A model generated the notes under the pieces. The model was not told where the DNA came from. It saw only the letters and a list, made by a program, of their open reading frames with translations, and did no database searches. From Eutreptiella sp. 'Long Island Sound 2002' (taxonomy: Eukaryota; Protista; Euglenida), in the NCBI GenBank assembly GCA_964036045.1, contig OZ038378.1, positions 79,422,001 through 79,486,000 on the forward strand: DNA of 64,000 nt. Direction: 5' to 3'. Position numbers and translations under genes: made by a program. Below, piece after piece: positions 1 to 64,000 of this stretch; position 1 is the stretch's first letter; each line of letters starts with the position of its first letter.

Positions 1-3000
1 TATGACAAGGGCATTGTTCACGCGCAGCCTGAAAAAACACAAGCAGTGGTACTACTTCAGTTCCGGTCCATGTATGACGGACAACCCAACATCTGGCAAC
101 ACACGCAGGACAATACTCAGCATCCCCAGAAAACCATCTCTAGCCCCAAATCACAGGAAACACCTGATCTTCAGGGACAATCGCGAAATGGGACCACCAG
201 ATTCCATGGTTCCAGAATTTGTGGAAACAACACCTTCGGTTGTTCTGACAAGGGCGTTGTTCTCGCAATGCAAGAGGGGGGAGGGGGGGTGAAACCCTGT
301 CTAAGCAGCAGACCTGGCCACAGGCTGAACCCCTTGTTTGCCCACTTTTGGCCCTTGCACCCAAAAATCAGAAGAAATGTGGCCAAGAAAGGCCCTCAAA
401 CCTTGAAACATGGACGCATGACTCACCAAAGTCACACCCACCAACTACTCATGGACGGATGCCATAAAGGCGAAGCAAGTATGCCACTTCCAGGTGCATG
501 CACTGGTTTGATTGTTTGGAAATAAATTGTCCCAAGCCACTGGGGAAAAGGACTTTCAACGGGTGAGAGTGGGACAGTTGTCCCTCTGCTCACAGGCCTA
601 GCCCATGGCCCCTGTCTGCTACCATGAAGTGGTGGCTCCGCAATTCGCTGGTGTTGCCGTCACATGAACAAAACCTATCCACTTTCACATCGTTTCTGCG
701 GGCCCAATTTTGTTTTTTCATTTGGTGTTGGTTGCAAGGAAGAGTAATATTATCTTTTGGATGCTTATTAGGCTGAGATTTATGTTTTAGATCATGGTGC
801 TCAGTGAGCAATTTTGCGATTGGCATGATTTCAGACATTTAGGTGTTTTCTTCATTTTGATGGGTTTGTCCAAAGGTTCACAGGCCAACCATGCTCCATT
901 CCAAGCCACCAAGTACCGTGCACCGTGAAACTACAATGCGGATCACTCCAGCAAGTATGTTCTCTCCAGCTTTGCCCGCGACTTGCAATGTAAATATCGA
1001 TTGCCGACGAACGTGTTTCTTTCCTTGGACCGGCCGTGTTGACATGAGAATTGAATTCCTTACTTGTAGTAAGGGTTGTGCGATTTTTTGTGGCCCCGGG
1101 TTGGGCTTTCGGCTCAAGGCCTGAAGCGTCGGGAGACGGTTGCGAGGCAAACTTGTGTGGCTCATAATTGGACAACTGAGGGCAGGTGGACCACCCGTTT
1201 TTTCCGTGGCTTACCATGACTGAGGTTAGCTTGTGGTTGGTGGGTCAATGCCATCTTGTGAGTTGGGCATCTACAAGTATGGAGCTCTAGTTGGGCACGA
1301 AGCAAGCAGGTCGCTCAGCAATGCGCAAACCAAGGCGGCAAACGAAAACCACCCAATGCAAGCCAAGGTACAATGCACCAACACCAACACCACACCCCAG
1401 ACAGCCCATTGCACAGTGAATGCGGTCAAAAGCGGCCCAACCGCGGCCACCAGAGCAACACACTAGAACCCCCAAACGGGCAAAGAGGCGGATGGTACAG
1501 CCGGTAAAGCCACCACCCACACAGGAAAAGCCAGCCACACATCAAAGTGTGACACAAAAAGGATGGAAAGGAGTACAGGGGACAGCAGGCACCATGAGCA
1601 TGGAAATGTCCAGTATCACGTATGTTGCATACTTGGATTTTCTGGAGTCAATGACACCCCACTTGATGAGGACACGCGCTTGAATGAGATTGTTGACGGT
1701 AGTTTTTTCAAGAGGGAAATGCAGAATATCATTTGTTGTTCATTATCACGAACACCGTTTCTACAAAGCGCGCATCGGGCATGTACTGGGTGCACGCTGG
1801 CGTGTATTGGCTCGTGCGTTGACCTGAGCAACCCCTGTCATTTCCTTGTGCTGAGAAATGCAGCCCTGCCAACAAGAGCGAGCGGCAATGGGTGTCTCTT
1901 CGCACCTGGGAGGGGACCTTTCAATGTTTGGCCATTGGTCCACTCGCATTCTCCAGATGTCTGGGAAGGCACTTGATCGTCCAGGCACCGTGCAAGTCTG
2001 TCATCCTTCACATTCCTGAGTGAGGGGGGCTGCCTCACTGTACTACATTCTGCCAGAAGGTCCTGGATAATCTTTGTTGATGCAATCTATTGTTCTTTTC
2101 TCTCCACCATGTCCTTCTCTCTCTCTCCCTCTGCCCCCACCCCACCCCACCCCACCTCTCTTCATGAGGCTTCCACCCCCTCCCCAACATTTCACCCCCG
2201 CCACATGTCCCCCTCAACAAGAAGGTCAGGCAAACACACACAACAAACAGCCGGTATCGGACGCTCCTAGTCATGTGCGTGTGACAGCGGGGCATGAGGC
2301 GGAGGGCAAGGCTTGAGTCATGGCGCTAGTCGTGGGGGCACAGGGCAGAGTGGACTACTTTGTAGCGCTTATAGCGCTGCCGTCGTAAGTGACCGCAAGA
2401 CTCTTGTGTGTTCGCTGGGCACATTTGCCTTCTCTGATGCGTGCGGCGGCATTGATTCGGCAAAATGAGTTTCAGCTAACGGTTGACTGTCAGATACCCA
2501 GCTGCTATGCGGGGCCGGGGGGACTCCTGCAGTTGAGCTGTTGCTCAATTTTGGATTACCATCTTCTTCAGCATCTTCATCATTGAAGCAGGAATAGTGG
2601 GGGTCATCACGGGTGGAGGAAAACACGAAGCGGAGGAAAACACGAGGAAAACATAATTGTGAACCGACTTTCGATCTTTTACTTCAGATGGTGCACATCA
2701 CCTGGCGCGATTTTGCATGTTCACAAGCAAAATTTTCAAATCCTCTGATCAGCTTGAAGCTTGCGCTGATTGTGCAATCAATGTAGTGTCTTCCAAACAT
2801 GGACAAAATGGCAGATTCGAATTTGTTTTGTAAGGCTGGGTGATGGCTTGTAGGTGGGAGGGTCCTCCACACGTCTGGGTTGCCCTGGTGGATGGTGTAC
2901 AATTAGGATAAATTACAGCACAAATTCTCCAAGATATTGATGCGTTGGGGGTCAGCTCCTGCATGTCTGAACTCTGCACATGCAGAATTTACTCTTTGAT

Positions 3001-4781
3001 TCGCTCAACTCAGGATCCGTCGGAGCGCTAGGGCCATCCCCTTGCGAGAACAATGGTAAAAGCACTGAAGTTGCCGGAAACAACGCATCCTGTTGTTATG
3101 ACAAGGGCATTGTTCACGCGCAGCCTGAAAAAACACAAGCAGTGGTACTACTTCAGTTCCGGTCCATGTATGACGGACAACCCAACATCTGGCAACACAC
3201 GCAGGACAATACTCAGCATCCCCAGAAAACCATCTCTAGCCCCAAATCACAGGAAACACCTGATCTTCAGGGACAATCGCGAAATGGGACCACCAGATTC
3301 CATGGTTCCAGAATTTGTGGAAACAACACCTTCGGTTGTTCTGACAAGGGCGTTGTTCTCGCAATGCAAGAGGGGGGAGGGGGGGTGAAACCCTGTCTAA
3401 GCAGCAGACCTGGCCACAGGCTGAACCCCTTGTTTGCCCACTTTTGGCCCTTGCACCCAAAAATCAGAAGAAATGTGGCCAAGAAAGGCCCTCAAACCTT
3501 GAAACATGGACGCATGACTCACCAAAGTCACACCCACCAACTACTCATGGACGGATGCCATAAAGGCGAAGCAAGTATGCCACTTCCAGGTGCATGCACT
3601 GGTTTGATTGTTTGGAAATAAATTGTCCCAAGCCACTGGGGAAAAGGACTTTCAACGGGTGAGAGTGGGACAGTTGTCCCTCTGCTCACAGGCCTAGCCC
3701 ATGGCCCCTGTCTGCTACCATGAAGTGGTGGCTCCGCAATTCGCTGGTGTTGCCGTCACATGAACAAAACCTATCCACTTTCACATCGTTTCTGCGGGCC
3801 CAATTTTGTTTTTTCATTTGGTGTTGGTTGCAAGGAAGAGTAATATTATCTTTTGGATGCTTATTAGGCTGAGATTTATGTTTTAGATCATGGTGCTCAG
3901 TGAGCAATTTTGCGATTGGCATGATTTCAGACATTTAGGTGTTTTCTTCATTTTGATGGGTTTGTCCAAAGGTTCACAGGCCAACCATGCTCCATTCCAA
4001 GCCACCAAGTACCGTGCACCGTGAAACTACAATGCGGATCACTCCAGCAAGTATGTTCTCTCCAGCTTTGCCCGCGACTTGCAATGTAAATATCGATTGC
4101 CGACGAACGTGTTTCTTTCCTTGGACCGGCCGTGTTGACATGAGAATTGAATTCCTTACTTGTAGTAAGGGTTGTGCGATTTTTTGTGGCCCCGGGTTGG
4201 GCTTTCGGCTCAAGGCCTGAAGCGTCGGGAGACGGTTGCGAGGCAAACTTGTGTGGCTCATAATTGGACAACTGAGGGCAGGTGGACCACCCGTTTTTTC
4301 CGTGGCTTACCATGACTGAGGTTAGCTTGTGGTTGGTGGGTCAATGCCATCTTGTGAGTTGGGCATCTACAAGTATGGAGCTCTAGTTGGGCACGAAGCA
4401 AGCAGGTCGCTCAGCAATGCGCAAACCAAGGCGGCAAACGAAAACCACCCAATGCAAGCCAAGGTACAATGCACCAACACCAACACCACACCCCAGACAG
4501 CCCATTGCACAGTGAATGCGGTCAAAAGCGGCCCAACCGCGGCCACCAGAGCAACACACTAGAACCCCCAAACGGGCAAAGAGGCGGATGGTACAGCCGG
4601 TAAAGCCACCACCCACACAGGAAAAGCCAGCCACACATCAAAGTGTGACACAAAAAGGATGGAAAGGAGTACAGGGGACAGCAGGCACCATGAGCATGGA
4701 AATGTCCAGTATCACGTATGTTGCATACTTGGATTTTCTGGAGTCAATGACACCCCACTTGATGAGGACACGCGCTTGAAT
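1..4781. repeat. Tandem duplication with 3096-bp period (1-1685 repeated at 3097-4781; window starts inside the first copy)
   Basis: TATGACAAGGGCATTG at 1 and at 3097; identity continues to ...GCGCTTGAAT at 1685/4781; the ORF track gives identical peptides offset by 3096. Confidence 0.95.
140..1217 (-). mobile_element. Possible highly decayed non-LTR retrotransposon (APE/RT) remnant inside the duplicated unit (second copy 3236-4313)
   Basis: Minus-strand peptides EFNSH..SAIDIYIAS..WSDPH (APE-like GDFN/IDxxF/SDH), YLLRLYGI and GLLLRQGFTPP (RT-like). Motifs are weak and lie in different frames. Confidence 0.3.
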
Positions 4782-4849
4782 TTGTAAATACAGTCGCACT
4801 GCTTTCACCACGTGTAAGTTGCACACATGCAGGCGTATCACAGTAAGGG

Positions 4850-5218
4850 GCAGCTCAAAAATCGAAGTTTTTGAAACTTTTTTTTTGATATTGTGATCAC
4901 TTAAAATGACCATCTAAGGTATGTAAAGCATGTTTTAGGCCGTATTTACATGACTTTCACCCCATTTGGGTATTGGGCGGGGGGGGGGGGGGGCTCCCAA
5001 GGGATTGGTACACAACTTGCGTATGCCTTTCCAACCTATGCAGCTCAAAAATTAAAGTTTTCGAACTTTATTTTTTTGATATTGTGATCACCTAAAATGA
5101 CCATCCAAGCTATGTAAAGCATATTTTAGCCTGTATTTATATAGTTTGCACCCTATTTAGGGTGTGTGTTGCCTGGGAAAGATTCTCTGCGAGGTGGACT
5201 TGCCGAAGGCAATAGAAT
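4850..5218 (+). mobile_element. 3' part of the asymmetric-TIR/hairpin element family (about 1.5 internal ~190-bp units plus the right end)
   Basis: CTCTGCGAGGTG at 5185-5196 is the reverse complement of left end CACCTCGCAGAG; hairpin TGCC-GAA-GGCA 5201-5211; ATAGAAT 5212-5218; internal units match 53845-54995. Confidence 0.8.
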
Positions 5219-6489
5219 TTTCACAATTCGACTTTTCGGAAACCCTTTTGTTGCCCCTAGGATGGGTTGGGGTGATCATTTGGTGACAATCTGGGTACTT
5301 GAGCGCCCATGGGGATCCACGTGATCCCCAACGCTTGGTGCAGAGACAAAATCCAAAATGGCACAATGGCACAATAAAGCAGGTACCCCAATACACCATC
5401 CCTCCCGCCATAACCCTCTCACCCCTCCGCACCCGAGTTGGCTTCAGTGTAGGCGAAGCAGCACAGATGCAACAGCACATCAACGACCACAGATGCAATA
5501 GCACATCTGATGCCGACAAGCCGAGATTTGCTTTGGTGCATGCAAAACTGCTTTGAAACCATGCACACGCGCAATATGCATTGTTATTCCAACTTCACAG
5601 CTTGTAAATCCCCCTAGCTGAACAAGAAACCAATACAAAATGACACATGCCCACTACAGCCCCCTGTGAAAACCATGGGCTACGGGAAAAATGTGATAAA
5701 AACCCCTACACGGGACAAAACAAAAACCTTCAGTCACCTAGTCCCGAAAACCCCCCTCCCAAATTTGGACGAAAAATGCAACACACCGCGATAAACAATC
5801 CCCACAGGGACGTTTTGGTCCATATGGGAGAGGGGGAAGTGTACCTTACCAAATGCACACCAAACAGTATTTTAGTGCAATCACATACCCAAACGTTGCT
5901 AGAGTTTCTACGAAATTTCACCAAACTATGGCACTTGCGGCATTGTCACCACACACCCACATATTGCTGTAGACTGCCATAAGCAGATAAATGCACCTCC
6001 CCCCTTTGCGCGGGCACCACCAAAGGCACAGAAAACCGTGGTTTCACCAGGTAGTGGCGCTTGCACAGGGGGGGGGGGGGGGTTGAATAGGCAAAATGGG
6101 ACATGGTTCGAAAAACAATGGCCTTCAGGTAGTGGTGCTTGCACAAGGGTGGTGCTTGCGCAAAGGGGAGGGCGTGGTAACTCATCGACACCAACTCGTA
6201 TGTTTCTCTGCCCATTGTGCTCCTATATGGTTCCCACCACAGGAAAGAGTCACCTCGTTGGTACACCACTTAGACTCAGCCATGCACGAAGGGCAAATGC
6301 ATGAAAAAATAGAAAAACTAGAAAGAATAGAAAAAGCTCATGGAATCCGGATCCCAAAACACCAGAGATCCACATCCGGTGTAGCGTTCCCTACCCTAAA
6401 GCCGGGGCACATCACTCCATACGTGGCCTCTCCACTCCCGCTACCTCATGTGGGACAGCCGCTCCCTGGGCAGCCCACTGGTCCACTTC

Positions 6490-9140
6490 ATGCATTGGCT
6501 CGCATCTGTGTGCCATGCACGCGCTCTGTGAAGCTCATCCGCGTGCCATGTGGGCACCCTGTGACTCGCATCTGTGTGCCACGCAGCCGCTCTGTGACTC
6601 GTATCTTTGTGCCATGCAGGCGCTTTGTGACTCGCATCTGTGCACCATGCACGCGCTCTGTGACTCACATCTGTGCACAATGCAGGCACTCTGTGACTTG
6701 TATTTGTGCGCCATGTAGGCGCTTTGGCACTTGCATCTGTGCGCCATGCAGGCGCTCTGTGACTCGCATATGTGTGCCATGTAGGCACTCTGTGACGCGC
6801 ATGAGTGTGCCATGCAGGCGCTCTATGACTCGAAACTGTGCGCCATGCAGGAGCTCTGTGAGTAGCATCTGTGCGCCAAGCAGGCACTCCGTGGAGCGCA
6901 TCCGTATGCCATGCAGGTGCTCTGTGAGCTGCATCTGTGCGCCATGCACGCGCTCTCTGACTTCCATCTGCGCGCCATGCACGGGCTCTGTGAAGCTCAT
7001 CCGTGTGCCATGTAGGCGCGCTGTGACTCGCATCTGTGCGCCATGCAGGCGCCCTGTGACTTGCATCTGTGAGCCATGCAGGCGCTCTTTGACTTGCATC
7101 CGCGTGCCATGCAGGCGTTCTGTGAAGCTGATCCGTGCGCCATGTGGGCGCTCTGTGAGGCGCCCTGTGACTCTCTTCCGTGGGCCATGCAGGCGCTCTG
7201 TGGCTCACATCTGTGCGCTATGCAGGCGCTCTGAGACTTGCATCTGTGTGGCATGCAAGCACTCTGTGACCCACTACTGTGCGCCATGTAGGCGCCCCGT
7301 GACTTGCATCTGTGTGCCTTGCATGCGCGCCATGCAGACGCGCTGTGAAGCGCAGGCGCTCTGTGACTCCCATCCGTTCGCCATGCAGGTGTTTTGTGAC
7401 TCACATATGTGCACCATGCACGCGCTCTAGGCGCTCTGTGAAGCGCATTTGTACGCCATGCAGGCGCTCTGTGACTCGTATCATCTGTGCGCAATGCAGG
7501 CGCTCTGTGCCATGCATCTATGCTCCATGCAGGCGCTCTGTGACTCGTATCTGTGCGCCATCCGGGCGCTCTGTGACGTGCATCTGTGCACTATGCAGGC
7601 GCTCTGTGACTCGCTTCTGTGCGCCATGCAGGCGCTCTGTGACTCACATCTGTGCGCAATGCAGGGGCTCTGTGAGTAGCATCCATGCTCCATGCAGGCG
7701 CTCTATGACTCTTATCTGTGTGCCATGCAGGCGATAGGTGACTCACATCTGCGTGCCATGAAAAGCGCTCTGTGACTCGCATCTATGTGCCATGCAGGCG
7801 CTCTGTGACTCGAAACTGTGCGCCATGCAGGAGCTCTGTGAGTAGCATCTGTGCCCCATGCAGGCGCTCCGTGGAGCGCATCCGTATGCCATGCAGGTGC
7901 TCTGTGAGTTGCATATGTGCGCCATGCACGCGCTCTATGACTTCCATCTGCGCGCCATGCACGGGCTCTGTGAAGCTCAATGGTGTGCCATGTAGGCGCC
8001 CTGTGACTCGCATCTGTGCGCCATGTAGGCGCTCTGTGACTCTTATCTGTGCGCAATGCAGGCGCTTTGTGAGTAGAATTTGTGCGCCATGCAGGCGCTC
8101 TGTGACTCCCATCTTTGCGCCATGCAGGCACTTTGTGACGTGCATCTGTGCACCATGCAGGCGCTCTGTGACTCGCTTCTGTGCGCCATGCAGGCGCTCT
8201 GTGACTTACATCTGTGCGCAATGCAGGGGCTCTGTGAGTAGCATCCATGCTCCATGCAGGCGCTATGTGACTCTTATCTGTGTGCCATGCAGGCGCTACG
8301 TGACTCACATCTGCGTGCCATGCAAAGCGCTCTGTGACTCGCATCTGTGTGCCATGCAGGCGGTCTGTGAGTAGCATTTGTGCCCCATGCAAGCGCTCTC
8401 TAGAGCGCATCCGTACGCCATGCAAGTGCTCTGTGAGTTGCATATGTGCGCCATGTAGGCGCTCTATGACTTGCATCTGCGTGCCATGCACGCGCTCTGT
8501 GAAGCTCAATGGTGTGCCATGTAGGCGCCCTGTGAAGCTCAATGGTGTGCCATGTAGGCGCTCTGTGACTCGCATCTGTGCACCTTGCAGGCGCTCTATG
8601 AGTAGAATTCGTGCGCCATGCAGGCGCTCTGTGACTCTTATCTGTGCGCCATGCAGGCGCTCTGTGACTCTTATCTGTGCGCCATGCAAGCGCTCTGTGA
8701 CTCGCATCTGTGCGCGATGCAGACAGGCGCTCTGTGAGTAGCGCATGTACGCCATGCAAGCGCTCTATGAGTAGCATTTGTGTGCCATGCAGGCGCTCTG
8801 TGAGTAGCATATGTGCCCCATGCAGGCGCTCTGTGACTCGCATCTGTGCGCCATGCAGACAGGCGCTCTGTGATTCGCATCTGTGCGCCATGTGCGCCAT
8901 GCAGGCGCTTTGTGACTGGCATCTATCTGCCATGCAGGTGCTCTGTGACCTGCAGCTATTCGCCATGCGGGCGCCCTGTGACTGGGACCCGTGCACCATG
9001 CAGGCGCTCTGTGACTCACCTCCGCGCGCCATGTAGGCGCTGTGTGACTTGCCTCTGTGCACCCTGCGGGCGCCCTGTGACTTGTATTTGTGCACCCTAC
9101 AGGCGCTCTGTGACTCGCATCTGTGCCCCATGCGGGTGGT
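6490..9140 (+). repeat. 33-bp minisatellite, consensus GCGCTCTGTGACTCGCATCTGTGCGCCATGCAG, with higher-order blocks
   Basis: Directly visible tandem units; translation gives 11-aa repeats (RSVTRICAPCR). Confidence 0.95.
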
Positions 9141-9149
9141 CTAGTCACC

Positions 9150-9790
9150 GAGCGCCGGCATGACCCACAGATGCGAGTCACAGAGTGCCTGCATAGCGCA
9201 CAGATGCGAGTCACAGAGCGCCTGCATGGCGCAAAGATATGAGTCACAGAGCGCCTGCAGGGCGCACAGGTGTGAGTGACACAGCGCCTATATGGCGCAC
9301 AAATGCGGGTCACGGGGCGCCTGCATGGCGCACAGATGCGAGTCACAGAGCGCCTGCATGGCGCACAGATGCAGGTCGCCCCGCGCCTGCGGGGCGCACA
9401 GGTGCGAGTCACGGTGCGCCTGCATAACACACCAGGGCGAGTCACGGCGCGCCTGTATGACGCACAGATGCGAGCCAAGGAGCACCTATGTTTGCAACTG
9501 CGTTGTTGTCACGGCATTTGGAGGTATCCACCCCTTCTTTCCTTGTTTATAGTCGTCCGAGAGGTGCACCTCGACCCTTGGGAGCCTTCCGGCTTGCCAT
9601 GCAGCAACCCTCCCTCGCTGGGGCCCTCTTGATCTGTGGAGGGGAGCGCCCTTGCCACACGGGGTTCATCCATCAGAGCCGGTCCTCTCGGCCATCCTGC
9701 GTGGTGCACAGATGCGAGTTGCAGAGCGCCTGCGTGGCGCATAGATTCGAGTCACAGAGCGCCTGCATGGCACACAAATGCGAGTCACAG
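9150..9790 (-). repeat. Inverted copies of the same 33-bp minisatellite (9150-9480 and 9700-9790)
   Basis: Units read CACAGATGCGAGTCACAGAGCGCCTGCATGGCG, the reverse complement of the upstream array. Confidence 0.9.
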
Positions 9791-10472
9791 TACCAGTAGA
9801 CTCATCGCGGATGGCATGGGCACTAAGGAATATGAACACTCTACTGTGTTCACCTTGCTTGGCACAGATTTTTGTGAGGACGTCATGGATGACTTCGGTC
9901 CGGACCTCATCCCCATCAAAAACTAAGGCTGAGCATATTTGTTGTTCTGCAAATGCATAAATCATTTTCTTATCATGCTTCACAAATCCACCATCTGCGC
10001 ATGAATCCTAATGGTAGAGGAAAGCAATAACAAGTCCCATTTTACCATCATACACAGCATCCATCAGCGCACGAACAGTCAAAACCTTTGGTGCTTTTCG
10101 AGGAGACAAGGCAGCACGAGCGAACTGCTGAAATGCGGGTGCATTTTTGGATGCTAGCAAAGCCAACACGTCAGCCGCAAGAACAATTCGTGCATTCTGG
10201 TTGGCACCACAAGGCAGGGATTGGGGTGCTGTGGATACTGCCACCCTCACATCCCGGCCAGTTTGGGGATCTTGACCAACAGGGGGCTGTAGCAAGTTGA
10301 TGGTCAATAGATCGAGATTCCGGGTCCATCGGCCCGGTAGCTGCGTCGCAGATCGGTCATTCAACCACTTCTCTGCATCACTCTGCCGCACATACTCCTT
10401 GCGGCCACTCGACGTCTGCACAAAAAACCACGGCAGGTCGTCGAATTCAGCAAACTTTTCATCACTTGACAT
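9790..10472 (-). pseudogene. Bro-N-like N-terminus fused to the N-terminal half of a caspase/metacaspase-like (C14) domain; in-frame TAG at 10008-10010; truncated by the minisatellite
   Basis: ORFs 10008-10472 and 9666-9983 are in the same frame. PWFFVQ..DAEKWL and IVLAADVLALLASKNAPAFQQF resemble Bro-N. GLVIAFLY..HDKKMIYAF..FDGDEVRTEVIHDVLTKICAKQGEHSRVFIFLSAHA resembles the C14 ALLIGINY..ND..T..NI..L..GD.LFFHYSGHG pattern. Confidence 0.5.
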
Positions 10473-13400
10473 TGATGCCTACCAATGAGTGGGCAATGAT
10501 GGTGAGACAGTACCTCTGACAGAGAATATCTAACGCAGATTGTGCTGCCAAAATCAAATTGGCGGGCGAGTGTAGAATGTTATAAACAAGAGAGCCACAC
10601 TCTCTCCTCGAAATGGGTACATTCCTATCCGTGGTAGGGAGTAACCCTCGTTCCATTTCGGCCCCATGACTTTCACTGTTAAATGAAGGGATGGATTTGC
10701 TTCGATTGTCCAAATAGTGAGCGCACTCAATTCATAACCATGTCGGGGCTTCGAAGGACACACATCACCCCTTAACATCATGGATTTTCATTCATGTGAA
10801 ACCGAATGTTTCGCGTTGGGTCTACGCAAGCCCCCCCTTCCCCCACCAAAACCCTATTTGTATGTAGTGCCATAATCCATGCAAGTAGAGCATCTTCATA
10901 TGGGCCATTATGACGTGAGCCCTTGTCAAGGCTTCATAGTTAAGTCCCAATGAATTGAATCATCGGTGGCGAACTCAGGATGAGGGTTTCTCAGTCTCAA
11001 GTAGACGTTTGCCAATAGCCACTAGTTGCCCGAGTTTGCCTTGGTAGGTTCCATACCTTGTTGCCGAAGGGCATGGTCAAAGTTGTTATGGTGGTGTGGT
11101 GTTTCCATTCAAACGCGAGATTCGTGTGCGAGAGTTTCATGTTGATTCCTCAAAGAGTTACTTGAGGTTTCCTTTAACACAAATGGACACAACGCACCAA
11201 ACAAAGCACATTGCTTTCGAGAATGGCTTGTCATTGGACCCAGCAGCAGGGGCTTTCAGAATATCAGGGCCTCCGGGGGGCAGGGCAGCCTGAAACATGC
11301 ATCACGTACAATTACCATATTGCGATGGTAATTTTGAAGCATCTACGGTGGGATGTAAAGATGTTCATCAAGCCACTGTCTTGGCCCTACTTTAGGTGGG
11401 TGGGTCATATCGACCAAAACATTAATAATCCGGGCGGCATCAACTTTCACAGCCCATCCCCGCCCAACACAGGCCAGCAAGCTGCACAATGATGCGCAAC
11501 CCCCTGCCCCGTCTTGTATCCGCCATGTGTAACGACCAGCAATGTGTTGCCCTATGCCCAGGGATGGGTAGAAAAGCGGCGGTCACCCTAGCTCGAGGTG
11601 GGGAATTGCTTGATCATCCACGACAACCGCAACTTCACCTTCACCGGCATTCCATTGCCATTGCACTGCCCATCATACAAAAATGATTACCAATGCTCAT
11701 GCACTGATGCAGCCAACTCCACGAGGACGACATTAACGGACGTCTCGCAACACCCGCGTGACTTTGTCACAAGAGTCCCTCTGTCAGGTGCCTTGCTGAA
11801 GGCAAAAGAATTTGGGTGAAGGGGGGGTGGGGGGTCCAGAGGGAGGGACGGGGTTCCGGTGCCTTCAGCACCCCAAAATCTTCCCAGCCTGGGGCTAATG
11901 GTGTTGTTGTGGCACAAAAATGCGGTGGAAAATGCGAAAAAATGCACAAAATGCGAATGGCATTTATCCCACGGCCAAAAACAGCATGAGAGCTAGCGAC
12001 ATTGGTACCGGAGGTTGTGAGCATGTACACTCCGGTAGGGCGCCCTTTCGGGGCAGGCGGGCCACAATCATCGAAAGAGGGGGTTTTGGGCAAGAAGCCA
12101 TGGTCTTGTGTTCTCGTCTGCAGCTGGCGGCGCCCACTGGCAGATCGCCATTCGCTGCCCTTCCCTTCCCTTTCCTTCAGTGAAGGTCCACCAAGCCGCT
12201 GTTTTGGTCCGCCGTTTCTGTTTCTCCATGGTGGCGGGTTGGGTCGACCAAAACATTAAGGATCCATACGGCAATACCCTTCACCTCCACGAGGTCACGT
12301 TCATGCTCATGGCGGAGTGCTTCCATCGCGTGTGTGGGTGAGCTGTGTAAACTCAGCACGACTGTCACCACTTCCCCCCATGTGTCACACGTTCACGGCT
12401 CAACAGGAGCGCCAACGGTGGTGCCCGGTCCAAGCTGCGCGACCATCCTCAACACCATCGGCACATGCTCAACTGTCCACCGCATGCCATACCCCCGGCG
12501 ATGCAGTGCTGCGGAGTCGTGGCGGGTACTCGCACTCTCGCTGTACTAGATCTTCTTCACTAGGAGCTCCACGTGAGTCGCGGTATCGTTAGCATGCTCT
12601 CGGCACGCTCGGCGCGTTCCACGCCCCAACATCGAAAGAGGGGGGCTGAGGGGCTCACCCCTTGTGGAGATACCTCAGCCAGCCGACAACAGGAGGTGTG
12701 CGCCGCAGCAATCCGCTACCTGTGTACAATGGACTATCTGTCATGCTTCTACAACTCCGGGCCCCATGACATCAGATCACGCAGTCCTAATGCCCGTAAA
12801 CCTCCCGTATTTTCTTGGCCCAACGACTGACAACCGTCACAACCCTCTGGAATCAGTGCGGCACCCCCCCACAGTGCATCACGTACAAATGCGGCGGGAT
12901 CGCAGGACGCACTGCAGTGCAAGCCGTGTCTTGAACACGGACGGGGGGATACACTGCCACACCCCCAACACAGACGAAAGGGAGGCCTACTCTTGCAGCG
13001 CCCTGCTGCTCCCTTAGGCACTGCTACGGAAAAAACACGTCATGATTGATGCTGCCGCATTCCAGAGCGGAGGGCTCTGACAAGCGTTCCACGCTGCATC
13101 CATTTCTCTTGTCGTTAAATCCGATGCATGTGAGGCAAGAGTGCACACGCCTCACAGTCGAGGGGTAGAGGGTAGCGCCAGCCATGTACATGTGCGGGGT
13201 ACGGCAAACCCCTCAGAGCCCCGCAAAGGGCGCCCGGAGCAATGGGGCGAATGCTGAGCCCCCCAACGCCTGCCGCACAAAGGTCTGTGCTTCAGATATT
13301 CCAGACACTTCGACCTCCCCCAATTGTTAAGGACAGGGCCGGTAGAGTGGGGGTGGGTCCCTTGGATTAGCCCGCCACCGCCACCAAATGCTAGATCTCT

Positions 13401-14329
13401 GTGTGGCTGTGCTCGGCACCATGCAACATGGGGGGCTCAGGAGGGTTGGGGGGGGAGGGGGGCGTCGAGAGACCCCAACATAAATGGCTCAAAATGATCA
13501 CAATGTCGCGCGGGTCATTGTGAGCCATCTGTTTGGAGTTTGAATTTTTTCACCCCCCAAAAAAAAGCTCTGCGGCCGCTCTGCGGCCGGTGGGGGCTGG
13601 GGGTCCAAGGGGGGGATAGGGGCGGGGGGCATTGGTACCCCCCGCCCACCCTCCCCCAGGTTTTTGTTTCCGACCCCTAACTCCAGGTTCAAACACCAGC
13701 TCCATCAACCATGGGGCAGATTGACCCCCCACAGCACCTGCACACCAGGAACCACCACAACCAATTTACAGAACGTGGCTATCAAATCAAGATTGCAGGG
13801 GTCATTTGCCATTTGTCCATTTTTAGGCCCCATTTCACTCATTCGTGCCCCACGCTCTTACTCGTGGGGCAGCCGTCCCCAAAAGATGTCTCAGATGCCT
13901 CCAAAGAGCGACCACGGCTGTCTGTGCACCTCGGAAAGAATGGGCGTAAGGAATACAGCAAAACAGTGACGGCTTGGGCTCGTCATGGGGTGCGTTGAGG
14001 TGCAATTCCGGATCCCAAGTGCCACGTCGTGAGATGTGGGGCGTGGAGCGGGGAGGTGCTCGGACCAGGGCCGGGCATCCAATGTGGGATCGAGGGGAGC
14101 TCATGGGGGACCCTGCGATGTGTCGCTCAAAAGGATTTTGAGGTACCCCCCCCCCTTTGTAATAGCTACACCAAAGTACGGAATTCATGCGGTCCCTACG
14201 CCTAATGTAGCTTAGACAAGGGCGTGGCTTGCGCACAACACATACAACTACCAACACACACGTGAGTGAGTGCATGGTATGAGTGCACCTTAACCTCTGC
14301 CCACGTTCCCAAAGGCATTGAAACACAAG

Positions 14330-14600
14330 GAAGATGCCTTTGAAGATGCCTTTGCCCGAGGTTTAGGGGCTGGTTTTGGCTCGGGCAACTTCAAATTCTT
14401 GGAAATGAAATTGCCTTGCATGTGGTCTCTTATAAAATACAACTACCCATCAAAGACATGGGCCATTCCCCATACACCTCGGGCAGCATTAGCCCAAATA
14501 ACTTCATTGGGATTATCATCGGAGTCACTAGAATCATCACTTGAGGCAGAGAGGTCCGAAATGGGTTTATCCTCATGGTGGCTGTCCCCGAATCAGAATC
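14330..14600 (-). pseudogene. Decayed coding fragment of unknown family with an in-frame TAG at 14443-14445
   Basis: Minus frame reads DDSSDSDDNPNEVIWANAARGVWGMAHVFDG*LYFIRDHMQGNFISKNLKLPEPKPAPKPRAK, which is protein-like but has no recognised domain. Confidence 0.3.
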
Positions 14601-15438
14601 AGTCACCAAACCCATGCGTTATGCGGCTGCACTACATTTGTACGAATTAAAATTAGGTACCAAATTAATACGGTCCCTGCGCCTACTGTAGCTTGGACAA
14701 GGGCGTAGCTATTACAGGGGGGGGGGGGGTTACATTGTGGAATGGGGGGGAAAATGTCTCCAGCGCCCTGTTTTTGGCCGTGTAGGGGGCGAAAATGATT
14801 AGGCTGCGCCAGTTAGTTCTCACAGTTCCGTACTGGCACAGGTCGGGGTATGCGGAGGGGGTCGGGTGGAGTAGGGGCTGAGTTGGGATCCTGGTCTACA
14901 CCTCGCTGCTCCCCTGTGGGACTCATCAACGAGTTCCTTGTGTGGCAGCTTGGCCTGTGGACATTGTCCAGCATATTGCGAAATGCGTGGGGGGGGTAGA
15001 CTGATGGGAGCTGCATGAAATGCACGTGATATACTGGGCCATGCGGTGGCTGTGTGCTATGGGGTGGGGGAATAGGGGTTGCTGTAGGCTGTGCGTGGGC
15101 AGGGCAGTGCACGGCACTGTGCGTACAGGTCCTGGGACTTGTCGTATGCCATGGTGGGTGTAACGTGGGGGCATTGGAGTCATCCTGGGTGGCAGAAGGG
15201 GCCTAAGTATCGGGGAAGGGGTGCTCTGCTCAGGTCTGCATGTGTGTACGGGGAGGGGGGGTGTTGCATGTGTGCTGGTCTCATGGTTCCTGCAATTGCT
15301 TTTGGTGAAGAAACGGATTAAAAAAAAAAGAATATCGGAAGGCCCTTCACCACTGATAGGGGTTGTCCCACTTCAAACTCGAGCTCCACAGAGAGCCAGG
15401 GGACCCCTCAGCTTAATTAGTCTGCAGTTGCAGTCGCT

Positions 15439-15440
<2 letters not shown>

Positions 15441-15473
<33 letters not shown>
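15441..15473. repeat. (TC)n microsatellite
   Basis: About 16 TC units, seen directly. Confidence 0.95.
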
Positions 15474-15477
<4 letters not shown>

Positions 15478-15653
15478 CCAGAGTGCAAACAAAAACAAAG
15501 CAGAGGGTCGGGTGGCATGATGCGCAGGGACAATGCCAGAAGGAAACCCCTTCTGTACAGTGAGATATGTGCTGCTTTGTACATGTGGCGTTCCTCAAGG
15601 GAAACATGGCACATGAAAGAGCGTAAGACATTGGACAGGCTGCTGCTGGGCCA

Positions 15654-18600
15654 TCAAACATCCAACCACTGAGCACTGCGTGAAGTCCGCGCCTTTTTCC
15701 TTCGGGGTACGAGGCTCCGCAGTCCCGGCACAGGCACAGGCACAGGCACAAGCACAGGCACAGGCACAGGCACGGGTGCGCCTCGGCAACCCCCGTTTTC
15801 TCTCGTTTTTCACGTGTTGCCTCGGCCTTTGATGTACCGGCGATGCGCCACTTCAGGGCACATCTTGGGACTGGGGTGACCACCTTCAGCAGCTGCTCGG
15901 GCTCTGCGCCGGGGAGCACCCCCGGCCGCTTCACGAAAAGCATCTTGAGAGCTCCTCCGAAAACGTACGCGACCGCCCTAGAGGCAACGGCCAATAAATA
16001 GGGCAGGTCCTGCAGTGCCACGTCCTCGGACCGCAACGCACGCACCCCCGGCCGCAGCGGCTCCGGAGGGGCAGGGGCTGCCGCGGAGGTGCGGAGCAGA
16101 AGGCCCAGCGTCCACAACGCAGCCACGTCCAGGCGGCCTGGCGGCATCGCGTTGTAGACGGCCGCCAGCGCCTCCAAAGCGTCACTGAGCCCGTGCGGGT
16201 CTGGCGACACGTGCGCCATCACGCCTTCAGAGAGCAGTGCGACAATTGTGTCGGGGTACATGTACTTCACGGCGTCCACCGCCGCGAGGATGGTCTCCGA
16301 CGGCTCTTCGCCGCGGTCCACCGCCACACACACGCGGCGAACATCCCGCAAAACGGATCGTCCTCCTCATGCCCGAGGCAGTCCCGCATCCGCTCCGCGC
16401 CGAGGGCGTGGCCCAGGGTCTGCGCGTACCTTTCCGCCCGGCGGAGACTGCCCCCGGGGCTGAGAGCAGCCTCGAACTCACGCAGTAGAAGATGGCGCGA
16501 GGGTTCCAGGACGGCATCGAGGACCGACGCCAACTGTTTGCCCGTCAGCTGCGCACGCGGCGGCCACTCAAGGGAGGCGCCGAACCACTGCAAATCGCCG
16601 GTCTTGAGGTAGACGGCCGAGTGCTATGGGGGAGGCGCGGGCCGGGTGCTCCCGCCGATCCCGGGGGCCGAGTGCCCGACCGGTGCGCGCGCTCGAAGCC
16701 GTCCCTCGCCGCGAGCAGACCCTTGCGGTCTCCGTCGCGCTCTGCCCTGTCCGCCAGCGCCACCGCCATCCCCCAGAGATCGGCTGCGGCCTCGAACCAG
16801 ACGGCCGCACGCGCGTAGTCCCCGATCTCCGCGAAGTGAGCGGCGAGGGCGCTCTTACGCCGCACGTCCACGCCGTCGTCGGAGGGGGTGAGGCCGCACA
16901 GGTACGCCTCCGCGCCCTCGGCACACTGCCCAAGTCCGAAGAGCACGACGCCCTGCCGCAGGGGATATCCAAGCGCCCCGTACAGCGCCGCGGCGTGCGA
17001 GGCAAGGGCCTCTGCGGCCGTCGTGCGTGGCGGCGGCACCGCTCCCGGTCGCGCGGGCGCCCGCTGCATCCTCTTGGTAAGCGCGGAGGAACGATTCTGC
17101 AGATCGCAGAAGCGGAAATCGACCACGTGTCGCCCGTCAGGAAGAAGCCATCCCTCCAGTTCTGGCACACGCGAAAGAAGAGCCGCATCTCTGCCTGCGT
17201 CAAATCCTGCACTTTGTCCACATAGAGGTAGTGGACGGAGGGCACCTGAAAGGCAGGGGCGCGCGCAACCCGCTGGGGGGAGGCTGAAGGGTACCAAACG
17301 GGGGACGGGTGTCGGACTGCAATGTGGGACCTGAACCCCAGCCCAGCCCAGACGTTTCTGGGCTGGACAAAGGTGCAGTGGTACAGGGGACTGATAAGCA
17401 TATGGACGGCACTCTGCTTGACACAGCGGTTCCCCGCCAACTTTCGCATCTTGCAGGCATGTTTCCGGTTGCCCAAGAGGGAGGGTTCGGGTTTGGTTGG
17501 TTCTCGGCCCCTCTCACTGGGCTCCTGAAGCTCACGGCCTGGGGCTGTTCCTAACCGTTTGTGGCTGAGCCTGACGAGCGAGGTGGGGTGTGGCACCTCA
17601 TAATTGCACTGTGTGTGCGCGTGCAGTGCAGGTAAGGCGCTGTGCAAGAGGGGGGCATGCTGGAGGTAGGGGTGAGAGAGTGCGGGAGAATGGATTCTGG
17701 GAACCAGCCCCTAACTGCCAATCAGGTGGTTGGCTGGAGCTCTGAGGACTTAGCCAGAGGTGTTGGTGATTGTAACCCCACGGCCATCTTCTCCAAGCTA
17801 TGCCCAGGTCCCACATTAATATGGTCCCTGCACCCCCTGCAGCTTAGACAAGGCGTAGCTTGTGCACGGCGGGCAAGGATACCAACAGTACAACTGCACT
17901 TGTGAGCCACAGCATGGCGTCTCACCTCTCAACTGCTACCCATGAGGAGGATTGAAAAGGGTGCCCGATTGATCAGCCAGGCAAAAAACCCCTGGGAGGA
18001 TATGGGAGGATGCCTCTTTGAGGTGGCCTGCCAAAACGTCACCTTCCGGCCACTTCAGTGGAGGGGTTATCTACTACGGTGGCCATTACTTACTGAGACC
18101 CTGAGATTTCTTCATCGTCATTCACTCCGCAGCCTTAGGCTGTGCTCTTGTGTCATCTTGGCCCAGGTGGTGACACTCTGGCTGGTATCTGCATTGGGTT
18201 CCTCCCAACGGGACACGTCGGCACTGCCAGACACTGACTCCTGTACCGTCTCGGCGGTGTGTCAGGGTCGATATTTTGGTTGGTGCAGTGGTATTTCTAG
18301 TCTTCAGACACCAGTGTCCCCCCCCCGCCCTTCCAAGCAAAATACGGCTGGGGGTTGACACTCCACAATATTGTTTCCGTGCTGGTACGCGTGCAATGTT
18401 GTGCATTCACTGTTGCCCTTACCAGTCTTATTACTATCGTGATTACCCTGACCAGTACTAAAAAATATTACTAAGAATCTGCTCTGGGCAATCAACTGGA
18501 AACAAAATACAAAAAAAGCTGCACAAAAATGCATTGTGTCGGAGAAGGCAGCCCAAACTTCGCTCGCAAAAGATTTCAGTGCGCACTGCGAGCCTTCTGG

Positions 18601-19335
18601 GCTGTACAAATGGACCCAAATCGCTCAACATGTCCAAATCACTTCAAAATTTATTTTCTGCCAAACCAGTGGGAAGCACCCCCGCGAGTAGGAACTAGAT
18701 GAACTTGCGAATTTATTTCAATTTTGGTGCAAATTTTGCAATTTGCGACCCATCGCTCAATGCAGTTGTGGGGTGGTATTTCACTGTTGCAGCACCTGCA
18801 TGCAGCGCACACACTCTCCTTTTAGCTGCATCCGGGGCCCCAGACGAGGCTTTGCAGAAACGGGTGTTCGGCGACCCCGGACACGGGAACAGAGGGACAG
18901 GTCGTCATACCCCACTGCGGGGCCACTGTGTTGCTGAGTAACATGACAGCACCCGAACCATCAATTGACAAGCGAACACAGAGGGTTCAGGTCACTGTGC
19001 TGGTGGCAACCGCATACCTGCGACGGGAGCACGTGAAAAATGTGATGCACCACGTCCAAGACATCGAAGCCGTTAATCGCGGTCTTGAGGGCCTCGTACG
19101 CGGGGAACAATTCGTAGACTTCGGGATGGTACTCATGCAGCACCAGCGATGACTTGCAGCCTAGGGCCATGTACTCGGCCTTGGAGATGCACGGAGGGGA
19201 GGACAGTGGTGCGTCAAGAGCGGCCCACGACTCTTTGATAAATGTCGTGAACTCCTTGAAAATCAGGGCAGGTGTGGCTTTGTGCCGGAACCACGCGGCT
19301 GCGGCCGCCTGCGGCCTGCTAAGGGAGCCGAGCAC
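15654..19335 (-). pseudogene. TRANK1/LBA1-like SF1 (UvrD-type) helicase-TPR gene fragment; exons 19335-19018 and 17245 downward; disabled
   Basis: Exon 19335-19018 is bounded by TTTGTTAG| and CAG|GTATGC and encodes FTTFIKESWAAL..ISKAEYMALG..VYELFPAYEALK..FDVLDVVHHIF. It splices in phase 0 to CTTTCAG|VPSVHYLYVDKVQDLTQAEMRLFF..FFLTGDT, then VDFRFCDL and TPR-like helices. Lesions: Walker B E>K (17213-17215), deletion/frameshift near 17127, TAG at 16624-16626, further frameshifts. Confidence 0.75.
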
Positions 19336-19891
19336 CTAACAAATGGTGATGGGGCAGGGGCGGTGGCAATCCTTACCCCCGACCTGACCTGCCTATGGCG
19401 AAAGGGTCGATTCCTGCGGTGAGTCTGCCCCGCCCCCGCCTCCCCTGTGCACACTTTGGTGATTGGCTTTCTGCATTACAGAGCCGCTTTGAAGTTCATT
19501 TGAAGGCCATGTCCAGCAGCCCTTTCATGGCGTGCGGTGAGGGGGGTTGGGAGGGGGCTATTGGGCTGGGCGGGCTTGCAATTGGGGGGCGCAATCATCA
19601 TTCACACTGCATCAGTTTTGTAGTCCTTCAGTATTTGCTATGTACATTCGAGATGTTATAAACAAGCCATCTGTCATCTTCTGGGCATCCATATCTACGA
19701 TGAAGTTACAAAAGTGCAACTGCAAAGATGGTTTGGTCGGCAATATATATTGCCTGCACACTACTTACTGTCTGCCCTGCAGTCCACAGCCACCGTCATC
19801 AAGCACTCCTTTGGCTCTCTGTGGCTCTGGGCGTCCTAGTGTGTTCTGGATGTGTTGTAATCATAGAGATAGTATATGTGCTGTTACCAGA

Positions 19892-20105
19892 ACTTCATCA
19901 CTGAACCCTGGCCTCAAGGCTAAGTGGTCACTTACTTCAGTTGACGTAGGCCAGCAAGCCTAGGTGCAGAAACCTCAGCACTTAACTTCGAGTTCCGGGT
20001 TATATAACCCGAACTCGGTCCGAGTTCCGGGTTATAACACTCGGTTTCTAAGTCCAGGTTATGGAGACCCGGGAACTCAGACCCAAGAGTCCGGGTTATG
20101 TATCC
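19892..20105. repeat. Left arm of an inverted-repeat structure (39-bp unit module plus palindromic GAGTTCCGGGTTATATAACCCGAACTC block)
   Basis: 20050-20105 is inverted relative to 21500-21550, and 19892-19985 is inverted relative to 22240-22345. Confidence 0.75.
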
Positions 20106-20372
20106 ACGGAGAGCTTGCTATTGGTTCCGATTCTTGCCCCTTTGCCCGTCCCTTGTTGTCTCCACCTTGACACCCTCTGGTTGGGTTGGGCCTTTGGATC
20201 GCGCCCATGTGCAATCCCAACGCAACAATAGCAAATCATGTGCCACTGGTAGTAAGATACGTTCCATGCTTTGGTGCCACTCTCTTTTACCCTAACCATT
20301 TCATGATAGCATTTCTTGATTGGTGATTTCTCCCCGAAGAAATGCTATCTCATCCAGTAGTATACTGACAAA

Positions 20373-21140
20373 ATGTCGAAGAAACATGTAGGTGTTGTAC
20401 CCCAAACACTTGCAGTGTATCATCAAAAGGGTAAAACGGTGGAAACACAAGCAGCCATGTTGCAAAGTAGGTACAATGTGGAGAATCCTAAAGACGAGAG
20501 CGAAATCAAAGCCGAGCCTTGCCCCAAACCACCAGTGAAAGCAGAACCTTGTCAACCACTGGCAAAGCAAGCTTCACCAATGAAAGTGGAAGCTAATTCA
20601 CCACCAAATTTTGCACCTCAAGAAGCAAGTGTACTTACCATCTTTGATGAAGATTTACTAAGCTCACACTCGGCTGATGTGTTGAATATTTCAGTGGATT
20701 CATCTTTGCATGATGAGGCGGATGATTATGCAGAATTTCCTCCCACCCAATTGTGTCAACGGGGGGATGTGCTTACTTCACTTGCAGAAGGCCACGATGC
20801 ATACCGTGAAGCGGGTTTTGCGGCCCCACCTAGCGAGGAGGGTGCGGCCAACAATCAAGTCTTCACATACATGCCCTTCACAAGTGCCAAGAACCAAAGG
20901 TAGCCCCATGTAAGCCAAAGGCTGAACCTGGTGTATGCTGATGTGATGAGGCATTTCCCCGAAAACGTGACACTATTGCTCTTAAATCAGTGTCATGGGA
21001 TGCCCGCAGAGCACCACCTTCGGTGTGCCAAGTTGGCCCGAGTTCCTCGGCATGGTTCATGGATTTGTGAAAGCTGCGCCATGACGCTGCAAATGTTCCT
21101 TTTTGTGCATGATGTTAATCCAGGGGAATCACAATGGTAG
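20373..21140 (+). pseudogene. Core between the inverted arms: 176-aa low-complexity ORF followed by a frameshifted PHD finger
   Basis: ORF 20373-20903; ORF 20931-21140 contains QCHGMPAEHHLRCAKLARVPRHGSWICESC (H-x2-C..P-x-G-x-W-x-C-x2-C). Confidence 0.55.
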
Positions 21141-22009
21141 CCATTCCGCCTCCAGTGATGCGGGGTACCATAGTCAACAAAATGACGTTTTGCAGCTCAT
21201 TTGAATTGTTGACCCCTTTTGATGCCACCCTATTATGAATGTGGGTGTTGCCATCCAGGGTGGGTGATAGTGTTTCTTCATTGAGAAATTGTGAGACTCA
21301 GATAGCGGATCTAAAGAAACGCTGGGGTAGGGGCCCCAGCATTTCTTCCCCAAAAATTGCTATCATGTAGCGTTTCTTGTATAGTATAGTTCCAATTATA
21401 CATTGCTTTTCCATTAGTATCCTGTACCCCTATAACCCGTAACTCAGACCCGAGTCCAGGTTATATAACCCGCAACTTGGGACACCCGAGTTCCGGGTTA
21501 TATAACCCGGACTCGGGTCTAAGTTCCCGGGTCTAAAACCCGGACTTAACCCTAGCCACAAGGCTAAGTGATGAAGTTCATCACTTCACCCCAGCCCCAA
21601 GGCTAAGTGATGCATTTCATCACTCAGCTCCGGCCAAGGCTGAGTGATGAATTTCCTCACTTAGCCCCGGCCCCAAGTCATCAGTGAACCCCAGCCCAAA
21701 GGCGAGGTGATGAAATTCATCACTTAACCTCGCCCCAAGGCTAAGTGATGAATAGCATCACTTAGCCCTGGCCACAAGGCGAAGTGATGAATTGCATCAC
21801 GTAACCCCGGCCACAAGGCTCATCCCGAACGGTGACCTGCCTTGAAAAATGGGGGAAATCAGACCGCCAAGGTGTGTTTATTTTGTAGGGACTTGTGTAC
21901 AGCCTCTGAGGTAGCATATGCAGCTTGGGGTGCACAATGTTTCATAATCGTTAGCAATTAACGAATATAATCGTGAAATAGCCATGGGATAGTTGGGCTA
22001 AACCAATCA

Positions 22010-22200
22010 CGGTTGGACAAAATTGGACAAAAGTGATCACGTACGGACGAAACCGATCACATTTGGACAAGATGGACCACAATTAGAGAAGACCAATAGG
22101 ACAAAACCGATCATGTTCGAACAAAACCAAACAGTTGGACAGAAGTGATCACAATTGCACACAACCGATCACAGTTGGACAAAAACGAACACAACCTCAC
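22010..22200. repeat. Short degenerate tandem repeat (GGACAAAA-CCGATCAC motifs) in a ~380-bp insert within the 39-bp array
   Basis: Repeated TTGGACAAAA and ACCGATCAC motifs; the insert spans about 21822-22200. Confidence 0.7.
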
Positions 22201-23001
22201 GACCGGGGTTAACTGATGAAATTAATCACTTAGCCCTGGGGCTGGGGCTCAGTGCTGAGACTCAGCACTTAGGCTTGCTGGCCTACATTAACTAAGATAA
22301 GTGACCACTTAGGGTTGGGGCCGGGGTTCAGTGATGAAATGCATCACTTAGCCTTGGGGCTAGGGTCACGTGTTGCCATTCGTCACTTAGCCTTGTGGCC
22401 TACGTCAACTGAGGTGAGTGACCACTCAGCCTTGTAGCCTGGCCCCAAGGCTAAGTGATGAAATGCATCACTTAACCCCGGCCCGAAGGCTAAGTGATGC
22501 ATTTCATCACTTAACCCTGGCCCAAAGGCTAAGTGATGAATTTCATCACTTAACCCCTGCCCCAAGGCTGAGTGATGAATTGCATCACTTAACCCTGGCC
22601 CCAAGGTTAAGTGATGAACTGCATCACTAAACCCCATCCCCAAGGCTAAGTGATGAAATGCATCACTTAACCCCGGCCCGAAGGCTAAGTGATGCATTTC
22701 ATCACTTAACCCCGGCCCCAAGGCTAAGTGATGAATTGCATCACCGAACCCCATCCCCAAGGCTAAGTGATGCATTTTATCACTTAAGCCTGGCCCCAAG
22801 GCTAAGTGATGAATTTCATCACTTAACCCAGGACAAAAGGCTAAGTGATGCATTTCATCACTTAACCCCGGCCCCATGGTTAAATGATGAAATTCATCAC
22901 TTAACCCAGGCCCCAAGGCTAAGTGATGAATTTCATCACTTAACCCCGGCCTAAAGGGCTGAGTGATGAATTTTATCACTTAAGCCTGGCCCCAAGGCTA
23001 A

Positions 23002-23246
23002 GGAGCTTACCCATGTCACGGCACGTGCCGCGGCACACTTTCCGATGGTCCCCCCCCCTCCCCCCCCCCCTCCGTGTCATGGTGGCACGGCCGGCACAGG
23101 TGACACAGGTGACACAAGTGCCGATCACCCTCACACAACACGACACAGCGGCGGCCCCGTGTGACACGACACACCCTATGTGGCGGCACCGTGACACGGC
23201 ACGGCCGGAGCCCCCCCCCCCCCCCCGCCGTGGCCGGGTAAGCTCC
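23002..23246. mobile_element. 245-bp Tourist-like (PIF/Harbinger) MITE
   Basis: Perfect 11-bp TIR GGAGCTTACCC/GGGTAAGCTCC; TAA duplicated on both sides (22999-23001, 23247-23249), splitting a GGCTAAGTGAT array unit. Confidence 0.85.
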
Positions 23247-25158
23247 TAAGTGATAAAATTCATCACTTAACCCAGGACAAAAGGCTAAGTGATGAATTTC
23301 ATCACTTAACCCCGGCCCCATGGTTAAGTGATGAAATGCATCACTTAACCCCGGCACCAAGGCTAAGTGATGAATTGCATCACTTAACCCCCGCCTCAAG
23401 GGCTAAGTGATGAATTTTATCACTTAAGCCTGGCCCCAAGGCTAAGTGATGAATGTCATCACTTAACCCCGGCCCCAGAGCTAAGTGATGAATTTCATCA
23501 CTTGACCAGGACCCAAGGCTAAGTGATGAATTTCATCACTTAACCCAGGACCCAAGGCTAAGTGATGAATGTCATCACTTAACCCAGGACCCAAGGCTAA
23601 GTGATGAAATGCATCACTTAACGCCGGCCCCAAGGCTAAGTGATGCGCTTCATCACTTAAGCCTTGCCCCAAGGCTAAGTGATGAATTTCATGCATCACT
23701 TCACCCCGGCCGCAAGGTTAAGTGATGAATTGCATCACTTAAGCCGGGACCCAAGGCTAAGTGATGAATTTCATCACTTAACCCAGGACCCAAGGCTAAG
23801 TGATGAATTTCATCACTTAACGCCGGCCCCAAGGATAAGTGATGCATTTCATCACGTAACCCCGGCCCCAAGGCTAAGTGATGAATTGCATCACTTAACC
23901 CCGGCCCCAAGGCTAAGTGATGAATTGCATCACTTAACCCCGGCCCCAAGGCTAAGTGATGAATTGCATCACTTAAGCCTGGCCCCAAGGCTACGTGATG
24001 AATTTCATCACTTAACCCCGGCCCCAAGGTTAAGTGATGAATTGCATCACTTAACCCCGGCCCCAAGAAGTAGGTACCAAGCACTCCTGCACCGACGTGT
24101 CCAAATGAATGTTCAAGTGAGAAATTCCGGATCTGCCTGGCCCGGAGTGTGCCCGGTAAATTGATGAATTTCATCACTTAACCCCTGCCCCAAGGCTAAG
24201 TGCTGAGTTTCATCACTTCACCCCGGCCGCAAGGTTAAGTGATGAATTTCATCACTTAAGCCCGGCCCCAAGGCTAAGTGACGAATTTCATCACTTAAGC
24301 TCGGCCCCAAGGCTAAGTGATGAATTGCATCACTTAACCCCGGCCCCAAGGCTAAGTGATGAATTGCATCACTTAACCCCGGCCCCAAGAAGTAGGTACC
24401 AAGCGCTCCTGCCCGACGTGTCCAAACGAATGTTCCAGTGAGAAAGTCCGGATCTGCCTGTCCCGGAGTCTGCCTGCGGCGCGGCGGTAGCGGGGGAGCT
24501 AGGTGGGTTTCTGGCTGCAGCGCGCGGCGCCCACGGCTTATAAGGATTTGCCTGCAAGCCAGTAAACGATTTGTCGCAGAATGTGATCCCCAGCAGCCTC
24601 CAATTAGGGTTAAATGGCCCCCGGGAACCCAGCACTAGCTGGGAGGCTGCTGGGGATCGCATTCTGCAAGAAAACCATTAGATTTGTAAACCCTAACCCT
24701 GTGCCCAGTGAGGGTGAATGCTGGTTCCAATTTCATGCAATGAGCTGTTCAACCCAGCACGCCAAAACAACATGGAGGCCCGGGTAGTGGGTGCTAGGGG
24801 AGGAAGGAGGTAGCACGAAAGAGAATGACAGAGAGCTGGCCCAGGGGTAAAATGACAGACCCCGGTCCCATCACAGCAGCACGTTCTATGCACAGACCCT
24901 GAATCGCAAACCCCAAAACGCCGGAACACCTAGTCAATCCACTCAGCACAACCCAGTGAAACAACAAAAATCAACAAAAAACACAAGCAAAAAGCATCCC
25001 AAAAACAAATACATCAAATCAGGTTTCAAAGTGAGGGCATCCTCCCGTGTTTTGGGAAGGATTTCACCCCCGGCCGCGGGCGGAATGAAATGAAATATCC
25101 AGGAAAACAACCCCCCCCCCCCCAAGCCCCCCATTGAATTGTCCACCTTCAACATTCC

Positions 25159-25527
25159 TCACAGCCCTCTCACAAGCAGGACATCCAAAGATGATTGCAA
25201 ATCACCTCCTATCACCCAAAAATTCTTAATCCCTGCCCAATGATCCACACACAAAGACTCACGCCTAAAGATCTCCGCAGGATTTCTCAGCTCAAAGCAA
25301 CCACAAAACCCTGACCCTGCCCACCCATGTGCAAACCTGCTGCTTGAGGCTGCCACTGGGATTGCTGTTCTGAGCTGTGGAATATGGCACCTCTGTCTGT
25401 CCTGCGGATCAATGAGCAGAGGTGTTGTGCCTTTGCAGCCATGAACTCTCGAGCTTGAGCCCAAACACATACACCACCAGGCACTGACTTCCAAGATGAA
25501 ACCAGTGGAAGCGTCAACATGAGCCAA
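25159..25527 (-). mobile_element. LINE APE-endonuclease remnant
   Basis: HGCKGTTPLLI and NFWVIGGDLQSSLD resemble APE xGVAILI and WILGGDFN motifs. Confidence 0.45.
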
Positions 25528-28500
25528 AGTGAGCAGAGGAAAACGTGGCGAGCAGGGGCGTTTCTTGGCCTGAATGGATTCGGGCTGAGCTGTAGTGAAT
25601 CACTGTCCTGGCGTATTTCAATGGGACATCCGCTGACAATCCACCAAGGAATCACCAGCAAAGAAACCCACGCCGGCCACACACGTGTGCAGTCCCGCCA
25701 CACCTGATGGGCCTGCCAAATGCAACGCTTGGAGGGGGCATTCGGTTGCAGCCAGTAATCCGAACGGAGAAGAGGCTTCCAATGGTGTCACACAATCTTC
25801 TGTTGGGATGACCCATCCACAGTCTGTCCCCTCCGATTCAGGACAAAAACTCCCCGGGCCCATGCACACGGCCTCTATCACGCCGTGGTTGGACATTACT
25901 CTATGGATGCCTTGTCCGGAACAGCTGTGGCCAGCCTTAACTCCAAACAATGCGACCTTACCCCCTGAGAAACAGGCAGAATATGCAGCGGGTAGTTTTG
26001 CAATCGAAACTGCGCCGCACGAGCTGCTGTGTCACAGACGGAGCGAAGCGAAGGACCCGAAAGCAGCCGAACGAAGTTACGTCTTCAGCCAACTTCGCAC
26101 CGGTTTTCCAACTCCCGCCGGTTCAGAGCCGCTGGTTTCAGAACTGCGTGGAGAGGGTTGGAATGACGCCTGAGTGGATTGCTGTCTAGGACTGGCGGTG
26201 CCTATTGGCGTACCCTTGTCCTTTCCATGCCTTTCCCTCCGTTGGTGGCGGTGCCCATTGGCCTCTCACCACCTTGTCCCTTTGCTCTGCTGGGCATTTG
26301 TTTTCCTCCCTCACCACATCCCCTTCCCCTTACTCGGTAGGTTCTCAACGGAACCCCCAGACTTTCCCTGTTTCACTGCTCTGTGTCGGGTCCATAAAGA
26401 GGAGGGCAACAGCCCTCGCCGTTGGTGAGGTGCTGAGCGGGGGGATGCTAGCCTCAGTGTCTCAGATACCTGAATGGCAAGCAGACTCTTGCAGCACTTT
26501 GGGACAGTGGGGTTGCAGACTCAGGGCGCCAGTATCCCGCACACACAGGCCAGGACTGCTCCGACCTCCGGGCGCACACAAGCGCATATTATCCCCAACA
26601 CAACCCTCTCGCATACCGACCACACCAACGCATGCCGCGTCCTCCGGGGCCCACCCCTCGATTAAGTTACCCTCGTGACGACATGGATGATCGGCTGGGC
26701 GGAATTCGTTGGCGTGGGGGATGCATGCGGTTGCATTGCGGCGGAGAATACACACTAATCGCTGGCCTTTGGCATCGCACTGTCCAATTGTCCATCGGAA
26801 ACATTGCGCTTGCGCAATACAAGGCTCCACTGCGGAAAAGACATTGTGAGGCACATGGGAAAACGCATGTCCGTGTCCAACCCCATGGGGACCTCGTGGT
26901 CGAGGGCAAGACCCGAAAGACCTCCGTATTATCATACACAGATGGTGCCGGCGCGGGGTGGTTGTCAACACATGCCTGTCAATGTGACACGTACATGTCC
27001 GCAACAACTGCAGGGTGGCGGTGCGAGCTCTCCGGCGAGAGAGCTAAGAGGTGATTCGTCCATGATTCTTGCAATCATGGCCCGCATCATGGTGTGGTGC
27101 GTTGTTCTCCCTGCTCATTTGCGCGTGTGCAGATGGTCCCAGGTGCGTGTGTATTTCTACATGCTTGGGTCTTCCTACTAGAACAGGCGGTTGGGGTAAG
27201 ACATTGATTTGGGGGCAGCGTTGTGGGGGCCTCTCAAGGAGCCTCCCAAGGCCCCCCAAGGACGTTAGGCTCCTTAATGGGCCTATTAGGGGGCCTAATG
27301 GCCATCGCAAACACCGATAACATCTTGCGCTGAACGGCACCTAACAGCTCATTGGGAACGCAACAAGCATACTTTGTCTTGAATGGGAATCGTCATCATT
27401 GCCGACTCCCAGATTCGTTATTCCACACACTGAAATTGGACGTAATTTGGCACGAAGATGATGTGGCGTAGCTCGGTGGACACATGCGTGCCCCATCCCG
27501 GAGGGTGACCAAAACAGGCCATGTTTCGGTCAAGGCGGGGGGGTGGGCTTGACGCCTAAGAGGACGGTTGTCCGAAACTAGTGGCACCTATTGGCCTCTC
27601 GCAAAGGCCTTTTTCCCTCCCGTAAATCCTCTCCTCCGGAAGGTAAGTGTACCCACTAGCCCCAACCGGCCATATCGAGCCATATATAGGCTTTGCTAGA
27701 GAGGGTACGTCCCTCTCAAACGGCCTTCCCGCATGGCGCTGAGAGTTTTTAGCTTTCGGGGGTCAACATCTGTCCACCACCGAGGTCCTTCAAGGTCCCC
27801 CTGGTACTTTAGCATATTGGGGGTGTTGTGCAAAACGGTGATCTTCATAATAACCACGTGCTGGACGATCGGCGAAATGACATCCAGCTTCGTGAAATGT
27901 CGCACGTTGCATTGGTCAACCCGCCCCCCGACATTTACATCTCCTCTCGTCTACCGGTCGGCCGGTCACGTCAACGTTAAAGTTGGCTTGGGGGAAATTT
28001 GTCGCGGCGCTTAATTTGTGGCATAGGGCATAGCCCTTATGTGTGTTGCACGCGTGCTTCTTCGTGTGAACGCTTGAGATCGAGACCGAATCCATCGCAC
28101 AATCATTTCCTTGCAAGAGTCTCACCGCTTGTCGTTCATTCATAATCCGGAGCATGGAACGAGCTCGATTTGAGGGTGTGATGCGTCATTCCATGCTCTA
28201 GTCGCAAGCCATTGCTCTAAACCCCCCGACAATAGACCCCAGCAGCAGCAAATGACCATTTGAGAGACCCACCACCTTTTTGAGCCGACCAACGCGATAA
28301 GAGACCCATCTAGAAACGTACACGTTAATTGCAAAAAGGAGACAAACCTCAACCGAAGCCCGAGCCCTAATGTGACCAGATAACTCCTACATTGAATGTT
28401 GAGGGTGTTTTCTCACACAACTCCAAGAAATGGACCTTCAAATGACATAACCTTAGTGAAAATGTCGCGGGACCACACAAAGTGTGCTGCGCTTATGATG

Positions 28501-28615
28501 TACGTAATGATGTAGGTAATGGAATGTGTCACCAAATGATGTCGTCATCATTCACAAAAACATATTTTTCGGCGAAAAAATGAAAAATCATTGTTTGGTT
28601 GGGCCTGAAAATAGG

Positions 28616-29090
28616 TCACAACCTCTTCCGGGACACTTTAAGAGACCTTGGGCTTTGGCTCCGGGTGAAAAGGCTAAGAGACTCGGGTCTGCTTTCGGGG
28701 GCTTTAGAGTACCAACGAGGGCTTAGGCGCGGCGCAAAGCTTACGAGCGCCGAGAAAGAATCTCCCGTGATCAATGGTTCTTCACAACGCACCTCATGCA
28801 CCCGTTTGCCCCGCTCTTTTCTTACGCCTTGTGAGTCGGGCATACCTGGATTAAAAAGTGAAAGAAGAACCACGAAAAAAGGAATCCGGTTAGACCTCAA
28901 CATGAAATAGCCCCACGGAGCGGCTTGACGCACCGCACAAGGCGCCATGCCCTGTAATGCGCGGCCAAGGTGAATAGCGACAACCACATAGATGTTGGTA
29001 TTTCCCACACCTCGATCGCAAGGGTGTACTTCATGTTACTCGAATCAACATATTTGGTCGATATCCAGGCACCCCGTGGCCATGATGATC
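28616..29090 (-). mobile_element. LINE APE-endonuclease remnant
   Basis: GVPGYRP..R, GVGNTNIYVV, VVLLSLFNP and LITGDSFSA occur in APE motif order, with frameshifts. Confidence 0.45.
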
Positions 29091-29665
29091 ATGATGATGA
29101 TGATGGGATTCTACCAGGCGCATTTCCTGAAAACTCGACACAAAAGCCCTCACGCGCAATGGCGTTTACGAGACATGATACCCAACCTCCCTTGTGGTCC
29201 CTATAGGTGACATTCACGACTGCATTCGAAAACAAAATACTACAGGCTTAATTGTAAGTACTATGGAGGACAACATAATGAAATGGAGATGCAAGATACT
29301 CGAAAAAAGCGACCGATCTCAAAAGATCCCACTACCCCACCAAATCAAGGAATCCCGGACAAAAAGTCTAAGTGTGAAGAGATGATGCGGATGGCCCAAG
29401 GGACCCTACGGGATGACAAAAATGCGATCTCTTCACACTTGCCTAGTGTTAGGGGTGGTTTTTCGGGCAAAATCGTGACGGATGGCAATCCCAGCACCCT
29501 GCTCTGTCCAAATCCCTCTGAAATGACAAATGCTCACATCATGCAACAATGTAGGACACAATGTAATGTCGATTTCTCCGATTTAGTGCACATAAATGAT
29601 CATCCAATGTCTTTCAACCATTGCAATCACATCGGTAGTCCGATTTGCCCCCCACACATGTGTCA

Positions 29666-29689
29666 TTAGGGTTAGGGTTAGGGTTAGGG
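29666..29689 (+). repeat. Interstitial telomeric repeat (TTAGGG)4
   Basis: Four perfect TTAGGG units. Confidence 0.9.
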
Positions 29690-31025
29690 TCTGCTAAATT
29701 TGCTTTTACTCCCAAAGGGCCCACCATTAGCATAGAGTTCTCCCTTGTACCAAAGAAAAGAGTAGGAAACCATCATTTAGGGCTAGGGTTGGGCCCTCCG
29801 CAACACCACATTGGCTCCAGTTCAGGGTTAGGCTCATTCCACCTCACCCAAGCTCGTTGCGCTCGTCCCGGAGCTTGCCAGCAGTAATGCAACAATTGAC
29901 ATTGTTGCGCACCAACAAAGTGTTTACACCATGAAGCATAGCAACTTGTTGATTCACGCAATGCCTCGACCGTACACGGATGCGGTTATGGTCAGCGTGT
30001 TGGGATTCCATGGGTCCATGGGTATCCCCTGACAACAGTAATTGGAAAGGGAATTTTAACCGTTTTGAAACGACACAGTCAGGCGTGCCGCAAGTGCAGT
30101 AGAGGAGCCGAGAGCAGTGTTTACGAGTGCATTGTAGGTGGGATCAAGGTTACAATGTGAGCATCTACAATCAATTCAGCTGGAATTGCAAAGTGGTAAC
30201 TGCACTACGAAAGAGTTGGATGCTAGTAGTGCTTTCTTCCAGGACATATGCAATGTGATGAGTCAGGTTTTGAGGTTAGCAGCCACAAGGTATGTGTTGT
30301 GGTTGATTGTGGGTCAGATTGAGATGACAATGGTGCGATCTAGCAACATTTTAGGTTGAGTTTCAAAGTGGCAACTGCACGATGCAGGTTGGGGAGAGCC
30401 TGTGGGATGAGTTTAGTCTGTGAGCTGCAACAAGCTGCTGTATGTACGTATGTGGCTGCTGCTTCTCAAAGTTGTCAATCATTCCAGATTACATTATTTT
30501 TACATTTCGTTTACACTGAAGATTGGAACACATAGGTATAGTCTCTCTCTTTATCAGTCAAATCGCATCCAATTTGCCAGTTTAGTTGCCTCGTCGGCAA
30601 TTATCCGCCGCCGCTTGAATCTGCAGGTCTGAAAATTGACGCGCGTGCTCGTATCCACAGTATCTGCCTACGGACCCGTATCTGCTTAGCCATATCCATC
30701 GGTGACGGTATGCAGACTGCGGCCCTAGTAGACTGCGAAAGACTGCGCACGAACAGGCGACACGCGTAACTGAAAAAACCACCGCAACTGACAGAAAGGT
30801 ATGAATTTTATGTTGTTGTTCTAATTACTTCGAATTTCACCTTCTGGTCACTCTGTCACTTATTATTAATTACTGACAGATGTGTGATTGGCGAGCGTTG
30901 CCCTTTACTTCGCTGTTTTGAACGCGTTTAGCGCTGTGCGCAAATCGACTCCCTCCCCCTCAATTTCCACTCCCTCCAAGTGAATATCCACTCCCTTCTA
31001 CTCAATTTCTACTCCCTCCAAGTGA

Positions 31026-31154
31026 AATATATACATATATATATACAAATACATGTATGTACATCTATATATATATGTATATATATATAGATGTAGATAT
31101 GTAGATATATATATATATATATACGCATACATACACACACATCCACACACACAC

Positions 31155-31222
<68 letters not shown>

Positions 31223-31230
31223 ATATATGT

Positions 31231-31306
<76 letters not shown>

Positions 31307-31372
31307 ATATATATGTAGATGTATGTATGTATGTATGTATGTAGATATATATACATATATACATATATATAT
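31026..31372. repeat. Compound (TA)n/(CA)n/(TG)n microsatellite flanked by direct repeats of ACTCCCTCCAAGTGA
   Basis: Directly visible; the flanking motif occurs twice on each side (30960-31030, 31380-31436). Confidence 0.95.
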
Positions 31373-32349
31373 TGCTGTATACTCCCTCCAAGTGAAAATA
31401 CACTCCCTTCCCCTCAATTTCAACTCCCTCCAAGTGACCCGAGTTTTTCCGCGCGCGCGCCTGCGCCGTGCCGCGCTATTTCTAAGCCTAGCCTTCTACC
31501 TGGTAGGCCCAAGCGCTATTTCTACTTAGCCACCCGAAGCGGACTTTCTCACTTGAACATTCACGTCCGTGCAGGAATGCTTGGTCCTACTACACTTCAC
31601 GAATTCTTAATCGTGTTAATTGCAGATAACGTTTATTCGTGCCTGTCCGCAAAAAGTACAATCCGAAATTTTGTTGAGCTTGCAAGTTGCAACTGGTTCC
31701 TCCTGTTGTGGCATGACTGAACAGTGCTTCTGAGCGCACGAAAAATCAAGATAGAGTGCATCCACGGCTGGCTGTTAGTTGCATTATCCGATTCAGTGGT
31801 CAAGCGTCCACGACAAAACGACACACACCTCTAATGCACCGATATGCCTATCATTTTGAAAACACCCACGGAAAAAATACTCATCGGGTCACGATGTCCG
31901 CTGCTAATTGGGCGACCTGTAGCGCGAGACAGATTGTGAATCAGCTCATGCACAGCACCAACTTGACAAGGATGCAACACACAACCAACTTGTCAAGGCT
32001 GCAACACACAAAACTTAATCCATTGCGCCGTTTCCAAGTCTCAGCGCGCCCTTCTTGCAAACCACCCACTGCAAACCGATGCTCGTAGGGGTTTTCCAAA
32101 TTGCGTTGAACCTGTTATTAGACCTCGCGAAACATCGTTTGCATGCTTCAAACCTCCCCCCCCACAAGGCGACTCCTCATGGAGCGAACCAAAAGTACAA
32201 GTACCAGGATTTCCATGTGCACACCCTAGCACCACACCGAAAGTCACGGACACAACAACAAGGGTCTGCTCCCTCCTCAAGGATGCCGACATGGAACTCA
32301 AACAAACAAAGCGAAAGCACTTTGTGGCTGTTGTGCTTTGTCGTGTTTG

Positions 32350-32377
32350 GTCTTGATGTTTTCTTTGTTCTTTGCAG
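32350..32377 (+). promoter_or_regulatory. Polypyrimidine tract plus AG 11 nt before the ATG (trans-splice or 5'-UTR intron acceptor)
   Basis: TTTTCTTTGTTCTTTGCAG|TTTCGCTCGCCATG. Confidence 0.6.
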
Positions 32378-32388
32378 TTTCGCTCGCC

Positions 32389-33120
32389 ATGTCTGTGTAT
32401 GTCGATGACCAAGCCATCCATGTTTCAGAAGCCTCGGACCGAGATCCCATTGTGGTAGACGCCGGAAGAGGGCGCACGACTATCCGCGACCTTGGCCCTG
32501 CATTCGAGAGTGAAGCCATAGAGGTTGGAACCTCATCTACCCGCACGGGCACTTCCTATTCCCGTTACGACACTAGAACGTCCTACGCGACGTCATATGG
32601 TCGCCCAATTCAGCGATCTTACGACCTTACGGTGTGTTGCTTTCGCCCTTCTTTTGGAAGTGTCACCACATGGCGTGCCGGAGTTTGTTGGCCGTTTGTC
32701 CTTTGTTCTAGAACTCCGCTACGGTGGACACAAGCAGATCGGGAGTTGTTGTGGAAGATGCTGGCGATGCAATCGTTGTTAGTGAAGACGGGGCCACAAG
32801 TGGATACGACCGGCGGCCTTTACGAACCTACGAAACGGTGTGTCCATGGATTGAGCATATGATCATGGCCGACAGGAAGGCATACGGAACGCAAGCAACC
32901 ATGCTGGCACGTGTGTTGTTAGAGACCCGTCGTAGTGGATGAAGGATATGTCCTAAGAGAAGAAGCGCCCGTTCGGGTGGTTAGAGAAGAAGCCCCTCGG
33001 GTGGTGAGGGAACGAGTCATCGAAAGGCCATCGGACGTTGTTGTTGTGCAAGAAGACACGCCGGAGGACGTCATCGTCGTTCAAGACCAACCCTACGACT
33101 ATTACTCCCGCGGTTCCACA
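32389..33120 (+). CDS. Host gene exons 1-3 (32389-32631, 32712-32837, 32923-33120): epiplastin/articulin-like V/E/R/D/P-rich head
   Basis: Two phase-0 GT-AG introns of 80 and 85 nt join one open frame: MSVYVDDQ..YDLT|NSATVD..RTYET|RPVVVDEGYVLREEAPVRVVREEAPRVVRERVIERP..YYSRGST|GTATGT. Confidence 0.8.
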
Positions 33121-33231
33121 GTATGTTTTAACCCCTAACGTCAACAAGTAAAACGTATCCACGGATGCACCGCAAGCTTCCGATGTATATTTTGTTTTGT
33201 CATGCATATTCCTATATGTGCATGTTTCCAG

Positions 33232-33740
33232 CGCCGCACAAGTAAAGAGGAAGTAATTTACGATCCGATTTGGGGGGCAGGTGGGCATGCCTCCCACCAA
33301 GACGTCTTGCCAAGAGATCTTGAAAAATCACAGGTTTAACGTTGTGCTTCCGGCGTGTGTTGCCAACACGCCACCACAACCAATAGGCATGTTCCATGTT
33401 GAATGTAGATGCGGTCGTTGTTTGTTCCTCGTGATTTCCATTTCCCTAGGCGAGGCACAAGCAATGGCAGAAGAAGGAGGTGTGTCGCAATTCGAGTTGT
33501 TCATCGTATTTCGGTTGCAACATCTTCGGGACGTCCCCAAAAAGGAATATTCGAAGATGCACCGCTTCGTGTCTTTTGACCACAAATTCCGTCTCGAAAG
33601 ATCATCATGGACATCTCATATTTTAGAGTAGATGCGATGTGGCAGCTCCTCATCTCTCAGTGCACGAGTATGCCTAAAAGGTGTAGCGGCTGTGCTGGAT
33701 GGCAACAAGTAAGGAACAAGAAGGAACATGTCAAGAAGGT
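33232..33740 (+). CDS. Host gene small exons (33232-33252 or 33280; 33450-33479; one more near 33628-33738); exact junctions unresolved
   Basis: Acceptors TTTCCAG|33232 and TTCCCTAG|33450; donor 33480 GTGTGT. Two alternative phase solutions exist. Confidence 0.45.
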
Positions 33741-33897
33741 GCAAAATAGGAATGCGATTCCACGCCGCGGGTCACGTGAGGCATGCTAGAAGCATTAGGC
33801 CTCTATTCTTCGACGTCCATCGAACTATCTTGACGGGACATTTTATCGAACCGGTTGGCGCAAGCATAGGGAAAACGATTCCCAATTGTTCGGACAG

Positions 33898-34665
33898 GAT
33901 TGCGATTGTGAGGCCTTGGAAAATGAGAACGAGCGGTTGAAGGCAATCATATCGCAACTCTCCAATGATTTCCAGAAGAAGTTTGAGGATTTGGCTGGCC
34001 AAAGAGATTCTGGTATGTGTGTGCAGCAGTCCCTAGCGCGCTCGAAGTTTCTACTTCTCCTGATCCCGACAGACCCTTGTGCCCAGAAATTGCGCGCACT
34101 GTTGCCTCAAGCTCCCGCCGCGGCGCTGGCACGTGTCCGTTTGCGAAAATGCGTGAGTGCTACGCATTTGTGCGTTTCCCGAGTGCGGCCATATTTGGTT
34201 GAAACCCGAGCTCTCTCCCGCAAGTTGCTGGGCGCAATAGCATGGAATCGTTGTGCGTTTTCCGAGTGCGGGCATATTTGGTTGAAACCCGAGCTCTTTC
34301 CCGCAAGTTGCTGGGCGCAATAGCATGGAATCGTTGTGAGGCGTTGTCGGATGCGCGATGTTGATGTGTCCTTCCCGCAGAGGGCAGGGTGAAGCTGCTT
34401 CCAAAAATGTGTGCATTTCATGACTGATCCAGATCATTCAACAATCGTTCACTAGAGGTCGCCTGCTTAGAGATCCGCGGGTTGACGGTTTGGCAATTTG
34501 GTCTCCTACACCGCTTCGCATAGCACCAAAATTTTCCCGATTGTGTGTAGTTGTGCTTCACTATGCTTGCCCCTCGTCGCGCTCTGCTTTTAGACTACCT
34601 TGAGTTGCAGAAGAAGTACGCGACCCTAAATAACAACATGAAGGTGTTGGAGAAGGCAAGGGCAG
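33898..34665 (+). CDS. Host gene coiled-coil exons 33898-34012 and 34594-34665
   Basis: DCDCEALENENERLKAIISQLSNDFQKKFEDLAGQRDS|D|YLELQKKYATLNNNMKVLEKARA; GT-AG borders; phase-1 junctions match. Confidence 0.8.
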
Positions 34666-35739
34666 GTGCCAGCCTCCCCTGAACACCGCGCACGCAGTTC
34701 GTGCTCAAACCAAGATGGATTCTGAAATATTGAAACATGGAGAATTACATTAGTGTAGTCTGCGCCTGTGCTAGAGGTTCCAGTTTCACCTGGCTGTAGA
34801 GAGTTGGCTACTTACACTTGTAGTTGCAAGGTAACGTGTTTCTGGACTTTTGCATGCGGTCCTGAGGTCGGATGCTAGCGATTTTCCAGCAGTCTGGACA
34901 CAGTAAGGCCCCATGTGCGTGGGTCCAAGAATGCAAGGACGCGGTCAAAGCGCGCGTGCGCAAACATTTGCCAGTCTACTCATCATGGTTGACATGATTG
35001 GGGGCCACAATGCACACACACACCCTTATGGAAGCCAAAGGTTGTCGCACTGAAGGGCCCCACTTTAGGGTCAGGGGTCAGGGGGCTGAAGGGGGTTTTC
35101 AAAAGTGGTTGCCAAAAGCGGTTACTGGTGGTTGGAAAATTGGTTCGTGGGCAGGGTCCAGCGGTTGCAAAACGGTTGGTGGGCCGTTTGCGGCGGACAA
35201 AAGCGGTTGGGGCGGAAGAAAATGTCACCCCCTCCCGTGTTTAACGAGTCAAACATACGGGTCTCCAAATTAGGCTCTGGGATGGTACAAGCATGGTGAA
35301 TACCATCGCTGGAGCACATATGGAATACTTCTGGCCGAAAGCGGTTCGGCGGGGGGGCTTTAGGCGCGTGCCTGGCCAGTGTCCCTGCAGCCCGAGAGTG
35401 CAGGTGAACAATGCCCCCGCTGCATAGAGGACCAGCAAGGAGCACAATTGCCTGCCCAAACCCCCGGTGAACGGACTCCCCCCCCAAGGTTTCTGCAGCT
35501 CTTGGTGGATGGGGTTGTCAAACACCGTCAATTTTCCGGAGGTTGCGTCCATATTTTTTGTCTGCCCGCGGACGAGTCTCACTTGACTTGAGATCGCTTG
35601 TTGTTGTACCAGCGTGAGCGGTTGATGGTGGTGGCGTGGCGCGTCTGGTCTAAGTGTGCCGCACTGAAACACTCGTTTGTGGTGATGACGAAGGACCGAC
35701 TAATTGGCCTTGAGTGCGCCGCATGCGCCCCCGTGCCCA

Positions 35740-36310
35740 GCAGTATTTTACAGCAGCACAGCAGCGTGTCGCGCGCTCGGTATTAAAGCGCACTCAGCCC
35801 AGCGTGCGCTTTAGTACTGAGCGCGCGACATCCCTGTGCTGCGCGCGCCGAGTGGTATTTTACAGCAAGCTCGCGCAGCACAGCAGCGCGTGCTCGGCAT
35901 TAAGGCGCACTCAGCCCAGCATGCGCTTTCATACCGAGCGCGCGACATCCCTGTGCTGCGCCGAGAGCTGTATTTTACAGCAAGATCACGCAGCACAGCA
36001 GCGGTGTCGCGCGCTCGGTATTAAAGCGCACGCCGCTTTAATACCGAGCGCGCGACATCCCTGTGCAGCGCAGTGGAACCGGGGCGCATGCGGCGCACCG
36101 GAACTTCGCCCGGCGCAGTCGAACTGCGCTGTAGTGCAGTGCATTGCACCGCAGTGGAATTGCGCCGGGGCGATGCTGCGCATTCCGACTTAGCCCCGGC
36201 GCAGTCGAACTGCGCTGTAGTGCAGTGGAGTGCGGCGCAGTGGAACTGCGCGGGAGCGCATGCGGCGCACATGGGCTTCGCCCCGGCGCAGTCTAAGTGC
36301 GCTGTAGTGA
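35740..36310. repeat. Tandem array of long hairpins (~120-bp units with 27-bp arms, then GCGCAGT-N3-ACTGCGC palindromes)
   Basis: TGTCGCGCGCTCGGTATTAAAGCGCAC...GTGCGCTTTAGTACTGAGCGCGCGACA at 35767-35830; near-perfect copy at 36005-36057. Confidence 0.85.
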
Positions 36311-37639
36311 GTGTTGGCGCAGGTTGGTCGCGTGCGCCTACAGTGGTCAGCATGGATCCGCAAGGGCGGAGATTGTCCCTGCGGACCAGTTCTAGCGATG
36401 TTTGATAGTTCGTCGGTGCTGACTTTTCTCTGAAATCGCAGTCTCCTGGCTGCTGAGTGCTGAGTGTGCAGGTTTTCAGGTTTTCAGGCATGGATGCGCT
36501 GAAGGGGATGGGACGCTGAACGTGAGCTATTGCAAAAGCGCTTATTGGCGGTTGGAAAAGCGGTTGGGTGACAAGGTCTGGCAGTTACAAGACGGTTGGC
36601 ACGCCGTTGGTGGCTGACGGGACCGTTTGCGATTCAGCAATCTGTTATTTCAAGGGGGGATCCCCGCTTTAAGGGCATGCCTGGGTTCGGGAGTTGCAAA
36701 CGCACCAACCCTCTCTTGCGCGGTGTGTGTGTTCTCACGTTGTGTTCAACAACTACATCGTGCGATACTTGGTTTTCCGTCAGCCGCCCAAGCGCAAAGC
36801 GACAAAGCGCATGGTGATAAAGATAAAGACGCCAAAGGAAAGGGTATGCGTTGCTTGCAGCCGCCCGTGTCTGCTTGCATCAGCCATGTGTGGCGTGCAA
36901 TTTACTTGCCCAGAGCTGTTCTGCAACAACCCGTTGTCGCTTTCCCCGACAAGCGTGATTGGGGGGCCGTGGGCGAGGAGCGGCGGGGAGGTGCAGGGCA
37001 GAAAGTGAGGGCGGAGGGGGTGCTGCGAGTGGGACAACCCAACAGCCACAATGGGATGCAGGGAGTGACATGCTACCCCCCTGGCGCCGCAGATCAGAAG
37101 CAGTGAGCAGGCCAGCAGAAAAAGAAAGAGCCCGAAACTGGGAGGAACGCAAGCAGCAAAACAGCTGGGCACAAGGCCGCCCTACACACGGCAGGGAGAC
37201 GAGCCCCAACAGGACACACAACAAGACACAAGGGAACCATGAGGTGCGAGCACTGCAGCAACCACCAAATGCAGCGCACGCCGAGCGAGCCATCAGCAAA
37301 CACCCCCCCTCCCTCTACAAGGTGCCCACGTACTCCACAAGGGCGGGGGCTGCGCCCCGCGCTCCGGGAGGTGCCCGCCACGGGGGTGGCAACAGGGCCG
37401 TGAACAGCCAACCGGGCACGGGGCAGTCCACGTTGTGTGGAGATGTGAAATCGTCGCTACCGGGTGCCAGGGCAACCCCTGCTCAACCGGCATCAGGTGG
37501 GGGGTGTCTCCCGTAGCCCAGATGGGCTGTTTGCGCAACAGGAGTGGGAGCCCATCAGGGGCAGACCAACCGTGAGGGGGAAAAGAACATATGGTGGACG
37601 GCCCGGACAGCGAGTGGAGGAACAGGGCACCTGGGCCGC

Positions 37640-38443
37640 ACAGAAACACAGCGAGGCAGGCGATGGACGGCCTGTGGACAGAGGTGTGTGGACAGCAAAC
37701 ACAGTCAAACGACCCCGGCAACAACCAGCACATCCCCAATACGCCAACTATTGGGCGCCGCTGACACGCAAACGGCACACCATGCCACATTCAGCACAGT
37801 CCCAACACGCCAACTACTGGGCTCCGCGAACGCGGAAACGACACCAGCAAGAGCACCGGCCGCAGCGGCCGACAGAAAGTAGCGACCCGACGCAACATGC
37901 GAAGGGAAGAACGGGTGACCGTCCAGGGCCCCGTAAAGGAGCAACAACCAGACGGAATGTCACACAGGGGGGGGAGGGGGCACAACGCCGTCGTTCGTCT
38001 GCGCCCAGGGGATCCAGCACCCGGTGGACCACCGCTGGGGCCCATGAGGCGCCCTGTGGAAAGGAATGGTGGGCCAGTCAAGGGAAGGAGCCTCCGACGG
38101 AGGAACAGGGCACACGAAAACGCAGCGAGGCAGGTTGTGGACGGCCTGAGGACCGAGGTGTGTGGACAGCAACAGTCAAACGACCCTCGCAACAACCCCA
38201 ATACGCCAACTACTGGGCGCCGCTGACGCACAAACGGCACAGCATGCCACATCCAGCACAGCCCCAGCACACCAACCACGGGCCTCCGCGAACGCGGAAA
38301 CGACACCAGCAGGAGCACCGGCCGCAGCGGCCGACAGGAAGCAGCGACCCGACGCAACATGCGAAGGGAAGAACGGGTGACTGTCCAGGGCCCCATAAAG
38401 GAGCAACAACCAGACGGAATGTCACACAGGGGGGGAGGGGGGG
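37640..38443. repeat. Two tandem copies (~465-bp period) of an interspersed repeat ending in a G-run
   Basis: AACTACTGGGC...GACCCGACGCAACATGCGAAGGGAAGAACGGGTGAC...GTCACACAGGGGGG occurs at about 37650-37980 and 38120-38443. Confidence 0.85.
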
Positions 38444-40449
38444 CACCCTCGTGCTCACAATTGGTCCCTGGAAAAAAGGTGTCAAACCGGGCCCATGCTC
38501 TCCTCTACTCTTTCAAATGCGTTCATCCAGCGTGAAGCTTCTGCACACAAAAAAGAATGTTGGGGCGCCTCCACCAGCGACCGTCTGTAAAGGCAGAGTC
38601 CTGTCCAGTTGCTTGTCTGTGCCTCTGTTCTGCTGTGGGATGTATGGCTGATGCCTGTTAGGACCCGCATGGCAGACTGGCCATCAACTTGAAACGGAGC
38701 GCCCTGAGCCAGTTTTAAGCATGCTCGGGTCCCCCGTTGCAACCCGATTTGGAGGCCCACAGTAGATTACACGGCAGCACTGGTCCGGATCTGGATTACC
38801 AGGGTTTTGGTGGATATTTCCACTCCAAATTTGAGGCGCGTGTTCCTCAGCTGTTGCCGCCTGACCCCCAACTTTTTGATCCGCGCTGTCACTGCGGCAG
38901 GATGCACCACAACCCTCCAGTTGCACGTTCAAACATCTGGTGCCTAGCCCTCCATGTGACAAGCTGCAACTGTGTGGTATTTATGAGGTTGGCGGGTGTC
39001 CGGAGGGGGCGGGGGGGGGGGGGGGCGCAGTAGATGGAGTACCACTCTCACGTGCCTGTACAGCAATGTCCAACATCCATCTTCACAATGCTTAGCAGCT
39101 GGACAGTGCCCAGCTCACACCACAGCGGGGTCTTCCGCATCAGGCCGGAATCCCCTCCCCCCCGCCTCAGGACCCCGCAACCCACCCACACGGTGAATAA
39201 CAGGGAACGACCACCTTGGGCACCAGCGGCGCCCGGAAATTTTGTTTGGCCTCTGTGGACCGGGGCACAGAAATTCCCCATTTTTCCCATTTTCCCCAAT
39301 TTGTGGAGAATGATAAAAGGAGCTTTTACCCCCGGAGCTGCGTATCAAAATGAAACAGGGAATTCCAAAATGCCCCCAAAACGCAAAAGGGCAAAATTTG
39401 CCCCCCCCCCCCCCCTCTGAATGTACAGGTCAGCTGTTGTGACGACCAGGAACGCCTGGTCTGATGTCTGTACTGCCTGTTTTTCTGAGGTTCAACCAGG
39501 CATGGCATAGAGAATAAAGATGCACTTATGCCATGCTGAGGAGTGCATTACCTCATTCTGCTTTTGCTGCTCTGTTACTGATTCTCTCTCTTCAGTGCAA
39601 TATCTCTCTCATAATCTAGGTCTCACCCCCCCCTCTGGACGCCACGTGAGTTGGGGGTCCGGAACTGAATTGAACCCCCCCCTCGTGGCTCACACGATGC
39701 CCGGATGGAAGCGACCGCTGCAATGGTCCCCTGTGTGCATGTGCAAGATTGGGTAGGACAGTGAGGGGGTGCCTCGGTGATCCGGCACCACCATCACCCA
39801 ACCGTGATTTTGCGGTCCCAATGCCCCCCCCCCCCCCCGCCCCCCAAACCGTCATTAACAAAAGATCTGGACGCGTGAAAGATGTGGACGCGTTAGGGAG
39901 AGGTGAAGTGTGGGGTTCATTGCAGGGGATTCTCTAGGTCCAGGAGCATAGAACGCGTGCTTACCCTCTTCTGCAGCGAAGAAGGGACTCCAATCCGTTC
40001 ACAAAGTTCCCGGTATGGCTGCCAGGGGTAGTGGGAAGGTGACAAGGGAGGTAGGGGTGTCCACAGGCGTGCGATACTGTTCCGTTCGCGAAGTGAGACA
40101 CCCCAACAATAAAGCAAGCTCCACTGAGCACGCGCAACAACAGCAGAACGAAACATGAGTGGCGTTGATTCCTCAGTTCCAATAGATTGCGAGCACCGCA
40201 TCGACCGTTGTGCACCCCTCTGGTTTTCATGCTGCACTTCACAAGTGCTGTGCAGTTTTGTTTCGTTTTTTTTACTGTCTGGGTTCAATAAGTTTCTTAG
40301 ATTTAGGTTTTATTTCTTCTTTTGGTTCCAAATGAGGATTTCGAGACAAGTAGCCATAAGTTAAACATCAATTTTATGAATACACTAGACACAAATTTGA
40401 TCGAGTTTCAATGTTGTGCATCTGTCTTTTGAATGTTTCATCACCTCAG

Positions 40450-40648
40450 CCTCGACAGGCGACGGGTTCCGTGTCTACGTCAAAGATGCATTGGATCTGA
40501 TCTGCAGCGTTGGCGCCAATCCCCTGGTGCGCTTGAAGATGGATGGGGTGACCCGGGAAACCACCGCCCACCTGCCCAGCAACCATCCCGTTTGGAATGA
40601 GATCTTGACGATGCCTGACATCGTTCGCCCAGGAGCCAAGGACCGAAG
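40450..40648 (+). CDS. Host gene exon: N-terminal half of a C2 domain
   Basis: CCTCAG|(A)STGDGFRVYVKDALDL..NPLVRLKMDGVTRETTAHLPSNHPVWNEILTMPD..KDR|GTTGCT; the phase-1 start matches the 34665 donor. Confidence 0.85.
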
Positions 40649-40873
40649 GTTGCTCCACTTCTCGCAAGTCATATCTGGTCGTTTCGGTTCGAGGTGAGCC
40701 TTTGAATCTGAGGGAGAGGTTTATTGTTGTGCCACCCCCCCCCCCCAAAAGTTGTGCTTTCCGGTCACATTTGTGTAATGTTGTAAAAAAGATTTGTGCA
40801 AATGCAAGCAAAACTGCGTCAAAATGTCTTCAAACGAACTTTTTTTACTACATTTTGCTCCGTTTTACTGAAT

Positions 40874-41594
40874 CACCTCGCAGAGGTTGTTAGATCAAAG
40901 CCACGCAGGCCCGTATATAGGGGAAAACGCCACATACCCCCCCCTTTTGGGCCTTTTTGGGCCTCTTCGCGTACCCTACCCCAAGGGGTTGAATTGTTAG
41001 TTTAACCCCACGTAAAATCATTATTTTGTCCAATAAACACATCCCCCAATGAGTGTTTGGTCCGGACCCATCCAGACCCCCCCCCCACTTGAAACCCACT
41101 TTTTGGGCTTTTGAGGGAGGGGGGGGGGGTCAAAAATGTCGAAGAAATGACCCCCATTTTGTTTGGTCGAAAATCATGAATCTTTTGGTTTTTTTCGATT
41201 TTGAGCCGAAAAAGTGTTTCCGGGTCCCGACTCCATGGGGTTTGTATGGGGCGGAGTGGGACGAGCACTCTGCGGTTTTATTATGCACTTTTCAGCCATT
41301 TTTGCGATGTTGGTGGTTTTGGCGACCTTGGTGACGCCGTGCTACCCACTCTGAGGGGTGTGAGTGGGGATGTTGTGACAGTATATGCCTATTAGGATAC
41401 GAAAGGACGTTTTTTGCAGTCTGTAGCCTTGCTGAGGGCGGGTCAAAACCCGTGCCAAAGATGCAAAATGACTGTTTCCACCAATAATGGCCTAGTGAAT
41501 GGGCCCGTGCACAACCTACTTGTGCAGTTTTTCACTTTGGACGGCTCAAAAATCGAAGTTTTGCAAACACATGTTTTTGATGTTGTGATCACCT
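40874..41594 (+). mobile_element. 5' portion of the asymmetric-TIR element family (3'-truncated)
   Basis: GAAT|CACCTCGCAGAGGTTGTTAGATCAAAG; body near-identical to 51106-51540 and 52450-52650. Confidence 0.85.
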
Positions 41595-41609
41595 GAGTGT
41601 TTGGCTGAA

Positions 41610-41945
41610 ACTGCGCGCCTCGTTATACGAGGCGCAAATCGGGCTCGGCGCGCGCCTCGTTCCCCGTGCGCCTCGGTAGCGCCAAATCCCCCCCTCCCCC
41701 CGTGCGCCTCGTTAGCGCCAAATCCCCCCCTCCCCCCGTGCGCCTCGTTAGCGCCAAAACTCCCCCCCCCCCGTGCGCCTCGTTAGCGCCAAACTCCCCC
41801 CCCCCCCCGTGCGCCTCGTTAGCGCCAACCCCCCCCCCCCCCGTGCGCCTCGTTAGCGCCAACCCCCCCCCCCCCCGTGCGCCTCGTTAGCGCCAAACCC
41901 CCCCCCCCCCCGTGCGCCTCATTTGCGCGCCAAACCCCCCCCCTC
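41610..41945. repeat. ~36-bp tandem repeat CGTGCGCCTCGTTAGCGCC + poly-C; the same family resumes at 46340-46495
   Basis: Directly visible units with variable C-runs. Confidence 0.9.
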
Positions 41946-42019
41946 CTATGCACCGCCTTGTATGTGGACCTCCCTCAACTTCGGCTCGCTTCGCTCCATG
42001 CGGGGGACACCCCACACAC

Positions 42020-43870
42020 CCCCCTTAAATAACTAGCCTCCTGCGGTGGCTACAGACCGCCTTTTGTGTGCACCGCCTTGTGTATGCACCACCTTGAATT
42101 TGCACCGCCTTGTGTATACACCGCCTTCCTTGTGGCCCCTTAAATAACAAGACTCCTGCGGTGGCTATAGACCGCCTTTTGTGTGCACTGCCTTGTGTGT
42201 GTACCGCCTTCTGTGTGTACCGCCTTGCCTATGGCCCCTCAAATAACAAGACTCCTGCGGTGGCTACAGACCGCCTTTTGTGTGCACCGCCTTATGTGTG
42301 TACCGCCTTCTATGTGTACGGCCTTGCTTGTGGCCCCTTAAATAGCGACGCGCGGTGTCCCCATGGGGGATCGTGGTCCTATACGTGCCGGATGCCTTCA
42401 CCCTCAGTGTGGGCTCACCGGGTGACGACGACCCCCATCCCGGGCCGGGGGTGCGCACGTTGTACCTCGATCCCTACGGGGACTGGGAGCCGGAGGATTT
42501 GCGGTACTTGTACGACCGGGGACTAGTGGTGGGCGCCGCCAAGCGGGTGCTGGCCACGGTCGTCAACTTTTGGGACGCCTTGGACCGTAAGCGGGAGATG
42601 CCCATCGTCCCGGCGGCCCGCAAAGTCTATTACCGGGACGACGACGGGCAGGCAGTCCGGGTGCCTGCGCGCTTCGACCCGGCCTCCCACGCGTGGGGGA
42701 GCCGACCGGCGATGGCCGGGCTGTGGCCGGGGGCGAGCCTGCTGTGGCCCGTGTGCGAGCGCGGGCGGCTATCCGCCATCCTGCCCTCGGGGCAACCCAG
42801 GCCCCCATCCTGGGGCGGGACCCAGTGGGTCCTCTGGTATTCAGACCGACCTCCGCCCAAGGCCGCGGGACGTTGGCCCCACGAGGTCCGCGGGGCTGAG
42901 TTGGCCATCATCGATGGGCCGGGCGGCCTGCCGCCGCGGCGGTTGGTCTGGCTCCTTTCGTACGGGCCACCCGCCCGCTACATGGGTTTGTACGAGACGA
43001 GGGGGGCACATGACCGTCGTCAAGTGCGCCGGCTGCGCGATATGCTGATGGCCACCCTGCGCATGGCCGGTTATCAGCCCCGGATCTCTTACCAGTTGCT
43101 GGGGTTGGCTTTGCGGCCGCCTCGATAACCCCCTCGCTACGCCGTATCCCAGGTGCGTTCCCGGGGTACGGCCAAGGGGGGGCAGTGTTACAGCAGCCCA
43201 CGGGCAGTGCTGCAGAGACGGTGTGCAGAGCCGCAGCTCTCAAAGGCGTGAAGCACTGCGGTTTGAGGGGACACGACCGGAGGGTTGGAGGAGGGCCCCG
43301 CGCACGGGCGCCTTCGGCAGAAGTGCCGTGCGCCGGGGGAGGGGGGGGGGGCCGGGCCACGGACCAAGCCCCCGAGACCCGCGGGCCAAACGCCGCCCAG
43401 TCGGTAGTACCTGGCGGCTAAGGGCCCACACCCGTGAGACTGCATCCCCCTTCCCTTGGGGTGGTGGTGGACCGTGCCAGAAGTGGAGCCGGCGCTCCGC
43501 CTCGCCCCCCATTCCGTGCCCCTGGGGGGGGGATCCGGCTACGTGTAGGGCAGGGGTGCATGCACGTAGTGCGGACCAGGGGACTAGGGGAGGAGACGAA
43601 GAGGAGAGCCGCCGCCATGATGCTTAGCCGGACAGGTTGGGATGAAACCCCCCTCCCGGTCGCGTGCCAGACCGTGGAGGGCCGGCGGGCACCATGGGGA
43701 TGTGCCGCGGGGGCGCCCTACCGGGGGACCGCATCTCCTCCTCCTCCTAAATAAAAAGACTCCTGCGGTGGCTACAGACCGCCTTGTGTGTGCACCGCCT
43801 TGTGTGTGCACCGCCTTGTGTGTGCACCGGCTTGTATGTGCACCGCCTTGTGTATGCACGGACTTGTATG
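42020..43870. repeat. ~100-bp tandem array (TAAATAACAAGACTCCTGCGGTGGCTACAGACCGCC...) interrupted by a 1.4-kb insertion
   Basis: Units start near 42025, 42140, 42240 and 42339; the array resumes at 43748. Confidence 0.85.
42345..43747 (+). mobile_element. 1403-bp GC-rich insertion with TAAATA target duplication, a 5'-open 257-aa ORF (to 43128) and a (CTC)n 3' end
   Basis: TAAATA at 42339-42344 and 43748-43753; frame open from the 5' junction with no in-frame ATG nearby; product unrecognised. Confidence 0.65.
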
Positions 43871-44653
43871 TGGACTACGCGTCTCGTGAATGCCAACACC
43901 CCCCCCCCCCCAGGGATTGCATAATTGCCCGTCCCGTCTGCCCGTCAAATGAAAATAAACGCGTTTATTCGTTTATTTTGTTTATTTTGCCGTTTTGGCT
44001 CCGTTTGGGCTGTTTTTCAATGTTTTTTTTGTGTTTTTTTGTGTTTTTTGGGTGTTTTCCAGAGGTATATACATTTTCCATTTGTTGTTGCCCATCATTG
44101 CATCCTTTTTTTTCACCAAAAGTGTATGTTTTGCATTGTCTCGAGCACATTTTAAGCAGAAGGGTCTCCATGCGTTGCAAGCATCATGGCATAGAAATTA
44201 GAAACAATGGAATCGGTGTCCACATATAAACTATAAAAAAACGAGCAATATATATAGCAATAAAGAGCAACCAAGAGAATAGCACCCAAGAGCGAGCAAT
44301 AAAGGAAATCCATCGAGCACGTCTACCAACTGCATGGTCAAGGGTCTAGGGTCGCGTGGCTTCATTCTTCAACAAGGTTCTGCACATGGTTATTTAGAGC
44401 GCATCAAGACAGGTCTGGGGTTATGGCAATCCTCTGGGGTAAGACTTGTGGGGCAAGGTTGTGGCATGGTTCTTCATGGGCTCAAGGGTTTGAGGTTGTG
44501 GTTTTCGCTAGCCAAAGGGGAACGGGGACTGTGGAACGATTCTTGCGCAGGGTTGTGGGTTCCAGGGCCTAGAGGAAAGGTTGTCAAGGGGTGGTGCTTG
44601 TCACATGAATAGTGCAAATATGTCCTCTCTCTCTCTCATTCTAGCCTCTTCTT

Positions 44654-45694
44654 ATGCGTCCACTTTGGGTACGGCGCGTAGATGGGGGCGAGTGGGTGCA
44701 CCTGAACTCCGTCGCTGATGCAGTCACTCACTTGAAGACCCACAGCACGGACATCTTCCACACCCAGGTCACCCGGGCCGCTAGCAAAGGTCGCACGGCC
44801 AAGGGCTGGGAGTTCTCCTTTGAGGAGCCCCAAGCCGATCCCCGTCCGACATCCGCGGCCTCCGCCCCCCACAGTTCACCTACATCCATGTCGTCCTTCT
44901 TCTGCCCAACGTCTGCGCTACCCGCGTGTGCTTGTTGTGGCAACAAACTGCACGGGGACGTCACCACGTGCACCAATTGCAAGCACAAGGTGCATGCCTT
45001 GTGCACGCAAGGTGGCCACTGTTTTAAATGTGTGTGCCGTGTGTGCAATAAATCTCCCAGTGGGGACATGCGGGCATGCAAGACATGTATGCACTGCGTG
45101 CATACCACATGTGCAGTGCACGTGGCCTATCGTGTGTAGGTGGTCTGCAAGACGTGCACGCCCCGGCCCGAAGTGGCCTCCCAACCGGCCAAAAAGAAGG
45201 TTAGGCGGTATTTCAACACCAAATGGCAGATCAGCCGCCCATGGCTCCAATACGCAAACGGTGTAATGTCGTGCCTTGCTTGCAAGGAGTACCCGCAACC
45301 CGGTGTGCAGCAAACCTGGCTGGCGGGCAATGCACAACTGCGGGAGCTTACCGTGAGAGAACACAGCAATTGCGGCGTTCACTGCACGTCCCTAGCTTTG
45401 TGGGAAAGTGGCGGTGCCTCTACCACCGTTATAGGCGGATTGCCGGAACCAGTTCGCAATGCCATCGCGGGCCTATTCCAGTTGGTCTATCACATGGCAA
45501 AGCGTGGCAGCCCACCTGCCCACATACCGGGGGACGCTGAGGCTGTACAGCTAGCTGGCGGTACAGTGACACCGTCCTACCAATCCCATCACTCGGTCGC
45601 CACTATTACACATGCAATTGCCGCTCCCATCCGATCCGTCGAAGGCGAGGCCATTGAGAGCTCCAACTTCTTTGCGCTCGCCTCTGATAGTGGA
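44654..45694 (+). pseudogene. ZNF862/ZMYM-type hAT transposase N-terminal part: NUMOD1-like, two PHD-like fingers, TTF zinc finger, DUF4371-like; in-frame TAG 45137-45139; truncated at the first catalytic Asp
   Basis: EWVHLNSVADAVTHL..RTAKGWEFSF; CACC..CTNC..HALC..CFKC/CRVC..CKTC..HTTC..CKTC; RYFNTKWQISRPWLQY..SCLACKEY..EHSNCGVH; LFQLVYHMAKRG..SYQS..IESSNFFALASDS. Pyrimidine tract plus AG precedes the ATG. Confidence 0.85.
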
Positions 45695-45744
45695 GCATGC
45701 ATTTGTGGGGTTGCAGGGATTTGTGTTGCCGTCCAAGAAAACAT

Positions 45745-46050
45745 CCAGAGCCCAACAGGAAATAATAGCATCCATCCAGAGCCCACCACGAATAAACAGC
45801 AACCATCCAGAGCCCACCAGGAATAAACAGCATCCATCCAGAGCCCATCAAGAAATAACAGCAACCATCCAGAGCCCATCAGGAGATAACAGCAACCATC
45901 CAGAGCCCATCAGGAATAAACAACAACCATCCAGAGCCCATCAGGAATAAACAGCAACCATCCAGAGCCCACCACGAATAAACAGCAACCATCCAGAGCC
46001 CATCAGGAAATAACAGCAACCATCCAGAGCCCATGAGGAAGTAACAACAA
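45745..46050. repeat. 31-bp tandem repeat (AACCATCCAGAGCCCATCAGGAATAAACAGC) inside the hAT
   Basis: Period of 31 measured at 45841/45872; about 9-10 copies. Confidence 0.9.
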
Positions 46051-46728
46051 CCATGCAGAGTGCATGAAGGATTATCATGCAGCCATAAACAAAGTTTTGC
46101 AATAAAGTAAGTACCAAACAGTAGAAAGCATGCAATAGTATGTACAAAACGTCCAAAGTGGACCCCACTTTTTCTATCAAATAACCTCAAAAGGCTTTTG
46201 CCATTGGTATGTGCAAAATGAGACCAAAAAATGAGGGAAAAAACAAAAAAAACGAAACAAACCAAAAAAAAAAGGGGTTTCCTTGATGTGCCCGTCAGCC
46301 CGTCAACACCCTTGTTGACGGGCGTTTATGCGATCCCTGCCCCCCCCCCCCCCCATGCGCCTCGTTAGTGCGCCAACCCCCCCCCCCGCCCGCGTGCCTC
46401 GTTAGCGCGCCAAATCCCCCCGCCCGCGCGCCTCGTTGGCGCGCAAACCCCCCCCCCCGCGCCTCGTTCGCAAGCCCCCCCCCCCCCCCCCGCACCCTGC
46501 GTCGACATTGCGAAAGGTGCCGAGGCTGAGTTGGGCCAAAGTCCCACAGGGAGCATGATTGCAACTCCCTCCTTAGTAAGAGCTATTTGAAGTGAAAAGG
46601 GATGCCACCAGAACCAGCGTCGTGCACAAAACGGCGACGACCAACTGCGAGCCCTGAGCAGTCATGCTCTTCTGGAAGATTCCTCTCAGCATCCAGCACA
46701 GACATCCCCCACTGTCCTTTGTCTGCAG

Positions 46729-46956
46729 GCTCACTGTCTCTGTGCACTCTAAGAATGAAGACATCGGCACTGCTACAGTGGAGCTGCCATTGGGCGAAAT
46801 TGATGTGGATGCGTGGGTTCCTGTCATGAAGAACGGCAAGACCACCGGCAATGTGCATTTGGGCATCGAAGCGACTGGTTGTGGCCTCTCTACCATCCGC
46901 GACAGAGACATAGGCTGCCCTGAACTCTTAGGAGATTTGCATCGCAGGAGGATGTG
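46729..46956 (+). CDS. Host gene exon: C-terminal half of the C2 domain
   Basis: TCTGCAG|(R)LTVSVHSKNEDIGTATVELPLGEIDVDAWVPVMKNGKTTGNVHLGIEA..; phase 2 joins the 40648 donor (AG|G = Arg); probable donor GTGTGT at 46957. Confidence 0.85.
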
Positions 46957-49900
46957 GTGTGTGGTGAGAGAATACAATTCATTTCCTTGTCGGGTTTAAA
47001 GGGGCGTCGAGCATGAGTGAGAAAAACATGCAGAAGGGAATTGGCGACTGTGTTGTTTGTTCACATCTCCGTTTCTTCAAGTGGCATGTGTGTGGTAAGA
47101 TCGTTCAACATCAACCCAAAGTCAAATCTGTGTCATCTTCAATCTACTCCTTGCTTTGCAGGGAAGTCGGCCGTGACACTGACAGGCAAGACCCCCGGTA
47201 TGCAAGCCCTGTCGTGACAGGGGTGAGCTGTGCAGCCCTAATCATGGCATGATTTACCACACAGGTGCTCCATTGATGACAATTCACATGCTGGGGCAGT
47301 GGGTCACAGAACGGAGCTTGGTTGCCACCTTAACCCCTGAGATGTGGGATGCCCGTACGAGGAGGCAGAAATAGGGGTGAAAGACCTCGATGTAATGCTT
47401 TAAGCATAGTGGCCCACCAGGGTTGGTCTCAGACACCCCCCCCCCTCTTTATAATCCTCCCCCTTGCTTAGCAGGACCCCCAGCAACCTGTTGCTTTTTA
47501 AGGGCAAGGGATTGTATCGCTCCTCCCCTGTCCTCACCCTGCCCTTGTGCCATCTTCTTAGTGATGCCAACGAATGAGCCTTGATGTGTGTGGTGTGAGT
47601 TGTGAGGCAGGGATGACCGATGCATTGTGACTGCTCAGGGGCGCATTCGAATGTACCTCGGGAGAAAAAGCAGAAAACTGTGAGAAAGGGCCCACTTCAA
47701 AAGTCGACTCACCACGGTTCACAAGCAGAAGCGGCAACCGCGACAATAGCATGAGCAGCATGAGCAGCGTGAACAGCATGAACAGCATCAAGGAAAATCT
47801 GCAACAATGATAACGACAACAGAACCTCCTCAAACCCGAAAACCCCTACAAGAGGCGGGACCGCGCTCAACCCTGACCAGTTTGGGAAAATGGGTGGATG
47901 ATCGCAGGTGGTTGCCGGGTGGCTGATGGCAATGAGGTGGCGGTCATCAATCTGCGGCTTGTGGCGGTCGATCTTTAACCCAACTTTACTCCTTTTTTGC
48001 TGGTGCCGAAATAAGGTCTGTTAAAGAATCTCATCCATTGACGCCCAGGCCATAGGCTCTCAAATTGAGCAATGGCCCCCTCAAAGGCGATGGGTGCTTG
48101 ATTCTGGAGCAGAACGCGTTGTTTCAATGAACACAATCAAGGCGCTGCGTTGTGGGATCGTTTTAAGGGGTATAGGTGGGGGTATCAGGGATCCCCCCCC
48201 AAAAAAAACCTTTTGGGGGGCCCTGTTTGATATGCCAAATTTGGAAGTTGGTGATCTGTCATGGAGGGGAGGGGGCACCTGCCGCTCATTTTTTTCTCCA
48301 TCCCTAGGAGCGATATGAAGGCAAGTGGAAAAGCTATTTCAGGGGGTTGGGGGTTTTAGCCCCCGAGACTGGGTCGAGAAAGGGGCTCTCGTGACAGAGC
48401 CTATTTACAAGCGTTGTCTTAAAGGCAGGTAGTGGCTAAACGCCTTGGAGGATTTCTCGAAAAAAAAGCCTCCACCATCACGTGTGTGTCATGGATAAGG
48501 AGTGATGTATGCCCTGTCCCCCAGCCCCCTGCCAGGCCGTTCAAGGTTGGTTTTGGGGCTCTGCCGCGAGAGCCTTGCCTCAACCGCCACTGATACTACC
48601 CAAGTTGATCAATGAGCAACAACAAATTGTAAACCTCATTGATGTATTGCAGCTGGAAGTGAACATCATTGTTATTCCCACTCGTTCACCTCCCCCCCCA
48701 TGGGGGGCTTTTAATTGGGGGGCCGGGGAATGGGGCCCCGCCCTCCTCTAAAAGCAGTCCTTATGCCATTATATACGATCCGCGCGCCGAAATGAAACAT
48801 ATCCCAAAAGTGTACGATGCAGCCCCTCTAAATGACCGCCTGAAAGAGCTGATTCGCGCCGTCATATTCGTTCCAATCAATCATGGCTGTTTTGCAAAGT
48901 TAGGACTTTTACATGGTTTTAACTTCTTTACGAGCATCTACTAATTCCATATAAGCTAGGGATGCGATTTGAAGGTGCACTAGCAAAGTTGAGGTGCTGA
49001 ACAACACTATATCTAAGCCACAGGCCCCAAATCTCAAGAAATCTATTTGACATTTTATTCATTTGCTGTGCACGCGTGCATTTTGCAGTCGCCGGCATTT
49101 GCGATCTTTCATTTTGCCTGTCCAAGGTGAAATCGGGCTACAATGCACGAAATCTTGATCTAAGACAACATTTATAAATGATTCTAAAAGCCTCGTCTTG
49201 CTGTTCAATTGAGAAACCGCCGTCATTTTGTTTTAGCACCGCTCTCCGATTTGACGGTTTTCAGCGCACTCAGCTGCCTTTTTAAGCTCAAAAATGAAAA
49301 GAACACCCCCAAATTGACCAAAAATGCCCTTAATTTCGTCAAAATCTGATACAATAGGCCCGAGATACGAATATGTCAATTGTATGCTATTTGCACCCTG
49401 TGTCGCTAATCTTGCCCAATGCACCCACCCTGTCCTTGCGCTGCTAGCTTAAACATAAGGCAAAGGAGTGTTTTTGCGTTTGTTTGTCAATGCCCGGCTC
49501 CATTTCCGACATAGAAAGGTGACCCGAAAATGGCTAAAAACGTAATAAGGCCTTTCTTTTGATGGTGCTTTGCACCAGCAAAGGAAAAGCCGGACCAAGC
49601 ACGAAAGACGAAGGATTCATTTAACCTTACTTTTCCACACCCTCCACAACATATCATGTTTCATTGCTTCATTGAAATTTCCTAAACATGCTCATGGTTC
49701 TTTGTTATAAATACCTGATCATGCACGTGCATATCGTGCAATCTGAATTCATCGTCCGACAGATACCCTTCAGAGGCGATCGCAGCCCGCACACTGCCCT
49801 TCCACATCTCGTGGAGCCCCCCTCCGCTTGTTGCATGGTGCTGCACACGTGCTGCATGGTGCTTCCCTTGGCACCACAATTACTAGGTTCATTGCATGTG

Positions 49901-50464
49901 TAAAAGCAAGGATCAAGTGCATATTGTTAATTAGTGGACCCATACTAGCTAACTTGGATGCCTGAATTTGTTGTCAAGCTACTTAAGTAGGTTTCTCTTC
50001 CGGCACACCACATGGCATGTTGCAGGGCATACCGTAGATGCTGCAGGTGTGAGTGTGGCACATGTACAAAAGTGTTGTCCAGAAGCCAATGGGCAGCACT
50101 CTGTCTAACGACATCAGATGGTGGATGGTGTCAACAGACTATGCTAAGCAGATAAGCGGATCTTCAACAGTGACTAATGACAGCCGTTGGCGGAGAACCG
50201 CAAGACGTTGGCGCGGTGAACCAACAGTAGATGATCGTTGACTATTGTTGTGTCGGTCAACAACTGGCGGCTGGTGGGTGGGTGCACTTGCATGTGGCGT
50301 ACATAGTGCTACGTCTTGAAGGAGTGTAGGCCAAGGAGGGCTGCCTGTTTCGGAAACCCCCAACCCCCTCCGGACCCCCCAAAAGTTCTGGTACCCGCCT
50401 TCGTTTTCCGGCGCCATTTGAGATTGGCGCCGGAAAATTGCCGGCGCCATAGGCGCCGAAGAAT

Positions 50465-51105
50465 CACCTCAAAGAGAGGTTGTTAGATCAAGCGCAGGCG
50501 CGGGCGTCGTATACCCCCCTTTTGGGGGGTCATTCGCGTAGCATACCCCAAGGCATGAATGATATTTGATGTCCAACCCCTTGTAACTCATTATTTTGCC
50601 CAATAAGACAATCCCCCAATGGACTTTTTGATTCTGAGGCCTCTATCCCCTGAAACTGGATATCACTTTTTTGAGGGGGGGTTGGGGGTCAAAGGTTTGT
50701 GCCCAGAAGGCTTCAAGCAGTGGGCACAATAAGTACTGCCAGAATAAGCAGCGGCTCAACAGTAATGCCGCCGACCGCGAACTTTTAGGTCAGCGCTCCG
50801 ATTCCTAGGGCCGACTTGTCAGCCCCGCCCCGGCGGTCGGCCGACCGGGGTTCGAACCGCCGACCCACACAGCTGCGGCCGAGTGCTTTACCACTCGACC
50901 GCTGTGCGTTCTGCAGTAGTTGTTCTCCCAACTGCTTGAAGCTGAGTCTCCCACTGGAAAAAAACCGACTGTGTGTTTCTGTCTGCCTGCCTGCTTGCCC
51001 GACTGACTGTCTGACTGACTGCTGGCCTGACTGCTGGCCTGACTAACTGACTGATTCGCTGACTGTCAGCCTCTCTTCGAGATGCACTGCCAAAGGCAAT
51101 AGAAT
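50465..51105 (+). mobile_element. 641-bp complete member of a variant subfamily of the asymmetric-TIR/hairpin element
   Basis: Left CACCTCAAAGAGAGG (50465-50479) pairs with CCTCTCTTCGAGATG (51070-51084) at 13/15; hairpin TGCC-AAA-GGCA 51088-51098; ATAGAAT end. Confidence 0.75.
50836..50907 (-). other. tRNA-derived (SINE-head-like) Pol III A/B-box sequence; not an intact tRNA
   Basis: Minus strand GGTCGAGTGGTAAAGC (A-box-like) and GGTTCGAACCC (B box) at tRNA spacing; T-stem mispaired. Confidence 0.6.
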
Positions 51106-52814
51106 CACCTCGCAGAGGTTGTTAGATCAAAGTCAGGCAGGCGTACATAGGGGAAAATGCCACATACCCCCCCCCCTTTTGGGCCTTTTTGGGCCTCTTC
51201 GCGTACCCTACCCCAAGGGGTTGAATTGTTTGTTTAGCCCCTTGTAAAATCATTATTTTGTCCAATAAACACATCCCCCAATGAGTTTTTGGTCCGGACC
51301 CATCCAGACCCCCCCCCCCACTTGAAACCCACTTTTTGGGCTTTTGAGGGAGGGGGGGGGGGGTCAAAAATGTCGAAGAAATGACCCCCATTTTGTTTGG
51401 TCGAAAATCATGAATCTTTTGGGTTTTTTTCGATTTTGAGCCGAAAAAGTGTTTCCGGGTCCCGACTCCATGGGGTTTGTATGGGGCGGAGTGGGACGAG
51501 CACTCTGCGGTTTTATTATGCACTTTTCAGCCATTTTTACGATGTACACAACCTGCTTATGCAGCTTTTCACCCTGGGCAGCTCAAAAATCAAAGTTCTC
51601 GAGACTCATTTTTTTTGATACCGTAATCACCTAAAATGACCATCCAAGGCATGTAAACGATGTTTTAGGCCATATTCATGTGTTTTTCACCCTATTTGGG
51701 TACTGGGGCGCGGGGGGGGGGGGGGGGGCTCCCAAGGGAATGGTACACAACCTGCTTATGCAGTTTTTCTGACCAGACAACTCAAAAACCCAAGTCGCCG
51801 AAACTCAATTTTTTGATCCTCTGATCACCTAAAAAATGACCATCCAAGCTATGTAAACCATGTTTTGGGCCGTATTCATGTGTTTTTCACCCTATTTGCG
51901 ATTGGGCGCGGGGGGGGGGGGTCAAACGGGATTGGTACATAGCCTATACAGCTCTAAATTCCAAGTTTTTGAAACTTTTTTTTGATATCACCTAAAATGA
52001 CCATCCAAGATATGTAAAGCCAGGCAGGCGTATATAGGGGAAAATGCCACATACCCCCCCATTTTGGCCTTTTTGGGGCTATTCGCGTACCCTACCCCAA
52101 GGGGTTGAATTGTTTGTTTAGCCCCTTGTAAAATCATTATTTTGTCCAATAAACGCATCCCCCAATGAGTTTTTGGTCCGGACCCATCCAGACCCCCCCC
52201 CCCACTTGAAACCCACTTTTTTGAGGTTTTGAGGGAGGTGGGGGGGGGGTGGGGGGGGGTCAAAAATGTCACAAAAATGACCCCCTTTTTTTTGGGTCGA
52301 AAATCATGAATCTCTTGGTTTTTTTCGATTTTGAGCCGAAAAAGTGTTTCCAGGTCCCAACTCCATGGGGCTTGTATGGGGCGGAGTGGGACGAGCGCCA
52401 ATGCAGTTTATGTACTTTTCAACCATTTTTGCCATGTTGGCGGTGTTGGCGACCTCAGTGACCCAGTGGTACCCACTCTGGGGGGTGTGAGTGGGGATGT
52501 TGTGACAGTATATGCCTACTAGGATACGAAAGGACATTTTTTGCAATCTCTAGCCTTGCTGAGAGCCGGTCACAACCCGTGCCAAGGACGCGAAATAACT
52601 GATTCCACCAATAATGGCCTAGTGAATGGGCCGGTACACAACCTGCTGATGCAATTTTTCACCCTGGACAGCTCAAAAATCGAACTTTTCGAATATTGTT
52701 TTTTTGATATTGTGACCACTCAATATGAGCATCCAAGGTATGTAAAGCATGTTTTAGCCCGTATTTACGTGTTTTTCACCCTATTTGGGTATTAGGTTCA
52801 GGGGGGGGGGGGGG

Positions 52815-53840
52815 CTGATAGTATCACCGAGTGTCAAGTCCGTTGTATGACAGGCAATCTGTATGCCCTGGGTGTAGCCATGGAACGCCGTGACGGCCAC
52901 GGAGAAATCTATGTGCATCCTTCGGCGATGACACCAGATTGGCGTTTAAAACAGGGAGCCCCACTGCAGTCCGCGTGGGCTGTGACGTTAGCAGACCTTT
53001 TCACAGGCGTGTTGATGAACTACCGTGTTTTCCTCACCACACGGGCTGAATTTCTGCTGTCTGCGGCAGCGTGGTTGCAAATCAGTATGTTATGCAGTCA
53101 CAATCGTGCAGTGGCTGTCCGAGCATGCCAAAAATCTATACATAGACTGTTGAGTTACACACCACACGATGGCGTGTTGAGCCAACGATGGATCACGTAC
53201 ATCTCTCATGAAATGCCTTGTAGCAAGATCACCGTACAATGCAAGCTATGGCAATGGCTGCGTGTTTATGCACAGTGGCACAACAACCAGTATGCTTCCT
53301 GGCACATACCCCACCATGGTCCCCATACAGATTGGTGTGGTGACCGGTGCTCCTGTTTTCATGCGTGCATGAGCCCCCCACCGGGGGGCGGGGGAGGAGG
53401 GGATCTGTTTGACGTTTTGAGACCCGAAGTATGTCCAAGAGACACCAATGTCGAATGTCCTGCAGTGCATCCGGGTAGTGAGCAATCATCCCATGTTTGA
53501 TCGCAGTCCTCACTTGACAGAGGGGATGTTGTCTGAACTACACCACAGTACGACAATGGTCTGATTTCAACGGTTCATAGCATGGCTGGCCCAGTCTGAG
53601 CGGGCATGCACGTCGTGCATTCGTCATGTGTGGCTGGCCCAGTCTGAGCGGGCAACAGTGCTTATTGCTGTGCAGGCCTGAGTGTTCACAATTCTGCAAC
53701 AGACTTTGGTGAAAGGCGCCTAGGGCCGGTCGCTCCGGTCCGTGATCAGCTTTGATCTCTTTTCTTTCGCTGTGCATGCTGGTGCCTGCGCAATCTCCTT
53801 GATTGCAATCATCACTTGACACAACCACGTGTCACCGCAC
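52815..53840 (+). other. 1026-bp insert in the G-run of a 197-bp unit, with a 217-aa ORF (52847-53500) of unknown nature
   Basis: Flanked by G14 and G6; the repeat unit resumes exactly after it; no recognised motif. Confidence 0.55.
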
Positions 53841-53844
53841 GGGG

Positions 53845-54995
53845 GGCTCCCAAGGGATTGGTACACAACCTGCTTATGTAGTTTTTCACTCTGGACAGCT
53901 CAAAAATCGAAGTTTTCGAATATTGTGTTTATGATATTGTGACCACTCAATATGAGCATCCAAGGTATGTAAAGCATGTTTTAGGCTGTATTTACCTGTT
54001 TTTCACCCTATTTGGGTATTAGGTTCAGGGGGGAGGGGGGGGTCTCCCAAAGGATTGGTACACAACCTGCTTATGTAGTTTTTCACTCTGGTCAGCTCAA
54101 AAATTGAAGTTTTCGAAACTTGTGTTTATGATATTGTGACCACTCAATATGAGCATCCAAGGTATGTAAAGCATGTTTTAGCCCGTATTTACGTGTTTTT
54201 CACCCTATTTGGGTATTAGGTTCAGGGGGGAGGGGGGGGTCTCCCAAGGGATTGGTACACAACCTGCTTATGCAATTTTTCACTCTGGACAGCTCAAAAA
54301 TCCAAGTTTTCGAATATTGTGTTTATGATATTGTGATCACCTAAAATGACCATCCAAGGTATGTAAAGCATGTTTTAGCCCGTATTTACGTGTTTTTCAC
54401 CCTATTTGGGGATTAGGTCCAGGGGCGGGGGGATCTCCCAAGGGATTGGTACACAACCTGCTTGTGTAGTTTTTCACTCTGGACAGCTCAAAAATCGAAG
54501 TTTTCGAAACTTGTGTTTATGATATTGTGACCACTCAATATGAGCATCCAAGGTATGTAAAGCATGTTTTAGCCCGTATTTACGTGTTTTTCACCCTATT
54601 TGGGTATTAGGTTCAGGGGGGAGGGGGGGGTCTCCCAAGAGATTGGTACACAACCTGCTTATGCAATTTTTCACTCTAGACAGCTCAAAAATCGAAGTTT
54701 TCGAAACTTGTTTTTCTGATATTGTGATCACCTAAAATGACCATCCAAGCTATGTAAAGCATGTTTTAGGCTGTATTTTCCTGTTTTTCACTCTATTTGG
54801 GTATTAGCTCCGGGGGGGGGGGGGGGGGCTCCCAAGGGATTGGTACACAACCTGCTTATGCTGTTTTTTACCCTGGCCAGCTCAAAAATCGAAGTTTTCG
54901 AAACTTATTTTTTTGATATCGTGATCACCTAAAATGATCATCCACAATATGTGAAGCATGTTTTAGCCCGTATTTATGTAGTTTTTACCCTATTT
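53845..54995 (+). repeat. ~197-bp tandem array (6 units; more at 51545-52015 and 52640-52814)
   Basis: ATTGGTACAC recurs at 53857, 54054, 54251, 54445, 54642 and 54839. Confidence 0.95.
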
Positions 54996-55212
54996 AGGGT
55001 GTGTGTGGCTTGGGGTAGATTCTCTGCGATGTGGGCTTGCCGAAGGCAATAGAATTTCAGTTTTCTCTAGAGGACAATTTTACTGACGTGGGTGGGTGGG
55101 TGGGTTGGCTAGAGCTGGCCAGGGCTGCCCTCATCCCGTTGTTCAGCAGTGCCCTGTTCCCAATGCTTTAAGGGGACATGGGATTGCGACGTGATATGCA
55201 TCTCCTTCGCAG

Positions 55213-55887
55213 CTCAATGGAGGCCCAAGTCGGCGCCCAAACAACCTGACCCAGATTTCAAGCAGTCCGATATGCCGATCCCGAGTCCCATGCGGCCTTT
55301 GCAGTGGGATCTGTACAAGATGGACGGCGAGAAGGTGTGTGGTGGTAGTGCACCATGGCGGTGCCATAAAGGGTTTTGAGTAATGTGTCTTTGTTCGTTT
55401 TGTCTTTCTTTCTCTTCCAGGACTGCGCACAGAGCCCCTGATCCTTTTGTTTGTAGGCCAGCGGTGCAATTTACGTGCTCGCATGCAGAAGGGTTTTGCT
55501 CTTGGATTGTGAGAAATTTTTTTCTGCGGCACCTGCAGTGCACCCGACGGCATGCCTGCGGCACGCCCAAAAGGGATTTTGCCAGGGAACAGTTCGAGAC
55601 GGAGGCAAGGGCAACATTGCAAGGAAGAGGGCAGACTCTGCAAGATTTTAAACCGAGACCCCACTGTGCACACATGCCCTCTGTGCCCTCTTTCCTGAAT
55701 TCCTCTCTGAGCCCTATGCAAACTCGTCTCTCTCTGCGTGCAGTTCTGGGTCTGCCTGGTTGCCAAGGAAGGTAAGTTTGTGCTGGACCCTGCCGAGTAC
55801 AAGAAGGCCCCTCAGAATTGGACCATGTCGCAGCAGTCCACAGAGGCGATCTTCAATGCCTACAATTCCAGCTACCAGACCGCGATG
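55213..55887 (+). CDS. Host gene exons 55213-55334 and 55744-55887
   Basis: TTCGCAG|QWRPKSAPKQPDPDF..LYKMDGEK|GTGTGT; GTGCAG|FWVCLVAKEGKFVLDPAEYKKAPQNW..YQTAM|GTATTC; phase-0 join. The link to the 46956 exon is not resolved. Confidence 0.75.
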
Positions 55888-56199
55888 GTATTCCGTCCTG
55901 CTCCAGTGTGTGTGCCACGTTAGCAGTAGCATGATCTCTACAATCCGTGTTTGTGACATATGGCATTGCTGCAGATGACGTAGCAGTCAATCACAGCAGA
56001 GCCCCCCGACTGTCCTCAACACTGCTTCTTGAACACTCAAGCCTCCTCGAAGCATGCCCCCTCCCCCATGCTATACAACACCCCTACGCCCTCACGGCTT
56101 TCATCCACTGTGGTACTGTTTGCCCAGAGTGTGTGAAACGCGAGCCTTGGTCCATGCCAATGGTTCTCGGGGCCACGTGCTGCACGTCCTGAGCTGTAT

Positions 56200-57170
56200 C
56201 ATTGTCCAGGGATGACTGAGATGGGTATCCCATAAGAAAAGAGTGGCACAATGATGGCCTGTGTGGGAACAGGTGACGGGTGTCATGAGTAGTGGCAGGT
56301 TCTGAGCGTACCCTTATTGCCTTACTGGGAAAGAAAGATCGTAGCGCACGGTGGGGATGCTCCAGGGTGCTGCAAAGCTCTGTTCCCTGGGCGAAGTCTC
56401 TTTCAGGTTTGCCGGAGGTTCCGCAGGATAAGCGCTTAAGTGGCCAAAAGGGGGGTCTGCCTTCCCTTTTCGCAGTCACGGTATTCACACAGAGAGGATG
56501 TTTCAGGCTGCGGCTGTTGTTGATGCCTGTAGGCATGGTGCATCACACAACTGGTGCCAACTGCAGGGCTCCAAGTTTGCGGGAGCTGCTGGAGACAGAC
56601 CAGACCTCCAACAAACGAGCAAGTGTCACGGAAAAGCATTCAGCTTCTTTGAGTAAAGGCGCAACCCTCTGACATTGGTGCACTGATGCTAGCATTGGGA
56701 CTGCAACCCATTTGATGTGTAGCTCCTCAAGCTCTACACCTATTTTCAAGCACTCAAAGGATGAACCCAGATGAAGCGCACACCAAGCAGGTGAAAAAGC
56801 AAAAGCTCTCCAAAGCAATGGCGATCATTTTCGAGTGAAGACAATACTGAAGAGTCCAAATGTGAAATGGTCAGATCCAAGCACCAGAAAGGGGTTGCAC
56901 TGGGCCAAATGTGTGTTCAGCAGTCAGCGTTCAGCAGTAAGCATTGACCACCGCGTGTCAAGGCACCTGCGATGCACCGCACCAAACCTGTCAGATGCAT
57001 ACATCTGCGAGGATCGTGGAGCGACACGGGCTGATGGCAGCACACACGACATGCAGAATTTCGGGGGTGGATCGGAACTGGCCAGAAGCGACTGGTATCC
57101 AGGGGAACGGTTTGTACCAGCAGTGAGAGCAGTGCGGGAAAGCATTTGATTGAGAGGTGGCGATATTTGA
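56200..57170 (+). mobile_element. Possible decayed non-LTR retroelement fragment
   Basis: Only RLSGQKGGLPSL, weakly resembling the RT thumb GGLGLPSL motif. Confidence 0.25.
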
Positions 57171-57639
57171 CCCCGCATGTGTGGTGGCGTTGTGTATTTT
57201 ATCCCTGATGGTGGCACTTTGGGGTGTCGTTCGTTTTTCGTGAATGTCAGTATTAGTGTGCGTTTGAGTCCGTGGTTTGTGTGTTTTACTTTGCATTGTT
57301 GTGCGTATGGAAGATTTTTCTGCGTTGCTTGTGCGTGTGTGTGTGTGTGCGTGCGTGCGGGTGTGCGTGCGTGTTTTTTTGTTGCATGTCTCGTTGTTGT
57401 TGGTGTCCTTGGTGGCGTTTGGGTACTGTTTGTTTGATTTGGCCTGGGTGTGCCTTTGTTCGTGTCTTGTCCGTTCACATTCGTGTTTGGTGTATGGTGT
57501 GGATTTCGTGTGTGTTTTGGCCCTTGTGCACGGTGACTGCGTTGGGTCCTTGCGGAACCACTTCGCGGTTGTACACATGGCATGCACGTGGCGAGTCTCG
57601 GTGCGCTGTACACCGAAACCTCTACTTGCATCTGCGCAG

Positions 57640-60600
57640 CGCCGCAAGGGCCTGAACAAGTTGAATTCGTACTGGCAAAAGGAGATCAACGACATGAAGG
57701 GCATTTACTTGTCGCATTTGGATGAGCAGGTGGGCGGGCCCAAGGCGGTTGCCCTGAGGTATTGCACTGCAGGGGTGTGGATGCGACGCACAGCCTCCAA
57801 TGACAGCAGAGCAGCGATAGTGACAGTAGCTGTGCCAGAAGATCAAGCAGCAACGGCATCAGCAGCAGCAGTAGCAGCAACAGTACAAAGACCAATAACA
57901 CCAAGGGCACGCAAAACATCAAGTAAGGAGTAGAGCATAGCACAGAAAATATCAAAAATACGAAAAGCAGCAAATACCTAAAAGAAAAAAGGCAGAAAAC
58001 CACGAAAAGAAAACAATCAGCAGCAAAGCCAAGCAAGGGCAAGGAAGGGCAAGGGAACCCCAGGGGCCGCCGTTGTAACAATTCCCCGGGCAGGCTGGAG
58101 AATCAATCTTTCTGTACATTTTTGGCTTGATGAGACAACAATTAATGACTTTCATGTCTGTAGAAAGGTCACCTTTTGGGGCTGGGATGCCCGACCTGGG
58201 AGAGTGCCTTGGCTTCAATTTGACCTACAAAAAATGTGCCCCACGAACTATAAGACGGGGGGTCCGGGTGGGTCTGATCTTGTGGGGGCGGGGGGGCTTT
58301 TGTCCAAAATTAATACCCCCGTCCTATAAATGAGGCCTGCTGGCAGCCCCACTAAACCACTGAAAAGGTGGCCCTAGGAAGCAACAGCCCTCCCCTAAGA
58401 GTGTGTGCCCACTCCCCCTAGCACTCCCACCGCTCCCGAACAGTGGTCAGCCGCACGGCGATGCCCCAAATCCAGTGCGATAGAGAGCGCAGGGAGGTCA
58501 GTTGCGCTGCTGGAGGATTCCCACACGCTGATCAAGGGGGAAGGGGCCGGCCCCAGGCTGCAGTCGGAAGTATCAGTGCGAAGGGAAGACGAGGCGATTG
58601 TGAGCCCCAATAAATTCCCTCCAGCATCAATAGCAGGTCATACAAAAGACATGGCACTGGGCACTCGCGGTGCTGCACGGTACCCAAACCGCCTTTATGG
58701 AACCCCCGCAACGTGTATGGAACCCCATGCAACCCACCTCATCTGACCTTGAGCATGTCATCTGGTGCCGCAGGTTTGCACTGGGGTCGGTCTGAGGACC
58801 AGACGACAGGCGGATGGGGGAGATGGCAGCAAAGTTGTAAAGGTGGGTCGCCGCCGAGCATGCAGGGCACAAGGAGTGCTGAAGCAGTAGGTGGGGGGAG
58901 GAATTTCTGGCAGGGATAATTTCGTGGGAAAACTTCGTATTTCAGGAAGGTGGCGAACTTTTCCCCTGGCGACATTCAGGGGTGTCAGCATTGCAGCCAA
59001 GATGCCACTGGCACTGCATATTGAGGGTCCATAGTTTTTGGGCAAGTGTTTGGAACAGCAGATTCTCTCAGATGTTGTGAACTGGAACAACGAACAGTCT
59101 CAGCATGTTGGGATGGCTACCTGGACAGACAACTGCCAATTTTTTCCACAGGGAGGGGGGAAATTTTGTACAGGGATTATTTCGCCGGGGAAATTTCGTT
59201 GGTGGAAATTTCGCCACCCTTGGAAATCCCAAAGCTCCAACTGCAAGCCCATGCTCCGTTCAGAGGTAGAAAGAAGCAAATCAAAGTGCCACTCCACGCC
59301 AGGCGCTCAATGTGGCACTCAGTTTGATGGGCATAGCAAACCCCTCGCCGGTCCGTCCAGGGTGGGTGACAGCTGTGATGGCTCTGGGATGGAATTCTGT
59401 AGCAGATCCGCCAGAGGCCCCTCATGCCTGCCCCCCATGAAATCACGCTATTGAAGGAGACTCTTAGCCCTCAACCAGCACGGAGCATCGAGGCAACATT
59501 TTGGGGTCTGGTCGAACCTGGAAGTGGTGATCCTGCAAGTGCATGCCTCCTCCTCCGCAAGCAACCTGCCTGGTTGTGTGGCCCCTCATGTGTTGTGTGG
59601 GGTGTGTGGCGCGTGTGGTGTGATGTTGTGCCGGTTGCTGTGCATCCTGCGTCCACACGCCACGCCAGGAAGAAGGAGGAGCAGATCTTGGAACTGGAGG
59701 CAAAGGTCCAAGAGTTGGAAGCATCCCGTGATGACCTTGCTGCTCAGCTTGCAGAGAGCTCCCTGCTGCTGGCGGATAAGACCAGGGAGGTTTGGGTGCC
59801 CCGTGTTGTGCAAGTGTTCCTGAAAATTCATGCAGCTCTTGACTGCTGGCCTTCTTCGTGGAAGGTTCGTGCACTGGGACGGACCTTGCCGGAGGGAAGG
59901 GGCCTTTGCCAGTAGGCTGAGTCGAAGTCTGTCTTGTTGATGGAACATATCCACTGTGAGTATGTTGCGTGCATACCTCCGTACTCTGGGCCGCTGCCCC
60001 TCGACAAAAGGTGCCGTTGGAAGCTGCCCCTGGGCTTCCATACCTGATGGGATTGGGAAGTCATCAAGTGCTCGTTTCACTGCCCTCAACGAGGTTGAAC
60101 ACCCACACACACGCAGACATACACATACACAGACACCCACCCAACCCCTCCCACCCCCCTCACACACATTCAGACACACACGCACGCGCACACTCGAGTG
60201 TTCACCAGCCCGTCCCCTGTGCATACCCAGAAGCAGGCTGGTAGGCAGCGTTGGTGGTTTGCATTTTCATGTTGCAAACGTCAGGGCAAAGAATGCAGTG
60301 CAAATTTTACAAGCAGTTTAGAATTTTGGGCCCTGCCAATTTCATGCCAGCTCTCCGTACAGTACCCTCCATTTGCCGGTTGCTGACCTGGAGTTGATGG
60401 GTGAGCACAAAATGTATTGGCACAGCCTCCCTAACAACCCAGCATCACACCAAGATGCAATCTGTGGGCCAAACATTTGTTGCAGTGGTGAAGGAAACAT
60501 TTACCACATGCGGTGAGAATGCCTTACTCACGGTTTTGGGGGGATCTCTGTGTTCCATATTAAGTTGCAAATTTTTGAGACATTTGCGGAAATTTGGGGA

Positions 60601-60866
60601 GATCTGCGACACGAAATGATGTACTCCATTTGCGAATTACCCCCCTGCCCTGCGGTTTGGTGGCACAGGCCAAAGCATTTTGCGGTCTCCTTGTCGGTTT
60701 GGCTTCTTTGGTGTTCCTACCAAGTGTCACATGTACACTGAATGCCCATTTTTACCAGTTCCAAGATTTGAATCGTGATCTCAATGTTGAGCTTGCGGCC
60801 ATGACCCAGACCACACAGAGACTGAATCCCAAGGTGAAACAGGTAAAGGATGAGGATGTGGAAAAG
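57640..60866 (+). CDS. Host gene coiled-coil exons 57640-57729, 59673 (or 59669)-59789 and 60759-60866; no stop found, so the gene probably continues
   Basis: RRKGLNKLNSYWQKEINDMKGIYLSHLDEQ|KEEQILELEAKVQELEASRDDLAAQLAESSLLLADKTRE|FQDLNRDLNVELAAMTQTTQRLNPKVKQVKDEDVEK; GT-AG borders, phase 0. Confidence 0.8.
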
Positions 60867-61199
60867 GTGTGCCTGCAGATGGTAACTGTGCATGTGGCAT
60901 GACACTGGGTAAAGGTGAAGCTAGTGAATGAAACTCGCGGATGATGTTGAGTTCTTCGTAATTGTGTGGCGAATCGCACGAACACCCGAGTGCAGACCAT
61001 ACCGTGGTGTCATAAAGTGCCCGAAGAACTGTAGCTCAAACAAACAAACAGCTCAACTGCATTCTGATAAGTTTCTTCTTGTTTGTCCGGGATGTCTTCC
61101 TGACCCTGCAGGGTTGAATGCGCCAATCCCTATGCTGAATGCGCCAATCCCTATCCTCGCCGTCTGTAGCCACTCCTTTTTGTCATCATGTGTGTATGC

Positions 61200-63600
61200 A
61201 AGTGCAACTGCAATATCTACAATGTATGCGCCGTAGTGAATGTAAGCAACAGGCAACATTCATGTCAACGAGACAACCAACTCTCCAATGACCCATAAGT
61301 CAGGGGTAATCTGACGCTGGCCTCCGGCCTTCCATTTCATTTGGTTGGATAACAAAACCAGAATAGCAAACAATTCTCAGTCGCACTTACAGCCTTCATC
61401 CTCCCTCCACAATGCCTGCTTGCCAAATGGTTTCCTGGGGTCTTGACTGAAAGTAAGAGCTTCTTTTTCAGGTCCTGAGCTCTTTTACAAGTACCCACCG
61501 TCACACCCTCAAATATCTAGAAAAACCTGTGGGGCCTTCAACAACCTTGATCTGCTCCGCAAAATCGTCAAGTCCTCCACAGCGGTCTCAGCAGTTTCCG
61601 TCCGTCCGGCTCGTTCATCAGACGGGCTCCAGGCCACAGAATGCAACCTCCTGGTTTCCCTTCGCAGACGCAGGTAACTGCTGAATTAGCACACAAAGCA
61701 ATGCGCTATGGTCTAAACAGGCCAGTGGTTGCATCTGTTGCCTGCTCCTTGTCAGCACAAAAAAAAAAGGCTGCTCTCCATCCACTCTTGAACTCCAACT
61801 GCTTGTAGCAGGAACCATTTGGAGCGATGCTGGGATTTTTCGATATTTTCCCATCACATTTGGTCTTTGATCGTCTATGCACCCTACCCAGTTCCCAAGC
61901 CAGTTTTGCGCTTCTGTTGTTGTGTCAACTCAACCAAAGACAACCTCACCAGAATTTCAAAAGCATTACTAGACTGACGGGCTGACAGGGAGGCAGGACG
62001 GAGAATAAGGAGATGCAACAGGAAATAAGCCAGATGACGGGCCGGAAATTATGGTGTGACCAGCAGGGGCACCGTTCAGTTGTAACCCAGGAGTTTCTGG
62101 CCAGTCAGTTTTGGCTCTGGTGCATGGGATGGAGGAGGCTGCACACCCTCTGAATGCCTGTACTGAAAGGCAGGACGGTACACTGAGCATTGCATGCATT
62201 GTCGCAGGCGGGCAAGCGTGTTGGACAGTATAAAGACTGGGCTGAAAAGACTGAAAAGGGTGTATACCGCATCGAACACTCTGCTCAGAGGGTGGATCCT
62301 GGTATGTCTTAGTGCCTTGGTTTCCTCTACCCAAAATGCCAATGGTAAAGAATGAGGTAGTTGGATGTAGATGTTGTGGGGTTTTGAAACCTTCCGTGGA
62401 TGGTGTAGCCAGCTATGGGGGCGCCTTGAGCCTAACAAATTGTCCTCGTGCGTGAATTAAGTATCGTATTGTACAGATTGTGTTGATATACTGTGACAAT
62501 GCCACCGTAATTGAACATTCCCTAATTTGTTGTTCACATTTTTGGCAAAGATTTGAGACAAGTGGGGCACCAACTACTTTGGCTGCCTTTCCGGTGGTGG
62601 TGATTTCAATCGTCAGAGGGGCAGATGTTCACGACTCAATCAAAACGGGCGAGCTGAAACCTGGACCGCAACTTCAAGAAAACTAGGCAGGTTTTGACCC
62701 CAGGATTCACCGCCCAGATCCCACGCCCATAGCGTGCACAATCCGGCCCCTCCACGAGGATGCAGGGCATGCGCTCAGCCCCGATAATTCGGTGCGCAAT
62801 AAGCCCCCCCTCCCCCTCTTCTTGTAGTGCTCATTTTCTGTCTGTCTAACCAGTCATCTAAATCAGGTTTCCCTCCCTCCCGCGTTGGCACGAAGTCGCC
62901 CCCCGTAACTCCCCCTCCCCGGCCTCCAAGGTGGGTGGGGGGGCTGGAGGGGTGGGGGGCAACTTTGTGCTCCATGTATTCGGAATGACCACATATTTTG
63001 GCACAGACGATCTTTGTTGCCACACGGTTGGGGACTGTTGAGGACAGGATCACTTCAACTTGGAGGAAGTGAAGGGGCATGCAAGTTCGTTGAAACTCCT
63101 GCATTCAACCCATTGCTGGGCATGGCCCTGGTGGGTGATGAAATAGGCACACTTCGATATGTCCTGGTGAGGAGAGCACTCCCATGCTACCCTGTGCTTC
63201 CCCAGTGGATCAGACATGGAACTGAATCAGTGCACCTCCCAGTGCCTCTGAAGACGCCAATGTGGCCCCGGAGAGGGATACCATAACCAGTGCAGAACAA
63301 AAATTGCTTTGCGACCCCAGAAAACAGCGGGAATCACTCCAGTGCTGATTGTTGAAGATCCCGTAAAAGAGTTGCACCCCAGCAAAACGGGCCCTGGAAT
63401 GCTTACAGCAAGAGCACTGCTTGGAGTGGGATTTGGCAGAGTGTTGGTCGGTTATGCTCGCACGTATAGCCTGGTCCATTGTCCTGTCCTTTGTGGTGCG
63501 AGAGACCCCGTTGTGGTGTGCTCCTGCAGCCTGGGGTGCTTTTCTGTGGCCCCGTTGCAGAAGGTACTTATGAGCAGACATGCGGCATCGCCACGGAGGA
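61200..63600 (-). mobile_element. Decayed LINE with APE and RT motifs in the expected order
   Basis: From high to low coordinate: FYGIFNNQHW, GHIEVCLF (APE-like); TGKAAKVVGAP, RRPHSWLHH..KV, LSRVFDAVY, SGLFPVASPYSP, GCIDD (RT-like). Many frameshifts. Confidence 0.55.
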
Positions 63601-64000
63601 CTATCACTGCATGCATGTGGCCTGATCTTTGACGATCAAGGTCGAAGGGGACATCAGCTGAAGAAGAGGTGGCATGAACAGCAGGATGAAGCCCAGGAGG
63701 GAGTGATGTAGAAGCCGGTGCATTGGAACGTGCCTGGTGCCTCGAGTCTGGGTGTGAGTAGCAGACTGTCCATGAGAAATGCCCAATGAGGGGCCAAAGG
63801 TGGTCGCCACCGCTTGCAAGTGAGGCTTTGTATGAGCCCCGTGAAGCCCCAGAGCAGCAAGGGGGATTTGCAACGTTGGTGGGTCGCTCAGCATGTTGTG
63901 TTTCCAAAGTAGCAGCATTCAAAACATGCCAGAACGAACCTGCTGATTCGCACTACCATCGCCTGGCTGTATTGTGGCTCCACAGCCCCCGTCTTCTTGT

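Follow-up and report, generated by a model that had tools for sequence, protein, structure and literature searches.

Within the 64,000-nucleotide stretch of the Eutreptiella sp. genome analysed here (the window), two repeats follow each other head to tail at positions 50465-55055, raising the question of the kind of mobile element to which they belong and of the site that they use. They are very probably a pair of non-autonomous rolling-circle transposons of the Helitron2/HLE2 type (Helentron-like, "HINE"-like), members of one large family. An initial sequence-only reading had seen in them an undescribed HUH-dependent family with GAAT specificity; this proposal is not supported on either count, as the family fits an already described kind (Helitron2/HLE2), not a new kind of mobile element, and it inserts without duplication at AAAT^T(T), for which AAA^TTT is an equivalent notation. 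Transposition by a rolling circle would be the corollary of this assignment, and is deduced from the anatomy of the elements alone.

Both copies of the dimer, A and B, are protein-less. They are two complete elements in exact contact (51105|51106), and the idea that they share one GAAT was an artefact of assigning this tetranucleotide to the left end, the junction being a plain abutment. Each of them displays four defining parts: a self-folding 5' inverted repeat, (T)CACCTC..GAGG; a complementary 3' repeat located 21-22 nt from the end; after a spacer of 3-4 nt, a TGCC-GAA-GGCA hairpin; and a tail, ATAGAAT. The features of the dimer are as follows.

50461-50464, + strand: GAAT left flank of the dimer, a host-derived target half (RAAT^) outside the element, on the basis of the flanks sampled in the genome
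50465-51105, + strand: element A, full-length subfamily 1 copy of 641 bp, against about 615 bp in the family consensus
50465-50482, + strand: 5' asymmetric inverted repeat of A, CACCTCAAAGAGAGGTTG, self-folding as ACCTC/GAGGT (-3.6 kcal/mol)
50770-50905 (approximate bounds), no strand assigned: tRNA-derived remnants in A, GGTTCGAA-type T-arm boxes (sequence and consensus)
50979-51065, + strand: CTGA-rich microsatellite of A (TRF)
51070-51084, + strand: 3' copy of the asymmetric inverted repeat in A, CCTCTCTTCGAGATG, 21 nt short of the 3' terminus (sequence)
51088-51098, + strand: 3' hairpin of A, TGCC-AAA-GGCA (sequence and fold)
51099-51105, + strand: 3' tail ATAGAAT of A, touching the first base of B (sequence)
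51106-55055, + strand: element B, a 3,950-bp, internally rearranged copy of subfamily 2 (sequence comparison)
51106-51117, + strand: 5' copy of the asymmetric inverted repeat in B, CACCTCGCAGAG, contributing to the 5' hairpin ACCTC-GCA-GAGGT (sequence and fold)
51106-51545, + strand: subfamily 2 left arm in B, sharing 96% identity with the truncated 40874-41310 copy
51544-51921, + strand: two units of the internal repeat of about 200 bp of the family, in B (TRF, 200-bp unit, 1.9 copies)
52016-52437, + strand: second, internal copy of the left arm in B, 89% identical, lacking the first 23 nt and hence the 5' inverted repeat
52815-53840, + strand: unrelated sequence of about 1 kb within B, containing a 217-aa open reading frame (52847-53500)
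53841-55000, + strand: central tandem array of B, 197-bp unit, 5.9 copies, 90% matches (TRF)
55022-55033, + strand: 3' copy of the asymmetric inverted repeat in B, CTCTGCGATGTG, 22 nt short of the terminus, with one mismatch to CTCTGCGAGGTG of the family
55038-55048, + strand: 3' hairpin of B, TGCC-GAA-GGCA, with a stem extensible to TTGCC/GGCAA (sequence and fold)
55049-55055, + strand: ATAGAAT, 3' tail of B, beyond which host DNA begins with TTCAG (sequence)

Pfam searches gave no match for the 217-aa frame in B and nothing relevant for the other open reading frames of the window. Nine complete copies of subfamily 1 (607-641 bp) share a mean pairwise identity of 82.5%, and in their consensus the tRNA-derived remnants form a convergent pair; at a relaxed threshold ARAGORN retrieved a tRNA-Trp in one of these nine copies and no tRNA within the window, and the Rfam and tRNA scans of the dimer region returned nothing meaningful.

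Additional ends of the family were located elsewhere in the window:

4848-5218, + strand: 3' part of a subfamily 2 copy, with repeats, 3' repeat, hairpin and ATAGAAT, flanked by TTTCAC (sequence comparison)
11779-11811, + strand: degenerate subfamily-3-like right end, CCTCTGTCAGGTG-CCT-TGCTGAAGGCA-AAAGAAT, flanked by TTG, the fourth right end of the window
40874-41594, + strand: 5' part of a subfamily 2 copy, with the left flank CTGAAT, broken off after 41594 (sequence comparison)

The right-end variant at 11811 is low-copy (44 matches at three mismatches or fewer); no left end partnering it was found in the window, and the left border of the 6.5-kb unit that it closes is devoid of Helitron2 features. 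The three left ends (40874, 50465 and 51106) start with CACCTC..GGTTGTTAGATCAA, and the right ends at 5218, 51105 and 55055 consist of the left-end 12-15 nt in reverse complement, then 3/4 nt, TGCC(G/A)AAGGCA and ATAGAAT, the formula and positions given in the sequence-only reading being thus confirmed. The number of terminus motif matches expected in shuffles of the window is zero, and a right-end 18-mer occurs 14,212 times in the 2.28-Gb genome while its control does not occur at all, so that the asymmetric repeats, the 3' hairpin, the matching repeat halves and the head-to-tail join are real features, far beyond chance. The left end of subfamily 2 is found 6,179 times genome-wide (control, 0). 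The Euglena spliced-leader sequence has 5,458 occurrences in the same genome.

Three subfamilies are told apart by differences at corresponding positions of their left and right ends (GCAGAG/CTCTGC, GAAGAGAG/CTCTCTTC and GAAGAG/CTCTTC). The joint change of the two repeat halves, already perceived in the window, holds in all 13 complete copies from other loci, whose left and right end types are concordant. It could also stem from the descent of the subfamilies from different master copies. The three subfamilies offer a natural test of whether the replication stop is set by the 5' repeat pairing with its 3' counterpart. The 5' repeat begins at base 1, or at base 2 when the ambiguous T is included, hence 0-1 nt inside the terminus, and extends over 12 bp in subfamily 2, 14 bp in subfamily 3 and 18 bp in the subfamily 1 consensus, where it is complementary to the 3' repeat at 18 of 18 positions. 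Minimum-energy folds of the 5' ends (ACCTC-GCA-GAGGT and ACCTC-AAAGA-GAGGT) have short stems and modest energies, and the hairpins, being short, do not reach significance by their fold energies alone (z from -0.4 to -2.3). The right end finishes in 22 strictly conserved nt to which nothing at the left end corresponds.

The flanks of copies sampled in the genome define the target. Among 53 free left flanks, 41 are AAAT, 6 are GAAT and one is CAAT (positions -4 to -1: A in 43, A in 52, A in 52 and T in 51), whereas all left ends had been said to begin with GAAT, which is exact for the three window copies but not in general. Genome-wide, 2,350 subfamily 2 left ends are preceded by AAAT and 1,352 by GAAT, about 900 of the latter being head-to-tail junctions. 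On the other side, the TTCA noticed after both free right ends of the window is indeed present there but merely reflects a general TT(T) flank, with T at +1 in 35, at +2 in 33 and at +3 in 20 of 37 free right flanks. Comparison of filled and empty sites agrees with these counts: when the flanks of an 859-bp copy are joined, they match three uninterrupted paralogues with no gap (CAAAAT^TGCTG), and a second case is likewise gap-free. The empty sites carry AAAT and retain one AAT, to which one is added per insertion, so that the left AAT is host DNA, while on the right the terminal GAAT, its G included, is the element's own 3' terminus. GAAT as target or as duplication was therefore rejected by the flank counts and the empty sites. 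A boundary ambiguity of 3 nt (AAT) remains, which leaves four equivalent boundary placements. HLE2 elements are described as inserting between T and T (PMC11417382), and AAAT^T(T) provides a precise target rule usable for annotation.

This anatomy, and the non-autonomous, HUH-type rolling-circle reading initially made of it, fit the published definitions of Helentron/Helitron2 elements (PMC3627910, PMC4067079, PMC11417382). In Helitron2 the 5' repeat lies 0-2 bp from the end and forms a hairpin, and the 3' repeat directly precedes a hairpin, at a distance of about 20-30 nt from the end (PMC3627910). Non-autonomous Helitron2 elements (Bao & Jurka 2013, PMC3627910), such as the Helitron-1N_CQu pair and CRe-1/2/3 of Chlamydomonas, likewise have short asymmetric terminal inverted repeats, and the 5' hairpin formed by the 5' repeat, the compensatory changes between subfamilies and a possible 5' T are also common to both. 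The window family differs by its euglenid host, by a target preference extended to AAAT^T(T) and by the absence of the variable target-site duplications reported for CRe-1/2/3. With HINEs and DINE-1 (Thomas et al. 2014, PMC4067079), which HELIANO classes as HLE2 (PMC11417382), it shares subterminal inverted repeats, a 3' stem-loop, a very high copy number and insertion within TT in T-rich DNA; the central microsatellites or tandem repeats of HINEs, up to half of the element (PMC4067079), are matched here by the 197-bp array and the CTGA-rich microsatellite. Its 5' repeat is however at the very end, instead of 2-4 nt in, its 3' repeat is closer to the end than in mite HINEs (21-22 against 38-60 nt), and there is no sign here of a partner with the Helentron endonuclease domain. 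Canonical Helitrons (Helitron1/HLE1) have in common with the window family a scar-free, orientation-specific insertion, a near-terminal 3' hairpin and head-to-tail arrays, but the 3' end is here ATAGAAT (or ATAGAA) and not CTRR, and the asymmetric inverted repeats and 5' hairpin are absent from Helitron1, whose 5'-TC and A^T target fit under only one of the four boundary placements (one base leftward). A full-text literature search found no paper describing Helitrons in the euglenid lineage, and the HELIANO survey does not mention euglenids (PMC11417382); the present assignment attributes tens of thousands of repeat copies of this 2.3-Gb genome to the Helitron2/HLE2 kind.

A potential source of transposase is abundant in the genome, with 863 candidate matches to Helitron_like_N, the 150 scored ones being all above the family cut-off, and many RepHel candidates lie in intact open frames of 1,400-2,600 aa. 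Comparison of RepHel and terminus loci did not reveal an autonomous copy bearing the family ends. Thirty RepHel loci (3.5 kb each) contained no terminus motif, and against 60 terminus loci and the window they showed no nucleotide similarity by blastn, nor did their open reading frames give a match by tblastn. None of the nine RepHel matches on C1:0-80 Mb is within 20 kb of a strict subfamily 2 left end, and the coordinates of the listed RepHel matches show no co-location with the listed left ends, tandem junctions or variant right ends. No match to the IS91-type Y2_Tnp of Pfam was obtained in the genome, an absence weakly supported since the control genomes were equally silent.

Other kinds of elements could account for part of these observations. 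The bacterial HUH families IS91/ISCR and IS200/IS605 also present a short sequence (here RAAT) at cleavage points beside hairpins and make no duplication, but they differ by their terminal architecture and by the Y2_Tnp undetected here. By analogy with the tetranucleotide targeted by IS91, an undescribed HUH family distinct from Helitron2/Helentron, targeting and ending in GAAT, would explain why GAAT precedes the three left ends of the window and closes all its right ends, and RAAT is found at both cleavage junctions genome-wide. It is nonetheless highly improbable given the prevalence of AAAT over GAAT before free left ends (41 against 6 of 53) and genome-wide, where the GAAT cases are largely tandem junctions, the AAAT of the empty sites, the match of all structural hallmarks with the described Helitron2 kind and, with the reservation made on its control, the silent Y2_Tnp search. 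Replitrons (Craig 2023, PMC10288648) are eukaryotic HUH elements which, as here, have a right-end palindrome and mostly lack target-site duplications. The AAT on both sides, in the left flank and the right terminus, might then be taken for their short direct terminal repeat, moved by a helicase-less Y1 Rep and host replication. We consider such a Replitron-like or other helicase-less Rep element very unlikely: a single AAT is added per insertion and the left one is host DNA, asymmetric inverted repeats are foreign to Replitrons (PMC10288648), neither fuzzy right ends nor variable duplications are seen, and RepHel genes abound in the genome.

The identical 3 nt on both sides also suit a Crypton-like tyrosine recombinase, which would integrate a circle joined at ATAGAAT|CACCTC by means of an AAT core common to circle and target, and the circle junction so predicted is the tandem junction observed. 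For such an enzyme, however, a core of 3 nt is very short, the hairpin together with asymmetric repeats characterises single-strand HUH elements (PMC4067079, PMC3627910), and no recombinase was noticed in the non-dedicated searches of the 60 terminus loci and the window; this makes a Crypton-like origin still harder to sustain. A cut-and-paste MITE of a DDE transposon with a 3-bp target-site duplication, which inverted repeats of 12-18 bp and an AAT on each side would recall, is barely credible and was rejected: the right repeat is 21-22 nt internal, the conserved terminal 22 nt have no left equivalent, the arrays are oriented head to tail, and nothing is duplicated apart from the ambiguous AAT, the extra copy of which is explained by the invariant ATAGAAT terminus since the flanks match uninterrupted paralogues without a gap. 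None of the refuting observations named in the sequence-only reading was encountered: the ends pair consistently between copies, the inverted repeats are not symmetric and no target-site duplication is seen.

For the preferred Helitron2/HLE2 assignment, we propose that a RepHel transposase (HUH Y2 and PIF1 helicase), supplied in trans, would cut a single strand just after RAAT, once at the left junction (host AAAT^CACC), once at the right end (GAAT^TT) and once in the target (AAAT^T). The element strand would be displaced and copied, the stop being marked by the pairing of the 5' and 3' repeats beside the hairpin, and the peeled strand would be inserted without duplication. Every insertion would regenerate RAAT^TT at its own 3' junction, where the next copy could land exactly, and the mixed dimer of subfamilies 1 and 2 in the window could have arisen because of this recreated site. 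Genome-wide, 906 exact head-to-tail junctions were counted, useful material for work on the seeding of tandem arrays by elements of this kind. A possible but rather doubtful alternative to serial hits on the recreated target as their only origin is that the arrays are rolling-circle read-through products (multimeric intermediates) of a euglenid RepHel nicking after RAAT. In its favour, 687 of the 906 junctions join two subfamily 2 copies although the right ends of subfamilies 1 and 3 present the same GAAT^TT site. Should read-through be the case, this family would offer a tractable natural example of a Helitron2 element becoming satellite DNA, with a predictable nick-site rule.

The family's ends follow a general pattern, (T)CACCTC..GAGG..GGTTGTTAGATCA on the left and ..GAGGTG-N3-4-TGCCGAAGGCA-ATAGAAT on the right. 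A motif search of the window found left ends of the form CACCTC..GGTTGTTAGATCAA starting at 40874, 50465 and 51106, and right ends of the form TGCC(G/A)AAGGCAATAGAAT finishing at 5218, 51105 and 55055, with a degenerate fourth finishing at 11811; dinucleotide-preserving shuffles of the window contained no such ends. The coordinates of repeat, spacer, hairpin and tail were each checked exactly in the window sequence, and the left ends, right ends and abutting elements described in an earlier sequence-only reading were all recovered. The head-to-tail pair is organized as follows.

50465-51105: element A (subfamily 1), 641 bp, directly adjoining element B
51106-55055: element B (subfamily 2), 3,950 bp, made of six successive parts
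Part 1 of element B: left arm, 440 bp
Part 2 of element B: repeat units of 200 bp, about 2 units
Part 3 of element B, 52016-52437: left arm again, without its first 23 nt
Part 4 of element B, 52815-53840: unrelated DNA, about 1 kb, holding a 217-aa ORF
Part 5 of element B, 53841-55000: tandem array of a 197-bp unit, 5.9 copies
Part 6 of element B: right end

The unrelated DNA may have been captured from the host or have arrived as a nested insertion, and its 217-aa ORF gave no match in a Pfam search. The second left arm, which comes directly after a 197-bp repeat unit and restarts at base 24, hence without the 5' inverted repeat, is an internal rearrangement.

Across the whole assembly (2.28 Gb in 2,317 contigs), in which the window occupies C1:79,422,001-79,486,000, the right-end 18-mer had 14,212 matches with at most one mismatch and the subfamily-2 left end had 6,179, the control of each search giving none. 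Sixty 3-kb loci around family ends, together with the window, allowed three subfamilies to be distinguished. The stem of the 5' hairpin, CCTC/GAGG, is invariant; its loop varies between subfamilies, and the loop bases are mirrored, subfamily by subfamily, in the 3' repeat.

Table. Length and terminal repeats of the three subfamilies
Subfamily 1: about 615 bp; left, CACCTCGAAGAGAGGTTG; right before the hairpin, CAACCTCTCTTCGAGGTG-CAC; 18/18 complementary
Subfamily 2: 0.8 to >3.9 kb; left, CACCTCGCAGAG; right before the hairpin, CTCTGCGAGGTG-GACT
Subfamily 3: left, CACCTCGAAGAGGG; right before the hairpin, CCCCTCTTCGAGGTG-CC(T/C)

Left and right types agreed in 13/13 complete copies, and the earlier proposal that both halves of the terminal repeat change together therefore holds; the AAAGAG/CTCTTC copy of the window belongs to subfamily 1 and carries mutations. 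Since nine copies of this subfamily share a mean identity of 82.5% (76-92%), the family is not a very young one. Subfamily 1, as seen both in its consensus and at window 50770-50905, also contains two tRNA-derived remnants that face each other and have GGTTCGAA T-arm boxes, and a tRNA-Trp(CCA) was called by ARAGORN, at a relaxed threshold, in 1/9 copies.

The insertion preference differs from the GAAT specificity proposed in the sequence-only reading: the four nucleotides preceding 53 free left ends were AAAT in 41 cases, GAAT in 6 and CAAT in 1, with AAT at -3 to -1 in 51/53. The flank of free right ends begins with TT in 31/37 cases and with TTT in 20/37. Over the genome as a whole, AAAT stands before the exact subfamily-2 left end in 2,350 cases and GAAT in 1,352, about 900 of the latter being head-to-tail junctions. 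Filled and empty sites, to which the same reading had left the question of a GAAT duplication, revealed none. At locus L035, an 859-bp copy lies in CAAAAT[...]TGCTG, whereas the three paralogues that lack an insertion have CAAAAT TGCTG and align without gap over 80 nt; the comparison for a 1,449-bp copy at locus L046 agrees, and for two insertions into internal repeats of the family itself the match is exact except for one homopolymer base at most. As empty sites align without gap, insertion is scar-free and takes place between T and T. One AAT comes from the host, and the G of the right-terminal GAAT is the element's own. The cut can be placed at four equivalent positions because the host AAT equals the last three bases of the element: under the usual T^T convention it reads CACCTC...ATAGAAT, inserted in AAAT^TT, and with the boundary shifted one base to the left it becomes TCACCTC...ATAGAA in AAA^TTT. 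Many family insertions (loci L056, L036 and L020, and window 5219-5300) share one position within a different internal repeat, ..GTTTAGTGACACCTGCAAGATTTCCAAAAT^TCGACTTTTTCGGAAACCC.., which belongs to subfamily-3-type elements, so the family preferentially hits its own relatives.

Helitron2 elements are defined by a 5' repeat lying 0-2 bp from the end and forming a 5' hairpin, a 3' repeat set 20-30 bp inside the 3' end and directly upstream of a 3' hairpin, compensatory changes among related elements and a 5' T (Bao and Jurka, PMC3627910). The Helentron-derived HINEs and DINE-1 carry subterminal inverted repeats, a 3' stem-loop and microsatellite or tandem repeats in the centre, and insert within TT (Thomas et al., PMC4067079); HELIANO recognises HLE2 by a T-T site with terminal inverted repeats and a stem-loop (PMC11417382). 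All these structural features are present in the family, in contrast to the signature of canonical Helitron1 (CTRR-3', no inverted repeats), which it does not share. Replitrons possess element-owned direct terminal repeats, fuzzy right ends and variable duplications (PMC10288648), none of which was seen here, and this reading was rejected. A MITE mobilised by a DDE transposase was likewise rejected, the right repeat being subterminal and followed by conserved sequence such that 22 terminal bases have no left-end counterpart. Judged from its sequence, the family, proposed earlier as an undescribed HUH family, is thus best placed as another probable member of the already known Helitron2/HLE2 kind. 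A full-text search for Helitrons in Euglena found no describing paper, only seven incidental co-mentions, and the HELIANO survey paper does not mention euglenids (PMC11417382).

The exact head-to-tail junction, GCCGAAGGCAATAGAAT directly followed by CACCTCG(A/C)AGAG, has 906 matches in the genome, often in same-strand arrays where they follow one another at irregular intervals of 1.0-4.6 kb; C1:109971861-109981432 and C2:3067288-3071030 are two examples of arrays. Among the matches listed, 99/100 junctions have a subfamily-2 element downstream, and 687 of the 906 join subfamily 2 to subfamily 2. An unbiased sample of right ends contained five tandem junctions, all after subfamily-2 right ends, and no left end directly following a right end of subfamily 1 or 3. 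The dimer of the window combines a subfamily-1 element with a subfamily-2 element behind it and is therefore not a concatemer of a single copy; it is best explained by a subfamily-2 element having landed in the GAAT^TT created by subfamily 1. Joins of like with like are in strong excess, which suggests a different origin for many of the arrays, whether through multimers made by read-through, through local reinsertion or through unequal crossing-over. At locus L042 (contig C1:1776556-1776608), two subfamily-2 left ends stand head to head with only AAT/ATT between them; the resulting sequence, ..CTCTGCGAGGTG AAT CACCTCGCAGAG.., is perfectly palindromic over a long stretch and belongs to a complex array (C1:1.766-1.778 Mb).

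A profile search with Helitron_like_N, a profile of the RepHel transposase (HUH Rep plus PIF1 helicase) presumed to act in trans, gave 863 candidate matches in the genome; all 150 that were scored exceeded the family cut-off, and many lie in open frames 1,400-2,600 aa long. In the 30 best RepHel loci, of 3.5 kb each, Helitron_like_N is accompanied by the start of PIF1, and these loci group into three clusters with a mutual identity of about 50%; no family ends or similar DNA were found in them. A strict subfamily-2 left end lay within 20 kb of 0/9 RepHel matches over C1:0-80 Mb, and none of the RepHel matches listed was co-located with the tandem junctions or variant right ends listed. An IS91-type Y2 transposase had no match in the genome, in a search whose control was equally silent. 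Intact RepHel genes of the same cluster recur on the same strand every 12-15 kb or so (C11:29.05-29.24 Mb, C2:47.28-47.29 and 71.50-71.56 Mb, C6:9.80-9.82 Mb), which suggests an array arrangement for autonomous Helitron-like elements as well; the exact tandem junction of the family is absent from these arrays on C11, C2 and C6.

RAAT stands directly 5' of three junctions: AAAT^CACC between host and left end, GAAT^TT between right end and host, and AAAT^T in the empty target. HUH enzymes nick single-stranded DNA beside hairpins, and this arrangement fits the same logic. A RepHel would nick after RAAT at the left junction, then unwind and copy the element strand; it would stop where GAAT^ is presented by the hairpin together with a 3' repeat that has paired with its 5' partner, and the strand would finally be joined into an AAAT^T target. 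We infer this enzymology from the Helitron literature, the sequence anatomy being the observed part.

Elsewhere in the window, positions 5325-11811 correspond to a 6.5-kb unit, copies of which, 98-99% identical, occur at three places on contig C6. It contains two ORFs, one of 444 aa and one that is rich in repeats and has an Spt5-CTD-like match, as well as internal repeats some 345 bp long, and ends in a degenerate subfamily-3-like right terminus at 11811; no Helitron2-type left end was found on it. Either a segmental duplication or a relative that bears cargo and has lost its 5' part could account for the unit. Finally, the 24-nt spliced leader of Euglena gracilis had 5,458 matches dispersed over the chromosomes (reversed control, 0), which marks the host as a Euglena or one of its very close relatives; this number is far above that expected from SL-RNA gene arrays alone and compatible with many retrocopied mRNAs.
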